From contig JBBIGR010000001.1 of NCBI GenBank assembly GCA_037447435.1, positions 160,001-224,000 of the forward strand: a DNA stretch of 64,000 nucleotides. The letters run 5' to 3'. Position 1 is the first letter of the stretch. Every line of letters starts with the position of its first letter. Source of the stretch: Fibrobacteria bacterium. Lineage in GTDB: Bacteria > Fibrobacterota > Chitinivibrionia > Chitinivibrionales > FEN-1185. Shown here one piece after another: positions 1-64,000 of this stretch. Position numbers and translations under genes: made by a program. Under the pieces are notes generated by a model. It was not told the origin of the DNA. It was given only the letters and a program-made list of their open reading frames with translations, and did no database searches.

Positions 1-1
1 C

Positions 2-601
2 GGGGTAGGAAGGATCGGTATTGCCGATTCGGATTTTGTCGATATATCGAATCTACAACGCCAGATCATTCACTTTTCTTCCGATGTTGGGCTCGCTAAA
101 ATACAATCGGCACAAAACAAAATGCGTGCAATTCGCCCCGAGCTTGTTGTGGAATTGCATGATTTATTTGTAAATACTACCAATATCGGGAAAATTATTG
201 ACGGTTACGATATAATCGTCGACGCCGTTGATTCCCTTGAAGCAAAATTTCTTATCAACCAAGCCTGCGTTTGGGGAAATAAGCCGCTTGTTCATGGCGG
301 AATCGAGGGATTCGGCGGCGAAGCGCTTACGGTTTTGCCCGGTAAAACAGCCTGCTTCGAATGCATATTCCACAAGCCTGATTTTTTCGTTATTCCAAAA
401 CGCAAAGGTCCGCTTGGGCCACTTCCCGGAATAATCGGCAGCATTCAGGCCATGGAATGTTTAAAGCTTATTTTAGGAGTCGGCACTCCTCTTTTCAATT
501 CACTTTTGGTTTTTGACGCATTGGCCATGAATATGAAGAAATGCAAAGTCGTTCGGCGAGATGATTGCCGCGCTTGCTGCGATTCAAGGCCGTTACCTTA
601 A
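2..601 (+). CDS. HesA/MoeB/ThiF family adenylyltransferase (5' truncated by window)
   Basis: Frame is open from base 2: GVGRIGIADSDFVDISNLQRQ (ThiF/MoeB motif), DAVD, CxxC (CFEC) and C-terminal CRAC zinc ligands. Confidence 0.9.
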   Translation, partial: GVGRIGIADSDFVDISNLQRQIIHFSSDVGLAKIQSAQNKMRAIRPELVVELHDLFVNTTNIGKIIDGYDIIVDAVDSLEAKFLINQACVWGNKPLVHGGIEGFGGEALTVLPGKTACFECIFHKPDFFVIPKRKGPLGPLPGIIGSIQAMECLKLILGVGTPLFNSLLVFDALAMNMKKCKVVRRDDCRACCDSRPLP

Positions 602-610
602 ATTTGTAAA

Positions 611-2314
611 TTATTTCACTCTAAAAACCGTTGATTTTTTCTCGGTATTGCCAAGCAGATCGGTTGCCGTGACCCCGACCACGTATTTGTTTGGCGAATC
701 GAAATGCAGTTCCTGATTATATCGCATGGGAGAGCTGTTGTTGATTGAGTAAAACAGCGATGCAAGTCCCGATAAACTATCGGTAGCTCCGAGATACAAG
801 GTAAGCGGCGCCTGGAAAAGAGTCACACTGTCTTCAACATTCGAAGGCACTCCTTTGCGGCTGAACATCTGCATGAGCTGCGGAGGAGATGCATCCAGAG
901 CTAGCGTAAATTCGTGAAACGGCTCGGCGTTTCCGACATTATCAACCGCACGACAATATAAAGTGCAAACACCCTCCTTAGTAAGGGAAATCGGGCTGTT
1001 GTAAACCAGCGTATCGCCACCAAGCTTCCATTCGATTCTCCTTACTCCCGAAAAATCGTCTTTTGCGTCGCATATCAAAGCCGATTTAGTTGACAAATAA
1101 ACAATACCGTTTTGTTCTATCGCCGGCCCCTTGACCGTGACCCGTGAAACCGGAGCTTTTGCATCGACACAGATTTTAAACACCTCGACCTTCACATTGC
1201 CGAGTTTATCGGAAGCTTGTACCCGCAGTTTGTGCAGGCCGGCCCCAAATTGCGCGGCTTTTAAGGGAAAGGCATATGCGGTAAAGCGTCCGTTGTCAAC
1301 CGCAAATTGAATGTCGGCAACGCCAGAAATACTGTCTTTTGCTTCAAGATATACGATCGACGTACCGGACCAGTAATGCGTATCGTCTTTTTTATAGCAA
1401 TCGCTTGAACAGGCAACGGTAATCGTCGGAGCATTATTATCGATTAAAAAGCGAAGCACCTGCGGCTTTTCCTTATTTCCCGCATTGTCAATAGCATAAT
1501 ATTCCAGACTATGCGCCCCGTCGGAAAGACCGGTGAACCGTACGATATCTTTCTGCTTTGTCCAATTGGAAGCGGAATCGAACCGGAACAGAATTTCGGC
1601 CACCCCCGATAAGCTGTCTTTCGAATATAGTCGAATTTGAGTCTTTTTTGAAAATAGCGAATCGGAAGCAATTGCTGTCTGAAAACAAGTTTGCGGCGGC
1701 GTCAGATCGAAGGAGACATTTTCATGGTATATCGGCGACGGATTTCCAACTTTATCAATTGCATAGAATGAACATGTTTTCCACTTTTCCGACAAGTCTT
1801 TGGGGCCATAGGACGATATCGGTTTAAAGGGAAAATTGTCAAACGATATAAAAACACTATCCACCCCTGATAAATTATCCCATGAATCAATCATCTCTTC
1901 CATATTTGTCCCAAACCACATTTTACGTTTTGGGCCAAACGGCAAACGATGCGGACTGCGAAGCACGCATTCAGGTCCTTCCCCGTCGCAAACAAACCGG
2001 AACCGAACCGTGTCGCCTTTTACTTTATTAAACCAGCGAAGCGTTTGGATTCCGGATTTGTCTAGCATGATGCCGGATGCAGCCTTGTTGCCGGAGGAAT
2101 CCGGGGAAAGCAAATACGATGGCGCGTCGGGTTCAGCGGATTCGGCGAGCCGAATCCAAACCGGTTTATTTTTGGGCCAATACAATTTGTGATTCGTCGT
2201 ATCCATGAAGACTTTTTTTGAGTGATGCATCGGTTGGTTTTCGGAACTATTTTCTGCAAATGAAAGACCGGCAATATTTATCATCAAAAAAGCTAAGCGC
2301 AATGCTAGTTTCAC
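611..2314 (-). CDS. Secreted protein with about five Ig-like (OmpL47-type) repeats
   Basis: Signal peptide; repeats of DxxSG(V/L) and DxxGN motifs; GGAGG RBS before GTG. Confidence 0.7.
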   Translation of the reverse strand: MKLALRLAFLMINIAGLSFAENSSENQPMHHSKKVFMDTTNHKLYWPKNKPVWIRLAESAEPDAPSYLLSPDSSGNKAASGIMLDKSGIQTLRWFNKVKGDTVRFRFVCDGEGPECVLRSPHRLPFGPKRKMWFGTNMEEMIDSWDNLSGVDSVFISFDNFPFKPISSYGPKDLSEKWKTCSFYAIDKVGNPSPIYHENVSFDLTPPQTCFQTAIASDSLFSKKTQIRLYSKDSLSGVAEILFRFDSASNWTKQKDIVRFTGLSDGAHSLEYYAIDNAGNKEKPQVLRFLIDNNAPTITVACSSDCYKKDDTHYWSGTSIVYLEAKDSISGVADIQFAVDNGRFTAYAFPLKAAQFGAGLHKLRVQASDKLGNVKVEVFKICVDAKAPVSRVTVKGPAIEQNGIVYLSTKSALICDAKDDFSGVRRIEWKLGGDTLVYNSPISLTKEGVCTLYCRAVDNVGNAEPFHEFTLALDASPPQLMQMFSRKGVPSNVEDSVTLFQAPLTLYLGATDSLSGLASLFYSINNSSPMRYNQELHFDSPNKYVVGVTATDLLGNTEKKSTVFRVK

Positions 2315-2337
2315 TATAATCCTCCGATTTTGCCTAT

Positions 2338-2397
2338 TAGTACCTATACCTGTATATAATTCATAATGTAAACTTATCCCACGCGGAGCATGGGGTT
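2338..2397 (-). repeat. Leader hairpin repeat, copy 1
   Basis: Reverse complement AACCCCATGCTCCGCGTGGGATAAGTTTAC...AGGTACTA is nearly identical to 24915-24944 and 24987-24994. Confidence 0.75.
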
Positions 2398-2445
2398 GGG
2401 GAAAAGCCTTAATAACGGTGTCGATAATTTTTGTTATACCGGCAA

Positions 2446-3573
2446 TTATGCATAAACAAGTTGATTCTTTGTCGGCAATAAATTCTCAAAAGAAAATTCG
2501 GATGCGGGTCCGTTTGGCAGCAATTTATCAAATATTGCGATCACTTCCTCGATGGACACGTTTAAAACAGCCTGCTTTCCGCGATTTCCGGCATAATAGT
2601 TTTCCGATATCCCCGGATATTGCGCTGGTTGGAGTTTGTTTATGGAAATGTCGATATTTCCCCAATGCCTATATTTATTCAGGTTGGTATTTCCATAAAT
2701 AGTAACGGTAGTGATTGCCATAGCGGCGGCAATGTGGCCGAGTCCCGTATCCGAAGTAAACATCGAGTGACATTGCCTGATAATTCCGCAAACCGTGGGA
2801 AAAGGTAATCGACAAACTTTTATAATAGGAATATCGGTAAAGTATTCATATACGGCTTCTTCTTGGGGACCGGCAAAAACCAAGACCCGAATCCCGGGTT
2901 TTGCGGTCAAATGTTTTGCAATTGCCGCAAACCGTTCGACGGGCCAACGTTGACGTGATAGTGATACGCTCGGATGCATACCAACGGCGATTTCTTCGCC
3001 GAAATTAAAATCGTGTATTTCCAAAAATTTATCAGCCTCTGCCAAGTGTTGTCCGCAAAGTGAAAGCGATAACGGCATTTTTTTAACGGTTTTGCCGAGG
3101 GCGCGAAGAAGATCGAGATTGTTCTCAACAACATGCTCGGAATTGTCCCAATCCACCATATGCGTATATCCGATGGTCATAGGTCCTACTCGTTTTTGTA
3201 TACCAAGGAAAAGCTGCAACCACTTTTCATTTCCCAGGCCGCCGGGAAATAAAGTAAAGCTTATGGTGAATCGGCGTTTTTTCAATTTTAATAAAAACCG
3301 TATCTCCTTGAAAAACCCTTTTAGGGCAGTAAAAAAAGGAATGGAAAAGAAATTTTTATTAATAATATTTATCAATATCGACTGAGGCATTGTCAATACT
3401 TCATCTACGTCTTTAATTAAATATCCGATTTCCTTTGGATGATCTTGCCGTAAAACAAGAGTTATCGGCACGCGAGGAAATGCTTTCCTGGTATTGGCAA
3501 GGAAAGGCGTTGCAAGAACCAGGTCGCCAATGCCGCAACTGGCGATAATTAAGATTCTATCTTTATTGATAAT
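2446..3573 (-). CDS. Glycosyltransferase family 9 (heptosyltransferase-like), probable ATT start
   Basis: GT9 motifs RWPVERF and SDTGLGHIAAA; in-frame upstream RILII..GIGDLVLATP extends 34 codons beyond the ORF-track start at 3471. Confidence 0.85.
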   Translation of the reverse strand: MINKDRILIIASCGIGDLVLATPFLANTRKAFPRVPITLVLRQDHPKEIGYLIKDVDEVLTMPQSILINIINKNFFSIPFFTALKGFFKEIRFLLKLKKRRFTISFTLFPGGLGNEKWLQLFLGIQKRVGPMTIGYTHMVDWDNSEHVVENNLDLLRALGKTVKKMPLSLSLCGQHLAEADKFLEIHDFNFGEEIAVGMHPSVSLSRQRWPVERFAAIAKHLTAKPGIRVLVFAGPQEEAVYEYFTDIPIIKVCRLPFPTVCGIIRQCHSMFTSDTGLGHIAAAMAITTVTIYGNTNLNKYRHWGNIDISINKLQPAQYPGISENYYAGNRGKQAVLNVSIEEVIAIFDKLLPNGPASEFSFENLLPTKNQLVYA

Positions 3574-3656
3574 ACACCATCCTTATAAGAAAAAATCCTT
3601 ATGAACAAACAATACGGTTAAAAATGCTACGAAATGATTTTAAAAACGTTAGGAAA

Positions 3657-4919
3657 TCAATAGGTTTTCATTCGTTTCGGCGTTTTATCCGTTTCAAATG
3701 TATTTGGGGAAAGTATACTATTATAGATTTTTTCAAACGCGTCTATCCGTTTGCTTAAGGAAAACTGTTTTGCCCGCTCATATCCGGCCAAACCCATTTT
3801 CATTCTTAAATCCGAAGAAGAAGCGAGCCATTCTATTGCATTGGCAATGTTTCGTGTCATTTCGTCGGGATTTGTAACAGGAATCTTGATTCCGGTTTCA
3901 TCGTTCACGAGTTCGGCAGCTCCTTGATGGTCTGGTGCAATTATCGGCAAACCGTGGGACATGGCTTCAAGCAATTGAATGCCGACAGTATCACGCAAAC
4001 CGGTAAACAGGAAAATATCGGCGTTATCATAAGCCGATAGCGCTTCTTTCCAAGGGAGCATACCTCGTAAATCAACCTGATGGACAAGATTGATTCCTTT
4101 GAGCCAAGATTTGAATTCCTTTTCCAAAGGGCCGCCGCCGATCACTTCCAAGTGAATAGGAACCGAGGCCGGAACTTTTTGAAGTGCTTCAACAGCGAGC
4201 GGCAAAGCTTTCGTTGCAAAAAATCTGCCAACCCATAATAGCCGGGTGATTTCATGCCTGTTCCGACTATTAAATGCCGACGGCAACACTTCATCGGGGA
4301 GGTAAACATCGAGCAAACGATCGACTTTTTTAGCGCCCATTTTTTTCGCAAGTACCGCAGTTTCCGAATTGCTAGCCAATATTATTTGTGAGCTCCGGAT
4401 TGTTTTTAACGCCGGCAAATTCATACGCCAAAGGTTTTTTACCAGTAAACTCCTCAGGTTTTCCGACAGCCAAACTTTGCCCAAGTACTTTTCGAATCCG
4501 GAAGGAACAATTTGTCCTCCGCCGCAAGGGCCGTATATAAAAGGCTTTTTCAGCCGCCACAAAAAAGAGCCGCCCATAAGGGAGCCGTAAGACAAATGAT
4601 GGACCAAGTCAAAATTGTAAACTGAGTCGATTTGCAAGGCTTTATTCGAAGCGTCCCATTGCCAAAACAGATACCGTAATACGCTGCTGAGTATGCGACC
4701 CAGCTTGAGCGTCCAATTTCGGTGGCCAACATAATGAAATATGAGATTTGGAATCGGCTGAAGAGAAAGTTGTTCGGTTACTTTGTTTTGACAATCTTGG
4801 GGAACGATAACGTGAATTTCGTGGCCACGTTTTGCAAGAGCCTTTGGGTAATTCCAACCATGGCCCGATTCCGAGCCTGCTCCAGGAATACAGGCAAATG
4901 CGGATAGTAAAATTTTCAT
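3657..4919 (-). CDS. Glycosyltransferase family 4
   Basis: MKILLSAFACxPxxGSE N-terminus; LLEAMSHGLPII motif; start placed at ATG 4919. Confidence 0.9.
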   Translation of the reverse strand: MKILLSAFACIPGAGSESGHGWNYPKALAKRGHEIHVIVPQDCQNKVTEQLSLQPIPNLIFHYVGHRNWTLKLGRILSSVLRYLFWQWDASNKALQIDSVYNFDLVHHLSYGSLMGGSFLWRLKKPFIYGPCGGGQIVPSGFEKYLGKVWLSENLRSLLVKNLWRMNLPALKTIRSSQIILASNSETAVLAKKMGAKKVDRLLDVYLPDEVLPSAFNSRNRHEITRLLWVGRFFATKALPLAVEALQKVPASVPIHLEVIGGGPLEKEFKSWLKGINLVHQVDLRGMLPWKEALSAYDNADIFLFTGLRDTVGIQLLEAMSHGLPIIAPDHQGAAELVNDETGIKIPVTNPDEMTRNIANAIEWLASSSDLRMKMGLAGYERAKQFSLSKRIDAFEKIYNSILSPNTFETDKTPKRMKTY

Positions 4920-5160
4920 AAGAAAAAATGTGTCGGATAAAAAAATCAGTAACTGTTTTAAATATGTGCCGGTTCTAATTTCCAGTCGGTTAAAAATGGT
5001 CGGAAACAATTCGATTATTATTAGGAAAACAATAGGGTTTCATTTGAAAAAATTACCAAGACCCTTTTTTCCATTAAGGTTTATGCAATCCTCATCTATT
5101 TCTTACAAAATTTGCATACCCTTGAGAAATATTCTTCATACCGGTAAATTTTAATTCGTT

Positions 5161-5265
5161 TTTGCAGGTATGCACCCAAAGCGGTCCCCGATTTTGTCGG
5201 GGAGTCAAGAACTAACCCCGCGTTTCGTAGCGTGGAGGAATACTTTTGGAAAAACATGGGAACTA
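5161..5265 (+). repeat. Leader hairpin repeat, copy 2 (with TCCCCGA-TTTTG-TCGGGGA palindrome)
   Basis: TTTGCAGGTA; ACTAACCCCGCG..CGTGG hairpin; TACTTTTGGAA..ACATG shared with the 16.2 kb copy; ends GGGAACTA just before the wcaJ ATG. Confidence 0.5.
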
Positions 5266-5272
5266 ATACGCC

Positions 5273-6688
5273 ATGAATGCGTTCAGATCTTTTTATAGAT
5301 TGACAAAGATAGTTTCGGACCATGCGGTTTTAAGCTTTTGTTTCTTATTCGCTTTGACTTTAGCTAAATACCGCCTGGGAATCGGGAATGAGGGATTTGT
5401 ACCTGAAAAAGACCTTTTACTGCTCCTATGCCTGAATTTGGGATGGAATTATACCGGCAGGATAAGCGGTTTATACGATGAATTACGATCCAGGTCCCGC
5501 GTATTTCAAGTCAAGGCCATTCTACGTGGAATTTTCTTTCAGGCCGTGATTTTCATATTCTTTTCCTTTTTTACGCGGCTTGTTTACGTACAATATTTTT
5601 TAATTGCAACCTATGTCATTTGTCTGGTACTAACGATTCCTTTATGGAACCAGCTTTTGCAAATCATGTTTCAATTTTTGCGGCGCAACGGTCGAAACCT
5701 CCGAAGCTTCATTATTGTTGGAAACGGCAATACCGGCGAGCAATTCCTTTCCATGATACTCGATAGCCCGCAGGTCGGTTACCGGATCATCGGCTGCGTT
5801 GACGACGTTGACCGAAGTGCCGACCTTGGTACTTTGTTTCTTGGTTCTATAGACGATCTTGACCGGATAATTCAAAATGAGCGGGTCGATGAAGTGGTAA
5901 TTTCCTTGCCGAGTTCCGAAACGAAAAAAATTCGCAGGGTCATTGAACTATGCGAAGAGCATCCCGTCATGATTAGAATGATCCCGGATTTTTTGGGAAG
6001 CATGAGCTCCCGGTTTACCATTTCGCTGTTCCGCGATTTTCCGATTATTACCGTTCGCCGCAATCCACTTGACGAATTGCAATGGCGTTTTGCAAAACGG
6101 GCTTTCGATATTGCTTTTTCGGTTTGTTTCCTCGCATTAATCGGCCTTTGGTTGTTTCCCGTCATCGCAATTATTATAAAGCTCAGTTCGCCCGGCCCGG
6201 TTTTTTTCAGACAGGAAAGGCATGGTAAAAAAAACAAACTCATTATTTGTTACAAATTCCGGAGCATGGTGATCGGTGAAAAGGAGGTCGATGAAAAAGG
6301 GGAATACCGGCAAGCAATAAAAAACGACCCGCGCGTCACAAAAATCGGCGGGTTTTTGCGGAAAACAAACCTTGATGAACTTCCTCAATTTTTTAACGTG
6401 TTGCTTGGGGAAATGTCGGTTGTAGGACCAAGACCCCATCCGATACCGCTGAATGAAAAATCCGTCGGAAATGTCGACAAATACATGTTGCGCCATATTG
6501 TGAAACCCGGAATTACCGGCTGGGCCCAGGTGCATGGCTTTCGCGGAAATACCAAAGATCTTGAGCTTATGCGCAAACGCATTATCCACGATATTTGGTA
6601 CATAGAGAACTGGTCTTTCGGTTTGGACCTCAACATTGTCATGCTTACTTTGCTCAATTTGCTAAAGCCCGATAGGAACGCCTATTGA
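5273..6688 (+). CDS. wcaJ: Undecaprenyl-phosphate glucose phosphotransferase (priming glycosyltransferase)
   Basis: N-terminal TM helices, CoA-binding-like domain, KRAFDI, KFRSM, DELPQFFNVLLGEMSVVGPRP, KPGITGWAQV. Confidence 0.92.
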   Translation: MNAFRSFYRLTKIVSDHAVLSFCFLFALTLAKYRLGIGNEGFVPEKDLLLLLCLNLGWNYTGRISGLYDELRSRSRVFQVKAILRGIFFQAVIFIFFSFFTRLVYVQYFLIATYVICLVLTIPLWNQLLQIMFQFLRRNGRNLRSFIIVGNGNTGEQFLSMILDSPQVGYRIIGCVDDVDRSADLGTLFLGSIDDLDRIIQNERVDEVVISLPSSETKKIRRVIELCEEHPVMIRMIPDFLGSMSSRFTISLFRDFPIITVRRNPLDELQWRFAKRAFDIAFSVCFLALIGLWLFPVIAIIIKLSSPGPVFFRQERHGKKNKLIICYKFRSMVIGEKEVDEKGEYRQAIKNDPRVTKIGGFLRKTNLDELPQFFNVLLGEMSVVGPRPHPIPLNEKSVGNVDKYMLRHIVKPGITGWAQVHGFRGNTKDLELMRKRIIHDIWYIENWSFGLDLNIVMLTLLNLLKPDRNAY

Positions 6689-6864
6689 TCGGCAAACACA
6701 ATTCTTACAAAATCATAATATTACCAATCAATATTTATTACTATAAAAAAAGAATTGCCAGTATAATCAGATTGAATTTTTGCAAAAATTACCGTATTCT
6801 ATTATTGCATGTCCTTCTGAGATTCTTATATACTTGACCGGCAACAAAAGGGGCTACGCAAAAA

Positions 6865-8199
6865 ATGGGAAAAAAGAAACCAACAAAAATCTTTGTCCTT
6901 GATACCAATGTCATCCTTCACGACAGTTCCTGCATTCAACAATTCGACGAACATGACCTCGTCATCCCGATAACAGTGCTCGAAGAACTTGACAATTTTA
7001 AAAAAGGTAACGACACCTTAAACTTTCATGCCCGTGAATTCGTTCGCGCGCTCGATTCTCTTTCGGGCGACAAGCTTTTCAATGGCGGCGTTCCTATCGG
7101 GCCCGGACAAGGTAAAATTTCAATACTTCTTGAAAAAGAATATCACCCGGACATTGCCCGGAATTTTCAAGGCAACAAACCCGACCACCATATTTTGAAT
7201 GCGGCCTATTGCCTATTGAAGCAGATGCCCCTGCGACAGGTCGTGCTCGTCACCAAAGATGTCAATTTACGCATGAAGGCAAAATCGGTGGGCATTGCCG
7301 CCGAAGATTATTCAACAGACCGTGTAAACGATATTTCGGCATTGTATAAAGGAATAAGGCTTGAAGAATCGGCGCCTGCCGAAATTATCGATAAGTTGTA
7401 TAAGGAACCGTTTGAAGTGGAGGTAACGCCCACGGTTTTTGCCACACCGCTCACACCAAATGAGAACATCATTCTTCGTAATACTCAAAAATCGGTACTC
7501 GGCGTTTTTAAGGCCGACAGGAATATTATTACGCGGATTTCAAAACCTGTTGCCTACGGAGTTTCGCCTCACAATGCCGAACAGAGTTTTGCCCTCAATG
7601 CCTTGATGGACGAAACCATAAAGCTTATCAGTATCACCGGCAAAGCGGGAACGGGAAAAACACTGCTCGCAATTGCCGCTGCAATTGAAAAACGGCAGCA
7701 GTACCACCAAATTTACGTCGCTCGGCCTATTATTCCTTTGTCAAATAAAGACATCGGCTATTTGCCCGGCGACATCGATTCGAAAATCGCACCTTATATG
7801 CAGCCGCTGTACGACAATTTGGGAGTCATTAAAAACCAGTTTCCGCATAACGATAAAAGCGTCAAACGCGTACAGGAAATGCTTGATCTTGACAAATTGC
7901 AAATAACTCCCCTTGCCTACATACGGGGCCGTAGCTTGGTAAAGGTATATTTTATCGTCGATGAAGCGCAAAACCTCACGCCGAATGAAATCAAGACCAT
8001 TATCACAAGGGCGGGGGAAGGGACGAAACTGGTGTTTACCGGTGATATTTTCCAAATAGACCATCCGTACCTCGACAGTCATACCAACGGGCTCTCGTAT
8101 TTGATTTCAAAAATGAAAGGCCAACAGCTATACGCACATATCAATTTGGAAAAGGGCGAACGGTCGGAACTTGCGGATTTGGCTGCAGACTTGCTATAA
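6865..8199 (+). CDS. PIN-PhoH (PhoH2/YlaK-type) protein
   Basis: N-terminal PIN (VLDTNV, TKDVNLR); Walker A GKAGTGKT; GYLPG, RGRS, DEAQN, GDxxQID. Confidence 0.93.
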   Translation: MGKKKPTKIFVLDTNVILHDSSCIQQFDEHDLVIPITVLEELDNFKKGNDTLNFHAREFVRALDSLSGDKLFNGGVPIGPGQGKISILLEKEYHPDIARNFQGNKPDHHILNAAYCLLKQMPLRQVVLVTKDVNLRMKAKSVGIAAEDYSTDRVNDISALYKGIRLEESAPAEIIDKLYKEPFEVEVTPTVFATPLTPNENIILRNTQKSVLGVFKADRNIITRISKPVAYGVSPHNAEQSFALNALMDETIKLISITGKAGTGKTLLAIAAAIEKRQQYHQIYVARPIIPLSNKDIGYLPGDIDSKIAPYMQPLYDNLGVIKNQFPHNDKSVKRVQEMLDLDKLQITPLAYIRGRSLVKVYFIVDEAQNLTPNEIKTIITRAGEGTKLVFTGDIFQIDHPYLDSHTNGLSYLISKMKGQQLYAHINLEKGERSELADLAADLL

Positions 8200-9705
8200 A
8201 ACTTTGCGGTTTCCTTTGACAATTGCATGTACTTGTAAAAATATTTTTTCCAGGACCAATGGAATATTCCTGATGCAAGCGCGCATGACGCTTTGCGGAA
8301 TCATGTTCATGAACAAGCGTATCGGCTTCCAGGCAAGAAAATTCAACGCAAATCGCGGTACATAGCCTCTCAGTTCCGATTTTCCCAATTGCCCCGCTAT
8401 GACAAAAAGCAGCATTTCGTAATGGCATTGGTAATGGACCGAATCATGATAGGACCGAAACTCGCTTTCGTCCAGGGGTTTGATGATTTTGTCTTTTACC
8501 GCTTTTTCGTATAAAGGGGTCCCTGGAAAAAAAACAAGGTTATGAATTTGAAATCGGATATGCTTGGGCAGCCTGATCATAAAAAGATAACTGGCTAAGA
8601 TTTCTGGCCGTGTTTCATAGGGATTGTCGGCAATGAAATCCAGGTAGACCTGTAATCCGTGGGTTTTATGATATCGCGCGGCTTGAGTTGCAATGGTCGC
8701 CGTTTTCTGCGGATCTATATTTCTGTTGTAAATTTCTTTTAAAACACGGTCGTCCGCTGTTTGGACTCCCATGACCAGACGCTTTAAACCGCAATCGAGC
8801 AAAGGCAGGAATTTTTCCTTCCGGAACGTATTTCCGCTTGTAGCTATGGCAAAAGGCAGATTGACATTTTTTTTATACCGTTCAGCAAATTCGTGTATTT
8901 CGTTCGGGGTGCGTACGAAAAAATCATCGTCCCCAAAAAATATTCCCGTGAAAAAATCATATTTATTGACAATCGCTTCAAGTTCGTCCATAAACCTGGA
9001 AACGGTTTGTTTTCGTATTGAATTCTTGCCGAACAGGGATATATACCTACTGTTATTGCAATAAGAACAAGAATGCGGGCAGCCTCTGCTGGTAAGAATA
9101 GAGAGCGTCGGGTTTCCAAAAGGATAGCTGGTAAAGCTTTTTCGGAACAACTCCTTATCCATTGCAAACAAATCTTTTTCCAGAACATATTTATTTTCCA
9201 GGTCATAATCATAATAGGGCAGTGAATCGAGGTCGTGAAACGGCGGAAGCGGTTTGTTGATGACGACCTTTCCGTATATGGTAAACGCCATATTTCCGAT
9301 TTCGGGATATTGAATGCCCTGTTCGACTGCGGTTATGTAATCTGTCAAGCATTGCTCCGCTTCGCCAAAGCAGACCGCGTCGGCATGCCGAAGGCTCATT
9401 TCCGGGGCCGAAATGCAGTGCGGGCCTCCCCAGACAACGGGCATTGAAGGAAAAACCTTGTGAATATGATCCGATATTTTTGCGGCCATGTTTGATTCAA
9501 GGCTGTATACGGAAAACAGTGCAAGGTCGCATTGCGTTAGTATTTGCTTCAATGGAGCAAAGCCAATATCATATTGCAATTGGAAGGATGTTTCTGGCAG
9601 AAAAACAAAATAAACCGTATGCCCGGCTTTTTTTAGCAATGCCGATACCAGACGGACGCCGTCTGTTGGCAGATGAGAACCGCATTTTATGAGCGCTATT
9701 TTCAT
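8194..9705 (-). CDS. B12-binding domain radical SAM protein (class B methyltransferase-like)
   Basis: WGGPH/GEAE cobalamin-binding region; SRGCPHSCSYC; DDDF; PGTPLY. Confidence 0.88.
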   Translation of the reverse strand: MKIALIKCGSHLPTDGVRLVSALLKKAGHTVYFVFLPETSFQLQYDIGFAPLKQILTQCDLALFSVYSLESNMAAKISDHIHKVFPSMPVVWGGPHCISAPEMSLRHADAVCFGEAEQCLTDYITAVEQGIQYPEIGNMAFTIYGKVVINKPLPPFHDLDSLPYYDYDLENKYVLEKDLFAMDKELFRKSFTSYPFGNPTLSILTSRGCPHSCSYCNNSRYISLFGKNSIRKQTVSRFMDELEAIVNKYDFFTGIFFGDDDFFVRTPNEIHEFAERYKKNVNLPFAIATSGNTFRKEKFLPLLDCGLKRLVMGVQTADDRVLKEIYNRNIDPQKTATIATQAARYHKTHGLQVYLDFIADNPYETRPEILASYLFMIRLPKHIRFQIHNLVFFPGTPLYEKAVKDKIIKPLDESEFRSYHDSVHYQCHYEMLLFVIAGQLGKSELRGYVPRFALNFLAWKPIRLFMNMIPQSVMRACIRNIPLVLEKIFLQVHAIVKGNRKVL

Positions 9706-9800
9706 GATGGGGTAAAAATCAGTGAGCGGTTTTATGGTTGGGTTAGGATTTTGTTAGAATTTGATGTTTATTATTTCTTTACTTTTTATTTCTTTCTAAC

Positions 9801-9839
9801 GTGTAAACTTTTTCCGACGCTTGTCGGGTTAGTTTACAC
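9801..9839 (+). promoter_or_regulatory. Palindromic enhancer (sigma54 activator site, PEP-CTERM-box-like)
   Basis: GTGTAAAC..CCGAC-gctt-GTCGG..GTTTACAC dyad containing TGT-N11-ACA, about 115-155 bp upstream of the sigma54 site. Confidence 0.7.
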
Positions 9840-9954
9840 AACTGCATGTTAGCGATAGATAAGTTTTTTGTTAGCCCTGGTCTATGTTATTGATATAATA
9901 GAATATCCGGCGGAACTCAACTTACGAAGTTTATTAACATTAGCCTTGTTTTTT

Positions 9955-9970
9955 TGGCATAGCATTTGCA
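9955..9970 (+). promoter_or_regulatory. Sigma54 (-24/-12) promoter
   Basis: TGGCAT-AGCAT-TTGCA matches TGGCAC-N5-TTGCA, 46 bp upstream of the PEP-CTERM gene. Confidence 0.85.
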
Positions 9971-10016
9971 TTAAGTAAAGATTTTACCTAGTGTTAGTTT
10001 CCATTTTGGAGGTGTC

Positions 10017-10616
10017 ATGAATAATTTTTTTGCCGTTATTTTTATTTCCGGTTTAGCTTCTATTGGATTTTCAAATCCTATCGTTAACGGAAGCTTTGAT
10101 GAGGGATTAGCCGGCTTTTCCCCTATTATCGGGCCTGCTGGTACTGTTTTTGTAACCCAATCCTGGGATGGATTTACCGCAACAGACGGTTCTAATTTTG
10201 TCGTACTTCAAGCTTCGTCCGAGCTTTCGCAAACTATTACGGCATCGGCAAACGACAAACTGACCTTTGATTGGAATTTTGACGCAAAAGACTATTTGCC
10301 TTATGATGATTATTCGATTTTGACTATTTCCGGTACCGGGAAGGATTTCTCGGCAACGATAGACGTTTCGGACGTCGGAAATTTCGGCAAATCGGGCTGG
10401 CAGACTTATACATACACATTTCAAAATGATTTTTCCGGAACTATGAAATTCGGATCGTACAATGCCATCGACGACGGCCTATCATCCTTCTTGGATATTG
10501 ACAATATTAAAATGCATAGCGCGGCAGTGCCTGAGCCCGGCATGTTTTCCCTTCTTGGATTTGGGTTATTTTCTTTTGCCGGACTTGCTTTCTTAAGAAA
10601 ATGGAAAAAGCAATAG
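10017..10616 (+). CDS. PEP-CTERM sorting domain protein
   Basis: Signal peptide; C-terminal VPEPG + hydrophobic helix + RKWKK; GGAGG RBS. Confidence 0.92.
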   Translation: MNNFFAVIFISGLASIGFSNPIVNGSFDEGLAGFSPIIGPAGTVFVTQSWDGFTATDGSNFVVLQASSELSQTITASANDKLTFDWNFDAKDYLPYDDYSILTISGTGKDFSATIDVSDVGNFGKSGWQTYTYTFQNDFSGTMKFGSYNAIDDGLSSFLDIDNIKMHSAAVPEPGMFSLLGFGLFSFAGLAFLRKWKKQ

Positions 10617-10630
10617 TATAAAATCTTTTC

Positions 10631-10669
10631 TTTAGCAAAAAGGCCGCGGTTTGCGGCCTTTTTGCTAAA
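10631..10669. terminator. Bidirectional intrinsic terminator
   Basis: Perfect 17-bp inverted repeat TTTAGCAAAAAGGCCGC/GCGGCCTTTTTGCTAAA between convergent genes. Confidence 0.88.
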
Positions 10670-10683
10670 TATACCGTAGCCGA

Positions 10684-10983
10684 CTAGTTTGTTACGACAT
10701 CCGCTTTCCGTATTGTTTTTCCGCAATGGGGACACGGCAAAGCCCAATCTATCATTTCCTTGTCGCTTAAGAACAATTCAATGAGCAACAAGTCCATATT
10801 CCTTATTTTTTCATTGCAATGAGGGCAATGGAATTCCTCTTTCAACACCTTTTGAGGCTGATACGACGGCAAGCTTTCGACAAACCTCGAGCTTGTGCTC
10901 AAAGCATTTTCAAACAATGCGTCTTCGTCTTCTTCGAGCGGCGGCTGAGAAACCACACTGGGCAATGTCATTGAAACTGTCAT
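10684..10983 (-). CDS. Small hypothetical protein with two CPHC zinc-knuckle motifs
   Basis: AGGAG RBS; acidic N-terminus; two CPHC motifs. Confidence 0.65.
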   Translation of the reverse strand: MTVSMTLPSVVSQPPLEEDEDALFENALSTSSRFVESLPSYQPQKVLKEEFHCPHCNEKIRNMDLLLIELFLSDKEMIDWALPCPHCGKTIRKADVVTN

Positions 10984-11014
10984 ACATTTGCTCCTTTTTT
11001 TTAATTTTGGCCAA

Positions 11015-12664
11015 TTAATTTAGCCGGATCGCCCGGCCTGAAATCGAATAATCTATCGGTTGCGGCAGCGTTTTGATGAACGATACAAGCGCGTCAAGGT
11101 CTATCGGGCCGGTAACCGGATTCGTCCCGTTCTTAAACGCAATGAAATTATCGCCGCCAGTTGAAAGGAAATTGTTCACAGTCACGGTATATGTCGCGCT
11201 TTTATCAATGGACACGCGGTTTTTACGCACATCGACCACTTTGCTGCCAACAGGCAGGTTGTTGTCCCACGTATATGACAATCCGGATATTTCAAGCATT
11301 TTGACGTACGGCTGGCCGGCCCATTGCTGGTTGAGAACATCATAGACCATTTGTCCGGTGAGGCTTATCTTTACAAGGTAGTTGCTGAACGGTTGGATCG
11401 TATAGAGCTCACCCCAGGTGATTGTCCCTGAAGCAAGGTCGGCGCGTATCCCGCCCGGATTCATCATACAGAAATCCGTACCCATTGCTGCGCGCTGTGC
11501 ATCGGCAATCAGATCGCCAAGCGGTGATTCGCCGGCTGTGTTCTGGGCCGCGACGATTGCCGCTTTGGTCGTGCCGACGACCCGTGCGGTAAGCGGCAAC
11601 ACTCGTTGCACGCACGTGTCAACTATTGCCGCTACGACGAGGTCGGGCGTCAGGCCCGGGCCCGCATCGCCGTAAGTGGTTATTATCTGCGCTTTTTTCG
11701 CGACAATGTCGCGGGTAACTTCGTCGACGGTCAATATCATTTCAGCAAATGCCGTTCCCTTGGCATTTGACTGCGTCACCAGCATGGGGTGCCCGTTTTT
11801 GTTCTTGACAATAGCGTTTGTGAAACTGTGGGAATGGGCTGTACAAACAACGTCGACATCGTCGTCGAATTGAGACACCAAATTGACTATGTCCGAAGAA
11901 GGGCCCGGTTTTAGCGTGTCGGTCCAGCCGATGTACGGAGGCTGGTTGCCGCCCTGATGAAGCAATACCACGAACGCGTGTATTCCCATGACATCGCGAA
12001 GCATCGACACATAAAAGTTAATGGTTTTGACTTCGTCCGAAAACCTAAGTCCGGCGACCGATTTCGCCGAAACCATATTTGGGGTTTCTTTGAGCACGAT
12101 TCCGATAAACGCTATCGGAACATTGTTGCCGGGGACATATCTGATGGTAAAAGGATATAGCACCGGCATGGCCGAAGCGGAGTCCGTTATGTTTGCATTG
12201 ATAACAGGGAACGTTGCACCCCGCCAGGGGTTTTGAAGAAACGGACCGTTCACATGATTACCGCCTTTGAGAAGACGCGTGAGCTCCGACGTGCCTTCGT
12301 CTAGCTCATGATTGCCTAAGGTGCCGATAACCGGCATTTTTCCGTTCAGGTAATTCATGATCATGATTGCCGGTTCATCCTGTAAAAGCGCACATTCGGG
12401 CTGTGAAGCGCCCACCAGATCTCCAACTTCGACAAGATTGCATTTTTTTCCCCATCCGACTTGTGCAGCCTGCAAATACGAAGCCAGCACCGCAGCACCG
12501 CCAACCGGCCTGTTGGATACTTTTTGACCTATGGTGATTTGCCCGTGAAAATCGTTAACGGCAAGGATTTTCACATCAACGGTCGCGCTGGCGGTAATCA
12601 GGAATCCGCTGAAGCATACGGAAATTGCGACAGACAAAAGCGCTTTCCCTTTTAACGGCAACAT
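11015..12664 (-). CDS. Secreted bifunctional metallophosphatase/5'-nucleotidase
   Basis: NDFHG, GDLVG, GNHE, HQGG, HSH, NPGGIR motifs; signal peptide; GGAGG before ATG 12664. Confidence 0.92.
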   Translation of the reverse strand: MLPLKGKALLSVAISVCFSGFLITASATVDVKILAVNDFHGQITIGQKVSNRPVGGAAVLASYLQAAQVGWGKKCNLVEVGDLVGASQPECALLQDEPAIMIMNYLNGKMPVIGTLGNHELDEGTSELTRLLKGGNHVNGPFLQNPWRGATFPVINANITDSASAMPVLYPFTIRYVPGNNVPIAFIGIVLKETPNMVSAKSVAGLRFSDEVKTINFYVSMLRDVMGIHAFVVLLHQGGNQPPYIGWTDTLKPGPSSDIVNLVSQFDDDVDVVCTAHSHSFTNAIVKNKNGHPMLVTQSNAKGTAFAEMILTVDEVTRDIVAKKAQIITTYGDAGPGLTPDLVVAAIVDTCVQRVLPLTARVVGTTKAAIVAAQNTAGESPLGDLIADAQRAAMGTDFCMMNPGGIRADLASGTITWGELYTIQPFSNYLVKISLTGQMVYDVLNQQWAGQPYVKMLEISGLSYTWDNNLPVGSKVVDVRKNRVSIDKSATYTVTVNNFLSTGGDNFIAFKNGTNPVTGPIDLDALVSFIKTLPQPIDYSISGRAIRLN

Positions 12665-12948
12665 ACGCGCCTCCACGTAAAATTTGTAAAAAGGAAACGG
12701 AAATTTACAAAAAAGATTTGGTGTTTCATCTATGCGTCCATCTCCTGATCGGGAAAATCGGTTTTGAGTTAAAAATCAATATCGTTGGTTAAGAAACGAT
12801 GCGGATGAGATATTTTTTTCGTTATTTGTTTGCAAGGAAATTGTTTATAGGCGCGGAATCATTTTTGAAAACCAATGGCTTTCTAACGGAAATCTAATAA
12901 TTTATTTCTATTTTATGAACAACAAATCGATCATTTAGGGAGATTGCC

Positions 12949-13989
12949 ATGAGTAAAGTCAATATAATATCCAATAAACAGCAATTATATTCCCCTTTGC
13001 ACATCATCAACAAATTAAAGCAGCAACCCGTAAATTGGTTTAAACCAGAGACGTGCTGGTCCCTACCGACAGCCGCTCAAATTGAGACAATCAATCGGTG
13101 CAATTGCCGCTGTATAATGTGCCCAATCGAAGAATTATCTAACGCGCGTCCACCTAAAATTATGAATTTGCAAGAATTTAAGTTTATTATCGATCAATTG
13201 TTTTTTATCCGCGCAGTCGAATTGACCGGCATCGGTGAACCCCTCTTGAATATCCACCTTTTCGAAATAATCGAGTACTGTAACAGTAAAGGGATTTCCT
13301 CGAAATTCGTAACCAACGCAATGTTGCTTGATTCCCAAAAAGCCGATTCATTAATTCGCTCCGGTCTTTCATCTTTCAATGTATCTATCGACAGCGTGAA
13401 TCCGGAAACATTTAAGGAACTTCGCGTAAATGCCGATTTGAATACAGTATCAAAGAATGTCAGGAATTTCATTAATTTAAGAAATTCCCTCGGACTCGCA
13501 TCTCCTACCGTCAATGTAATAAGCGTGGTTTCCATAAAAAACAAAGATGAATTGCCCGACATTCTGCAATACACATATGACCTTGGTGTAGACGGAGTAT
13601 TTCTGAAAACATTCAACCCGTATTACAATGGGGAACTTGAAATACCATCTTGGGACACCGATTACCAAATATCGACATTGGAAAAAGCTCGGCAACTGCA
13701 GAATGCACCACGTCCTTTTTCAGTGCGTATGGAATTTTCGGTTGATAAAAGTCCCTTATGCGGATGGCCCTGGATTTTGACTTACATTACGGCGGAAGGC
13801 GATGTAACACCATGCTGCCTAGCCAGTGATGCGAAAAAATTGACATTTGGAAATGTTCACAACGAACCATTTGCAAAGATTTGGAATAATCAGGCCTATC
13901 GAAATTTTCGAAAAGCCATAAAACGAGGTGTTCCACCCGTGTGCTCTACCTGTGATGCAATGATAAACTATTTACAAGGAAAAAAATAA
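12949..13989 (+). CDS. Radical SAM/SPASM(twitch) domain protein
   Basis: CNCRCIMC; GEPLL; C-terminal CxxPW..GDVTPCC..CxxC. Confidence 0.88.
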   Translation: MSKVNIISNKQQLYSPLHIINKLKQQPVNWFKPETCWSLPTAAQIETINRCNCRCIMCPIEELSNARPPKIMNLQEFKFIIDQLFFIRAVELTGIGEPLLNIHLFEIIEYCNSKGISSKFVTNAMLLDSQKADSLIRSGLSSFNVSIDSVNPETFKELRVNADLNTVSKNVRNFINLRNSLGLASPTVNVISVVSIKNKDELPDILQYTYDLGVDGVFLKTFNPYYNGELEIPSWDTDYQISTLEKARQLQNAPRPFSVRMEFSVDKSPLCGWPWILTYITAEGDVTPCCLASDAKKLTFGNVHNEPFAKIWNNQAYRNFRKAIKRGVPPVCSTCDAMINYLQGKK

Positions 13990-14067
13990 CAAACCCCGAA
14001 AATCAAATCCGGCTTTTATTTTTAACGCAGTAGTTTAGAAACCATTTTATAACGTTCATCAGGCATT

Positions 14068-14916
14068 TTAATCGTTCCCAATTGTCGCATATTCATCAAA
14101 AAAACGACGCCCCAAATGCCCGATATAATAAAGGGGAAACAGGACCGCAAATCGAGGTACGATATTCAGATACCTTTTCCATAATCGCTTAGGTTCTGTA
14201 ATAAACCTGAATAACCATTCCAACCCAAGCGGTTGTATCCATGCAGGAGCTTGCTTTGTGCGTCCTGCATGGAAATCGAAAGCTGCCCCAACACCAACTT
14301 GGATGGCATCAAACAGATGCTCGTGTTTTTCCATCCAGTAATCCTGTCGCGGACAGCCGATTCCTACAAAAATGATGCCCGCACCCGATTCCCGTAGTTG
14401 CCTCGTATACGCCGAATCTTCCTGTTCGGACAATGGCCGAAACGGCGGTGAAATGGCGCAGACTATTGACAAATCGCTATATTTTTCACGAAGGTTCTTC
14501 TGCAACGCATAGAGACTTTCCTGAGTTCCACCATACAGCGCAATCGAAACCCCCGCTTTTGCCGCTTTTTCGCAAATATGCAACATAAGATCGGGCCCAT
14601 ATACCCTTGTCGCCGCTTTTTCGCCAAGCAACCTCAATGCCCATACGACGGGCATTCCATCGGGCGTATTAAGCCGGGAACTGTTAATCACGCGAAGGTA
14701 TTCCTTATTGTCGAATGATTCCATGACGCCGTGGACGCTGCACGCGCTTACAAACCCATGCTCGCGAGCCGCGGCCCAACATACGATACGTTCGGAGGCA
14801 TCCTGATAATTGGTGACGTCAACCCGGAGTTTGAGTACCGTTTGTGAAGACGGCCCGCTATAGCCGTTCTGCATGGAAGGAACATATTCACCAAGCGTTT
14901 CCGTCATTATATGCAT
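14068..14916 (-). CDS. WecB/TagA/CpsF family glycosyltransferase
   Basis: PDGMP, RVYGPDL, VGIGCPRQ, GVGAAFDF, GLEWLFR..EPKRLWKRY. Confidence 0.93.
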   Translation of the reverse strand: MHIMTETLGEYVPSMQNGYSGPSSQTVLKLRVDVTNYQDASERIVCWAAAREHGFVSACSVHGVMESFDNKEYLRVINSSRLNTPDGMPVVWALRLLGEKAATRVYGPDLMLHICEKAAKAGVSIALYGGTQESLYALQKNLREKYSDLSIVCAISPPFRPLSEQEDSAYTRQLRESGAGIIFVGIGCPRQDYWMEKHEHLFDAIQVGVGAAFDFHAGRTKQAPAWIQPLGLEWLFRFITEPKRLWKRYLNIVPRFAVLFPLYYIGHLGRRFFDEYATIGND

Positions 14917-14948
14917 ACGAAGTCCTTTCCCGAAAATTCAGGAAAAAA

Positions 14949-16076
14949 TTATTTTAATATTTGTAAATATGCCGAATGCAACGAATCCATATACCGGTCT
15001 ATCGAAAGCGCGGCGATCCGTTTTCGTCCCAGGATGCCGGCATTCAACCGGAAATCCTTGTCGCAAATCATTTTTGTCAATGCCAATGCCAATCCTTGCA
15101 CATCGCCGGGAGTCACCAACAAACCTTCCTTTTCGTCCGTAACGAATTCGGGTATGCCGCCGACAGGGGTGACCAGCACGGGCAGTTCCCACGCCATAGC
15201 TTCGAGCATGGACATGGGCAGTCCCTCGTTATACGACGGCATGACGAAAACATCCGCAAGGCCAAGCTGATTGTCGCGTTCCTTTTCGTCTATCCAGTCG
15301 AGCACCGTTATCTTATCGTCGAGAGTGCATTGCAATACGAGTTTCCGCGCACCGTCGACATCACCGTCCCCGGCAATGATCAATTTTGCATTGTTTCGCT
15401 GTGTTTTCGGAATTTTGCCGAAAGCGCGGATGAGGTCGAATGCACCCTTATCCTGCTGGGGAAGCGAAAACATTTTTCTCGTCTTGTCAAACGCTCCTCT
15501 GCGGGGCCCGATAAGCCCCAAAAAAACAAAGCGGACTTCCTGTCGACCTCGTCTGTCGGGTACGATGTCCGGTATCTTGACAGGGTTGTACAATACCGCC
15601 GACTGGCCGTGTTTAAAACCGAATGTCTTTTTATAATAGACGTCCCATGTTTGAGACAATGAAATAAAAAGAGCGCATTTGCCGAATACCGCAACTACCA
15701 TTTTTCTTGCCAATTTAGGCATTGTTGAGAAAAATTCCTCATAATTGGAACTGTGGGAATGGAGTACGAACGGGCGCCCGGTAATTATAGCTATAAGGGA
15801 AGGCAATACTTTACGTACCGTACTGCCTCGTTCGTTGAAATGTATGTGGACCACATCGATAGTGCGGAAAACACAAAGAAGAAAAAGCCGGAACATGGCA
15901 AACCAATAGAGACGCGTATTTTTCAATACGGAACCGAGGGTAAACGTGGTCAAATGCAGAATACGGAATCGTTCATCGGCATTGGAAAGAATAAGCCGTT
16001 CTACGGACATGATTCCGCCTTTTGTGTCAAGGCTTGCCCCAAGCATTACGATACGAATTTGCTTTTTTTCTTTCAT
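14949..16076 (-). CDS. Glycosyltransferase family 4
   Basis: GGI N-terminal loop; PSYNEGLPMSMLEAMA; VGGIPE. Confidence 0.92.
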   Translation of the reverse strand: MKEKKQIRIVMLGASLDTKGGIMSVERLILSNADERFRILHLTTFTLGSVLKNTRLYWFAMFRLFLLCVFRTIDVVHIHFNERGSTVRKVLPSLIAIITGRPFVLHSHSSNYEEFFSTMPKLARKMVVAVFGKCALFISLSQTWDVYYKKTFGFKHGQSAVLYNPVKIPDIVPDRRGRQEVRFVFLGLIGPRRGAFDKTRKMFSLPQQDKGAFDLIRAFGKIPKTQRNNAKLIIAGDGDVDGARKLVLQCTLDDKITVLDWIDEKERDNQLGLADVFVMPSYNEGLPMSMLEAMAWELPVLVTPVGGIPEFVTDEKEGLLVTPGDVQGLALALTKMICDKDFRLNAGILGRKRIAALSIDRYMDSLHSAYLQILK

Positions 16077-16188
16077 ACGACAGGGAAAAGATACCTGCTT
16101 CTTATAATTACTTTGTGTTTTCTCTGTTAGTTTTTGATTGGGACGCGGACCAATGCTTTTATCCGATTAAAACATCCTCACAAAAAAC

Positions 16189-16323
16189 AAACCCTGCGCT
16201 TTGCAGGTACTAACCTTACTGTTTTGGAACATGATTCTTGTGAATTAGTAACATTTGCCAGATATTTTTTTCCCAGTTAACGTTGTGGTACATTCATTTA
16301 AACCCACCTGCTTCGCTGGTGGA
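16189..16323 (+). repeat. Leader hairpin repeat, copy 3
   Basis: AACCCTGCGCTTTGCAGG-TACTAACC, TACTGTTTTGGAACATG and AAACCCACCTGCTTCGCTGGTGG hairpins related to the other copies. Confidence 0.45.
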
Positions 16324-16390
16324 TTGCTGTAGCTGAGATTATTATCTACGATAATTTTTATATAATTGCTAACAAAACCAGGGTAAAATT

Positions 16391-17032
16391 ATGAGTGAAG
16401 CAGTAATGAGCAATCCGGTTGAAAACACAAAATTTTTATACGGCGAACATATTCACATTAGGCCAAAAGGCGATCACCATTGGACCGTTTCTTATATAGA
16501 AAATGTTATCGACGGAAAACCGGTATTGGCCATGCCTGAAGCCTATGCCCAGGCAATGCTGATTGAAGCAGTCACCTTCGAATGTTATACGAATTCAAAT
16601 GGAAAGTATCAGTTTTTTACGGCAACCATAGAGAACATGAGGCTCGAAAAACCGGCACTCATCACACTTTCCAAACCGCAGAATCCCATTATTAAAGATA
16701 ATGCGCGTGTCCAAAAACGACTTATCGTAAACATGCTGGCGGAAATACACGATGAAAACGGCTTAAAAATATCGAATGCGATAGTGCGTGACATCTCTCC
16801 CACGGGATTGGCATTGACGTTTAATAGTACTCCGGAGGTAAAACCTCCGCTTCTGATATCACTACATATGCCGGTAAGGAATTTTTTTAAAAATATCGTG
16901 AGAATCAAAGGTAAATCCGTTTGGTCATATCAAAGAGCAAATTGCACGCATATGGGAATATCAATGAAAAACGACGCAACGGAAAATTCGCGTTTATTGA
17001 ATTTTTTTTATAATTACCACCTTAATGCGTAA
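16391..17032 (+). CDS. PilZ domain protein (YcgR-like c-di-GMP receptor)
   Basis: RxxxR (RVQKR) and DxSxxG (DISPTG) motifs after an N-terminal beta domain. Confidence 0.8.
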   Translation: MSEAVMSNPVENTKFLYGEHIHIRPKGDHHWTVSYIENVIDGKPVLAMPEAYAQAMLIEAVTFECYTNSNGKYQFFTATIENMRLEKPALITLSKPQNPIIKDNARVQKRLIVNMLAEIHDENGLKISNAIVRDISPTGLALTFNSTPEVKPPLLISLHMPVRNFFKNIVRIKGKSVWSYQRANCTHMGISMKNDATENSRLLNFFYNYHLNA

Positions 17033-17043
17033 AGGCCAAATCC

Positions 17044-18087
17044 ATGATCACCAATCATGTTAAATATGAAAATTCTTTGCATGCAGGAATCAAAGGGATC
17101 GGGTTTTATGTGCCGGACCTTACTATAAGCAATAGCGACCTTGCAAAATATATAGATACGAATGATTCGTGGATACGGAAAAAAATAGGCATTGCCGAAC
17201 GTCATATCGCCGATGAGGAGCAGAAAACCTCCGACCTTGCAGTTAAAGCTGCTCGGATGGCAATTGACAATGCAGGAATAGGCCCGGAAGATTTGGACCT
17301 TATCATACTCAATACGCTTACGCCGGATATGCGGGACCCCGGTACGGCTCCCCTTATTCAGGCAATGCTCGGTGCAAAAAAGGCGGCTGCGTTCGATGTC
17401 AATGTCGGCGGGTGCGCTGGCGGGGTTTACGCCATAAGTATCGCCGCCATGTTCATTATCGGCGGAGCGTACCGGAATGTCCTTGTCATCGGCGCGGATG
17501 TGATGTCGAGCATTGTTCCCTGGCGGGACCGGCTTGTTGCCAGTATTTTTGGAGACAGCGCCGGAGCAATCGTATTATCCCGATGCATAAAAAACGGACT
17601 GCTCAGCCATGGGCTTTGGGCCGACGGCACAAATTCCGATGCAACCTTCATCCAAAAAGGAGCCAGCGGCTATCCTTATCCGTTCGGCAGCGCCAATCCG
17701 GGTTTTCCGTTTTCCGAAATCAACGGCAAGCTTGACGGAAAAAAAATATGGGACTTCGGAACTTCGGCTTTCCCGCAATCCATTACCGATGTTGCCAAGG
17801 AAATCGGAATTTCCGTGGATGATATCGATCTTATAATTTCCCATCAGGCCAATACCAACATTATTATCGAAGGGATGAAAAGACTCGGCATCCCGATGGA
17901 CAAAACCTATGTCAATGTTGATAAATACGGCAACACGTCCTCTGGATCGGTTTACATCGCCCTTGCCGAAGCGCTTGAAAAAATGCCGCAGGAACCGGGC
18001 AAAATCATCGCATTGGCCGCATTCGGCGCAGGGCTTTCCTGGGGAGCAGCGTTCTTTAAAGTAAATTCATTGGAAGATTTTGTGTAG
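17044..18087 (+). CDS. fabH: 3-oxoacyl-ACP synthase III family (KAS III)
   Basis: Catalytic Cys (GGCAG), HQAN and GNTSS; FGDSAGA; GAGLSWG. Confidence 0.88.
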   Translation: MITNHVKYENSLHAGIKGIGFYVPDLTISNSDLAKYIDTNDSWIRKKIGIAERHIADEEQKTSDLAVKAARMAIDNAGIGPEDLDLIILNTLTPDMRDPGTAPLIQAMLGAKKAAAFDVNVGGCAGGVYAISIAAMFIIGGAYRNVLVIGADVMSSIVPWRDRLVASIFGDSAGAIVLSRCIKNGLLSHGLWADGTNSDATFIQKGASGYPYPFGSANPGFPFSEINGKLDGKKIWDFGTSAFPQSITDVAKEIGISVDDIDLIISHQANTNIIIEGMKRLGIPMDKTYVNVDKYGNTSSGSVYIALAEALEKMPQEPGKIIALAAFGAGLSWGAAFFKVNSLEDFV

Positions 18088-18095
18088 GGAAAAAT

Positions 18096-18752
18096 ATGAA
18101 AGCCATTTTTTTAAAAATAAAAAAGTCATTTGAATTCTATGGCGCCGGTAAAACATTTAAGAAAATAGTGAAAAAAGCCCTGAACTCTTTGTATTATGCC
18201 AAAACATCGGTTCTTATGTCGCGGCGTTTCGACCTGCCGTTTGCCCCTGCCTCCAAGGATTGTCCGGGGTTTGTCCTTTCCGAAGGATCAATCGAGGAGT
18301 TGCGTGAGGTCGATTATCTTGGAGAGAAAAGGCAAAAAAACTTTTTGTACAATAAAAATTTGGGCGCCCGGTGTTGCATCGGCCGTGCTAACGGGGAAAT
18401 CGTCTCATTTTCATTTATGACAACGCTGCCGTATCGTGACGCTTTTACTTCGGTACTTATATCCCCTGAAAATGGACAGGTTTACCAATTTGAAGGCGAA
18501 ATAAGGCCCGCCGACCGGGGCAAGGCGTATGGATACCATCATTCCGTGCAGTATGCCGAAAAAATGAGAAACGAAGGACATACCGAGGCTATTTGCCTCG
18601 TTGAACCGGCCAATGCCCAATCCTGGAAATTACATTTACGAATGGGATTTGAGCCTAAACGCGTTTGCCGCCATGCTCATTTTTTAGGAAAGCTGTCGAT
18701 TGTCCGTTGGTCCGACTATTCTATTAAAAAGAATGTGCTGCAACACCAGTGA
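18096..18752 (+). CDS. GNAT family N-acetyltransferase
   Basis: RGKAYG acetyl-CoA loop; NxxSxKLHxRMGF. Confidence 0.7.
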   Translation: MKAIFLKIKKSFEFYGAGKTFKKIVKKALNSLYYAKTSVLMSRRFDLPFAPASKDCPGFVLSEGSIEELREVDYLGEKRQKNFLYNKNLGARCCIGRANGEIVSFSFMTTLPYRDAFTSVLISPENGQVYQFEGEIRPADRGKAYGYHHSVQYAEKMRNEGHTEAICLVEPANAQSWKLHLRMGFEPKRVCRHAHFLGKLSIVRWSDYSIKKNVLQHQ

Positions 18753-19918
18753 TGAAACCAAATTTTTTGGAATATGAAATAAAGCATCATTTTTCCATGG
18801 ATAGCCTGGCACCATATTCCCGACAATGGAACAGTCTGTTTGAGCAGCAGTCGTTTCATAATCCGTTCCTTCGACTTACCTGGTACGAGTGCTGGTTTGA
18901 TTCCGGTTTGCATAAATCCGATTGTCGGGTATCGACCGTTGACTATAACGGTTGCCTAGTTGCGGCGTTGCCGCTTCGGATTGAAACCCGGAAGCTCGGG
19001 TTTCTCACTATAAAAACCATACAACCGTTTTTCGGGCGATTGGCCGACTACAATGATGCACTTGTTAAGCTAGGACATGAAATGGCGGTCATGGCGGTAT
19101 TGTGGGACCTGCGGAAAAATCCCGGATGGGAATTGATTCAATGGCAGGATGTTAAACCCGGTTCCAGCATTGAACGGTGTTTCAATCTAGCACTTGAAAA
19201 TGGATGGCACTGCATAAAATATAAGGGAATCGAATGCCTGTCGGTTGCCGTCGGAAATTCGTATCAAGACTATCTGAGCACCTTATCTTCCTCCCGCCGA
19301 AAAAGAATCAGGCAGCTTTCGCGGCGTGTCGAAACGCTTCTTTCGGCGATTGAAATTAATGAAGAAGAATTTTGTTCTTCTTCCGGTTGGCTTGACCAAT
19401 GCGCAGAAATAGAACAATCGGGCTGGAAAGGAAAAAACGGTACAGGAATTTTCTGTGACGATACGACGGGGATTTTCTTTAAATGCCTTTTCACGAATCT
19501 TGCAACTGAAGATCATTTACATTTTCACGGCATGGCAATAAAAGACAGGCTCATCGCCTTTACGCTCGGATTCAAGGAAAAAGGGGTTTGTTTCAATTAT
19601 ACGACATCGTATCTTGAACAATACGCTGTTGACTCAATAGGAATGTACAACCATTATACGCTGATTAAAAAATGTTCAAATCTGCCGTCCATTCATCTGA
19701 TAGACGGAATGCGGGGATTTGAGCAATATAAAAAAAATTACGCCAATATCGTTACCAACAATATCGATTTCTTTTTTTTCAAAAATTCATGGTTAAAAGC
19801 CGTTTTTCACATTGCTTATTCCGCTAAAAAGTCGGCATTAAAAGTATTTGCCATTTTAAAGAGACGCTTGTCGTTCCGGGTAACTTTGGAAAACATTCAT
19901 ACTACTGAAAAAGAATAG
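18749..19918 (+). CDS. CelD/BcsL-type GNAT acyltransferase
   Basis: W..L..NPF..W..W N-terminus, ADYND, YL..LS..RRKRIR, RG.E.YK. Confidence 0.8.
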   Translation: MMKPNFLEYEIKHHFSMDSLAPYSRQWNSLFEQQSFHNPFLRLTWYECWFDSGLHKSDCRVSTVDYNGCLVAALPLRIETRKLGFLTIKTIQPFFGRLADYNDALVKLGHEMAVMAVLWDLRKNPGWELIQWQDVKPGSSIERCFNLALENGWHCIKYKGIECLSVAVGNSYQDYLSTLSSSRRKRIRQLSRRVETLLSAIEINEEEFCSSSGWLDQCAEIEQSGWKGKNGTGIFCDDTTGIFFKCLFTNLATEDHLHFHGMAIKDRLIAFTLGFKEKGVCFNYTTSYLEQYAVDSIGMYNHYTLIKKCSNLPSIHLIDGMRGFEQYKKNYANIVTNNIDFFFFKNSWLKAVFHIAYSAKKSALKVFAILKRRLSFRVTLENIHTTEKE

Positions 19919-19936
19919 AAGCATAAGGGGTATTCT

Positions 19937-20665
19937 ATGAAAAACAAAATAGCCTTGGTGACCGGGTCGACAAAAGGAATTGGAAGAGCAATAGCTTTTG
20001 GATTTGCCGAAGCCGGAGCAACGGTAATTATCAACGGGACTAAAGACGATGCAGGAATTGCAATTGAAAGCGAGCTGAAATGTGCTGGCCATAACGCATT
20101 ATTCATTCGGGCCGATGTTTCGAACTTCGAGTCATGCGCCGCATTATCATCGGAAATAAAAAAGCAATTCGGCAAGATCGATGTTCTTGTCAACAATGCA
20201 GGCATAACAAGGGATAAATTGCATAGAAATATGGCGGTCGACGAGTGGTGCTCGGTAATCAATGTCAATTTAAATTCAATGTTCAACGTCACGAGGAACG
20301 TTATCGATTTAATTCCCGACGAAGGCCGTATAATCAATGTCGGCGCCGTTGCCGGAATAGCAGGCAATTTCGGTCAAACGAATTACGCTGCCGCAAAGGC
20401 AGGGATAATCGGGTTTTCAAAGTCTCTTGCAAAGGAACTTGGAAAACGTAAAATAACCGTGAATGTCGTGGCCCCCGGATTGATTAAAACGGAAATAACC
20501 GGAAAAATCCCTCCGCCGATCCTTTCAAATTTGCTGCAGCTTGTCGCGTTACGGGAAATGGGCAATCCTGAAGACGTTATGGCTGCGGTTCGGTTTCTTG
20601 CTTCCGACGGTGCCAAATACATTACCGGGTCCGTAATCAGGGTCGACGGCGGGATTTCGGCATGA
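19937..20665 (+). CDS. fabG: FabG/PhaB-like short-chain reductase
   Basis: TGSTKGIG, NNAGITRD, GQTNYAAAK, VAPGLIKT; catalytic Ser position is Ala. Confidence 0.8.
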   Translation: MKNKIALVTGSTKGIGRAIAFGFAEAGATVIINGTKDDAGIAIESELKCAGHNALFIRADVSNFESCAALSSEIKKQFGKIDVLVNNAGITRDKLHRNMAVDEWCSVINVNLNSMFNVTRNVIDLIPDEGRIINVGAVAGIAGNFGQTNYAAAKAGIIGFSKSLAKELGKRKITVNVVAPGLIKTEITGKIPPPILSNLLQLVALREMGNPEDVMAAVRFLASDGAKYITGSVIRVDGGISA

Positions 20666-21915
20666 AAATCGACAATTTAAAAAAAAAGCCTTTTTCTTTT
20701 TTCGGAAATTGGAGGGTGATTTTATTTCTCGGCATCATTTTTTCTTTAGGCGTGGAATTTACAATGATCTTTGTCATCAAAGCAAATCCATACCACTGGG
20801 ATTCTTACGAATATCTGTCTCTGGCGCAAAATATTTCACAAAATAAAACATTCGCCCTCCACGACAATACCCTTGACAACGGGAAACCCTTTAATCGCGA
20901 AACGCACACACGGATGCGACAACCCTTGTACCCGCTGCTTTTGACATTTTTCTATTGGCAAACCGGTAAAAACATACTTTTGGTCCAGGCAGTACAATGC
21001 GTAATGGGAATAGCGTGCTTCATTCTATGGTTTTTTACCGCCCGCAGGCTTTTGGGGCCAAAAAAAGGCACTATTGCCGGAATCCTTATCGCTTTATATA
21101 TCCCGTTATGGATGCTTTCCGTTTACATAATATCCGACACGATGTTTATGACCGGACAAAGCATCGCCATTTTTTTGCTTCTTTATGCCTTGACTTCGCG
21201 ACGAGTCCTTGCTTTTTCCGCATTGGCAGGTTTCTTTTTCGGTATTTCGGTCTTAATACGCCCAACGGCGTTGTTGCTTCCCTTTGTTTCGCTTGTTCCG
21301 CTCGTGCTGTGGCTGGGCCGACGCAAGGCGCTAAAGCCTTCCGTCGTTATGCTGACGTTTTTCGCATTGACAATTGCGCCATGGGCCATTCGAAATAAAA
21401 TCCAAACCGGCACATTTAGTCCTTTGTCGACGGAAGCCGGATTCAACCTATGGGCCGGTACGGTAAAAGGGTGCACCGATGCACGTCTTACTTCCAAAGA
21501 ATTTCACATTGCCGAAGCTAACGACTACTACATTTCCCAGAATGCTTCCGACCGATTGATGAAGGTTGCCATAAAAAACATTACAGCGAATCCGGCCATG
21601 TACGTGCTCCGAGGTATTGCACGGACAAGGACCTGGTTCTTTTCACCGGTTCCGCTTCCTAATCCGCAAAGCATTCCTTTTAACATCATTCAATGCGGCA
21701 TCATGATTTTTGCGGGAATCGGTTTATGGCGTACGGGTTTTAAAACAGGTTCTTTTTTGTTGCTTGCCGCAATTCCGATACAAATATCGGTTTTTGCAAT
21801 GAACAGCAATTCACGATATTTTTTGCCGACAATACCTTTTATTCTCATGCTGTCGACCGAGGGAATCGCATATTGCGTTATGCGGTATAGGGGGGCAAAG
21901 TTTAGAAATCCTTAA
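20662..21915 (+). CDS. Glycosyltransferase family 39/ArnT-like membrane transferase
   Basis: Multiple TM helices; DSxEY, RxPLYP, LIRP, PWAIRN, RY..P motifs. Confidence 0.8.
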   Translation: MKIDNLKKKPFSFFGNWRVILFLGIIFSLGVEFTMIFVIKANPYHWDSYEYLSLAQNISQNKTFALHDNTLDNGKPFNRETHTRMRQPLYPLLLTFFYWQTGKNILLVQAVQCVMGIACFILWFFTARRLLGPKKGTIAGILIALYIPLWMLSVYIISDTMFMTGQSIAIFLLLYALTSRRVLAFSALAGFFFGISVLIRPTALLLPFVSLVPLVLWLGRRKALKPSVVMLTFFALTIAPWAIRNKIQTGTFSPLSTEAGFNLWAGTVKGCTDARLTSKEFHIAEANDYYISQNASDRLMKVAIKNITANPAMYVLRGIARTRTWFFSPVPLPNPQSIPFNIIQCGIMIFAGIGLWRTGFKTGSFLLLAAIPIQISVFAMNSNSRYFLPTIPFILMLSTEGIAYCVMRYRGAKFRNP

Positions 21916-22104
21916 TTATGCTGAAGCTGAGCATTTCCTCATAAAACGCCTGATGAATCCGGGGTCCAACTTTTCCGATAAGTTTTTGGTACCGGTAATT
22001 ACTTGACATACGCCAAGCCAGGTATCTGAAGGGATTTGTTCTCAACAAAAATGAGTAAGTAATGGTGGATAAGTATAAGGCTTTAAGAATTCTCTAAGGT
22101 TCAT
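21902..22104 (-). pseudogene. Possible frameshifted gene remnant
   Basis: AGAGG RBS + ATG (MNLREFLKPYTY) directly after the rSAM stop; early stop, with another frame continuing about 50 codons. Confidence 0.25.
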
Positions 22105-22130
22105 TAAAATACCTCTTTTTAAATAATCTG

Positions 22131-23543
22131 TTAGAGTGGGATGCGTAGCCGCATTATAAGCGCGAAATATTTCAGGTTGCCCCATTTTCTCAGGCATTTG
22201 ACCAACAATACAAAAAATGGTATATTACCTTTGTAAACCAGATAATCGAACCAAATGTACGCTCTTTCGATCTGCCTTTTGGTAAAAAACGGCATATCGA
22301 GGACGGACATCCGTCTTTCCATTGCCCCGGAAACATCCTTTTTTATCAATTCTTCTTCGATGCAAACCGAATGCAGTCTTGTTCCCGGATACGGATAAAA
22401 TATCGAAGTCCAGGTCCGGTCCGGCCGGCATTTCCGGTTGACTTTCACGGTTTCCATAAATTCCGCCCGCGTTTCCCCCGGAACCCCGATGAGATTGTAA
22501 AACACCACTTCAAGTCCGTTGACCCTTGCCATGCGAACGGTTTCGTAAACATCTTTATTATCGTACGATCGATGCAGAATCTCTTTTCGCACCCGTTTGC
22601 TGCCCGATTCAAGACCGATATTGACATATTTAAAATTCGCTTTTTTAAAGAGCGGAAACAGTTTCAATGCATTGCTTGCGGGGGTGATCCGGTAATTGAC
22701 ACCATAGGCAATTCCCAAGTGCTTTTCCTGCTCCAGATCGGCAAGTTTTTCGCAAAGTTTTTGCGTCCAGTCGAGATCTATTGTAATGGTCTCGATTTCA
22801 AGATAGATTTCATTAAGGTCCGGAAAGGTTTCTTTGCATACGATTATTTCGTCAATGATGTTTTCAATCGAACGGAGCCTTACATATTTCCCGGCGGTGA
22901 TTTTTTTGAGCGCATGATTACAGCAATAGGTGCATTCAAACGGACACCCCCGGCCCATAACGATTGCAAGTTTTTGCATCGGTGTTTCGCTTATCCATTT
23001 CGCCCACATAGAGCGATCAGGAAACGGCAGGGAATCAAGGTCTTCCAAAAAAGGCCTTGTTTCGTTTTTTTGGATTTGTCCCTTGCATTTCAACCAAAGG
23101 TTCCTGATTTCTTCGGGTTGTTTCCTTGATTCGAGCTGTTCCACAAGTTCGACCGTGGGGGTTTCCCCTTCTCCTATGCAAAGAGCATCGAAACTGTCGA
23201 GAACCCCATCGGGGTTAAGCGAAACATGCGGTCCGCCGATGAGCAGGAATATTTCAGGATCCTGTTTTTTTATTGATTGCGCAAGGTTTTTTAAAAAATC
23301 ATACTCTGAAAATACTGAGGAAAACGCGATAAGACCGGGCTTAAACGCAAGGGTGGTTTTCTGTAAATTTTTAAGCGCAATTTCAGGTCTTGCGCTGTTT
23401 AGAACGATGAGCTCGGTCGCATGCCCTTTTTGCTTGAGACAGGAAGAAATATATGAAATCCCCGGTTGTATATTTCCAAAATGGACAATCGGTTTTTCGG
23501 TTTTCCGAAGCATGAACACCGAATAGACAAACAGTATGTTCAT
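22131..23543 (-). CDS. B12-binding domain radical SAM protein
   Basis: GGPH/GEGE; GRGCPFECTYC; GLESGS; PYPGT. Confidence 0.9.
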   Translation of the reverse strand: MNILFVYSVFMLRKTEKPIVHFGNIQPGISYISSCLKQKGHATELIVLNSARPEIALKNLQKTTLAFKPGLIAFSSVFSEYDFLKNLAQSIKKQDPEIFLLIGGPHVSLNPDGVLDSFDALCIGEGETPTVELVEQLESRKQPEEIRNLWLKCKGQIQKNETRPFLEDLDSLPFPDRSMWAKWISETPMQKLAIVMGRGCPFECTYCCNHALKKITAGKYVRLRSIENIIDEIIVCKETFPDLNEIYLEIETITIDLDWTQKLCEKLADLEQEKHLGIAYGVNYRITPASNALKLFPLFKKANFKYVNIGLESGSKRVRKEILHRSYDNKDVYETVRMARVNGLEVVFYNLIGVPGETRAEFMETVKVNRKCRPDRTWTSIFYPYPGTRLHSVCIEEELIKKDVSGAMERRMSVLDMPFFTKRQIERAYIWFDYLVYKGNIPFFVLLVKCLRKWGNLKYFALIMRLRIPL

Positions 23544-24643
23544 GCGGAGGCCCGATTATGCGATGCGCTCGAATTAAATGCCGCGTCGAAGATGCGATCC
23601 CACTGTTCCCTGTACGCATTCAAATCAAAGCGCTGTTTCGCAAAGGATAGCGCATTTCTCGATATCGATTCGTAAAGAACCGCATTGTCCAAAAGTTGCA
23701 TTATGACCAAAGCAAGAGAGGATGCGTCCTTTTTACCGGATAAAAGACCGGTTTCTTTATTGCGAATAATTTCCGGTATTGCCGCAGCCGGAAATCCAGC
23801 CACCGGTATTCCGCTTGCCATCGCCTCTGCAACGGCCATATTAAAGGCGTCTTTATTGCTTGTGACGGCAAGAATATCGATTTTTTGCAAATAGGTTTCA
23901 ATGTCGGAAACAGCTCCGGTGAAAACTACGGGGACGCCCAGAATTGCGGCTCGTAACCGGGCTTCGGCAAATTGCGGCCCATTGCCTATCATGATAAAGC
24001 GTACCTTTTTTCGGCGGGAATAAATTTCATTTGCACAGGCGATAAAATCGAGCGCTCCTTTTTCCGGTGAAAACCTGCCGATAAACCCTACGGTTACCGT
24101 TGTCTTTGGAAAAACCCGGGGCGATAAAAACGGCACGAGAACGGGATTATAAAGTGTTTTGATCTTAGCCCGGCCCATAGGATACGTTTTTTCGAAAATC
24201 CCGCGGATGTAATTGGATATGCAGATTATGCCAAGAGCATGGCTGCAGGCATATTTGCCAAGCTGTTGATTTATTGCTTTAAACTTTTTCCTTGTTGCTA
24301 TGCATCCGTGCTCCATAAGAATCATAGGATATCGCCGGGAAATGAGCAAACGTGCAAGGGGCATATCGATATGATTGAGGACAATTGAACGGGGATAACG
24401 GTTTAAAATGGCATGGATGCGTAGGAAGGACCGAAGATCAAAACCGTTTTTGATTTCCAATGAATACCGATTGTGACCGGAACCGATAACCTGGCCGAAC
24501 CGACCGCATATGATGGCTGCGTGGCGATATCGAGAATTTTTATTATCGAGGAATGCACCTTTGACAATACGTTGTATGCCGCCGAAATCTCCTTCGTGTA
24601 GCAAATGAACTATCGTAGGCTTATTTTTTTGCAATGTATTCAT
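23540..24643 (-). CDS. Glycosyltransferase family 4
   Basis: GGIQR; GRFSPEKG; EAMASGIPV. Confidence 0.88.
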   Translation of the reverse strand: MNTLQKNKPTIVHLLHEGDFGGIQRIVKGAFLDNKNSRYRHAAIICGRFGQVIGSGHNRYSLEIKNGFDLRSFLRIHAILNRYPRSIVLNHIDMPLARLLISRRYPMILMEHGCIATRKKFKAINQQLGKYACSHALGIICISNYIRGIFEKTYPMGRAKIKTLYNPVLVPFLSPRVFPKTTVTVGFIGRFSPEKGALDFIACANEIYSRRKKVRFIMIGNGPQFAEARLRAAILGVPVVFTGAVSDIETYLQKIDILAVTSNKDAFNMAVAEAMASGIPVAGFPAAAIPEIIRNKETGLLSGKKDASSLALVIMQLLDNAVLYESISRNALSFAKQRFDLNAYREQWDRIFDAAFNSSASHNRASA

Positions 24644-24785
24644 AGAGGAGTAAATTAAAGAACAAATATTTCGGATTTGTTAGATTAAAGTTACCTTAGC
24701 GTCAGAACGAGTCGAGTAAAAAAAACGGCATTTAAGACGCACTTTTAATATTACTCTAACATGAGGGTGCTATTTTCTCAGCTCA

Positions 24786-24994
24786 TACTAACCCCGCGCT
24801 TTTCAGCGCGATACGTTGTCGCTGCGGTTTTATACACTCGTTAAATCTCGGTACCATGGTCTGCGCAAAATGAGTAGACCATGGTACCGCGTGTATAATT
24901 CAGATTTAGGTACTAACCCCATGCTTCGCATGGGATAAGTTTACTTTATATGTTATCTACGCAAAATGCGTAGATAATTCAGATTTAGGTACTA
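24786..24994 (+). repeat. Tandem pair of leader hairpin repeats (copy 4), TACTA-delimited
   Basis: TACTA-ACCCC...ATAATTCAGATTTAGG-TACTA-ACCCC...ATAATTCAGATTTAGG-TACTA; internal inverted repeats around a shared CGCAAAATG core. Confidence 0.85.
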
Positions 24995-25008
24995 AAGGAG
25001 TTTCATAC

Positions 25009-26910
25009 ATGTTCTGGCGCTTTGCATCAATACTCATCTGGTTGAACATGTTTTCGGTTTTTTCTGAAAATCAGGATTCGCTTATACGGTTGATAAGGCC
25101 GGAACTTTACAAAGCAATGATTGAAAAATTAGACAAATGCAAGGCTACCGAGGCACAGAGAAATGAACTTATCAAGATTGTCGCAATTTACGGAAGGGAC
25201 TATGGAACCGCAAAAGCCCAAAGCATTCTTTCTCCATCGCAACTTGAGTTGGCCGGACTTATACCGCGAAAAAACGGATCTGTAAACGCACATTCATCGA
25301 CAAAAGATTCGGTTGTAAACCTAACGGTTGTCGCCGATCGATCGAAAGCCGCTTTCAAACATTTTTGGAGAGGATGGGGCGGCGGAAATGATTATTGGGA
25401 AATTTTTATACCGCAAATTCAAAAATTATTGCATTCGGTCGATTCGGAAGGGCTTTTCGAGTATTCACGGGTCGCATTGTTCTACGACCAGGTACCATCC
25501 TGGAGCAAGAAAGAGATTTGGCCGAATCCGCAAGGCAAGCATGTCGCAATTTACAATGAGGATTCCCTCGGTAATCCGAAATATGATTTTGAACGCCTCG
25601 ACCAATATTTCGACGAATTGGTGTTGCGTCACAATTATAAGCTTATTGTCAGCGTTTGTCCTGTTCCCCGATTGCTTTCTTCGCATCCTGAAACCGTCAA
25701 CGCATTTTTGGGTGGAAAAGGCAATAACTCTCCGCCGAAGGATTTTATTAAATGGAAAAACCTTGTCTTTGCAACCGTACAACACCTCCAGGGGCGCTAC
25801 GGGGTCGGCCGTACACGGCAATGGTATTGGGAGATTTGGAACGAACCGGATTTATGGCAACAGTTTTGGAAAAAATCCGAATATGAGCAGGCATCGCTTG
25901 AGGATTTTCTCCGTACATACGATTTTGCCGTTGCTGGCATTTGCAGTGCGGACGATTCTCTTAAAATAGGGGGGTCGGGATTTTGCTACGGAGCAAAGGA
26001 AAATACCAAGGAAAGCGAACTATCAAGAGAAGTGATCCGGCATTGCGCCGAAGGAATCAACTTTGCAAACGGTCGAAAAGGTTCTCGTCTGGATTTTTTG
26101 TCATTCCATTCTTACGGGCCCGCTTCACTTTTTGAATGTAAGGAAAAGTCGTTTTTGGATGAATTGCGGCGATACCCGCAGCTTTGCAAAGTCGGTATTC
26201 AATGTAACGAATTCAATACATCTCTTGACGGCAGAACGAATGAAACGGAATACGCCGCCTGCAATATTGCAAAAGTAATTGACTATTGTATTGAGGAAAG
26301 GCGGCGCGGCATTCCTTTTGATTTGATAGGTTTGTGCGGCCTTGCAAGCAACAACCCGGGATTCGAACTTTCGGGAAATTTGTGGTCGTTCGGCATGGTT
26401 TCGTACTGTGAGCCGCAGCGGTTCGTTTTCAAGAGGCCGGCTTATCATTTGTATAGTTTTCTGTCGAAAATGGGTACGCAACAATGCGCTCTTACGGGCA
26501 GTTCGTACGGCGATGAAATCCACGGCTTTGCCGCCCGCGATACATTTGGAGATGTTTCGGTTTTACTTTACCGGTTCGACGAAGACGATTTAGCAAGCGA
26601 CATCCCCGGGCTTAAAAATGTCAAATTGACAATTAGTAGTGTCTCTTCGGGTTTTAAGGACGCCCAAATATTCCGTATCGATAATGAAAACGCCAATTTC
26701 CTTGCAACCTGGCGACGGCTCGGCAAGCCTTCGCTTGCTCGGCTTACCCTTAACCAGGCAAAGCAAATCCAAAGCGGCTGCGAACCTAATCCGACAAATT
26801 TAACTATGCAACAGATCAAAGGCAATTCCGTGGCAGAGTTTACCATGCGTACCCAAAGCATTGTATTTATACGTTTCAGCAAGGTAAAACAAGGCAATCA
26901 TGGCCGGTAA
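25009..26910 (+). CDS. Secreted glycoside hydrolase family 39
   Basis: EIWNEPD acid/base; DFLSFHSY; NEF nucleophile; PPKD..W; signal peptide. Confidence 0.85.
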   Translation: MFWRFASILIWLNMFSVFSENQDSLIRLIRPELYKAMIEKLDKCKATEAQRNELIKIVAIYGRDYGTAKAQSILSPSQLELAGLIPRKNGSVNAHSSTKDSVVNLTVVADRSKAAFKHFWRGWGGGNDYWEIFIPQIQKLLHSVDSEGLFEYSRVALFYDQVPSWSKKEIWPNPQGKHVAIYNEDSLGNPKYDFERLDQYFDELVLRHNYKLIVSVCPVPRLLSSHPETVNAFLGGKGNNSPPKDFIKWKNLVFATVQHLQGRYGVGRTRQWYWEIWNEPDLWQQFWKKSEYEQASLEDFLRTYDFAVAGICSADDSLKIGGSGFCYGAKENTKESELSREVIRHCAEGINFANGRKGSRLDFLSFHSYGPASLFECKEKSFLDELRRYPQLCKVGIQCNEFNTSLDGRTNETEYAACNIAKVIDYCIEERRRGIPFDLIGLCGLASNNPGFELSGNLWSFGMVSYCEPQRFVFKRPAYHLYSFLSKMGTQQCALTGSSYGDEIHGFAARDTFGDVSVLLYRFDEDDLASDIPGLKNVKLTISSVSSGFKDAQIFRIDNENANFLATWRRLGKPSLARLTLNQAKQIQSGCEPNPTNLTMQQIKGNSVAEFTMRTQSIVFIRFSKVKQGNHGR

Positions 26911-28399
26911 AACCCCTATTGCCGGGCTTTTTTCAAATACGCTGTTTTATATTGTCGCTGCCTTTTTGCAAAGTGGTGTTTCTTTTATCCTTATCCCCTT
27001 TTATACCCGGGCAATGAGCAAGGCCGAATTCGGGGCAATGGACCAAATCGGGCAGGCAGTGGTATTACTCTGCCTCGTGGGAAATTTAGGGCTTCCGCTC
27101 GGGCTTGCACGGGGGTTTTATCTTGAGAACAACGACGATAAAGGACGGCGAAAACTGGTTGGAACCCTTTTCTCCTTCATCGGCTTGCTCACGTTCGGCA
27201 TAAGCGGAATTCTTATATGTTTTAAACCTCAACTTTCAAAATTGCTATTCGGGAACACATACCGGACGGAATGGTTTTCCTTCGGGATCCTCGTTTTCAT
27301 TCTGTCTACCTTTCAACAGATTCCATTGCTCGTGCTCAGGACGCTCGAAAAAGCCGGACTTTCGACAATGTGGTCTCTAGCCCTCTTTATTGTCAACGCA
27401 TGCACAACCGTGATTTTTGTCGTAGTATTGCACCGGGGACTTACGGGAATGCTGTGCGCGTATTGCATAAGCTACGGGATGATTATGATTTTACAGTTCA
27501 CCTGGTTCGGCAGGTATTGTTCCCTCAATTTCGAATTTAAACGTTTGGCTCCGCTTTTTGCTTTCGGGCTCCCAATGTTGCCGAATATGGCTGCACGAAA
27601 TATTCTTGAAACGGCAAACCGCTATATATTACCGCATTACCACGGGCTTGCCGAACTTGCCACTCTCACCATGGCGGCAAAAATATCGAGTATTATAAAT
27701 GCAATGCTTCTAATGCCTTTTATTTTTGCCTGCGTGCCTTTCATTTATTCCCATGCCCATGATCCAAAGTCGCCGAAAATGTTCGGTCGCCTCACTTATT
27801 ACATGTCAATAGTTCTTTGCATATTGTTTCTCGCTATCGAGGCGTTTAAAAAACCGCTGCTCGCCTTTTTAGGCGGATCGCAGTACTCGGATTCTGGGCC
27901 TGTAATTACGGTCGTCATGATTGGCGTCGTTTTGAGCGGGTTGCAAAATGTCGTTTCGGCCGGGATCCATATTTCCAAGAAAATCCCCCAGGAATCCGCA
28001 ATCATGGTAATCGCTTCGCTCGTTAGCGTTGCATGCAATTTTTTACTCATACCCCATTTCAAAAGTCTCGGTGCTGCATCCGCAGTAACAATAGGTTTTT
28101 TCATTTTTTTGGCAGGAACTTTTTGGCTTTCGCAGAAACACTATCCCGTGCCCTATCCATATAAAAAGATTGCCTCGACACTTGTTTTTGTCTTGATTGC
28201 ACGGATAGGATTACAATTGACGGGAAATGAATTCATCCATGCCGCAATTGTCGGCGCTTTTGTTCTGATGCTCACCGTGATTGACCGTTCATTGGTCCGG
28301 GATGTACGTTCGCTCTTTGTGCAGATCATTGCCGAGAGAAATGCTAAACCCGCTCTGCCCCCTGCAGACGTACCGAATCCGACTCTCGGAGCTGATTGA
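26900..28399 (+). CDS. wzx: Oligosaccharide flippase
   Basis: About 12-14 TM helices; PFYTR.MS..EFG and FGLP motifs of the polysaccharide biosynthesis (PST) family. Confidence 0.85.
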   Translation: MAGKTPIAGLFSNTLFYIVAAFLQSGVSFILIPFYTRAMSKAEFGAMDQIGQAVVLLCLVGNLGLPLGLARGFYLENNDDKGRRKLVGTLFSFIGLLTFGISGILICFKPQLSKLLFGNTYRTEWFSFGILVFILSTFQQIPLLVLRTLEKAGLSTMWSLALFIVNACTTVIFVVVLHRGLTGMLCAYCISYGMIMILQFTWFGRYCSLNFEFKRLAPLFAFGLPMLPNMAARNILETANRYILPHYHGLAELATLTMAAKISSIINAMLLMPFIFACVPFIYSHAHDPKSPKMFGRLTYYMSIVLCILFLAIEAFKKPLLAFLGGSQYSDSGPVITVVMIGVVLSGLQNVVSAGIHISKKIPQESAIMVIASLVSVACNFLLIPHFKSLGAASAVTIGFFIFLAGTFWLSQKHYPVPYPYKKIASTLVFVLIARIGLQLTGNEFIHAAIVGAFVLMLTVIDRSLVRDVRSLFVQIIAERNAKPALPPADVPNPTLGAD

Positions 28400-28402
28400 T
28401 AT

Positions 28403-29362
28403 ATGAACAATTTGGCTTCCATAGCCTTCATTGTTCCCTGGTACGGACCTTGGCCCGCGTGGATGCCGGCATTTCTATTGACATGCGAACAAAACCCCGA
28501 TATTACGTGGATTATTCCGACGGAATCGGTGCCGCCTCCTGGCCCGAACAATGTACTATTTGTTAACATGCCGCTTGTAGAATTGAGCGCGCGGGCAAAA
28601 AAGGCGCTTGGTTTCGATGTCCATATTGCAACAGCGTATAAGCTTTGCGATTATAAGCCGCTTTATGGGTTGATTTTTCAAAAAGAACTCGAGGGCATTG
28701 ATTTCTGGGGCCATGCGGATCTTGACTTGCTGTGGGGTTCGATCCGGAGTTTTATTACCCCCGAAATTACGAAACAATTCGACGTCATATGCGGATCGGA
28801 TTCAGGAATCATCGGTCATTGTACGTTGTACAGAAACATTCCGCAGCTTTCTTCGTATATTTTAAAAATGCCCGGTCTTCAAAAACTCCTGACAATGCCC
28901 CACTATAAGGAAATCGACGAATTACGGTGTAATGAATGGCTGCACAATGGAATGCGGGGATTGGCCGGGTTGTCGTTTCGTAAATGTTTCTTCAAGGTAG
29001 TATATAACCCAATCGCTTTTCGACTGTTTCATCGGTTCAAATGGCATGCAAATCTCTATGGGACGCTTTTTTTCTTTTCCCGTAAATCAGGGCCGGGTGC
29101 AGTATTTTCCAAGAACCATAAAAGGCTCATGATTTACAATAAACAACTTCACAAATCGGGATCGGCAATGATTCAAGCCCAATTAAAAATGGAATTTGCC
29201 TGGGGAAACGGAAGACTGGTTGAAAATGACGGCACGGAATGGATGTACATCCATTTTCAATACCATAAAAAATTTCCCATGGCAATAAACTTCACCTATC
29301 CGTCGCCGATGCGTCGATTTACTTTTACCACAACCAATAAAGAGAGTTCGTTTCTCGGATGA
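28403..29362 (+). CDS. DUF6625 family protein (putative glycosyltransferase)
   Basis: PWYGPWP, YKLCDYKPLYG, FWGHADLD motifs. Confidence 0.75.
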   Translation: MNNLASIAFIVPWYGPWPAWMPAFLLTCEQNPDITWIIPTESVPPPGPNNVLFVNMPLVELSARAKKALGFDVHIATAYKLCDYKPLYGLIFQKELEGIDFWGHADLDLLWGSIRSFITPEITKQFDVICGSDSGIIGHCTLYRNIPQLSSYILKMPGLQKLLTMPHYKEIDELRCNEWLHNGMRGLAGLSFRKCFFKVVYNPIAFRLFHRFKWHANLYGTLFFFSRKSGPGAVFSKNHKRLMIYNKQLHKSGSAMIQAQLKMEFAWGNGRLVENDGTEWMYIHFQYHKKFPMAINFTYPSPMRRFTFTTTNKESSFLG

Positions 29363-29364
29363 GT

Positions 29365-30627
29365 TTATTCGCCGGCGTTTCCAGCCTTTGTTTGCCGGGA
29401 TTCTTTCCGGAATTCTTCAACGGCAAATTGACAGGCCGTAACCAGTGTTTTACCTCTCGACAACCATGTGTGGTTGCGGATGGCGAATTCTCGCGAATTC
29501 GTGCCGAGGTTGGGGGATGCATTAAAAACGGTGACCGCATTTTCCAATGCGGCAGTCAGGCCTTGTTTTTCGTCGGGATTGTAAAGAAACGCCGATGCAA
29601 GGCCCAGAAGCATTTCGCCGATTTGCCCCTGGTTAGAGGCGACCACGATTTTTCCCATGGAAAGAGCTTCGAACATTTTCATTGGTGAAAAATGAAACAA
29701 CCCCTGGCGCGGATACGGCATGACGAACAAGTCAATACAATCAAGAATGTCGGGCATGGAATCGTATTGGACGGGTCCGGTAAAATTAATGCGGCTGCGC
29801 ATATTCTCGGGTATTTCATCAAGTCCTATTGTTTCCGGATTTTCAAGGGTTCCCGCCACGAACAAACGCAAACGAGCATCAGCGGCGGCAATGCCGATGA
29901 AGGCCTTCACCAAAAGATGAAGCCCGTGCCAGAACCGTTGATTTCCCGCAAAGCCTATAACGATATCCTTATCCGATAATCCAAATTTTGCCCTCATTTT
30001 GCGGCGATCTTTTAACTGCCTAGGCGCAAATACGTCCGGATCTACTCCATTGGGACACAGAAACAGCCGTCGCTCTTCTATTTTTTTTCCAAGCCATAGG
30101 CTTTTACAGGATTCCGAAATGCAGGTTATCGCTGCAGCCCGACGGGCACGCCATAGATCGACCGATACCGGCCATTTCATCGTAGACCCCCAAACCTCGG
30201 CAAGTTCCTCTACGGGACCGTCAGTAGACAGGACGAGGGGCACACCCGACAGTTTGCTTGAAATTACAAAAGAGAAAGCGTGGTCGGGGCGAACGACAAT
30301 GACGTCCGGCTTGAATGATTTGATCAGCAGTAATTCCCTAGGAACCAGCCGTAATTCCTTTATCACCGGAAGCAAAAGTGCAAGAATTGACGGGGTTGGT
30401 CCTTTTGGAGCTGCCGGCGCATTGTCCGGCATTGGCCGGTACGAAACGCTGAGCCGGTCTTTGGCAGCTTCATCGAGCATGTCGAACGCCCATTGAGGTT
30501 GCCGAAGAGACCCGTTGATAAAACAGAGATGGACCGTGGCGTACCGCGATGCCGACCGTGCAAGCTCAAATGTTTGAATGAGCATCGGCAGTCCGTTTTT
30601 TATATAGCTTAAAAATAAAATCCGCAT
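29365..30627 (-). CDS. Glycosyltransferase family 4
   Basis: PNGVD, WHGL, SPMKMFEALSMGK; start at MRILFL. Confidence 0.88.
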   Translation of the reverse strand: MRILFLSYIKNGLPMLIQTFELARSASRYATVHLCFINGSLRQPQWAFDMLDEAAKDRLSVSYRPMPDNAPAAPKGPTPSILALLLPVIKELRLVPRELLLIKSFKPDVIVVRPDHAFSFVISSKLSGVPLVLSTDGPVEELAEVWGSTMKWPVSVDLWRARRAAAITCISESCKSLWLGKKIEERRLFLCPNGVDPDVFAPRQLKDRRKMRAKFGLSDKDIVIGFAGNQRFWHGLHLLVKAFIGIAAADARLRLFVAGTLENPETIGLDEIPENMRSRINFTGPVQYDSMPDILDCIDLFVMPYPRQGLFHFSPMKMFEALSMGKIVVASNQGQIGEMLLGLASAFLYNPDEKQGLTAALENAVTVFNASPNLGTNSREFAIRNHTWLSRGKTLVTACQFAVEEFRKESRQTKAGNAGE

Positions 30628-30649
30628 ATTACTTTTTTTTTGAGGTAAG

Positions 30650-31690
30650 TTATCGGCTATAAAATAATCCGGCAATTATGCTTTTCCAGGCAAACCATTC
30701 GAACCGCAACAACAAAAATTCAACCGAATGCCAAGGTGCAACAAGCATACGCGGCAAAAAAAGAGGATCGGCTTTTGAAACCGAGACCACGCCTTCGACA
30801 GTGGTAACTGCGGTCGCAATCCCTGATCGTCGCAGGGCTTTGGGTATTTCGACATTAATATCGTCCGGTTTGCCGAATGGATATGCGAAACTATCGATTG
30901 CATATCCATGAGCCCGGAAAAGAACTACCGATTGAATTGCCTCCGATTCGCCTTTCTTTTCCGATAAGCGTTCATGCGTCAAGGTGTGGGCACCGATCTC
31001 ATGCCCGCATTCAACAAGGAACTTGATTTCCGCAGTTCCCATCAGCGCACGAGGGTTGCTAACGCCGCGTTCGTAGCTTTTCGAGAAAGCCGATAACTCT
31101 TCCAGTAAACGGTTTCGTTCTTCCTTAGGCATATCGCGGAAACACATAAATACCTGTCTTGTTTTGGCAATCCGGCGGTCACCTTTACTTTTGATTAATT
31201 CCCTTAAAAGCGGCGAAAGCGTTTCAAGAACGCCGGAAGGCACCTCCGTAAGCGATTCGAGCAGACAGGCAAGACGGTCGTTCCAGAGCAGGGGTTCGTT
31301 TGCAAGCGATTGACCGGTAAGGTAAAAAACACCGGTAAGCCCCGCTTTTTTAAGCGCGGGGGCCGCATATACCGCATTATCAAAGTACCCGTCGTCGAAT
31401 GAAAATACCATGGCATCTCGCAACAGACGTTTTTTACGAAACAATTCCGCGACCTCATTCATACCGATAACATTAAAATTTTGGGAGAAGTGGGCGATAT
31501 GCCGCTCAAACCTTTCCGGCGGTACGGCAAACGGGGAAAGCGATAATCGTATTTTCCCGATGTGATGATAGCCAAGTATGCCGACAAAGGGTAATTTAAG
31601 CAGGCGGATCCTGATACATCGTGAAAGATAATAAGCGCCGCTCCAGCGGAAAATGTTCGCGACAATCCATTTACAACAAATCAGGAGCAT
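30650..31690 (-). CDS. Polysaccharide deacetylase (CE4)
   Basis: YHHI, SFDDGY, GAHTLTH, FAYPFG. Confidence 0.9.
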   Translation of the reverse strand: MLLICCKWIVANIFRWSGAYYLSRCIRIRLLKLPFVGILGYHHIGKIRLSLSPFAVPPERFERHIAHFSQNFNVIGMNEVAELFRKKRLLRDAMVFSFDDGYFDNAVYAAPALKKAGLTGVFYLTGQSLANEPLLWNDRLACLLESLTEVPSGVLETLSPLLRELIKSKGDRRIAKTRQVFMCFRDMPKEERNRLLEELSAFSKSYERGVSNPRALMGTAEIKFLVECGHEIGAHTLTHERLSEKKGESEAIQSVVLFRAHGYAIDSFAYPFGKPDDINVEIPKALRRSGIATAVTTVEGVVSVSKADPLFLPRMLVAPWHSVEFLLLRFEWFAWKSIIAGLFYSR

Positions 31691-33194
31691 TTTGTTTTTG
31701 CAAACCCGAAAAATGTATTATTATTGCGGCAAGAATGGTCAATTCGGCGATAATCAAATCCTGGCGCATTCCATAATCGATTAGACCATTGAACCCAAGC
31801 CCCACAAGGACTGCGGTGATGACTGAGCCGATAAGGTAACCGGTTTCATTTTGAGCTTTTTTCGCCAATCGTGTACTTTTGTGAAGCAATAAAATTCCCA
31901 TGCCAAGAAAAAACAACATTCCAGGCACTCCGGTTTCCGAAGCCACCAGGAGAAAAATATTGTGTACCGGATGGTTGAAAAGCAGCGTGACGCCATTCGG
32001 ATCATACAAATTTCCGACAAAATCAAAGTTGTTCAATCCTATGCCGGAAAACGGATGTGAGGCGATCATATTTGCCGCCACTGCCATTAAATCGAGACGC
32101 GACCGAGTCGGCCCCCCATCATCGGCAAAAAAACGAAGAAAGATAATATCTCCCATGCCGGATGCAAAAGTTACGATCACCACAATCAGGGCAATGATAC
32201 CGGCAATCAAAACGGAAGACGGTTTAAGGCGCCGGGCTAGCAATGCATTTACAAACATTATAAAACAACACACAATGTATGAAAGAAAGCCGTTTCTAGA
32301 AAATGCGGTAAATAGCACCAAAGACCCAATAATGAAGATTAGTATGGCCAGGGTTTTATAGGCGGTCTTTATGCAGATGAAAGCGGACCCAAGTGCAAAC
32401 GCCAGCGGACATAATAGCCACGCTGCAAATCCGTTACCTTGACCGATAAGTCCGGTTGTGCGCAAAAAAGTTGTCCCCGCAAGGGTTTCTCCTCCTATTT
32501 CCATAACGCCGCCCACTCTGACGGGCATCTGAAACCCGAGAAAATACTGCGCCAGACCTACGGCGCTTTGCAGAACAAGCATGACTAAAAAAGCCGGAAT
32601 AATCACCTTGAGCAAATCGTAACGGGATAAAAGGATACGTAATGAAAAGTAAAGAATGATATATTTGACATACCTGAAAAGTTCCCAATAAGTTAATGCC
32701 GGATTCTTCGCGGAGCCCAGCGACACGATACATGAGACCATAAAAAGAAGAACAAACGTGTCGAACATTTCCCATCGGGGCAAATTCCTTTTTTCGATTG
32801 CCGCGTAATATAATGCTCCCAGTGCGATTAAAATTAAAGGGATGTCGATTACATTGACAACCAATTCGGGCATTGCCCCGCCGTAATGAATCATGACATT
32901 GTTGAAAAGAGTACCGTGCGTGAAAACGCGGAACTGCGCCCCGATCCCGCAGCCGGTAATGAGAAGAGCGGTGCTAATGGAAACGTAGTGCTTTGGAAAT
33001 ATTGCCAATAAAGCGGCAAACAGCGTAAAGATAATTGTGGAGTAAAGATATTTTGCTTCCATATCGGAAACCCTGGCTATTATTTCCGCCGCATAGATGC
33101 AGAAAGTAACCATTACCGCTATTTTTAAAAACAACGCCGATTTTTCACGAATACCGAATAACCGCGGCAAAGGCGGGGTTACTGTACCATTCAT
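31671..33194 (-). CDS. O-antigen ligase/Wzy polymerase family
   Basis: Multi-TM; FSRNG, HPFSGIGLNNF, VHNIFLLVASETG. Confidence 0.85.
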   Translation of the reverse strand: MNGTVTPPLPRLFGIREKSALFLKIAVMVTFCIYAAEIIARVSDMEAKYLYSTIIFTLFAALLAIFPKHYVSISTALLITGCGIGAQFRVFTHGTLFNNVMIHYGGAMPELVVNVIDIPLILIALGALYYAAIEKRNLPRWEMFDTFVLLFMVSCIVSLGSAKNPALTYWELFRYVKYIILYFSLRILLSRYDLLKVIIPAFLVMLVLQSAVGLAQYFLGFQMPVRVGGVMEIGGETLAGTTFLRTTGLIGQGNGFAAWLLCPLAFALGSAFICIKTAYKTLAILIFIIGSLVLFTAFSRNGFLSYIVCCFIMFVNALLARRLKPSSVLIAGIIALIVVIVTFASGMGDIIFLRFFADDGGPTRSRLDLMAVAANMIASHPFSGIGLNNFDFVGNLYDPNGVTLLFNHPVHNIFLLVASETGVPGMLFFLGMGILLLHKSTRLAKKAQNETGYLIGSVITAVLVGLGFNGLIDYGMRQDLIIAELTILAAIIIHFSGLQKQNAPDLL

Positions 33195-33198
33195 GGCT

Positions 33199-35175
33199 TT
33201 ACAACCATTGATAAATAAGTTCGGGGATTTCGTTTTTCCTGCGGTTGAAGATGCAACCGTTTACGGAATGGCCATTGTGGAGCAAGTTATTGATCAAACG
33301 CAATAGTGCGAAACGTTTGGTTTTATTATAAGCGACAACCGGAAAAATAAGGGACGCATATTTGGCAAATGAGATATACAGGGGATCGGCCCGATGCATG
33401 GACATATCGAGAAAGATATGGGTATAACCAAAGTCTTTGAGAATGGAAAATATGGAATCTATGTCTTTTTGCTCGGGTAAACCCGTCATAGGCAAGGCGA
33501 TTTCGAGTACATCCGATTTAATTTGATAGGCTGTCGAAATTTTTTCTTTAATCATTTCCGGTGTCAGCTTGGCGTTCATTGAAAGCTTTTTATTGTTGCG
33601 TACCGACGCGCTCGATTCGGAACAAATATCCATTCGAAGCACCTTATTCGAAGCGCGGCTCGCAACCAATGATGCAATGGACGATGATATATAGCTTGTT
33701 CCAGCCTCCATCGATGGCGCTATGAAAAACGCGACGCAAGGGACAGGCTCGGCATCGATCATATTGACAACGGGTATAAGGTTTCTTGCGGAAGCGGAAT
33801 AAATGTTTCCGCCTGTTGCAAGTTCGAAATCGGGCACCGAAGCGACGATCGGTTTTCGCGTCAAGGCTTCGACATCGGCCACGGAAAACAAATGCGTTGA
33901 TATTGTATTGCGGAAAAACCCGTATCCGAGGGCCAAAATTAATCCTATTATAATGGAAAGGGCGATTATGCGGAGTTTTTTAGGAAAAACGGGGACCATG
34001 GAATCGTGCCCGTATTCTATAACCCGCACCGAAGTCACCGAGGCATTGTCCATGACTGAATTGATAAGCACTTCATTCGACTTTTCATTTGATAATTCGT
34101 AGACGCCTTTTAGTCCTGCAATTTCGCGTTCGAGTTGGTTAATGACAAGCTTGTGCTGCTCAAGCTCGGAAAACCGTTCCTGGTATTTTCTGGTAAGCTG
34201 CTCCCAATTTTCTGTACTTACGTATATCCGCTGTCCGACGAACTTCTTGATTTCCTTTATTTCGTTGGCAGATGCAATTACTTTTCCTTCTTCTTTGCCG
34301 TATCGAGAGCTTAATTCTATATAGTTTAGATCGGCATCGGTCAATTTTGTCTGCAACTGTGCAAACGTAGGGTCATCGGTGACGTTTGCCAAATCGGAGG
34401 CTTTAATTTGTTCGGGATTAAGCCGTTTCAGCAATAAAAGCTTGGATTTTGCTTCCATTAGTTTTTTCTGTATATCCTGATACTCTGATTCCGCATCGAT
34501 GATGTTATATTTTGTTTTAAATGCTTTTAGGGAATCTTCCATATGTTTGAGTTTGAAATTGTACTCGTCGCCGATATATTTGATGGCAGCAGCCGCGCCT
34601 GAATTGGAATACACTTTCAGATGATGCGCTATATAGGCGTCGACGATTGCGTTGACTTTGCGAGTTGCTTCCGCAGGGGAAACGTCGCGATAGCTTACGG
34701 ATATTGCATTGGCCCTATTGACAAAATTAACGGAAAGCTTGCCTCTGAGAATATTGATTGTTTTTTCCTCCTGAGGAACCTTCGGCCGAAGCCAAACAAT
34801 TTCAAGAAATCCGTTTATTGCGTCCTTAAAACCGGCAACGACTATACCAAAGCCTTTTTTCTTTTTCGAGTTTATTTCATTGTCGAGATTCAAATGTTCG
34901 GCGACGGATTTTAAAACCGGATAACTGGTAAGAATTTTTATTTCGCTCGCAATATCTTCGGCACTAACCTGAACGTAGGATGGGGAATTGGCGGTATATT
35001 GGTCCGGCAAAAAGGGTTTTTTATCCCTTCCCGGCAATATCAATATGGTAGAACTGGATTCGTATACCGGTTCGGATGTCACGGCGAAAATAACAGAGAA
35101 AAGGACAATCAGCCCAAATACCGTCACCATGTCCCATTTCCAGCGGAATATTACGACAAGCAAGTCTTTTAACAC
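33199..35175 (-). CDS. GumC/Wzc-type polysaccharide co-polymerase with degenerate kinase domain
   Basis: Wzz N-terminal TM + PVYES; coiled coil; PVFPKK + second TM; C-terminal CpsD-like domain lacking the Walker A lysine. Confidence 0.85.
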   Translation of the reverse strand: MLKDLLVVIFRWKWDMVTVFGLIVLFSVIFAVTSEPVYESSSTILILPGRDKKPFLPDQYTANSPSYVQVSAEDIASEIKILTSYPVLKSVAEHLNLDNEINSKKKKGFGIVVAGFKDAINGFLEIVWLRPKVPQEEKTINILRGKLSVNFVNRANAISVSYRDVSPAEATRKVNAIVDAYIAHHLKVYSNSGAAAAIKYIGDEYNFKLKHMEDSLKAFKTKYNIIDAESEYQDIQKKLMEAKSKLLLLKRLNPEQIKASDLANVTDDPTFAQLQTKLTDADLNYIELSSRYGKEEGKVIASANEIKEIKKFVGQRIYVSTENWEQLTRKYQERFSELEQHKLVINQLEREIAGLKGVYELSNEKSNEVLINSVMDNASVTSVRVIEYGHDSMVPVFPKKLRIIALSIIIGLILALGYGFFRNTISTHLFSVADVEALTRKPIVASVPDFELATGGNIYSASARNLIPVVNMIDAEPVPCVAFFIAPSMEAGTSYISSSIASLVASRASNKVLRMDICSESSASVRNNKKLSMNAKLTPEMIKEKISTAYQIKSDVLEIALPMTGLPEQKDIDSIFSILKDFGYTHIFLDMSMHRADPLYISFAKYASLIFPVVAYNKTKRFALLRLINNLLHNGHSVNGCIFNRRKNEIPELIYQWL

Positions 35176-35212
35176 GGGATTCTCGTTTTTTGGGTAAAAG
35201 GTTTAGAAAATA

Positions 35213-36187
35213 TTAAAAGGTCAACGGTATTGTTACACCCACTCCAATGGGTAAGTTTTTCCGAATAAAATCATCCACAAAAACATTGACATCGGTAATC
35301 GGTTTGGACGGAACGAAGACAACATCGCCCGCAGAAAGTGGAAGCTGCGACGCAGTAAATAAATCCTTTGGGAAATCTATACTCGAAATGGAAAGTTTGG
35401 CTCCGTTTCGTTGCACGATTATGATCGTCCCCATCGATGCGCTTTTCATCCACCCTCCCGCAAGACCAAGCGCGGTGCTCAACGTCACCCGGCCCGAGAT
35501 TTGAAAGGCGCCCGGTTTCTGGACTTCCCCGAGAACCGTCACGACATTCAAACTCGAATTTTCGAACAACGGTATTACCTGTAAAGATGCATACGATTTC
35601 GAATACAGCATTTCTACGGTGTCTACAAGTTTTGCGAATGTTTTGCCCGCGCAAACAATGCGGCCGAGAACCGGAAGGGTTATCGCAGAATCCATGCCGA
35701 CAACGGTTTGAAAGACCGGGCCTCGTCCGTTTTGCGGCGACAAAGAAGAAATGATCTCCAATGATCGCGAATTGAACTTTTCAAATGAAATAAGGACCGA
35801 AGCGCTCATGGTAATGGGTTTCAATGATGCCCTGATAAAGTTTTCTATGTCTTTAGCCGACGTTCCTGCAGCAGCTATCGGTTGCGCAATCGGCAAATAC
35901 AGCATTCCGTCGGGGGCAATCGTATATAATCGAGAAATATCTTCTCGATCGGAAACAACGAGGCGTATTTGATCGCCGGGTTCAAGGACGTACATTGTCG
36001 TATCCAGCGGTCTTTTAATCGAGTAGAAGAGGGTTAATTGATCGCCGGTTCGCAACCTATATTCCTGTAATGGCACTTCGATTGTCGTTGTTGAGTTTAC
36101 CGTACGCCGAAGACGACTGTCTATTGAACACCCGGATAAAACGGAGATCAGACCTATTGCCAAGGTCATAAAAACGCACATGTTCAT
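35213..36187 (-). CDS. wza: Polysaccharide export outer-membrane lipoprotein
   Basis: Lipobox LSGC; Poly_export motifs (YxLxPGD, PDGxxxLP); SLBB VLGEVQKPG; GDVVFVP. Confidence 0.87.
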   Translation of the reverse strand: MNMCVFMTLAIGLISVLSGCSIDSRLRRTVNSTTTIEVPLQEYRLRTGDQLTLFYSIKRPLDTTMYVLEPGDQIRLVVSDREDISRLYTIAPDGMLYLPIAQPIAAAGTSAKDIENFIRASLKPITMSASVLISFEKFNSRSLEIISSLSPQNGRGPVFQTVVGMDSAITLPVLGRIVCAGKTFAKLVDTVEMLYSKSYASLQVIPLFENSSLNVVTVLGEVQKPGAFQISGRVTLSTALGLAGGWMKSASMGTIIIVQRNGAKLSISSIDFPKDLFTASQLPLSAGDVVFVPSKPITDVNVFVDDFIRKNLPIGVGVTIPLTF

Positions 36188-36425
36188 ATTTCTGTTTTCC
36201 TTTAGGCTAAAAAATCATTTCGAATTGTTTGAATAGTGTTATGTTTCGATTTGATTATCGTATCGTAATTTTATTGGAAGATTTTTTTCAAATCTTCAAT
36301 TTTCCATCATACATTCTTAACATATAACAAACACAACAAAAATATTTTGGGAATATTTTCATTATGTAAAATGGTAATGCGTTTTATGTGCTCTATATCA
36401 TCATCTTTGCGGACTATAAATATCG

Positions 36426-38030
36426 ATGCCATCTTCTTCGGACCGATCCATGAATTTATCTAGCTACATCAAATATCTACCTCCCATATCGATTTCGGCT
36501 GGCATGTATGACGTTTTCGGAATTTTTAGAAACAACAAGGAAGCGACGTTTTTCCCTGTTATCAATAATCAAGATACCGTTGTCGGCGTGGTCAGAGAAT
36601 ACAATCTGAAGGATTATACCTACGGTATGTTCGGGAGAGAGCTCATTAAACGGGAACCAATAACCCGGTTCATCACCCAGAGCCTTACCGTATCAATTGA
36701 CACTCCCTTGGAAGAAGTGCTCCGGCTTTCTGCATCCAATGAAAACCCCGACGGCATTATCGTAACAAAGCAAGGTATATACGCTGGCATCGTCCTTAAT
36801 GCAAGTCTTTTGTGGCTGTTTGAAGAAAACCGGAAGCAGACCAGGGCCCGACTGCTTCAGGCACAGAAAATGGAATCCATAGGAACAATGGCAGGCGGCA
36901 TAGCCCATGATTTCAATAATATTCTTATGCCCATCATGGGGTACGCGGAACTTTTGCGAAAATTCATGAAAAAAAAAGACGCGGCTCAAATTTCTTTTAT
37001 CAATCAAATAATCGTTGCCGCAGAACGGGCGCGAGACTTGGTTGCGCAAATTTTAAAATTTTCCAGGCACGGCAGTGAGGAAAAAACCCAGGTGAGTTTG
37101 GCCTCAATGATATCCGAAGTGCTCGAACTGGTCAGGCCGTCCATACCGAAAACCATTGAAATCAACGTGTCAATACAAACAAATTGCAATACCATTCATG
37201 CAAATACCACTGAAATCCATCAGGTTCTCATGAACCTGTGTTCCAATGCGTCCCATGCCATGCGCGAACATGGCGGTGTATTGCAAATAATTCTGGAAGA
37301 TCACGCAGGTCCTATTCTTGGATGGTCGGAAGACACTGTTTTGCCACCGACATCTTGCGTCAGGCTCACCGTACGGGATACCGGACACGGCATACGATCG
37401 GAAATCCTTACCCGAATTTTTGACCCGTTTTTCACAACGAAAAGACAGGGAGAAGGTACGGGCATGGGATTATCGGTTGTCCATGGAATAATTAAAGGAT
37501 GCGGCGGAATAATTTCCGTGGAAAGCGAAGTAAATATGGGCACCGCCTTTCATATTTATTTACCGACTGTTCAACCCGCCGCGCCTGGAGAAAACGATAC
37601 AGATGACGAATCCGTCAATCTTTTTATAAAGCATATTAACATCCTATATATAGACGACGAGCAAATGATTGCGGCAATGGCCGAGGAAATCCTGAGTTAT
37701 TTGGGGTTTTCTATTTCCAGTATTACCGACAGCAGGGCCGCCCTTGACATCTTTTCCGCGAACCCCCGGCAATTCGATATCGTGATAACCGACCAAACCA
37801 TGCCGGGCCTTACCGGGTTGGAACTTTCTCAAAAACTGCTTTCGATCAGGCCGGATTTGCCTATTATTCTTTGTACAGGTTACAGCGAAATCGTTTCGGC
37901 CGAAATGGCAAAAACAATGGGCATTGCCGAATATCTGATCAAGCCTGTTGATTTTGAAAAAATAAGGAAAATAATAATACGCCTTGTAAATGCCTCCGAA
38001 TCCAAACCCGGAAATACGGTACCGTCCTAA
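36426..38030 (+). CDS. Cytoplasmic hybrid histidine kinase with CBS-like input domain
   Basis: H-box GGIAHDFNN; NLCSNA; DTGHG; FFTTK; GTGMGL; receiver IDDE..D..MP..KP; no TM helix. Confidence 0.9.
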   Translation: MPSSSDRSMNLSSYIKYLPPISISAGMYDVFGIFRNNKEATFFPVINNQDTVVGVVREYNLKDYTYGMFGRELIKREPITRFITQSLTVSIDTPLEEVLRLSASNENPDGIIVTKQGIYAGIVLNASLLWLFEENRKQTRARLLQAQKMESIGTMAGGIAHDFNNILMPIMGYAELLRKFMKKKDAAQISFINQIIVAAERARDLVAQILKFSRHGSEEKTQVSLASMISEVLELVRPSIPKTIEINVSIQTNCNTIHANTTEIHQVLMNLCSNASHAMREHGGVLQIILEDHAGPILGWSEDTVLPPTSCVRLTVRDTGHGIRSEILTRIFDPFFTTKRQGEGTGMGLSVVHGIIKGCGGIISVESEVNMGTAFHIYLPTVQPAAPGENDTDDESVNLFIKHINILYIDDEQMIAAMAEEILSYLGFSISSITDSRAALDIFSANPRQFDIVITDQTMPGLTGLELSQKLLSIRPDLPIILCTGYSEIVSAEMAKTMGIAEYLIKPVDFEKIRKIIIRLVNASESKPGNTVPS

Positions 38031-38144
38031 AATGCGGCCTTCTCTTCCTTCCGCCCCCTCTCTATTTTATCAAAAAACTATCGTCTTTCTAATACCGCTT
38101 TAACAATTGAATGCGATATTTATTTGTATCTTGGAGGCAATCGA

Positions 38145-38936
38145 ATGAACATCCTTGTACTATCCGATTTGCACATGGCCGACAATCAGCACCTCGGGAC
38201 TTTTGGGTGGGACCCGTTGCATTTTATCGGAAAGTTGGAAGCGGTACGGAAAAATCATGCGGTTGACCAGGTTGTGCTGAACGGCGATATCTTCGATTTA
38301 TATAAAAGCAATTACAACGACATCTTCCATCGCAATAAGGAACTCATCGAATACCTCGACGATATCGGTTCGGTTTTCATCAAGGGAAACCACGACCACG
38401 CCCTTGAATTCGGCCAAGAACATTTCGGCATTGTGAACAGTAAAGGTGAAAAAATTCATATCGAACACGGTCACCGGGGCGATTTTATCAACGGAACATC
38501 GTGCGGAAGACTTTTAGGAAACCTCCTGTATGTTTTCTTAAAAACGGTTTCGCATTTTTCGGTAACGCGAAAATTGTATTTTTGGTGTATGGAACATGAC
38601 GAAGGATTCAGAGGCCACGGCAAATACAATTCGTACAAATACCTCAAATATGCCGTAAAGCTTCTTCACAAATACGATATGGTCGTTCTTGGCCACACCC
38701 ATAAGATGGAATTCCACGACACCTACTGGCAAAGCAATAAAAAAAGATATATCAACAGCGGGTCCTGCTCTTTCGGACGGTTCCAGGGGATAATCATAGA
38801 CACCGAAACGCTTTGCCATTACACTATAAAAATCGACCCGTATCGCAGTTTTGTAAATTCGCAGAATACTTCAAAAAGATCTACGCGGCCGCTCAAACCA
38901 TCTTTTGTCAACAACGGTCGGCTTGTTCCCGTCTGA
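38145..38936 (+). CDS. Calcineurin-like metallophosphoesterase (LpxH-like)
   Basis: SDLH, NGD, GNHD, EHGH, GHTH, NSGS; GGAGG RBS. Confidence 0.85.
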   Translation: MNILVLSDLHMADNQHLGTFGWDPLHFIGKLEAVRKNHAVDQVVLNGDIFDLYKSNYNDIFHRNKELIEYLDDIGSVFIKGNHDHALEFGQEHFGIVNSKGEKIHIEHGHRGDFINGTSCGRLLGNLLYVFLKTVSHFSVTRKLYFWCMEHDEGFRGHGKYNSYKYLKYAVKLLHKYDMVVLGHTHKMEFHDTYWQSNKKRYINSGSCSFGRFQGIIIDTETLCHYTIKIDPYRSFVNSQNTSKRSTRPLKPSFVNNGRLVPV

Positions 38937-39069
38937 TTATCTCTATGTAAGTTCTCCCATATTTTTCCTGATTTTTAATTTTCATAAAAAACTATTGGTT
39001 TCATCATTTAATCCAAACAATCTTCGGGTATTTTATTTATCAATTACTCCGCACCGAAATGGTGCGTTG

Positions 39070-39111
39070 GGGGTCTTGGGCGCTGGTCGCCGAAAGGCCC
39101 CTTCTTTTTTT
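39070..39111 (+). terminator. Probable intrinsic terminator
   Basis: GGGGTCTT..GGCG/CGCC..AAGGCCCC hairpin followed by TTCTTTTTTT between convergent genes. Confidence 0.55.
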
Positions 39112-39652
39112 ATGCGATAAAAACAGCAGACGCGACAACGGTTGTCCACAGTCCGTTTTTGTTTCCCTCCATTGATTGACATATGTGGCTTGCCCTGAAA
39201 ATCATGCCGCTCGCACGGTAGGTAGCCTTACGTGCGTCCCAGGCGGAATTTGGGTCAAACTGTATTCCCAATGTCGAAGCCAGCATTGTTGCAGCAAGAT
39301 CTTCCGCAAAATCTCCTGCAAAATCCGCAGTCTGGCCGAATGCATGATGTTCCGAAAGATAACCGTATTGTTTGCGGTCTTTGGGCATGGCAACCCCAAT
39401 CGCGGCGGAGATAAGCCTGTTGGGTTCATCGGTTTCGTTTCGTGCCATAACGCAATACACGATCTCACCGGCCTGCAAATAGGAAAGCCCTTCGCTTTTG
39501 GGCACTATTTCGCAACGAGGCGGAAGGATGCTTGACACATAAACTAGATTGAACTTTTCGATTCCAGCATTGCGAAGCGCAAGTTCGAATGAGGACAATC
39601 TATTTTTATCGGTTCCGACGCCCTTGGTCAGAAACATTTTTTGAGGAACCAT
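39110..39652 (-). CDS. pdaD: Pyruvoyl-dependent arginine decarboxylase
   Basis: [24 protein letters not shown] (Ser-Ser self-cleavage site); GYLSEHH. Confidence 0.92.
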
Positions 39653-39670
39653 GATTTCTCCTGGTTTGTT

Positions 39671-40573
39671 TTAGGCATGTTTTTGTATTTTATGAGGATA
39701 TATTTCCCTCATTGCAAGCATCGTATAGCACAGCTGCGCCGCACCGTATTCAGTAACCACATCATGGGGCCGCGGCGCTACTTCGACAATATCTGCGCCG
39801 ATTACATTTTTTTTAAGGAATAATACCTTGAGTAACGATATCGTGTAGTACCATTCGAGTCCCCCCTGCACCGGTGTTCCTGTTGCCGGAAGATGGGCCG
39901 GATCCAGACCGTCGGCATCGATTGTAATGTAGACATCGCGGGTCTTTATGGACTCAACGATATCGGCAGGCGAAGGCACGGACCCTATTCCCCATTCAAA
40001 AACCCTGACCCCATTTTCAAGTGCAAATTCACGCTCTTCCTTTGAAAATGCCCGAGCACCCACATTCACTACCTGAAAGCCCAATTCCCGGGCTCGCCGC
40101 ATGACCGTGGAATGCGCATACTGCCCGTGAGGCGCCTCGCTGTAATCGGTATCGTCATTGCGCAAATCAAGGTGTGCATCTATTTGACATATTGTTATTT
40201 TCGTCGGGTCCGTTTTCGACGCAATAGCCTGAAACGCGCCGGTTGAAACAGAGTGTTCGCCGCCGAGCATAAAAACAAATGGGCCATTGTCGATGCATTG
40301 GGAATATTCCTTTTTGACACGAGACACCATGGCGCTCGGCGAAAGCCGGTTGAGGCCGCTTAATTCTTTTAACGCAACTTTCCGGTTTGGCGACGGGAGT
40401 GAATTTGTGAAGCGGTCCCAATTTTCGATTTGGCTCGTCAAGCTCGACATTATTGCTTTGGGTGCCTTCGAAGTCCCTTTGAGATACGACGCTGTCTTCT
40501 CGTACGGTGCGCAGAGAACAACGATCGTCGCTTTTGCAGGGTCTTTACAATTAATTTTGAGTCCCGTGTGCAT
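39671..40573 (-). CDS. speB: Agmatinase
   Basis: GGEHS, DAHLD, DADGLDP, ATGTPVQGGL, DIVEV; directly upstream of pdaD. Confidence 0.88.
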   Translation of the reverse strand: MHTGLKINCKDPAKATIVVLCAPYEKTASYLKGTSKAPKAIMSSLTSQIENWDRFTNSLPSPNRKVALKELSGLNRLSPSAMVSRVKKEYSQCIDNGPFVFMLGGEHSVSTGAFQAIASKTDPTKITICQIDAHLDLRNDDTDYSEAPHGQYAHSTVMRRARELGFQVVNVGARAFSKEEREFALENGVRVFEWGIGSVPSPADIVESIKTRDVYITIDADGLDPAHLPATGTPVQGGLEWYYTISLLKVLFLKKNVIGADIVEVAPRPHDVVTEYGAAQLCYTMLAMREIYPHKIQKHA

Positions 40574-41031
40574 ACCGCCTCCTTTTTGTACAATATAGTA
40601 TTCCGTCACGCGGGATATGGAACGGGAAATGGGCCGAATTCAAGGAAATCGGTGTATCTAGTTAAAAAGACTATACTAAATAATATTTATGGAGATTATT
40701 TAGACTCAGTTATCAATTTGTTAGGAAATTATATCGGCATTATTTTCTTGGAACACATTGTTTTCATGCATTGTTTTGAGCGGGAAAACCCATTATTTTA
40801 TATCGGGTGTCAAGGTTATTGATTATGGAGCAAAAAGCTGCATACTAAAATCACAGTTAAATAAATTGAATTATGAAATATTTATTTTGGCCGATTGTAT
40901 TTGGCCAATCGGATCCACCCCCCTGTTTTGATCTGCCAATTATGATGTTTTGTTGAGATATTAAAACCAGCAAAGAATGTCGGTATAATTAATTGCACGA
41001 TGAAATTTATAAAATTCATAAATTCCTTTTT

Positions 41032-41922
41032 TTATGGAAAGGAATGCGGTGCGGGAGGCTTGTCGTTTGGCCCGTAGAATTTTGAGGTCGGCGGTGTGTT
41101 GCCAAAAAGATTCGACGATGCTGTTTGCGTTTGGGAAGGAGTCAAATTAAAGCCGTTCGGGGGATTTGGAGCTGCTTGTTCCTGTGTACCATCGGGGTTT
41201 GTGGGAATCATTTTTGTCAGGCCGTTATAAGTCGTTTGGCCAGGCGCTACAGGCTGTATTTGAGGCGGTGGCGGCGGGGCCCAGGCACTCAGAACCGGCT
41301 GTGAAACTGGGCTACTATTCTTTTTTGTCGTATCTTTTGGCGGATTGATCATCATCGGGTTTCCATCGAGCATGAGCATTCCTGAATGGGGATCCGACGA
41401 AATGCCCTTCGATGCAAACGGCAACCCGCCGAAACCTGCTGTTTTAGGGCGTTTTGCATCACTTTTACAAATGCGCACATAAACCGGTTTTTTCGCGTCG
41501 GTAGGTAACTGCGCCTCGATAATGCTTTCACGCTGGAGCATATTCCCGTTATTATCAGTAAACTGCATGATCAGGACGAGTGGCGTCTTCTGCTGATTGG
41601 ACGCCGCCTGTTTTAAGGAACTGCACAGTGAAATCGATTCTATTTTCGGCACATCGGAAAAGCGGTCCGACGCGACCGTATCTTTGAGATATTTCTTGAT
41701 ATATGCATAGTCGTTACGGTACAAGTAACATTGCAGCGTATCGTTATTCATTGAAAACCGCTGGGCCGACCCGACGGATCCGGTGACGGTTTCCACAGCA
41801 GTGTTGACCTGTACCCGAAACCATGCCAGATTCGTGTCGCAATACGTGGAAATGGAAAAAAGAAAAACCAAAGCCATTGACCTAAACGGTATGGAGGAGA
41901 GGTTTACAGTCTTAAAGCGCAT
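41032..41922 (-). CDS. Hypothetical exported protein with Pro/Gln-rich C-terminus
   Basis: AGGA RBS; signal-peptide-like N-terminus; low-complexity tail. Confidence 0.65.
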   Translation of the reverse strand: MRFKTVNLSSIPFRSMALVFLFSISTYCDTNLAWFRVQVNTAVETVTGSVGSAQRFSMNNDTLQCYLYRNDYAYIKKYLKDTVASDRFSDVPKIESISLCSSLKQAASNQQKTPLVLIMQFTDNNGNMLQRESIIEAQLPTDAKKPVYVRICKSDAKRPKTAGFGGLPFASKGISSDPHSGMLMLDGNPMMINPPKDTTKKNSSPVSQPVLSAWAPPPPPQIQPVAPGQTTYNGLTKMIPTNPDGTQEQAAPNPPNGFNLTPSQTQTASSNLFGNTPPTSKFYGPNDKPPAPHSFP

Positions 41923-41940
41923 TGGTTTTTCCTTTTAACG

Positions 41941-41978
41941 AAAAAGGAACCTGCAATCCGGGGAGGATTGCGGGTTCC
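41941..41978 (-). terminator. Intrinsic terminator
   Basis: GGAACCTGCAATCC/GGATTGCGGGTTCC stem with T5 on the minus strand after the 41997..43925 gene. Confidence 0.75.
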
Positions 41979-41996
41979 ACTCGGAAGAAAACCTAC

Positions 41997-43925
41997 TTAG
42001 TTCGTAACCTTGACTCTTGAGACACCGGTAAGAACGCGGCCGTCTGCAAGGGTAAGGGTTGTTTTAAACGTGTGCAAACCAAGGTAGTTCGTACCGGGGA
42101 AAGCTGCGACAACTGCACTCATGGGAATCTGAGGAGCCTTAAGCCACATTCCGCCGCAAGCGATTGCGCCGTTGTTGGCTACGAACATGGGAATAACAGA
42201 GCTGGAAACATCGTAACCGTCGATAAGAACCGATGCGCCAACAGGAACTGCCGTCGGGTCGTTGATCATATAGGTGAGGTCGATGCTGCTGTTGATCGGG
42301 ACAATTGCACTTGCAGGGAATGTGGACAAATTGCCGGTGAGGCAACCTGCTTGTGACAATTTTGTCCAACCGTCGCACCATAAATCGGAGCTGTTGAAAG
42401 CACCGACATAAGGAGCAGGTGTGAAGAAAGGATCGGAAGGAGTAGCAACGTTGTTCGTGAAAACAGGGCTGCCTGCACAAGGACGGGGATCCAAAGCAGG
42501 GAAACCGAATTCACGGGAAACTCCGCGAAGCATAGGATCTACACCGCAAAAGCATTTGTTTGCGGAATTTTTAAGATATGCAATTGAGTTTGCAACAACT
42601 GCAGGAGTTGTCGTGACATCATTATCTCTGGAAACAAGGCTGTCCCAAATCTGAACCTGATTGCAATTGAAAGTCATGAGACCTTTCCATGTGGGTCCAT
42701 TGACATCACCGATTGCAGCTTGGCCGGATCCGTATGCGCCACCTAATGTCGAATCGACAAGGTCATGGCTTCTCATCCAGAAACAATATTTCGTTCCATC
42801 AAGAAGCAAGCAGTTTGTGTATGTACCTTTTAATGAATCGGCAATCTGAACCTGGTATTTGCAGCCATAGTTCTGATCGTTTGCATTGTTCGTGGAATAT
42901 TTTCCGCTGCTGATCATTGTCAAGTTGGCCATCTGAGGATTTGCAGTGAATCTGTCGACAAATGTCTTCTTGCCATCCCATTCGCCTGTGCGATTGCCCA
43001 TCCAGTTGAGTTCTGTTGCAAAGTAGAATTGAACTTTGCCAGAATATCCCTGGTCGATATCGAGCTGATCATCGTCGCAGAAAGAAATACAAATGTATTT
43101 AAGATTGACTGTACCGCCGAAACATTCGATGGCATCGTCGTAGTTGGACATGACTTCAAGATGGTCCATTGTTGTTCCTGCGCCAACTCCGTAAAGGCTG
43201 ATACCATTGATTTCGGAGTTAGTGGCGCGTCCGCAACCGCCATGACGAACGGAAACATATTCATATTCTCCGGAATTGTCATTAGGATCATCACCTTTAC
43301 CAAAGGTAAGGGTAGAATCCGGTTCGTATGTAGCCATACCTTCCATGCTCGGATAGCGAGTAACGGTTTTGCCTGTCAAAGGGTTTGTCGGCAAAGCCAT
43401 TCCATTGGGCCATGCATTTGAAACCGGTGCAAGGCCTTTGATGATGAGTCCGCCCCACATACCCTTAACGCCAGGTCCAAAGTTCGTGATATCACGGAAA
43501 TCATCACCGAAACCGGTCATGACGATTGTGGAATCTTTTTTGCCAACCATATGGGCTTTTCCACCTTCCATGATTATCAAGGAAGTTCCGTAAATAACCG
43601 CAATTGAATCAAGCTGAGCTGACGTTCCGCCAACGATCCAGTTACCAGGCGTTACTGTAAGCTGTCCGTAAACTTTAACATCTCTGTCCAAATAAATGGC
43701 TTTTCCGTCTGCGCCGTCCCAAGTAACCGATGATCCTACCGGAATATCGGCTGAAACGTGATGATAGGCAAGTTCTTTACCAGGCAATGAATTGATACTG
43801 GCAAGAGCTTTGCAGCCAGGCGCCGGAACATGGTCTACCCATGTTGGTGTTGTACCTTGAGCAAAAACGGTCCCTGCAAGGGTTGCCGAGAAAGCAAGGC
43901 CCTTTAATAAATTACTGAAATTCAT
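41997..43925 (-). CDS. Secreted beta-helix-like protein (ElpS-like family)
   Basis: Signal peptide; WGGLII.G.AP, DNSG..YV..RHGG, EINGISLYGVG.GT, DDAIECFGGTVN, DxDxGYxGKVQF, YVGAF..W..GWT. Confidence 0.7.
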   Translation of the reverse strand: MNFSNLLKGLAFSATLAGTVFAQGTTPTWVDHVPAPGCKALASINSLPGKELAYHHVSADIPVGSSVTWDGADGKAIYLDRDVKVYGQLTVTPGNWIVGGTSAQLDSIAVIYGTSLIIMEGGKAHMVGKKDSTIVMTGFGDDFRDITNFGPGVKGMWGGLIIKGLAPVSNAWPNGMALPTNPLTGKTVTRYPSMEGMATYEPDSTLTFGKGDDPNDNSGEYEYVSVRHGGCGRATNSEINGISLYGVGAGTTMDHLEVMSNYDDAIECFGGTVNLKYICISFCDDDQLDIDQGYSGKVQFYFATELNWMGNRTGEWDGKKTFVDRFTANPQMANLTMISSGKYSTNNANDQNYGCKYQVQIADSLKGTYTNCLLLDGTKYCFWMRSHDLVDSTLGGAYGSGQAAIGDVNGPTWKGLMTFNCNQVQIWDSLVSRDNDVTTTPAVVANSIAYLKNSANKCFCGVDPMLRGVSREFGFPALDPRPCAGSPVFTNNVATPSDPFFTPAPYVGAFNSSDLWCDGWTKLSQAGCLTGNLSTFPASAIVPINSSIDLTYMINDPTAVPVGASVLIDGYDVSSSVIPMFVANNGAIACGGMWLKAPQIPMSAVVAAFPGTNYLGLHTFKTTLTLADGRVLTGVSRVKVTN

Positions 43926-44263
43926 GAAAATCCTCCTGCTTGAGAGTTGTTTGATAAAAACGAGAGAAAACATACAGATGAAAGAATTGTCAAAAAGACC
44001 CGAATTCTTTTAGGCAATTCAAAGAAAATTTTCCTCTGTGCCTCCTTTCCTGAAAAGTCTACAACCAAACATTTTATTTGGCAGAAGATAAACTTCCCCA
44101 TAGGGTAAATAAACTTGCTTACTTAAAAAATGAGTTTCGATTATTAAATTATGATGAAAATTTGCATAGAATTTTGATATGAAACGCCTTTTTTACCAAA
44201 TTCCATTTTACGCAAAAAACCTGGCTTTACGGCGAATTTGCGTGCTCAGTGGATAAAAATTTT

Positions 44264-44668
44264 CTATTCCTGGCAAACATAGTCAAGTATTAATAACGAA
44301 TCGGCCAACCTCTGCGCATTGCCGGATATTTTAAATGTGGAGCTTTTCATGTTCCTGAACGTGTTCCATAATGATTCAGTGCTTTGATGTTTCAGATTAT
44401 ACAGTTTTCCTGTTGATAAATAAATACTGTAACCGGATTTTGCATTATCGATGAGCGTTTGTTTTTTAAGTTTTGGTAAAAATACCGAAAGACTGTCTTT
44501 GTTGTTTTTTAATGAAATATTGTCTATGATTGTGCCGGAAAATTTAATGATAATAGGGGCGTTCTTTTTTTTAGGATCAATTTTATATTCAATGCCGGAA
44601 GCAAACACCGAAACATAACTAATTGAAATAACAAGAAGGGAAAAAAACAGGACATTCATTTTATGCAT
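44264..44668 (-). CDS. Hypothetical exported protein
   Basis: 134-aa ORF with signal peptide; AAGGTG RBS; AT-rich. Confidence 0.6.
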   Translation of the reverse strand: MHKMNVLFFSLLVISISYVSVFASGIEYKIDPKKKNAPIIIKFSGTIIDNISLKNNKDSLSVFLPKLKKQTLIDNAKSGYSIYLSTGKLYNLKHQSTESLWNTFRNMKSSTFKISGNAQRLADSLLILDYVCQE

Positions 44669-44708
44669 GATAGCACCTTTGTATAAAGTGAAGACTTTTT
44701 AATATTAG

Positions 44709-45917
44709 TTATTTAGCATTTGAAACGATTCGCGATGCGTGACCGATTCCTGACCCTTCAACTTTTATATAAATGCCTGCCGGTAAAACAGGTATCCTAC
44801 CGTTTGCGGCATTGGTTGAGATTTCGGTAATTTTTCTTCCGGAAACCGTATAATATTTCACAGGGACGTTTATTTGGCCGGGAATTGTCCGGGCCGGCCT
44901 CTGTATCACGGAAATCGCCGGCAATGAATTTGCCCATAAATCGGCATGATGTAAATTGCCGGTTGCGACTTTTGCCTCGGATATTACCTTTACCAAAGAC
45001 GTATCGGTCTTGACAATTTCGATGTCGCCGGTCCCGTTATCCGCATCGGCCGCATTTATCACGGTTAAAAACATTGTCGGAATATAACTAGCCATGCGAA
45101 GTTCACTGAATCTGGCCACAGCCGTTACCAACGGAACCGGATCAGTGAAATCGGGGCCCATTACTTCCCATGCATTGTGGTCTGCGGTTGTCTTGACAAG
45201 ACGATAGGAATTGTCGTACGGCATTGTCGGCCAGCACCCTTCGGGATTGCCGGCAAGAAAATGTCCGGTCGCGTCATCCACTTCGAGCGGCGCACCGCCG
45301 CCCCCGAACGGTCCCATGCATCCTGCAAATGCATTGGCGTCGGCAGAAATCCTCAGCCAGTTAACCACGGTCGGCTGCTGATGGAACACCAAAGAGGATT
45401 TTGTGGTATCGTCAAGATCTATTTTGCAAATCGAATTCCCGTCGGATTCATATAAACCATGACCTTTTGCATAAATCGCATATTCTTTTCCGGTCACCGG
45501 ATCTATCCATAAGCAAGCAGTCATGCCGTTTGCAACTTTGCGTGGCGTAGCGTTTTTCGTCCAATCCACTATATACGTAGTTCCGGAATATTGCGAGACT
45601 AAGGTCGTGTATACGACGCGGTTTCCTTCGTGCGTGATAAGAGGATTTTGGTAATTGCCTTTTGCGGTTTGTAATGTTTCTTCAACTCCTACATCGCTAT
45701 TTACACCGACAAGAAGTTCATCGGTCCAGAAATCCGTGGTTGGGAAATCCCTTGCATGAGAACTGTCGCATCTGGCATAAACAATCTTTGCCTTTGAAGC
45801 GCCGGTAATTGTTTTTAATTGTGTTGCAAGGGGCGTATCGGCAGCCTGGAGAAAAACTGCAGATGTTAAAAGACCCAAAATCGCTATCATATACTTTCGG
45901 ATTTCGGTTTTTATCAT
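44709..45917 (-). CDS. Secreted TolB-like/beta-propeller protein with T9SS-like C-terminal domain
   Basis: Signal peptide; PxIxxxGxRVVY repeat-like motif; tail YYTVSGRKI...LPAGIYIKV. Confidence 0.65.
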   Translation of the reverse strand: MIKTEIRKYMIAILGLLTSAVFLQAADTPLATQLKTITGASKAKIVYARCDSSHARDFPTTDFWTDELLVGVNSDVGVEETLQTAKGNYQNPLITHEGNRVVYTTLVSQYSGTTYIVDWTKNATPRKVANGMTACLWIDPVTGKEYAIYAKGHGLYESDGNSICKIDLDDTTKSSLVFHQQPTVVNWLRISADANAFAGCMGPFGGGGAPLEVDDATGHFLAGNPEGCWPTMPYDNSYRLVKTTADHNAWEVMGPDFTDPVPLVTAVARFSELRMASYIPTMFLTVINAADADNGTGDIEIVKTDTSLVKVISEAKVATGNLHHADLWANSLPAISVIQRPARTIPGQINVPVKYYTVSGRKITEISTNAANGRIPVLPAGIYIKVEGSGIGHASRIVSNAK

Positions 45918-46250
45918 GATTGTTCCCTGTTCTATGAGATTATTCAAGTGAATTGAATGGAAAAAAACACCATTAAAATAGACCTGATTTGTTTGGATTT
46001 TCTTTGGTCTTTGTTCAAAAACCGTTAGGATTGTAGAATATCACCTCTCCGCGTGCCATTTCCTTAAATGGATAGTATAATCCTCGTTAATTACACATAG
46101 TAAACTAACAGTGTTGTTGTAATTTATTTCCTGATATTTTATGACAATTTTTGCCTTGGCTATACTTTTTAACTTAACGGAATTTTTAATGCGATTTAAA
46201 TGATATTGACGGATGTTGTATTTGTTTCTCACCTTTTTCAGGAGTGTTTC

Positions 46251-49022
46251 ATGAAAACCCCTTCAAAAAAGTTTCGCAATCGGCGAATGTTCGTTTTTTC
46301 ATTTCTTTTTCTTGTTGTAGCAATTTCACTTGCAACTGCGGTCATGGGAAGCAAGCGAAAAATCAAAGTCATGCCGCTTGGCGATTCCATCACCGGGTCA
46401 TTTGAGGGAAGCGCCAGTTACCGTTTTTGGCTATGGGAGCAACTTGTTTCCGCAGGATTTGCCGACAAAGTTGACTTTGTCGGAAAGCGATGCGGGTGCG
46501 GTGACATAAACGGGGAATGCGGCCAACCGCAATTTCCATGCAGCGTATGGCCCTGCAACCATAACGGATATCATGATCGGACAATCGGCATGATTCTCGG
46601 CATGGTGGGTAGTTTATGCGCAGTCGACACTCCGGATGTCGTTCTTCTACATCTTGGGACCAACGACATAATAAGCCCGGATGCAACCGGCGATTTATCG
46701 GTTTCCAAAAGCGAAATGGAAAGTCTGATCGACAAGATACGCGTATATAACCCGAATGTCACTATTCTTCTTTGCAAAATCATACCGTCCATTTACGACA
46801 GGGATTCGTTTCCTGTTTTCAACCGGTACATGGACCAGGTCGCGGTTGAAAAAACACAGGCAGCCTCGCCGATTGTCATTGTAGACCAATATACGGGATA
46901 CGTCCCCTGGCCAGGTCAGGACAATGATGTCGACGGCGTGCATCCCACAGAATCGGGCGAAAAGAAAATAGCCAATAAATATTTCGGTGCCCTTCTTCCC
47001 ATACTCCAGAAAATGACGGCCCTGCACGCGGTTATTGGCAATTACAAAAATGACGTCCTCACGACCGGCGGATCGCTTTATACCGTTAATGCGAAGGTCA
47101 ATGCCTATCCTCAGGTAAAGGACGTCACGATCGTTACCAACGATTCAATTCCGGTCGGTTTATGCAATAAAGTCAATGATAGCCTATATACATTTAATTG
47201 GGTAGCACCTTTATCGGGTCTGATCCCGATCAAGACTGTCGTAAGCGATTTTTGCGGACATACCGATACGTCGGTCGCAGTGCTGTTCGGCACACCAATG
47301 AACAGTTCGGCAATCGAGCTTTCGATTCCGCAAATCCAGGGCCCTATCGGAACGTCTCCGTATGAAAATCAATGGGTCAAAACAACCGGTATCGTGACTG
47401 CAATTGCAAAAGATTCAAGCGGCTTCTGGATGCAGGATTCGCTCGGAGACGGCAGCGACCTGACCTCCGATGCGATATTTGTTTCAAAAAGCAATACTGT
47501 TTCCATACCTGCGGTGAACAACGCTGTTTCGGTACGCGGTATTGTTCAGGAATATGTTGAAAAACCCGGCTGCCTTTCCGGTACCCGTTTACGCTGCGTT
47601 GATTCGATTTCCGTACTTTACAATTTCGGACGCCGTCCTGCAGCGTTGTCTGTTTCATCGGTGGAAAATTTCAATATGAATTCCATGAAATCGTCATATG
47701 CCGGTCATGAGGGAATGCTTGTTTCGTTTGATAATGTGCATATCGTTTCTCCGGGAGTCGGGGCGGCATTTTCGCCCTGGATGAACCGGTCCGGCTCAGG
47801 ATATTCCTGGTCGAACGGGGTTTTTGAAAATGAATCCCGCGGCGCGAATGTTGTGGATTACAATCCGGAAGTATTGCTTTTGGGAAACACCGCCGGCTCA
47901 CTTGGTAATGTTAGAATCAACGATACGATTTCGAACCTGACCGGAATAGTCAACTATCAAGGCGGGAATTTTTACATTCAGCCTTTAGCGGATTCCATGG
48001 TTTTTACCCGTATTATCGGTGCTGGTATGCCTTTTCCGCCGAGCCCGGTCAGTGTCCGTAACTCGGGTGCAGGATCGTTCCGCATCACAACGCTCGACTG
48101 TGACGGATTTTACGATACAATAGATACATGGAATAAAAATGACATTGTTGTCAGCGCGGCAACGTATACGACAAAACTTGCGAAGATCACCAAAGCAATA
48201 TCACAGGAACTTTTAATGCCTGCCCTGCTTTGCGTGCAGAATGTGGAAAATACGAATGTCATGAACGACATTGCCGCAAGTATCAATGCAATCGGCGGCA
48301 AGTATAAAATCGCTACCGGTCGTACGTATCTGGGTTTTTCGATCGACACGCCTTCGACACCCAATCCGAGCGGCTTGATAAACGCATTTTTATATGATTC
48401 GACAGAAATGAAACTTTCCCAGACGATTTTATTACAGGGCGGTTCTTTTGATGCCGCATTCGGCCCTGCGAGTGCTTTCCCTTGTGCGGAACCGATTGTT
48501 GGAGCATTTTCCGTCGGCGGTTCGATTCTTGCTGTTGTCAATGTAACGCTTGCGGACAAAACATCCGACCAGCCCTTTTTCATGAAAGACTGGCCGGCAT
48601 ATGAGCCGTCGAAAGCCGCCCGCATGGCGCAGGCTTCTGCGGTCCGATCCTGGATAAATAGCGTATTGTCAAGCTATCCTTCGGTGTATATGCTTATTGT
48701 CGGGGAATTTAACGATTATGGTTTTGCTGAACCGAATGATATTGCGGGTTATCCTGTTTCGATTGTTGCAGGAAATGCCGGAAAAGGCGAAACCGTTTTT
48801 TACAATGCCTATGATTATTTGCCTCAGGACACGCGCTTTACCTGCATCAGAGATGGACGCGCTCAAATGACATCGCATATCCTGATAAGCCCGAATCTTG
48901 CCGGTGCCGCCAAGGCTGTCGACGTATTGCACTTTAATTCAAAATTCGAAGATGGTTTGGCGGGCAACCCTGCCACGCCCATCAGAGTAAGCAAACATGA
49001 TGCGGTGGAAATAAGGTTTTAG
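46251..49022 (+). CDS. Secreted SGNH hydrolase fused to OB-fold and degenerate EEP (ExeM/YhcR-like) domains
   Basis: GDSIT/GTND/DGVHP intact; IPQIQG..SP..V.TTGIVTA..GFWMQD..SDAIFV OB fold; EEP scaffold with altered catalytic residues. Confidence 0.85.
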   Translation: MKTPSKKFRNRRMFVFSFLFLVVAISLATAVMGSKRKIKVMPLGDSITGSFEGSASYRFWLWEQLVSAGFADKVDFVGKRCGCGDINGECGQPQFPCSVWPCNHNGYHDRTIGMILGMVGSLCAVDTPDVVLLHLGTNDIISPDATGDLSVSKSEMESLIDKIRVYNPNVTILLCKIIPSIYDRDSFPVFNRYMDQVAVEKTQAASPIVIVDQYTGYVPWPGQDNDVDGVHPTESGEKKIANKYFGALLPILQKMTALHAVIGNYKNDVLTTGGSLYTVNAKVNAYPQVKDVTIVTNDSIPVGLCNKVNDSLYTFNWVAPLSGLIPIKTVVSDFCGHTDTSVAVLFGTPMNSSAIELSIPQIQGPIGTSPYENQWVKTTGIVTAIAKDSSGFWMQDSLGDGSDLTSDAIFVSKSNTVSIPAVNNAVSVRGIVQEYVEKPGCLSGTRLRCVDSISVLYNFGRRPAALSVSSVENFNMNSMKSSYAGHEGMLVSFDNVHIVSPGVGAAFSPWMNRSGSGYSWSNGVFENESRGANVVDYNPEVLLLGNTAGSLGNVRINDTISNLTGIVNYQGGNFYIQPLADSMVFTRIIGAGMPFPPSPVSVRNSGAGSFRITTLDCDGFYDTIDTWNKNDIVVSAATYTTKLAKITKAISQELLMPALLCVQNVENTNVMNDIAASINAIGGKYKIATGRTYLGFSIDTPSTPNPSGLINAFLYDSTEMKLSQTILLQGGSFDAAFGPASAFPCAEPIVGAFSVGGSILAVVNVTLADKTSDQPFFMKDWPAYEPSKAARMAQASAVRSWINSVLSSYPSVYMLIVGEFNDYGFAEPNDIAGYPVSIVAGNAGKGETVFYNAYDYLPQDTRFTCIRDGRAQMTSHILISPNLAGAAKAVDVLHFNSKFEDGLAGNPATPIRVSKHDAVEIRF

Positions 49023-49057
49023 TAACTAGATATGATCTCAACTACAACTATCCAATT

Positions 49058-49136
49058 GCGAAGGGGCCCTGCCGACCCGAGTCGACAAAGCCCCACTCTC
49101 AGACAGGAGGTCGGATTTCGGGCCTTCCTCCCAGCG
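49058..49136. ncRNA. Candidate structured RNA / long irregular hairpin
   Basis: GC-rich island in an AT-rich spacer; nested pairings GAAGG-GGCCC/GGGCC-TTC, CCGACC/GGTCGG, GAGT/ACTC. Confidence 0.3.
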
Positions 49137-49199
49137 TAAATATACAATCATTCCAATAAAAAACAAAGTCGGTTTACATAATGCGTTATTTGCAAGGTG

Positions 49200-50447
49200 T
49201 TACAAACAAAACCAGGGTAATGCGAGGATTTTTTCATGAAGTAGTAACGGATGCGGGCATCGGCAAATTACGTAGCCCATCGGTGAATCATTACCTTGTT
49301 CCTCAATAAACGATAAAAGGTGACGAGCGTCGGAAAGGGTAGGGTTTTCGGTCCATTTGACCTCGATCGGAATAAGAGTTGAACCTTGCTCTATAATAAA
49401 ATCGATTTCCGCGCCTGTTTTTGTTTTTTGATAATAAAGGCGTCCGGTTCCGAGATACTGAAGCCGTTTCCATAATTCGATGCCGACCCATTGTTCAAAA
49501 ACAGGGCCCGGGTCTGCACGCACCGTATCTATCGACGGGGAAAGTCCAGCAGCTGCATGGCGAACGCCGCAATCGAACACGAAAAAACGCGGCGTGGATA
49601 AAATATTCTTTCTGGTGCTTTTTGTAAAGGCCGATACGGTGAAGCCGACAAACATATCTTCAAGTAATTGATAATAGGACTTTACCGTTGGCAGTGAAAC
49701 GCCGGCTTGATTGGACACGGACGCGAAATTCATCATTTTCCCCGATTCGGCCGCGGCAAACTGTACAAATCGCAAAAAAGCGGCCCAGTCTTTGACAAAT
49801 GCTTCCCGGCGGATTTCCTCTTCGAGGTAAACCATTGCGTATGTTGTAAGAATGTCGCCGCGGATTTCTGGTTCTGCCGTGACAATACCGGGCAATGCAC
49901 CAAAAGCCAAGCGGCTTTCCAGATCCCAGCTTTCAAATTTCCCCGTAAATGTGACGTTATCTTCGATCTGCAAAGGGAGAATCTGGTTTGTTCGGACATT
50001 CGTTGGCGCAGGAAACGGAGGCTGTTCGATTGTTATAAGCGGGAAAAGACGATGCATGATACTACGGCCAGGCAGCAGATTCGTTCCGGACAATCGAAGT
50101 CGTCGCGCCGAACTTCCGCATAAGACAAATCGCCAGCGCTGTCTATCTTCATCGTACAAATATTGGACTGTATCAAAAACCGAAGGGACCGATTGCGTTT
50201 CATCGATAAAAACATATTGAGGCCCGCTGCCCTGTGGCAATGCCCGACACATTTCAGAAAGTTCCGCGGGACGAGAAATGTGGCGATTTCTTTGAACCGG
50301 ATCGGCAAAATTTATTCGAAGCGATTCTTTGGGAAGAAGAGCATTAATAAGCGTTGACTTGCCTGTTTGCCGAGCGCCAAATAAAATATGAACATAAGGC
50401 TTGGAAATAATCCCTTTTAATTTGCCGAAAAACCAGCGGTTTAACAT
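49200..50447 (-). CDS. AAA_14 ATPase with DUF4143 domain
   Basis: GARQTGKST, FIDE.Q, CGSS, LLPGR, FEQWV, EIDF, PIEVK. Confidence 0.9.
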   Translation of the reverse strand: MLNRWFFGKLKGIISKPYVHILFGARQTGKSTLINALLPKESLRINFADPVQRNRHISRPAELSEMCRALPQGSGPQYVFIDETQSVPSVFDTVQYLYDEDRQRWRFVLCGSSARRLRLSGTNLLPGRSIMHRLFPLITIEQPPFPAPTNVRTNQILPLQIEDNVTFTGKFESWDLESRLAFGALPGIVTAEPEIRGDILTTYAMVYLEEEIRREAFVKDWAAFLRFVQFAAAESGKMMNFASVSNQAGVSLPTVKSYYQLLEDMFVGFTVSAFTKSTRKNILSTPRFFVFDCGVRHAAAGLSPSIDTVRADPGPVFEQWVGIELWKRLQYLGTGRLYYQKTKTGAEIDFIIEQGSTLIPIEVKWTENPTLSDARHLLSFIEEQGNDSPMGYVICRCPHPLLLHEKILALPWFCL

Positions 50448-50476
50448 TTACAATTCCTTATTTAAACGATATTTAA

Positions 50477-50523
50477 TAGTCTAAATATAAATATGTATTT
50501 AATATTAGTAGTCTAAATATAAA
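50477..50523. repeat. 15-bp direct repeat, possible operator
   Basis: TAGTCTAAATATAAA at 50477-50491 and 50509-50523 (32-bp period), upstream of the AAA-DUF4143 gene. Confidence 0.6.
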
Positions 50524-50575
50524 GTGATATTTTAGTTTAAGCAAGATTATTTTGAAAATCCTCATGTCCAGTAAC

Positions 50576-50605
50576 AAAAAAAGGGCCCTTTTTGCAAAAG
50601 GCCCT
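50576..50605 (-). terminator. Intrinsic terminator
   Basis: AGGGCCCTTTT/AAAAGGCCCT stem with T7 on the minus strand, downstream of the 50700..52997 gene. Confidence 0.7.
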
Positions 50606-50699
50606 AATCTACGTTGGAGCAAGTTCTGAGGTATCTAAAAATGCAATTCACGCCTTTGTCCCTTCTCTTAAAAGAGAGGGGATGCAAAGCCACCCGACG

Positions 50700-52997
50700 T
50701 TACTTTACATTGATCTGCATTTTCCTCTGCACGATGCCATTCTTGTCTGTAATTGCAACAATGCACATGTTCCGGCTGATCCGGTTGGTCTTAAAGAATG
50801 AGGTTAAATCGTTCCTGTATCCGCCCCTGGTTGATACTATTTTACCGATCAGTTTCCCTGAAAGGGTAAATACCTTTACGTTCAGGACCTCATGGTTAAT
50901 CAAATATGAAGCAGAAGAAAAGTAGGCGGTTTTTGTAGTCGGGTTGATTTTGCAATTGACGGTCACCGTGTCGTTTTGATAATCATTCGGGTTAAACGAC
51001 GCATTGCCCAGTGCAGAATCGGCCGAATACATATTTCTTGATACCTTGATTCTTGCAAAAACCTTATTCACGCCATAATTATTGAATGCTTTGTACACAT
51101 ATGTTCCTGCCGAACTTGTCGTGCAGCTTACTTCAACCTGATAAACACCTTTAGCGGAACCCAAACTGATTTTGACAATTGCAGAATCAAGCGGTCTTTC
51201 GGCATTATTCAGCGAATCCCGAATGATTTTTCCCCGGATAATAAGCGTATCTCCGGATGAGGGAGGCCTATTCAAATTGACTGTCATAAGCATCGTATCT
51301 TTTTTCCCATCCTGAACTGCCAAAAAGGTTGTATCCTGCCGCTTGGTGGTAATTGCATAATCTGGCGCAGATGCTATGACTTGGCAATAGATATGGCTAA
51401 TTTTATCGAAATTTGCCATGGTATATTGCAGTATGCCTGTAATGGAATCGGTGGTATCTATTGTTTTCGTGACTACATGATAATTGGCTGTATTCGTGTC
51501 CACCATGCTCAGAGCGATTTGGGCGAGCGCTTTTTTCATAACGGAAGTGCCGTCGGAATTTTTTATCATGGCCCGGACGACAATAGTATCACCCGGCAAA
51601 TCCGTGTGCATAAGGCTCACTTTAACGGCAGCGGTATCGCTGACTCCATCCCTCGGTTTCGCGATGATCGTGTCTTTTTTGAGCGTTGAACTTATATAAT
51701 CCGTTGCAGTAGCAACGACTTTAACGGCAACCGTTCCCCATTTACCGAGATTTAAAAAACTGATTTTAAAGGCACCATTGGTGTCTGTTGTGGTAGTGGT
51801 TGCGCTGCCAATTGTGAAGTCATCTTGACCAATAGAAACAGCCACATGCGCACCGGCAAGCATTTTCGAGCTTCCGGCCGAATCAACCGTGCCGCGGACA
51901 ATGATGGAGTCGCCAGGAATGAGCGATGTATCTTTAACCATGACAAGGTTCATTGGAATGATGTCGTTTTTTCCATCAGCAGGTGCGGCAATGGTCGTAT
52001 CTTTGCTTCTGGTAATGGACAAATAGGTTGAAAGCGATACTTCGGCTTTATAATACACATGTGCCGTTTTTCCGCTATTGGGTATTTTTGCCTCGTAATT
52101 TCCATTATTGTCGGACAATACAGACTTGGAACTGGGATATGAAACACCATCTTTACCAACAGATATTTTAACTGTGGCGTTTGATAGCGCTGTGCCTCCC
52201 GCCGAATCCTTGACCGTACCTTGGACCAAAAGCGTGTCGATAGTGTCCGGAACAATCGTTCCGGCTTTCATACCCAGTCTTGCTTTGATCGTATCGCAAT
52301 TTCCATCCCATAAAATCCCTTTTGAGGAAATTACCGTATCAACACCGGTATATCCATTTTTAGATACCGATATCAGTGCCTTGTTATAAAGCCCGCTGTT
52401 GCAAAAAGCAGGAGCAATAAAGGATCCATCACTCGAAGTATTAATGATCCCTGGAATGGAAACAGTATCAGCAGGGGAATAATTGCCGATAAAAGTTATT
52501 TTGACATTTGCGCCATCTACACCTGTTGCACCCGATGTTGTGTCCGGGGTCGTGATTTTTCCAAATGTTTTTATTGAATCTATAGAAACATTATCCGTCA
52601 ATATACCCACATACGAAGGGTCTGCGTCCAAACTGTAGGAAACAAGCGTATCAGTACCCAGACTAAAATCAATATACGAAGAATTTTCCATTGAAGTTCC
52701 GATACCAGGAGTTACTTCTATCTGCGAATGCAAATGTTTGCTTTGTACTCCATGAAATGTTATGCTGAACATTCCTGTTGCGTTGGAATAGCCGATTTTC
52801 TTGAACCACAATTGCCCGTCAATCGGATCATGCATCGTGTCGGATTGATTTGCTCCCTGGATTGTTATTTGTACCGGTAGGTTTTTGATAGCCTTGCTTC
52901 CAAATTTTGCGCCGCCAAAAAAAGTAACGGTGGCGGATTGAGCGATTCCGACAACAAAAATAATAATAACACAGAATGCAAATAATTTGCGGTACAT
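50700..52997 (-). CDS. Secreted repeat protein (carboxypeptidase-regulatory-like beta-sandwich repeats) with T9SS-like CTD
   Basis: Signal peptide; about 110-aa repeats (G)DT(I/L)IVRG..DS..L..A.V.IS.G; tail VKVFTLSGKLI...GIVQRKMQINVK. Confidence 0.75.
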   Translation of the reverse strand: MYRKLFAFCVIIIFVVGIAQSATVTFFGGAKFGSKAIKNLPVQITIQGANQSDTMHDPIDGQLWFKKIGYSNATGMFSITFHGVQSKHLHSQIEVTPGIGTSMENSSYIDFSLGTDTLVSYSLDADPSYVGILTDNVSIDSIKTFGKITTPDTTSGATGVDGANVKITFIGNYSPADTVSIPGIINTSSDGSFIAPAFCNSGLYNKALISVSKNGYTGVDTVISSKGILWDGNCDTIKARLGMKAGTIVPDTIDTLLVQGTVKDSAGGTALSNATVKISVGKDGVSYPSSKSVLSDNNGNYEAKIPNSGKTAHVYYKAEVSLSTYLSITRSKDTTIAAPADGKNDIIPMNLVMVKDTSLIPGDSIIVRGTVDSAGSSKMLAGAHVAVSIGQDDFTIGSATTTTTDTNGAFKISFLNLGKWGTVAVKVVATATDYISSTLKKDTIIAKPRDGVSDTAAVKVSLMHTDLPGDTIVVRAMIKNSDGTSVMKKALAQIALSMVDTNTANYHVVTKTIDTTDSITGILQYTMANFDKISHIYCQVIASAPDYAITTKRQDTTFLAVQDGKKDTMLMTVNLNRPPSSGDTLIIRGKIIRDSLNNAERPLDSAIVKISLGSAKGVYQVEVSCTTSSAGTYVYKAFNNYGVNKVFARIKVSRNMYSADSALGNASFNPNDYQNDTVTVNCKINPTTKTAYFSSASYLINHEVLNVKVFTLSGKLIGKIVSTRGGYRNDLTSFFKTNRISRNMCIVAITDKNGIVQRKMQINVK

Positions 52998-53047
52998 TGC
53001 TCCTCCAAAGAAAAGGATTTTATTTTTCACCAATCAATAAAAAAATA

Positions 53048-53473
53048 TCACTTGACACGTTTCCACGGTTCCGGAAAGAAACGGTTTCTGTCGCACTTTG
53101 GATCGTCAACGAGTTTAAAAGTCAAATTATCATTTGAAATTGAAACCAGATACGCACCAGGCAAGGCTTTACCGCAATAAAAATCCGTGACCTGAATCGT
53201 GGAGCCGTCAAGGTTGTATTTTCCCGGATATTTAAGCTTTCCTTCTTCAAAAGAAAGTACATAAGTCCCATCGGAATTTATTGTTAAGACAGGTTTTTCC
53301 TTTACTCGGACAGTGTTTGCCCAAGTCCCGACCAAACTTGCCGTTTTGTCCTTTTTATTGGGTTCCTTTTCATTGCATGCGAAAATTCCGAGAAGAAATA
53401 CTACAGCTATTGCACAACCTATTCCCGTTTGCAAAATAGCACGTTTTAACTTGCCATCACAAAGGCTATTCAT
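53048..53473 (-). CDS. Lipoprotein, lipocalin-like small beta-barrel
   Basis: Lipobox IFAC; LVGTW, L.INSDGTY; ATGA overlap with the upstream stop. Confidence 0.7.
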   Translation of the reverse strand: MNSLCDGKLKRAILQTGIGCAIAVVFLLGIFACNEKEPNKKDKTASLVGTWANTVRVKEKPVLTINSDGTYVLSFEEGKLKYPGKYNLDGSTIQVTDFYCGKALPGAYLVSISNDNLTFKLVDDPKCDRNRFFPEPWKRVK

Positions 53474-54018
53474 GAGAAAAATTTCCTCCATTTTTTAAAT
53501 TTCCTGAAACTACCGGGGAGTAGGAGTGGAACGAGAAAAGCGAGTCCTGCACCTTTTCCGCATCCGGATTTTGAAGCGGTTTGAACCGGAACGGGTTTGG
53601 TCGAAGCTGGTTTGATGCTGAGCATTCCGGTTATCGCATAAGGACTGCCGGCATAATCCTTGACCTTAAACCTAACGCTGTCCGAAATTGACGACACATT
53701 TGTCGTTCCGGTTTTGGGTTTGATGGAATCGGGAATAACCACTGGAACATGACCCCAAGTGGAATCGTGGGGATAAATCGTATTTATATTAAGTTCGGCT
53801 TTCATTGCCGGATGCAAATCTCCAAATGATTTACCGTTATTGACGGAAACGGATATAAGAATGCCGTTGCTTGCGTCGAGATACGTTTGATTCGCAACGT
53901 AGTCGACAAACAACGTGTCGCCGACGTAAAGAACGTCGCCGGCTTTCGGGTTTGTTATGGTAAGCGAATCCCCGAAAGCCATTCCCGCCATCACAAGAGC
54001 GAAAATAAAAAAACGCAT
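53470..54018 (-). CDS. Exported protein with C-terminal GCGxG-hydrophobic-basic sorting-like tail
   Basis: Signal peptide; Ig-like ITNP..GDVLYVGDT; tail SKSGCGKGAGLAFLVPLLLPGSFRKFKKWRK. Confidence 0.75.
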   Translation of the reverse strand: MRFFIFALVMAGMAFGDSLTITNPKAGDVLYVGDTLFVDYVANQTYLDASNGILISVSVNNGKSFGDLHPAMKAELNINTIYPHDSTWGHVPVVIPDSIKPKTGTTNVSSISDSVRFKVKDYAGSPYAITGMLSIKPASTKPVPVQTASKSGCGKGAGLAFLVPLLLPGSFRKFKKWRKFFS

Positions 54019-54212
54019 GTTAGGCCTTTCTTCTTATTGTACAAATGATACGGATGTTTAAAATGGAAGATCGACAAAGCTGCTGTTACGGCTTTTATGA
54101 TATTGCAATGGTAAAAAATAGCCGCGAAATATTTGAAGGCAGTTTTAAGTTTGTAAGAAAACTGTTTTGGACAAAAAAATCAACTCATTGATTCGGATCG
54201 GCTTGAAGGAAA

Positions 54213-54251
54213 TTTAAAACCCCGATCATCTCTCGTTATGACCGGGGCTTT
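54213..54251 (-). terminator. Intrinsic terminator/attenuator hairpin
   Basis: Minus strand CCCCGGTCAT-aacgagag-ATGATCGGGG-TTTTAAA. Confidence 0.6.
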
Positions 54252-54284
54252 CTCTGAAGCAGAAGGAAATTTCTTATCAAATTA

Positions 54285-54313
54285 ATTATACGGAATACGC
54301 TTTGGTATTTCAA
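54285..54313 (-). promoter_or_regulatory. Near-consensus sigma70 promoter
   Basis: TTGAAA-N17-TATAAT on the minus strand. Confidence 0.7.
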
Positions 54314-54608
54314 GTATTGCTTTTATTTCGTAATTGAACCCCCCTGCAATGTCGACAACGTTTAGAGGACCCCGGAGTGCCGCGACTACACTAGTATAAA
54401 ATACAACCGGAGGGGTCGCGCAAGCGAATCCCCGAGCTATACACTCGCTCTCGATTCAACAACAATTTTCTAACCTGATTTGTATTGTAAAAAAATATTA
54501 AGCCTCTATTTTATTGGCGTGTTTTTAAAACACCTATTCTGTTTTTCATTTGTGGATGTTTCATTTTAAAAAATTTTTGTTTAACTTTCACCTAAGGGAA
54601 ATATCGCC

Positions 54609-55655
54609 ATGAAAAAAGCCCTTGTTTGCGGTGCCGGCGGATTCATAGGAAGTCATCTTGTAAAACGTTTGAAATCGGAAGGGTTTTGGGTTCGCGGCGT
54701 CGATATAAAAATGCCGGAATTCGAAACATCGGCAGCCGATCAATTCATCCGGGCCGACCTTCGTGATGCGGGTTTCTGTGCGGAGGTATGCGACACTGAT
54801 TTCGCCGAAGTGTATCAATTGGCCGCGGACATGGGCGGCGCCGGTTATATATTTACAAAAGAGCATGATGCGGACGTGATGCATAATTCGGTCACGATCA
54901 ATTGCAACATCCTCAAGGCCGCCGTTAGCGCAAATGTCAAAAAGTTGTTTTTTTCCTCTTCCGCTTGCATTTATCCCGAACGGAACCAGCTTGACCCTCT
55001 AAACCCCGATTGTTCGGAGGCTTCGGCATATCCCGCGGAACCAGACAGCGAATACGGATGGGAAAAATTATTCTCGGAACGCTTATACCTGTCGTTTCAG
55101 CGCAATTACGGAATTCCGGTGCGTATCGCGAGATTCCACAATGTTTTCGGGCCCCAGGGTTCCTGGAACAATGGAAAGGAAAAAGCGCCTGCAGCTTTAT
55201 GCAGGAAAATCGCACTCGCCCCGGATAACGGCGAAATAGAAATTTGGGGTGACGGGAAACAAACCAGATCCTTCCTTTACATAGACGAATGTTTGGACGG
55301 GGTCCGCAAATTTATGGACAGCACCTTTTCCGGCCCGCTTAATATAGGATCGGAAGAAATGGTTTCCATTGACAATTTGGCATATGCAATTATGAATATC
55401 GCCAAAAAGGACCTTGGCATCCGTCATATTCCGGGTCCGTTGGGCGTTGCCGGACGAAGATCGGACAATAAACTTATTCGTGAAAAACTCGATTGGGCCC
55501 CTTCGCTACCGCTTTCGTATGGTCTTTGCAAAACGTATTCTTGGATTTACGAACAAGTCGGCAACGGTGTAAAAGAAGCGCTAGTTTTCGCTAACGACAG
55601 CAAAACATTTGATTCACTTGAAGCCATTTCGGGGACATTCGCTTCAATAAGGTAA
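54609..55655 (+). CDS. NAD-dependent epimerase, GDP-mannose 3,5-epimerase-like
   Basis: GAGGFIG, LAADMGG, SSACIYP, YGWEK, RFHN, EKAPAA.CRK, WGDGKQTRSF. Confidence 0.88.
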   Translation: MKKALVCGAGGFIGSHLVKRLKSEGFWVRGVDIKMPEFETSAADQFIRADLRDAGFCAEVCDTDFAEVYQLAADMGGAGYIFTKEHDADVMHNSVTINCNILKAAVSANVKKLFFSSSACIYPERNQLDPLNPDCSEASAYPAEPDSEYGWEKLFSERLYLSFQRNYGIPVRIARFHNVFGPQGSWNNGKEKAPAALCRKIALAPDNGEIEIWGDGKQTRSFLYIDECLDGVRKFMDSTFSGPLNIGSEEMVSIDNLAYAIMNIAKKDLGIRHIPGPLGVAGRRSDNKLIREKLDWAPSLPLSYGLCKTYSWIYEQVGNGVKEALVFANDSKTFDSLEAISGTFASIR

Positions 55656-55765
55656 TTGCATTCAATTTCCTTGCAATCACCCATTTTTAGCAAAACCCTT
55701 AACTTTTCCTAACAATTGCCGGCTATTTTTAGAAAAGGAAATAAACCCCTCAAAAAGGAGGAACT

Positions 55766-56152
55766 ATGTTGCATATTGAAAGTGAGTTTTCTGAAATTAA
55801 AATTGTTCCCTCCGGTTTGAATCCCATGCTCGGGCATATCCGGGGAAAAGTAACCGATATAGACGGCAAGGGTTTGAAGCACAGCAGAATATGGATAAGG
55901 GAAACCGGACGAAGTACCTATACGGACAATTACGGCAATTTCGTCCTCATCAATGTTGTTCCGGCAATTTATACTCTTATTGCCGAAAACGAAGGATATA
56001 CGCAGGCGGTTTTAACCGATATTTCCGTTGAAAGCGGGGATAATCCGGGTAACCGTTTTATCATGCATCCTAAATACAGCAAACCGAAAAGCGACCCCTA
56101 CCGAGCATACGCGTTGCGGTTTGCGCAGGTTGTACCCTTTGCGACATTATAA
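55766..56152 (+). CDS. Carboxypeptidase regulatory-like domain protein
   Basis: G.IRGKVTD.DG..L, TD..GNF.L.NV.PA.YTL.A...GY; AGGAGG RBS. Confidence 0.75.
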   Translation: MLHIESEFSEIKIVPSGLNPMLGHIRGKVTDIDGKGLKHSRIWIRETGRSTYTDNYGNFVLINVVPAIYTLIAENEGYTQAVLTDISVESGDNPGNRFIMHPKYSKPKSDPYRAYALRFAQVVPFATL

Positions 56153-56770
56153 AAAAGCCTTACTGACAACTACGATAGCCGCAACGATCAGGGCAGTGCC
56201 GGCGATTCTGTTTACTATTACTATTAGAGCGGGTTTAAAATAAACTTTGACCCTGCTGAATATGAAGCATTTTGTCGTATCGAATGTTAACGCGCAGGAA
56301 AAAAGGCCGATAAAAAAAATAAAAAACGGTTGTGTGCGCATACAGAAATTGACTCCGGCTATTCCCACAACGGTCATCCAAAAAACATAAACAAAAGGAT
56401 TGGATGAATTTATAAGAAAGCCCGAGATAAACCCTCTGAACAATTTCGGTTGTTGTTCCATAGTCCCTATTCCGTTCATCGGTACGGTTACCGCCGGTTT
56501 TCGTATCCATTGGGTCAAACCAAAGACAAACAGGATAACCGCACAAACGACAGAGGCCCATCGTTGGTTATTGACTTTTGTAAGAAATTGGGTGCAACCC
56601 AAGACCGTTATTGAAATGATGGCGGTATCGCTTACCCATAATCCTAAAAGTACGGCCATTCCCGCGACAAATCCGCTCCGTACGCATGCCTGAAAGTATA
56701 GCAGTAGCCCCGGTCCGACACTGAGAGTCATGGTAAGTGCGACCAATGAACCGGCAAAAAACGGGTTCAT
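56147..56770 (-). CDS. LysE family translocator
   Basis: VGPG; GF.AG; G....D; GFLIN.SNP..FW; ATGA-coupled to the upstream gene. Confidence 0.8.
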   Translation of the reverse strand: MNPFFAGSLVALTMTLSVGPGLLLYFQACVRSGFVAGMAVLLGLWVSDTAIISITVLGCTQFLTKVNNQRWASVVCAVILFVFGLTQWIRKPAVTVPMNGIGTMEQQPKLFRGFISGFLINSSNPFVYVFWMTVVGIAGVNFCMRTQPFFIFFIGLFSCALTFDTTKCFIFSRVKVYFKPALIVIVNRIAGTALIVAAIVVVSKAFL

Positions 56771-57891
56771 GGGTTCCGTGTTAGCATAATAAGGTCGCAA
56801 ACTTCCCGAACCGCACCATTGCCGCCTTGGGCTTTTGTAATGTAATGGGCGATATTTTTAACCGCAATATTCCCGTCCGGCACGGTCACGGCAACTCCGA
56901 CTTTTTGCATAACGTCAAGATCGTTGATGTCATCGCCGACGTACACCACGTCTTGAAACGAAAGCCCTTCTTTTTCAAGGAATTTTCCGAGCACTTCCAT
57001 TTTATTCCCCGATTTTGCATGAACATGGTCTATCGATAATTTGTATGCGCGTTGATAAACAATATCACTGTTTTCCGATGAAATGAACGCTGTTTTGAGC
57101 CCTGCTTTTTGGACGATCGAAATGCCCATTCCGTCACGAGTGTTAAATTTTTTTAGTTCATCACCGTTTGCGGAATAATACATTCCGCCGTCGGTAAGCA
57201 CGCCGTCGACATCCATGACCATAATTTTTACCTTTGCAAGTTTATTCAAAATGTCGCTTTTCTGGCGGCCTTCCATAAGACGTTGTCGCAAAAGCGCTTC
57301 CGTCATTGTAAACGTTGTCGCATCGTCTATCTCGACATTCAGTTCCGGCTCATTGACTTTTCTGCAAATAGTGTCGCCATACCATTTTCCGGCCTTGATT
57401 ACGTTTTTATTTAAGATATAAACATTGCCGTCATCGTAAAAAAATCCCGGAATGTCTTGCCTGCGCAGATTCCGATGCGTGGCATATTCGATTATCTTGG
57501 TGTAATATCCGGTCGCAAGGGTGTCGTAGTTGCCTTGTAAAAATTCTTTGATGCAATTGTCTATGGTATCATGGTTTCGCAGCGGCGAAGTCGGTTGCAA
57601 GACCACCACTGCATTGCACTCCACTTGTGCGGCAATATGCTGCAAAACGGCAAGAGTTGTCGTATCGTCCTGCGCTAAATCGCATGGCCGTATCATGACG
57701 CGCGCTCCGAAATTCCTGGCACAATCGGCAATGACGGGGTCTTCGGTAGACACCACAAAATCATCGAGAAGTTTCGATTGCTTTGCGGCCTGTATGGTCC
57801 AATAAATCAGCGGAAAACCGGCTATCGGTAAAATATTTTTTCCCGGCAGTCCCTTGCTCCCGCCGCGGGCCAAAATGACGCCAAATATCAT
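56767..57891 (-). CDS. neuA: CMP-nonulosonate synthetase fused to KdsC-like HAD phosphatase
   Basis: ARGGSKGLPGKN, LQPTSPLR, EIDD; C-terminal DVDGVLTDG, F.TRDG.G, GDDIND, GG.GAVRE. Confidence 0.88.
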   Translation of the reverse strand: MIFGVILARGGSKGLPGKNILPIAGFPLIYWTIQAAKQSKLLDDFVVSTEDPVIADCARNFGARVMIRPCDLAQDDTTTLAVLQHIAAQVECNAVVVLQPTSPLRNHDTIDNCIKEFLQGNYDTLATGYYTKIIEYATHRNLRRQDIPGFFYDDGNVYILNKNVIKAGKWYGDTICRKVNEPELNVEIDDATTFTMTEALLRQRLMEGRQKSDILNKLAKVKIMVMDVDGVLTDGGMYYSANGDELKKFNTRDGMGISIVQKAGLKTAFISSENSDIVYQRAYKLSIDHVHAKSGNKMEVLGKFLEKEGLSFQDVVYVGDDINDLDVMQKVGVAVTVPDGNIAVKNIAHYITKAQGGNGAVREVCDLIMLTRNP

Positions 57892-57892
57892 A

Positions 57893-58966
57893 TCACATCC
57901 CCACTATCTTCAAGTAAAGATCCTTTATTTTATCTCTGGTGAGTATTGATTGCCAATTTTTGCCAAGCGCATTTTGCAAGGGTTTCTCCATGATAAGCGT
58001 TATGTCGATCATTTTTTCCAATGTTTTATCGTCAACAATTCCTACAGGATTCCGAGGCAACGTTATTTTATTATTGATCAGCATTTCCCTATAATCGGGA
58101 ATATATTCCGGATAATATTCCTCCAGATGATTAAACACAAGACAATTTGCCAATCCGTGATGGACTCCGAATGCCCAACTCAGCCCATAAGACAATGCGT
58201 GACAAATACCGACTTCGGAATACACAATGGCGTTTCCTCCCATGTACGATGCCATCATGAGATCGGCATCATTACCCTGGAATAAAAAAATGTTGTTACA
58301 AAGTTCCAATGCCTTGGACGCAAATGCTTTTGAAAATTCGTTGAGAAATGTTCCTGCCAGGGATTCGACGCAATGGATGTAACAGTCCATGCCCGTGAAA
58401 AAGCGTTGCTCTCTGGGAACAGTTGCGAGCAGATCGGGGTCGAGTATTACATAGTCGAACAGCGAATAATCGCTGTTGATACCCTGCTTCTTGACCGGCC
58501 CCGTAAGCACTGTTGTCCGCGACACTTCGGATCCGGTGCCGGATACGGTTGGTATTCCTATTTTGTAAATTGGCGGAACCGTGACGAGGTCCCAACCTTG
58601 GTACCTATGTGTTTTTCCCGGATTGGTAAGCATTATAGACAGCGCCTTTGCCGTGTCTAATGTCGAGCCGCCGCCTATTCCGATAATTGCCGAGGGAAGC
58701 GTGTGTTTTTGTTGTAAAACCGTTTCAACATGGATATCGATGGTTTCCGTTTTCGGTTCATTTGTCGTATCTTCAAAAAAGCATATGTCCGTACTTAGGA
58801 TCCGAATTTTATTCAGCAGCGGATTATTTTTGAAAAAATGATCAATGACAAAAACGACATATTTATCATTTAACCTTTTCTCTTCCAAAATATCCGCCAA
58901 GGCAGCTATTGCGCCGGATGAAAAAATCACCTGTGGAACGGGACGAAATATTTTATATTGCACCAT
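57893..58966 (-). CDS. Iron-containing alcohol dehydrogenase, KdnB (Kdo 8-oxidase)-like
   Basis: GGGSTLD.AK, MLTNPG...YQGWDL, PTVSGTGSE.SRT, NSDY, TGMDCYIHCVESL.GTFLNEFSKA, CHALSYGL, HG. Confidence 0.85.
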   Translation of the reverse strand: MVQYKIFRPVPQVIFSSGAIAALADILEEKRLNDKYVVFVIDHFFKNNPLLNKIRILSTDICFFEDTTNEPKTETIDIHVETVLQQKHTLPSAIIGIGGGSTLDTAKALSIMLTNPGKTHRYQGWDLVTVPPIYKIGIPTVSGTGSEVSRTTVLTGPVKKQGINSDYSLFDYVILDPDLLATVPREQRFFTGMDCYIHCVESLAGTFLNEFSKAFASKALELCNNIFLFQGNDADLMMASYMGGNAIVYSEVGICHALSYGLSWAFGVHHGLANCLVFNHLEEYYPEYIPDYREMLINNKITLPRNPVGIVDDKTLEKMIDITLIMEKPLQNALGKNWQSILTRDKIKDLYLKIVGM

Positions 58967-58969
58967 ACG

Positions 58970-60172
58970 TCAATTTTCCTGCAACTTGTTTAATGCCTCA
59001 TCCGCCGACGATATGAGATAATCGATGTCGTCGTCGGATAAATCCGTGCCAAAAGGAAAGGAAATCATGGAATCGAAGAACGCATTCGATTCCGGGCATG
59101 TTCCCGTATCGAAATAGCCGTTTTTTTGAAACAACTCGTACCGATAGAGCGGACAGTATTGTACCGCACATTTTATTCCATATTCATTGTAAAGCATGTC
59201 GATGAGATCGTCCCTTGTCTTTCCTGAATTACTCGTGCAAAACCGAGCCGGAAGCAAATGCATGGCTGAAACCGAATTCTGAGACTGCGCTTGGAATCGG
59301 AGTTCGCCATGACTACTAAGCCCTGAAACGATTTTTTCAAACGAAGCCCTTCTTTTTTCATTTATCTTATCGAGCCTTTCCAATAAAATCGTGCCCGCTT
59401 TTGCCTGAATTTCGCCAAGAGCAAAATTATACGGTATCAGTCCCGGAGCAGCTTCCACGATATTGCTCATTGCCGGCTGCCAATATTTTTGTTGATTGAC
59501 AAAAGGCCTTTGGCCTATTTTACGGAGTCCAAGAATCGTCTCGGCGTAATTGTCATTATTGGTAACGATCATTCCGCCTTCGCCGAGAGTGGTTATATTT
59601 TTTTGACCATGAAAACTGAAACAGCCGAAATCGCCGAACGTACCGACCTTTTTTCCCTGCCAATTTGCACCGGGAGCCTGGGCGCAGTCTTCGATAATTA
59701 TCAGACCGTGTTCCAAGGACATTTTCATCAGCTCATCCATTTGCACCGGTAAACCGTACAAGTGGACAACAACAATGGCCTTGGTTCTTGGTGTGATTTT
59801 TTTCCTTATATCGGAAATATCCATGACAAAGGTTTTAGGATCTATGTCTGCAAAAACGATTTTTGCCTTAAGCCGTAAAAACGGAAGCGCACTTGCGGTA
59901 AACGTATGCGCGGGTACAATGACTTCGTCGCCCTGTACAACACCGCTCAGCATTGTCGCAATTTCCAGCGCGCTGGAAGCATTGCTGACGCCGAAAGCGT
60001 GTTTAACCGACAAATATTTAGAAAAATCATTTTCAAATTCCTGCAGATAAGGCCCCATCGACAGTGTCTGCGCCTCCTGCAACGCGACATTCAATCGAGA
60101 AATTTCATCACTGGTCAATTTGGTTTGGATTCTTGGAAAATCGAGTTTTATTTTTACGCTCACGTCAATCAC
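58970..60172 (-). CDS. DegT/DnrJ/EryC1/StrS PLP aminotransferase
   Basis: GDEVIVPAHTF.AS, VVHLYG, EDCAQ, FSFHGQKN(PLP Lys)ITTLGEGG. Confidence 0.92.
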   Translation of the reverse strand: MIDVSVKIKLDFPRIQTKLTSDEISRLNVALQEAQTLSMGPYLQEFENDFSKYLSVKHAFGVSNASSALEIATMLSGVVQGDEVIVPAHTFTASALPFLRLKAKIVFADIDPKTFVMDISDIRKKITPRTKAIVVVHLYGLPVQMDELMKMSLEHGLIIIEDCAQAPGANWQGKKVGTFGDFGCFSFHGQKNITTLGEGGMIVTNNDNYAETILGLRKIGQRPFVNQQKYWQPAMSNIVEAAPGLIPYNFALGEIQAKAGTILLERLDKINEKRRASFEKIVSGLSSHGELRFQAQSQNSVSAMHLLPARFCTSNSGKTRDDLIDMLYNEYGIKCAVQYCPLYRYELFQKNGYFDTGTCPESNAFFDSMISFPFGTDLSDDDIDYLISSADEALNKLQEN

Positions 60173-61274
60173 ACCCTTTCAATTGTTTCGAAGATGCATA
60201 CCAGGAAATTTCCTCAGCCGTATATTGCGACTTTCTTTCGAAAGCGAAATGTTGCGAATACTTTCTCAATGGCGATTCAACGTTGTTATGCTTATTGTGG
60301 TACAATCGATAGTGCGTTGATTTTTTTTCCAGATGGTTCTTAATTGTTTGTGCAATACGCTCTGCAGAAGTTCCGTTGTTTTGTATCGGTGCCAACTTTC
60401 TAATTTCTTCGATCGGGACATCGGCATGAATTTCTTTTCCTAACGATTCTCCGATGAAAACAACTGAAGAAAACCGGGTAACAAGAACTTCGCAATTTGC
60501 AATCATGTGATTGGTGTTTCCTCTTTCAAACACGAGCGACTTTGGCGCATATCGCATGATTTCCCGCACTGCACGTTTTACGTTTTCACTTGGGTGTAAT
60601 TTGAACACTATTTGACGTCCCTGAGCAATGCGGACGGTTTTCAGGATAAATTTTTTTCGGTTTTCATACTCCATGCATTCCCGTAAATTTGATGTTGCTG
60701 CCAGCACAAAATTTTTATAGGGAAAATCGTTATTCAAAAACTGCTTATTATTGTCGAAATTCGGCACCCCGGTAACGACAATTTTTTCAGGAGGAATGCC
60801 TTTTTTGACAAAAACTTCTTTAAATCCCGCCGACGCAACAAAGAAAAGTTCATAAGCATTAGATAACCCGGTAGCCGACGTACCGGCAATAAAACGCGGA
60901 AAACCGAAATTCTTCACTAAGAAATATCCCAAACGCTGCGGGTCGGTCATACCTTCCTGCACCAGAAAAACCGGTTTATTTCTAATATTTTTTTGTATAA
61001 TGAGATCTTGACATGTTACGACAAAATCATAATCGTTGGCGGCGCCCTTGTAATCGATTGCAGCCTCTTTTGATTTAAGATAATGCAGGGTCTGTTCCTT
61101 GTATTTCCCGCCGAGGATGGAAAAATCGAAAAATCGCTTTGCCACATCATCCCTAAAATCCCCGATATAGTATGGGGTAAAGACACAATCGTATTCCGGA
61201 AAATGCATTGCGATTTGATGCATCATGGTCGTTTGGTTGACAGACCCGCAAATAAACAGGATTTTTTTCTTCAT
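60165..61274 (-). CDS. Conserved hypothetical GT-B-like protein, putative nonulosonate transferase
   Basis: Start MKKKILFICGS; QEG, KLHP and FSS motifs; lies between neuB and the aminotransferase. Confidence 0.6.
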   Translation of the reverse strand: MKKKILFICGSVNQTTMMHQIAMHFPEYDCVFTPYYIGDFRDDVAKRFFDFSILGGKYKEQTLHYLKSKEAAIDYKGAANDYDFVVTCQDLIIQKNIRNKPVFLVQEGMTDPQRLGYFLVKNFGFPRFIAGTSATGLSNAYELFFVASAGFKEVFVKKGIPPEKIVVTGVPNFDNNKQFLNNDFPYKNFVLAATSNLRECMEYENRKKFILKTVRIAQGRQIVFKLHPSENVKRAVREIMRYAPKSLVFERGNTNHMIANCEVLVTRFSSVVFIGESLGKEIHADVPIEEIRKLAPIQNNGTSAERIAQTIKNHLEKKSTHYRLYHNKHNNVESPLRKYSQHFAFERKSQYTAEEISWYASSKQLKGCD

Positions 61275-62188
61275 TATACTGCCATTTCCAGCGTTTGATT
61301 TTGCAAAACGCGCCGCATTTTCTTTTGTGCCGCAATTTCGCTGGCATACAATCTTTTTGTCCCATCGCCCATTGCTTTTTCGACGCATCGTATATTACGA
61401 ACCAGAATTTCGAGTCCGTGCAGTTCTACGGAAGCCGCTTGATCGGTTCCCCACATCGCCCGTTCGAGGGTTATATGGCGTTCGACGAAATGTGCGCCCA
61501 AAGCCACTGCTGCAACCGTTGTGGGCAATCCGATTTCATGGCCCGAATATCCGATAATTGCTTTAGGAAAATTCTTTTCAAGGGTAGTTATCATCCGAAG
61601 GTTTAATTCCTCATCTATGCACGGGTATGCCGAAGTGGTATGGGCAAGAAAAAGATTTTCTTCCCCGATAAGTCCGACAGCTTCTTTTATTTCCTGCATT
61701 GTCGACATGCCGGTGGAAATCATTACTGGCGCCCCCGCATGCTTGATACTTGACAATAAACTTTTATCGGTAAGCATTGCCGAGGAAATTTTATACAGAG
61801 GCACATCGAATTGTTTTATGAATTCCACCGAAGGAATGTCCCAGCATGAAGCAAACCATTGGATGTTCATTTCTTTGCAATACCGGTCCAATTCCACATA
61901 CTCATTGAAACCGAATTCAATCTTTTTGCGATATTCAAGATAAGAAATATATCCCCACGGCGTTTCACGCATGACACCTTGTTGTTCGGGAGGAACACAT
62001 AATTCCGGAGTCCGCTTTTGGAACTTGACTGCATTGCATCCTGCCCGAACCGCGCCGTCTATCATTTTTTTTGCTAGTTCTATCGAACCATTGTGATTTA
62101 TCCCTATTTCGGCAATGATAAAAACCGGTGCGCCCTCACCGACTACGGCGTGTCCGACAACGCATTGCTTTCCATTTTGTAATTCCAT
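61274..62188 (-). CDS. neuB: N-acetylneuraminate synthase family (short, no SAF domain)
   Basis: AEIGINHNG, VKFQKR, ISTGMS, GYSGHE, ERHITL; only 304 aa. Confidence 0.9.
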   Translation of the reverse strand: MELQNGKQCVVGHAVVGEGAPVFIIAEIGINHNGSIELAKKMIDGAVRAGCNAVKFQKRTPELCVPPEQQGVMRETPWGYISYLEYRKKIEFGFNEYVELDRYCKEMNIQWFASCWDIPSVEFIKQFDVPLYKISSAMLTDKSLLSSIKHAGAPVMISTGMSTMQEIKEAVGLIGEENLFLAHTTSAYPCIDEELNLRMITTLEKNFPKAIIGYSGHEIGLPTTVAAVALGAHFVERHITLERAMWGTDQAASVELHGLEILVRNIRCVEKAMGDGTKRLYASEIAAQKKMRRVLQNQTLEMAV

Positions 62189-62290
62189 TGTATCCCCTTT
62201 TTGAATGCTGCTTCATTTGTTTATAAATGCCGACCTAGTATGTTGCTTTGCAACTGCATCGTTGCAGCTGAGATAAGTCATATTTAGTTG

Positions 62291-62950
62291 CTAATTTTTT
62301 GCAAATTCTATTGTGGCGTAATACGCTTCGGCACTTGACTCGGTATTATCGGAATCCGTCATGATGCTTACCGCTTCGATGTGAGAAAACCCTTTGCCGA
62401 AGCATTGTTCAATATCGTCCCGTACATTTACTTTTTGAAACACCCATTTTCCAAGATTCTCTTTTCCAGATTGAAGCACGATCACTTTGTCGTATGCGTT
62501 TTTTGAATCCATAACCTCGCTTCCGACTCTAAGCGAGGTACTCCACACATATTTGACGGCATGAATGGAAAACCCTTTTTTTACGCCGACGATGATTCCC
62601 GCAGCCGAATCATTTCTTCGTTTTTCGTCCTCCCGGGCGCTATCCGGAAGCGTCACGGCTTTCCATGCCCATTTCAACACCGGGTATTCGCTCAAAGTAA
62701 TCGAAATCTTTTTTGCCAAACAAAGATTATGTGCCGAGTTAAAAACATGCAATACGAATTGTCCTTGAGTTTTAGAAACATCGAACATCTGTTTATTTCC
62801 CAGAATTATTTCCCATTTGCCTTGTTGCACCGTCTTGTCATTTACCGCAATGGAAAACGAATCTATTAAGGAGATTTCCGGAAATACCTGCCTATGATAA
62901 ATAAGGACAACGGCACCGATAAATATTCCCCTAATTAATTTATTTGTCAC
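62291..62950 (-). CDS. DUF3047 domain protein
   Basis: YP.L.W.WK...LP, DSAA, KYVWS, W....NV..D, IMTDSDNT...A.AYY. Confidence 0.8.
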   Translation of the reverse strand: MTNKLIRGIFIGAVVLIYHRQVFPEISLIDSFSIAVNDKTVQQGKWEIILGNKQMFDVSKTQGQFVLHVFNSAHNLCLAKKISITLSEYPVLKWAWKAVTLPDSAREDEKRRNDSAAGIIVGVKKGFSIHAVKYVWSTSLRVGSEVMDSKNAYDKVIVLQSGKENLGKWVFQKVNVRDDIEQCFGKGFSHIEAVSIMTDSDNTESSAEAYYATIEFAKN

Positions 62951-63139
62951 ATTGCATTCGCTTTGAATAGGACTTCTAATCTCTGTTTTCGGATATGCAT
63001 GCTTTTAAAATTGCTATCGCTGAGCAAGGATATTATTTGCTTTATGTTAGATTTGTGTAATGTAAGGGTCGTGTTGGCCTAACGAAATTCTATTCTTTTT
63101 CTTATAATTTTAAAATCCTTGTCCGTTATATTTTTTATC

Positions 63140-64000
63140 ATGAAAACAATTTCACTCGTACAATACAAAGGCGGAGTCGGAAAAACAACCGTAGCGGCAC
63201 TTTTATGTAAAGTCCTTGCAGCGGCAAAGTACCGCGTTCTTGCAATTGATCTTGACCGGCATCAATACCATTTATCCAGTCTTTTGGGCGGATCAGCCTC
63301 ACCGAAGATATTCCGAGATAGATCACCGACCACATTCGCTTCGGGTTTGCTTTCCAATCTTTTACTCAAAACCGCATTCGAAAATCTGAATTATATAACG
63401 CTTTGTGAATCGTTTTGCGACTGGAATACGAACGACACTTATCAGCTCAGCAAACGGTTCGCATTTTTTAATTTTAAGGCCGATTATGATTATGTAATCA
63501 TCGACACGCCTCCCGGGTTCGGCAAAATTCACGAACTTGCCATTAGCGTTTCGGACCATATCGTTTTGCCTATCGATTTATCTTCGATTTCGGTTGCATC
63601 CGTCGAGCGGTTTTGCCTCGATCTGCATAAAAGAGAACATTATCAAGTAAAAAGTTACAGTATTTTGCGCAATTTCGTGTCGCGGGCCGTCAACGCAGCT
63701 CAGTTCAATCCGTTGTTTCATGCGAGCCTGAAAAACAGGGTTCTGTCCCATAGTCTTTCGGCAGACGAACGCATCCGTTCAATCACCTCGGGTTATTGCG
63801 ATTTTCTTTCTCAGTATCTGCCGCAACATATTGTTTCGCAACTCTTTTCAATGGTTTTGGATCTTTTCCAAGCAGATCCGGTTAATTTGGCCCAAGCATG
63901 CAATAAACTTTGTTTCAAGGAATCTCTTGATACGCGCTTCAATGAATCTGCGCTTATTTTCGAAAATGCCGAAACAGTTTCAACCGATTTTTCCGTTTCT
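63140..64000 (+). CDS. ParA/MinD family ATPase (3' truncated by window; absent from ORF track)
   Basis: ATG at 63140: MKTISLVQYKGGVGKTT, VLAIDLD, YDYVIIDTPPG; frame runs off the window end. Confidence 0.85.
   Translation, partial: MKTISLVQYKGGVGKTTVAALLCKVLAAAKYRVLAIDLDRHQYHLSSLLGGSASPKIFRDRSPTTFASGLLSNLLLKTAFENLNYITLCESFCDWNTNDTYQLSKRFAFFNFKADYDYVIIDTPPGFGKIHELAISVSDHIVLPIDLSSISVASVERFCLDLHKREHYQVKSYSILRNFVSRAVNAAQFNPLFHASLKNRVLSHSLSADERIRSITSGYCDFLSQYLPQHIVSQLFSMVLDLFQADPVNLAQACNKLCFKESLDTRFNESALIFENAETVSTDFSVS

What the first reader, a model, noticed from the sequence alone, without database searches (positions are those of the whole stretch)
56767..62188. Candidate pathway for a C9-aminated Kdn-type nonulosonic acid
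Seen: a tightly coupled operon of short neuB, unknown GT-B protein, DegT aminotransferase, Fe-ADH closely matching KdnB, neuA fused to a KdsC-like phosphatase, then lysE. No hydrolysing UDP-GlcNAc 2-epimerase (NeuC) or Leg/Pse genes are present. Established: NeuB plus a HAD phosphatase plus a CMP-synthetase makes CMP-Kdn via Kdn-9-P from Man-6-P, and Shewanella KdnB/KdnA oxidise then aminate the terminal C8 alcohol of Kdo to give Kdo8N. Inference: the same oxidase/transaminase chemistry has been grafted onto a nine-carbon pathway, giving 9-amino-9-deoxy-Kdn or similar. I do not recall a described biosynthesis for such a sugar.
Basis: partly seen in the sequence, partly recalled or inferred. 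Interest (0 to 1): 0.82.

Follow-up and report, generated by a model that had tools for sequence, protein, structure and literature searches.

The report
Amino-Kdn operon, candidate sphingolipid headgroup
A tightly packed six-gene operon is predicted to build the sialic-acid-like sugar Kdn and then swap one hydroxyl, most likely the terminal one, for an amino group; related gene sets in green sulfur bacteria suggest the sugar may end up on a membrane sphingolipid for which I found no described biosynthesis.

Summary
The operon is real: neuB, GT-B gene, degT, Fe-ADH, neuA-HAD, lysE, with gaps of -8 to +3 bp. The nine-carbon reading gains support. The HAD domain has the Glu/Lys pair of Kdn-9-P phosphatase, not the Arg of KdsC. 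The genome has one neuB, no NeuC hit, and separate Kdo genes. Two corrections: the DegT is not a KdnA orthologue, and the Fe-ADH lies beside, not inside, the Kdo8N KdnB clade, so 'grafted from Kdo8N' is unsupported. The synteny recurs in a Bdellovibrionales MAG and partly in a KSB1 MAG. New here: the GT-B gene occurs in 117 of 351 Bacteroidota genomes. In 17 of 20 loci examined it sits with a cytidylyltransferase and an aminotransferase, mostly with an oxidoreductase. Counting the window, three non-orthologous pairs serve the same NeuB/HAD/GT-B core; green sulfur bacteria use a KdnA-sister enzyme. Best reading: Man-6-P to Kdn to 9-amino-9-deoxy-Kdn to its CMP form, likely transferred to ceramide. 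The Chlorobium aminoglycosphingolipid is a candidate product. The amine position (C9, C5 or C8), the GT-B role (its fold is closest to NeuC) and the acceptor are untested.

The parts
61274..62188 (-). Short NeuB-family synthase (304 aa, no SAF domain); predicted Kdn-9-phosphate synthase
   Evidence: PF03102; below the NeuB_NnaB and PseI cut-offs; 60-62% identical to the short NeuBs of green sulfur and Ignavibacteria-type genomes, which lie next to a HAD gene; the only neuB in G000
60165..61274 (-). Uncharacterised GT-B protein (369 aa); predicted CMP-ulosonate transferase, acceptor possibly ceramide; a NeuC-like hydrolase is not excluded
   Evidence: Model pLDDT 86; fold matches NeuC 5ZLR Z 17.9 (rmsd 3.6, 276 aligned), other epimerases 16.6-17.2, PglA 15.5, TagF 15.4, polysialyltransferase 13.9; invariant QEG 106-108 and KLH 225-227 with near-invariant P228; 117 of 351 Bacteroidota genomes
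58970..60172 (-). DegT-family PLP aminotransferase of a clade ('DegT-II', my label) distinct from KdnA; predicted oxo-ulosonate transaminase
   Evidence: PF01041; 34% to the KdnA-type gene of a Shewanella locus; own clade 100/100; a relative fused to a partial KdnB-like domain (P0100) and one fused to a HAD (P0048)
57893..58966 (-). KdnB-like type III alcohol dehydrogenase; predicted Kdn oxidase
   Evidence: 372 bits to 5K8C; 48% to the KdnB of Shewanella locus L080; pairs with L006 (97/86) outside the canonical KdnB clade (100/98)
56767..57891 (-). NeuA-type cytidylyltransferase fused to a HAD phosphatase with the Kdn-9-P phosphatase Glu/Lys pair (E273, K284)
   Evidence: PF02348 plus TIGR01670; aligned to 3E81 and its Ala mutants 4HGQ/4HGR, while KdsC chains carry Arg at the Glu site
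56147..56770 (-). LysE-type membrane protein, translationally coupled (ATGA overlap); role unknown
   Evidence: PF01810; overlap from the sequence; not found beside the cassette in the other loci

Best explanation
The operon likely makes a CMP-activated amino-nonulosonic acid: NeuB is predicted to condense mannose-6-phosphate with PEP to Kdn-9-phosphate, the fused HAD would remove the phosphate, the KdnB-like enzyme would oxidise the terminal C9 alcohol, the DegT would aminate it to 9-amino-9-deoxy-Kdn, NeuA would activate it with CTP, and the GT-B protein would likely transfer it to a membrane acceptor, possibly ceramide. Shown: the genes, their coupling, families, motifs, trees and co-occurrence. 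Inferred: every substrate, the order of steps, the amine position and the acceptor. Odds: amino-nonulosonate of some kind about 0.75; C9 given that about 0.6; lipid acceptor about 0.5.
For: (1) Nine carbons and phosphorylated: NeuB-family synthase plus a HAD with E273/K284 matching E56/K67 of the B. thetaiotaomicron Kdn-9-P phosphatase 3E81; KdsC chains have Arg there. The Man-6-P to Kdn-9-P to Kdn to CMP-Kdn route is described in PMC6200933 (passages). No NeuC hit in G000. Kdo has its own kdsA, kdsB and waaA elsewhere. (2) Partition by partner: of the 80 best KdnB loci, 0 of 49 with KdnA hold a neuB, and 25 of 80 hold kdsB; of 21 DegT-II loci, 15 hold a KdnB-like gene, 10 a neuB, 6 both, 0 kdsB. 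(3) Synteny: neuB-degT-kdnB-neuA/HAD in a Bdellovibrionales MAG at 48-55% (L006); consecutive accessions MCI0512181-83 (DegT, GT-B, NeuB) in a KSB1 MAG. (4) Convergence: of 20 GT-B loci, 18 hold a cytidylyltransferase and 17 an aminotransferase; 12 are class III (11 of them with an SDR) and 5 are KdnA-like with a different Fe-ADH. The KdnA-like enzymes are sister to KdnA at 100/100 (276 bits to 5K8B against 159 for the next hit). So both KdnB-like and KdnA-like enzymes serve this core in different genomes. (5) Lipid link: four of these genomes tested carry FMO, so are green sulfur bacteria; all 5 such loci have an LPG_synthase_TM gene; G000 has a serine palmitoyltransferase-like gene (478 bits to 3A2B/8GUH) beside a GNAT protein; an aminoglycosphingolipid of Chlorobium limicola is cited in PMC11762602 (passage).
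Against: No enzyme was assayed. The DegT is not KdnA-related, and DegT enzymes usually aminate ring ketones (recalled). The Chlorobium lipid head group was, as I recall, reported as neuraminic acid, which has its amine at C5; that paper is not held. A natural 8-amino nonulosonic acid exists (PMC3210612 section 13). The best GT-B fold match is NeuC, 75 of 83 family members hit Epimerase_2 weakly, and its motif is QEG rather than (D/E)(D/E)G. The SPT link is weak: 19 of 20 GT-B genomes against 13 of 20 without GT-B, and the G000 SPT scores 607, under the 640 cut-off. The GT-B profile found 0 of 15 other genomes, 11 of which carry DegT-II (no positive control), so the amination pair does not need this transferase. 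By whole-domain score the window HAD is closer to KdsC (165 bits) than to KDN-9-PPhBT (139), and it is the only KdsC-type HAD in the genome. The full five-gene set was not recovered intact from a second genome. Trees used the top BLAST hits and a distant root.
Confidence: 0.45

Rival explanations
1. Same pathway, other carbon: the amine goes to C5 (true neuraminic acid made without ManNAc), to C8 or C7, or onto the hexose phosphate before the NeuB step.
For: The Chlorobium lipid head group is recalled as neuraminic acid (paper not held), and 4 of 5 green-sulfur-type genomes lack a NeuC over the cut-off, so such a sugar would need a non-ManNAc route. An 8-amino nonulosonate is known from Flexibacter maritimus (PMC3210612). 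The window DegT is unrelated to KdnA. Some DegT-II loci pair a long NeuB with a PseG-like domain below cut-off (L096, L177, L195).
Against: The oxidase is the nearest sampled relative of the enzyme that oxidises the terminal C8 of Kdo, and the green sulfur transaminase is sister to KdnA. Type III ADHs mostly act on primary alcohols, and free 5-amino neuraminic acid cyclises (both recalled). Amino-Kdn isomers have the same mass, so a mass-based assignment would not fix the position (arithmetic).
Confidence: 0.28
2. Two separate products: the KdnB-like/DegT pair makes Kdo8N for LPS, and NeuB/NeuA-HAD/GT-B make plain CMP-Kdn.
For: G000 has kdsA, kdsB and waaA. The Fe-ADH is 48-55% identical to canonical KdnB and groups with them at 97/95 against other DegT-II-linked enzymes. 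The HAD is the genome's only KdsC-type enzyme.
Against: No KdnA orthologue in the genome (best 34%). The pair is embedded between neuB and neuA with gaps of 3 bp or less. 0 of 21 DegT-II loci hold kdsB and 10 hold neuB. 17 of 20 GT-B loci carry their own aminotransferase.
Confidence: 0.12
3. The GT-B protein is a remote NeuC/PseG-like nucleotide-sugar hydrolase that feeds NeuB, so the backbone is not Kdn (for example an N-acyl or amino mannose derivative), and the transferase is encoded elsewhere.
For: Top fold match NeuC, Z 17.9, with three more epimerases at 16.6-17.2 before any transferase. Weak Epimerase_2 hits in 75 of 83 members.
Against: No member reaches TIGR03568 at E 0.01. The profile comparison with a two-sequence NeuC/WecB alignment gives 17% probability. 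The Arg shared by both epimerases at the N-terminus is absent from the invariant GS-N-T stretch by my eye alignment. The only PDB sequence hit is a TagF-like polymerase, and 61 of 83 members hit Glyphos_transf. A phosphatase without a sugar kinase among the six genes fits a hexose-6-phosphate from central metabolism.
Confidence: 0.1

Closest known systems
Kdo8N pathway of Shewanella oneidensis (KdnB 5K8C, KdnA 5K8B; Gattis et al. 2013, seen only as summarised in PMC4402001 and tabulated in PMC5125639)
   Same: KdnB-like type III ADH next to a DegT-family aminotransferase and a CMP-transferase; predicted oxidise-then-aminate logic on a free ulosonic acid.
   Different: The aminotransferase is not a KdnA orthologue; the Fe-ADH is outside the canonical clade; the partners are NeuB and NeuA-HAD, not KdsB; there is a GT-B gene in the operon.
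CMP-Kdn pathway of Bacteroides thetaiotaomicron (BT1714 synthase, phosphatase 3E81) and Prymnesium parvum (PMC6200933)
   Same: NeuB-family synthase, HAD with the same Glu/Lys pair, NeuA-type cytidylyltransferase, no NeuC.
   Different: Added oxidase and aminotransferase; NeuB lacks the SAF domain; NeuA and HAD are fused; the synthase could not be compared with BT1714 or the algal enzyme here.
Aminoglycosphingolipid of Chlorobium limicola f. thiosulfatophilum (Jensen et al. 1991; citation seen in PMC11762602, structure recalled)
   Same: Green sulfur bacteria carry orthologues of the window's GT-B (46-51%) and short NeuB (60-61%) with a HAD, NeuA, an Fe-ADH, a KdnA-like DegT and SPT.
   Different: No gene has been tied to that lipid in the papers I could search; the green sulfur oxidase and transaminase are not orthologues of the window's; they have an LPG_synthase_TM gene where the window has lysE; the genomes examined are unnamed.
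Bacterial sialyltransferases GT38/GT52/GT80 (D/E-D/E-G and HP motifs, PMC2169525 abstract and section 10)
   Same: GT-B fold; invariant QEG and KLHP stretches about 120 residues apart.
   Different: First motif residue is Gln; no significant sequence match; the fold is closer to NeuC and TagF than to the polysialyltransferase 5WC6 (Z 13.9).

Membership tests
Kdo8N pathway (KdnA/KdnB/KdsB) | Oxidase inside the KdnA/kdsB-linked KdnB clade | tested here: not met
   Canonical clade of 18 rows at 100/98 excludes the window, which pairs with L006; same pattern in the 99-row quick tree
Kdo8N pathway (KdnA/KdnB/KdsB) | KdnA-orthologous aminotransferase | tested here: not met
   130 bits to 5K8B, rank 20; separate clade 100/100; a common origin of KdnA, green sulfur and DegT-II enzymes is not rejected, p-AU 0.056
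Kdo8N pathway (KdnA/KdnB/KdsB) | KdsB-type CMP-Kdo synthetase in the cluster | tested here: not met
   The N-domain scores better to PseF/NeuA than to KdsB models; the true kdsB is on contig C15
Kdo8N pathway (KdnA/KdnB/KdsB) | Converts Kdo to Kdo8N | not testable with these tools
   Needs an assay
CMP-Kdn pathway (B. thetaiotaomicron type) | NeuB-family synthase, HAD phosphatase and NeuA-type cytidylyltransferase together | tested here: met
CMP-Kdn pathway (B. thetaiotaomicron type) | Glu56/Lys67 of Kdn-9-P phosphatase (their role in specificity is recalled; PDB holds Ala mutants at these sites) | tested here: met
   E273 and K284 in the window; Glu and Lys also in 5 of 5 related HADs aligned; KdsC chains have Arg at the Glu site
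CMP-Kdn pathway (B. thetaiotaomicron type) | Synthase specific for Man-6-P | not testable with these tools
   No characterised Kdn-9-P synthase sequence was available from the tools
Neu5Ac, Leg or Pse pathways | Hydrolysing epimerase NeuC/LegG or PseG, and for Leg/Pse a dehydratase and acetyltransferase in the cluster | tested here: not met
   None among the six genes; no NeuC tblastn hit in G000; caveat: GT-B fold
Neu5Ac, Leg or Pse pathways | NeuB with SAF domain, over the NeuB_NnaB or PseI cut-off | tested here: not met
   249 of 400 and 195 of 340 bits; no SAF hit; ends before the SAF region
NeuC-type UDP-GlcNAc 2-epimerase (GT-B gene) | Family score and catalytic residues | tested here: inconclusive
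   Fold closest to NeuC, but 0 of 83 members hit TIGR03568 and hhalign probability is 17%
Bacterial sialyltransferases (GT-B gene) | D/E-D/E-G and HP motifs | tested here: inconclusive
   QEG invariant and HP near-invariant in 83 sequences; motif definition from PMC2169525; an HP also occurs in the WecB of this genome
Glycosphingolipid synthesis | Host encodes serine palmitoyltransferase and a ceramide acyltransferase | tested here: inconclusive
   SPT-like gene 478 bits to solved SPT but 607 of 640 on NF047600; neighbouring GNAT protein has relatives beside SPT in 11 of 12 loci; its identity as bCerS is my inference
Glycosphingolipid synthesis | Amino-ulosonyl ceramide present in the membrane | not testable with these tools
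   Needs lipidomics

The most novel reading that the evidence does not exclude
The GT-B family is an undescribed CMP-amino-nonulosonate:ceramide transferase. A third of sampled Bacteroidota genomes (green sulfur bacteria and Ignavibacteria-type lineages) make ganglioside-like amino-Kdn sphingolipids with it. The amination step was recruited three times from unrelated enzymes, and the 'neuraminic acid' of the 1991 Chlorobium lipid is its 9-amino isomer. This window would be a hybrid that joins that lipid module to a KdnB-like/DegT-II pair.
Probability: 0.25. Interest if true: 0.85.

Novelty: new variant of a known kind. Interest (0 to 1): 0.66.

Why it matters
If right, it adds a terminal-amino branch to the nonulosonic acids, which are usually aminated at C5/C7 through nucleotide-sugar precursors. 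A C9 amine would make the sugar zwitterionic and give it the mass of neuraminic acid, so mass-only surveys could mis-assign it. It also names candidate genes for a green sulfur bacterial glycosphingolipid reported in 1991, testable by knockout and lipidomics in cultured, harmless phototrophs. Enzymes that put an amine at C9 of Kdn would be useful for making tagged sialic acid analogues. The KdnB-like/neuB idea itself has come up several times in this scan; the link to the GT-B family, the phosphatase signature and the lipid candidate is what this window adds.

Tried and rejected
KdnA orthology of the DegT: rejected. Direction 'Kdo8N to nine-carbon': not supported; the reverse is the best tree but not significant. 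The AU test left the green sulfur enzymes out of the held group, so its p-value is not a fair test; I redid it (p 0.056). The trees are quick trees with long outgroups; I rely, which dropped two outgroup rows. Leptospira: two DegT-II proteins come from Leptospira, and its NulO cluster holds an unassigned aminotransferase (PMC3438082 parts 1-3 of 5; PMC4758666 passages), but I could not show they are the same gene. Plasmids: one DegT-II hit in a sugar-catabolism-like cluster without neuB (L091), no KdnB hit. Metagenome scan: only 2 loci. Promoter and terminator scans gave no more sites than shuffles. The ESM Atlas returned only hypothetical clusters. SPT co-occurrence was weakened by its control. 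No Leg/Pse dehydratase over cut-off among 39 proteins scanned from 8 loci, so I could not show that the pair acts on 9-deoxy sugars. Literature: searches found no description of this pathway; '9-amino-9-deoxy' had no occurrence in the 20 of 201 papers listed; one search found 0 papers. The library lacks most subscription papers, including Gattis 2013 and Jensen 1991. No supplements were read; those of PMC6200933 hold Kdn-9-P synthase sequences that bear on the NeuB assignment.
Full report
Observation. The six genes are present on the minus strand with gaps of -1, -8, +3, +1 and -4 bp. Family scans give NeuB without a SAF domain, an unassigned GT-B-like protein, DegT, Fe-ADH, a cytidylyltransferase fused to a KdsC-type HAD, and LysE. 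The genome is 99.6% complete. It has one neuB, one HAD of this type, a WecB-type epimerase, no tblastn hit to a NeuC query, and separate kdsA, kdsB and waaA. The cassette is patchy among kin: a KdnB-like gene in 3 of 296 genomes of the phylum, own included, and 0 of 5 of the genus; the GT-B gene in 1 of 81 of the order. Operon GC is 43.7% against 45.6% for the genome, so composition says little about transfer.

The oxidase and the transaminase. The Fe-ADH scores 372 bits to KdnB 5K8C, and the next unrelated ADH scores 96. The DegT scores only 130 bits to KdnA 5K8B, below generic sugar aminotransferases. In the careful tree, 18 canonical KdnBs form a clade (100/98) that excludes the window enzyme, which pairs with a Bdellovibrionales protein (97/86). 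Other neuB-linked enzymes branch deeper, but their monophyly with the window is not rejected (p-AU 0.09). The DegT falls in its own clade, 'DegT-II' (100/100). So the pair likely works like KdnB/KdnA but is not that pair, and the direction of grafting is open. What I know of the Kdo8N pathway comes from passages in PMC4402001 and PMC5125639 and from PDB titles; the primary paper is not held.

Partners. Among the 80 best of 590 KdnB-related stretches from a partial scan, 49 hold a KdnA orthologue and none of those holds neuB; 25 hold kdsB; one (L006) holds DegT-II and neuB in the order neuB-degT-kdnB-neuA/HAD. Some of these loci are under 5 kb, so absences there are weak. DegT-II was found in 3 of 401, 11 of 401 and 0 of 351 genomes of three other phyla. 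Of 21 DegT-II loci (L098 and short duplicates dropped), 15 hold a KdnB-like gene, 10 a neuB, 6 both and none kdsB. Eight of the 21 look like close kin; 5 of 5 tested have a neuB elsewhere. A KSB1 MAG has DegT, GT-B and NeuB under consecutive accessions. By eye, 10 of the 27 best DegT hits share a contig length with a GT-B or NeuB hit, which is indirect. P0100 fuses DegT-II to a partial KdnB-like domain; it is a single sequence and may be an assembly product.

Nine carbons. The solved B. thetaiotaomicron Kdn-9-P phosphatase 3E81 has Glu56 and Lys67, and entries 4HGQ and 4HGR carry Ala at these sites, while the KdsC chains shown have Arg at the first. The window HAD has E273 and K284 there, as do 5 of 5 related HADs. 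That these residues set specificity is recalled. Against this, the whole domain scores higher to KdsC models, and it may also serve Kdo-8-P, since no other such HAD exists in the genome. The Man-6-P route to CMP-Kdn is described in PMC6200933 (passages). I could not compare the NeuB with a characterised Kdn-9-P synthase.

The GT-B gene leads further. It occurs in 117 of 351 sampled Bacteroidota genomes, a sample with no DegT-II. I took 20 of the 117 loci, chosen across the score range and not at random. Eighteen hold a cytidylyltransferase and 17 an aminotransferase. Five have LPG_synthase_TM, GT-B, NeuA, an Fe-ADH only about 29% like the window's, and a DegT that is sister to KdnA. Four of those five genomes were tested for FMO and all four have it, so they are green sulfur bacteria. 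Each of the four has a short NeuB 60-61% identical to the window's next to a HAD gene, and 4 of 5 lack a NeuC over cut-off. With the window, one NeuB/HAD/GT-B core thus goes with three non-orthologous oxidoreductase-aminotransferase pairs. This is the best argument that the product is an amino-ulosonate. It also favours the terminal carbon, since a KdnB relative serves here and a KdnA relative there.

What the GT-B protein does. The model is confident (pLDDT 86). Its closest fold is NeuC (Z 17.9), then other epimerases, PglA and TagF (Foldseek similar). Sequence evidence is split: weak Epimerase_2 hits in 75 of 83 members, weak Glyphos_transf hits in 61, no TIGR03568 hit, a TagF-like polymerase as the only PDB sequence hit, and invariant QEG and near-invariant HP stretches that resemble the sialyltransferase motifs of PMC2169525. 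I favour a CMP-sugar transferase because the operon otherwise lacks one and because a phosphatase without a kinase points to a hexose-6-phosphate substrate. The NeuC-like reading stays at about 0.1.

Acceptor. G000 has an SPT-like gene (478 bits to solved SPT, just under the NCBIfam cut-off) beside a GNAT protein, an SDR, a CDP-alcohol transferase and another LysE gene. SPT-like genes are in 3 of 20 relatives, 19 of 20 GT-B genomes and 13 of 20 Bacteroidota genomes without GT-B, so the association is modest. Chlorobium limicola has an aminoglycosphingolipid (citation seen in PMC11762602). I recall its head group as neuraminic acid; the paper is not held. An amino-deoxy-Kdn has the same formula, so that lipid is a candidate product under either C5 or C9 amination. 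The GT-B profile found nothing in 15 genomes, 11 of them DegT-II carriers, so the amination pair also serves other glycans.

Verdict. The most likely product is CMP-9-amino-9-deoxy-Kdn (0.45), then another amine position (0.28), a Kdo8N plus Kdn split (0.12) and a NeuC-like GT-B (0.10). Ten paper searches found no description of this pathway, within a library that lacks most subscription papers. Earlier AI notes of this scan raised the KdnB-like/neuB idea and an amino-ulosonate lipid transferase; they are leads, not support. I rate it a new variant of a known kind, interest 0.66, because it offers named, testable genes for an undescribed sugar and possibly for a lipid reported in 1991.

Noticed in passing
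L268 (G000:C79:2981-8127): LysE-type gene, CDP-alcohol phosphatidyltransferase, SPT-like gene, GNAT protein and SDR in one run: a likely sphingolipid cluster, patchy in the family. Its LysE is 27% like the operon's lysE.
   Followed up: partly
L235, L238-L241, L243-L245, L253, L254: Ignavibacteria-type GT-B loci add a split transketolase to the class III aminotransferase and SDR; L236 and L237 lack it. It may change the carbon skeleton of the sugar.
   Followed up: partly
L041, L058, L062, L071, L072, L074, L077-L079, L082, L083: Bacteroidota loci have canonical kdnB with kdsB nearby but no kdnA within the locus, which suggests Kdo8N or a related sugar beyond Shewanella; many Desulfobacterota loci have kdnA-kdnB.
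   Followed up: no
L096, L097, L098, L095 (viral contigs): Viral contigs carry KdnB-like plus DegT-II genes, with neuB in L096, and neuB-neuA-DegT-II in L095.
   Followed up: no
L089, L177: A radical SAM/SPASM gene sits inside two DegT-II/neuB cassettes; in L089 no Fe-ADH is seen on the 3.5 kb contig, so it might replace the oxidase.
   Followed up: no
L178 (G001:C4): A KdnB-like gene with no DegT, neuB or kdsB within about 10 kb; it pairs with the fusion P0100 in the tree.
   Followed up: no
   Followed up: partly
window 54609-55655 (+): NAD-dependent epimerase facing the operon from the other strand, no family over cut-off; it looks like a GDP-mannose 3,5-epimerase by recall. Not counted as part of the operon.
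   Followed up: no
window 62291-62950 (-): DUF3047 gene about 100 bp upstream of neuB on the same strand, with a paralogue on C13; no link shown.
   Followed up: no
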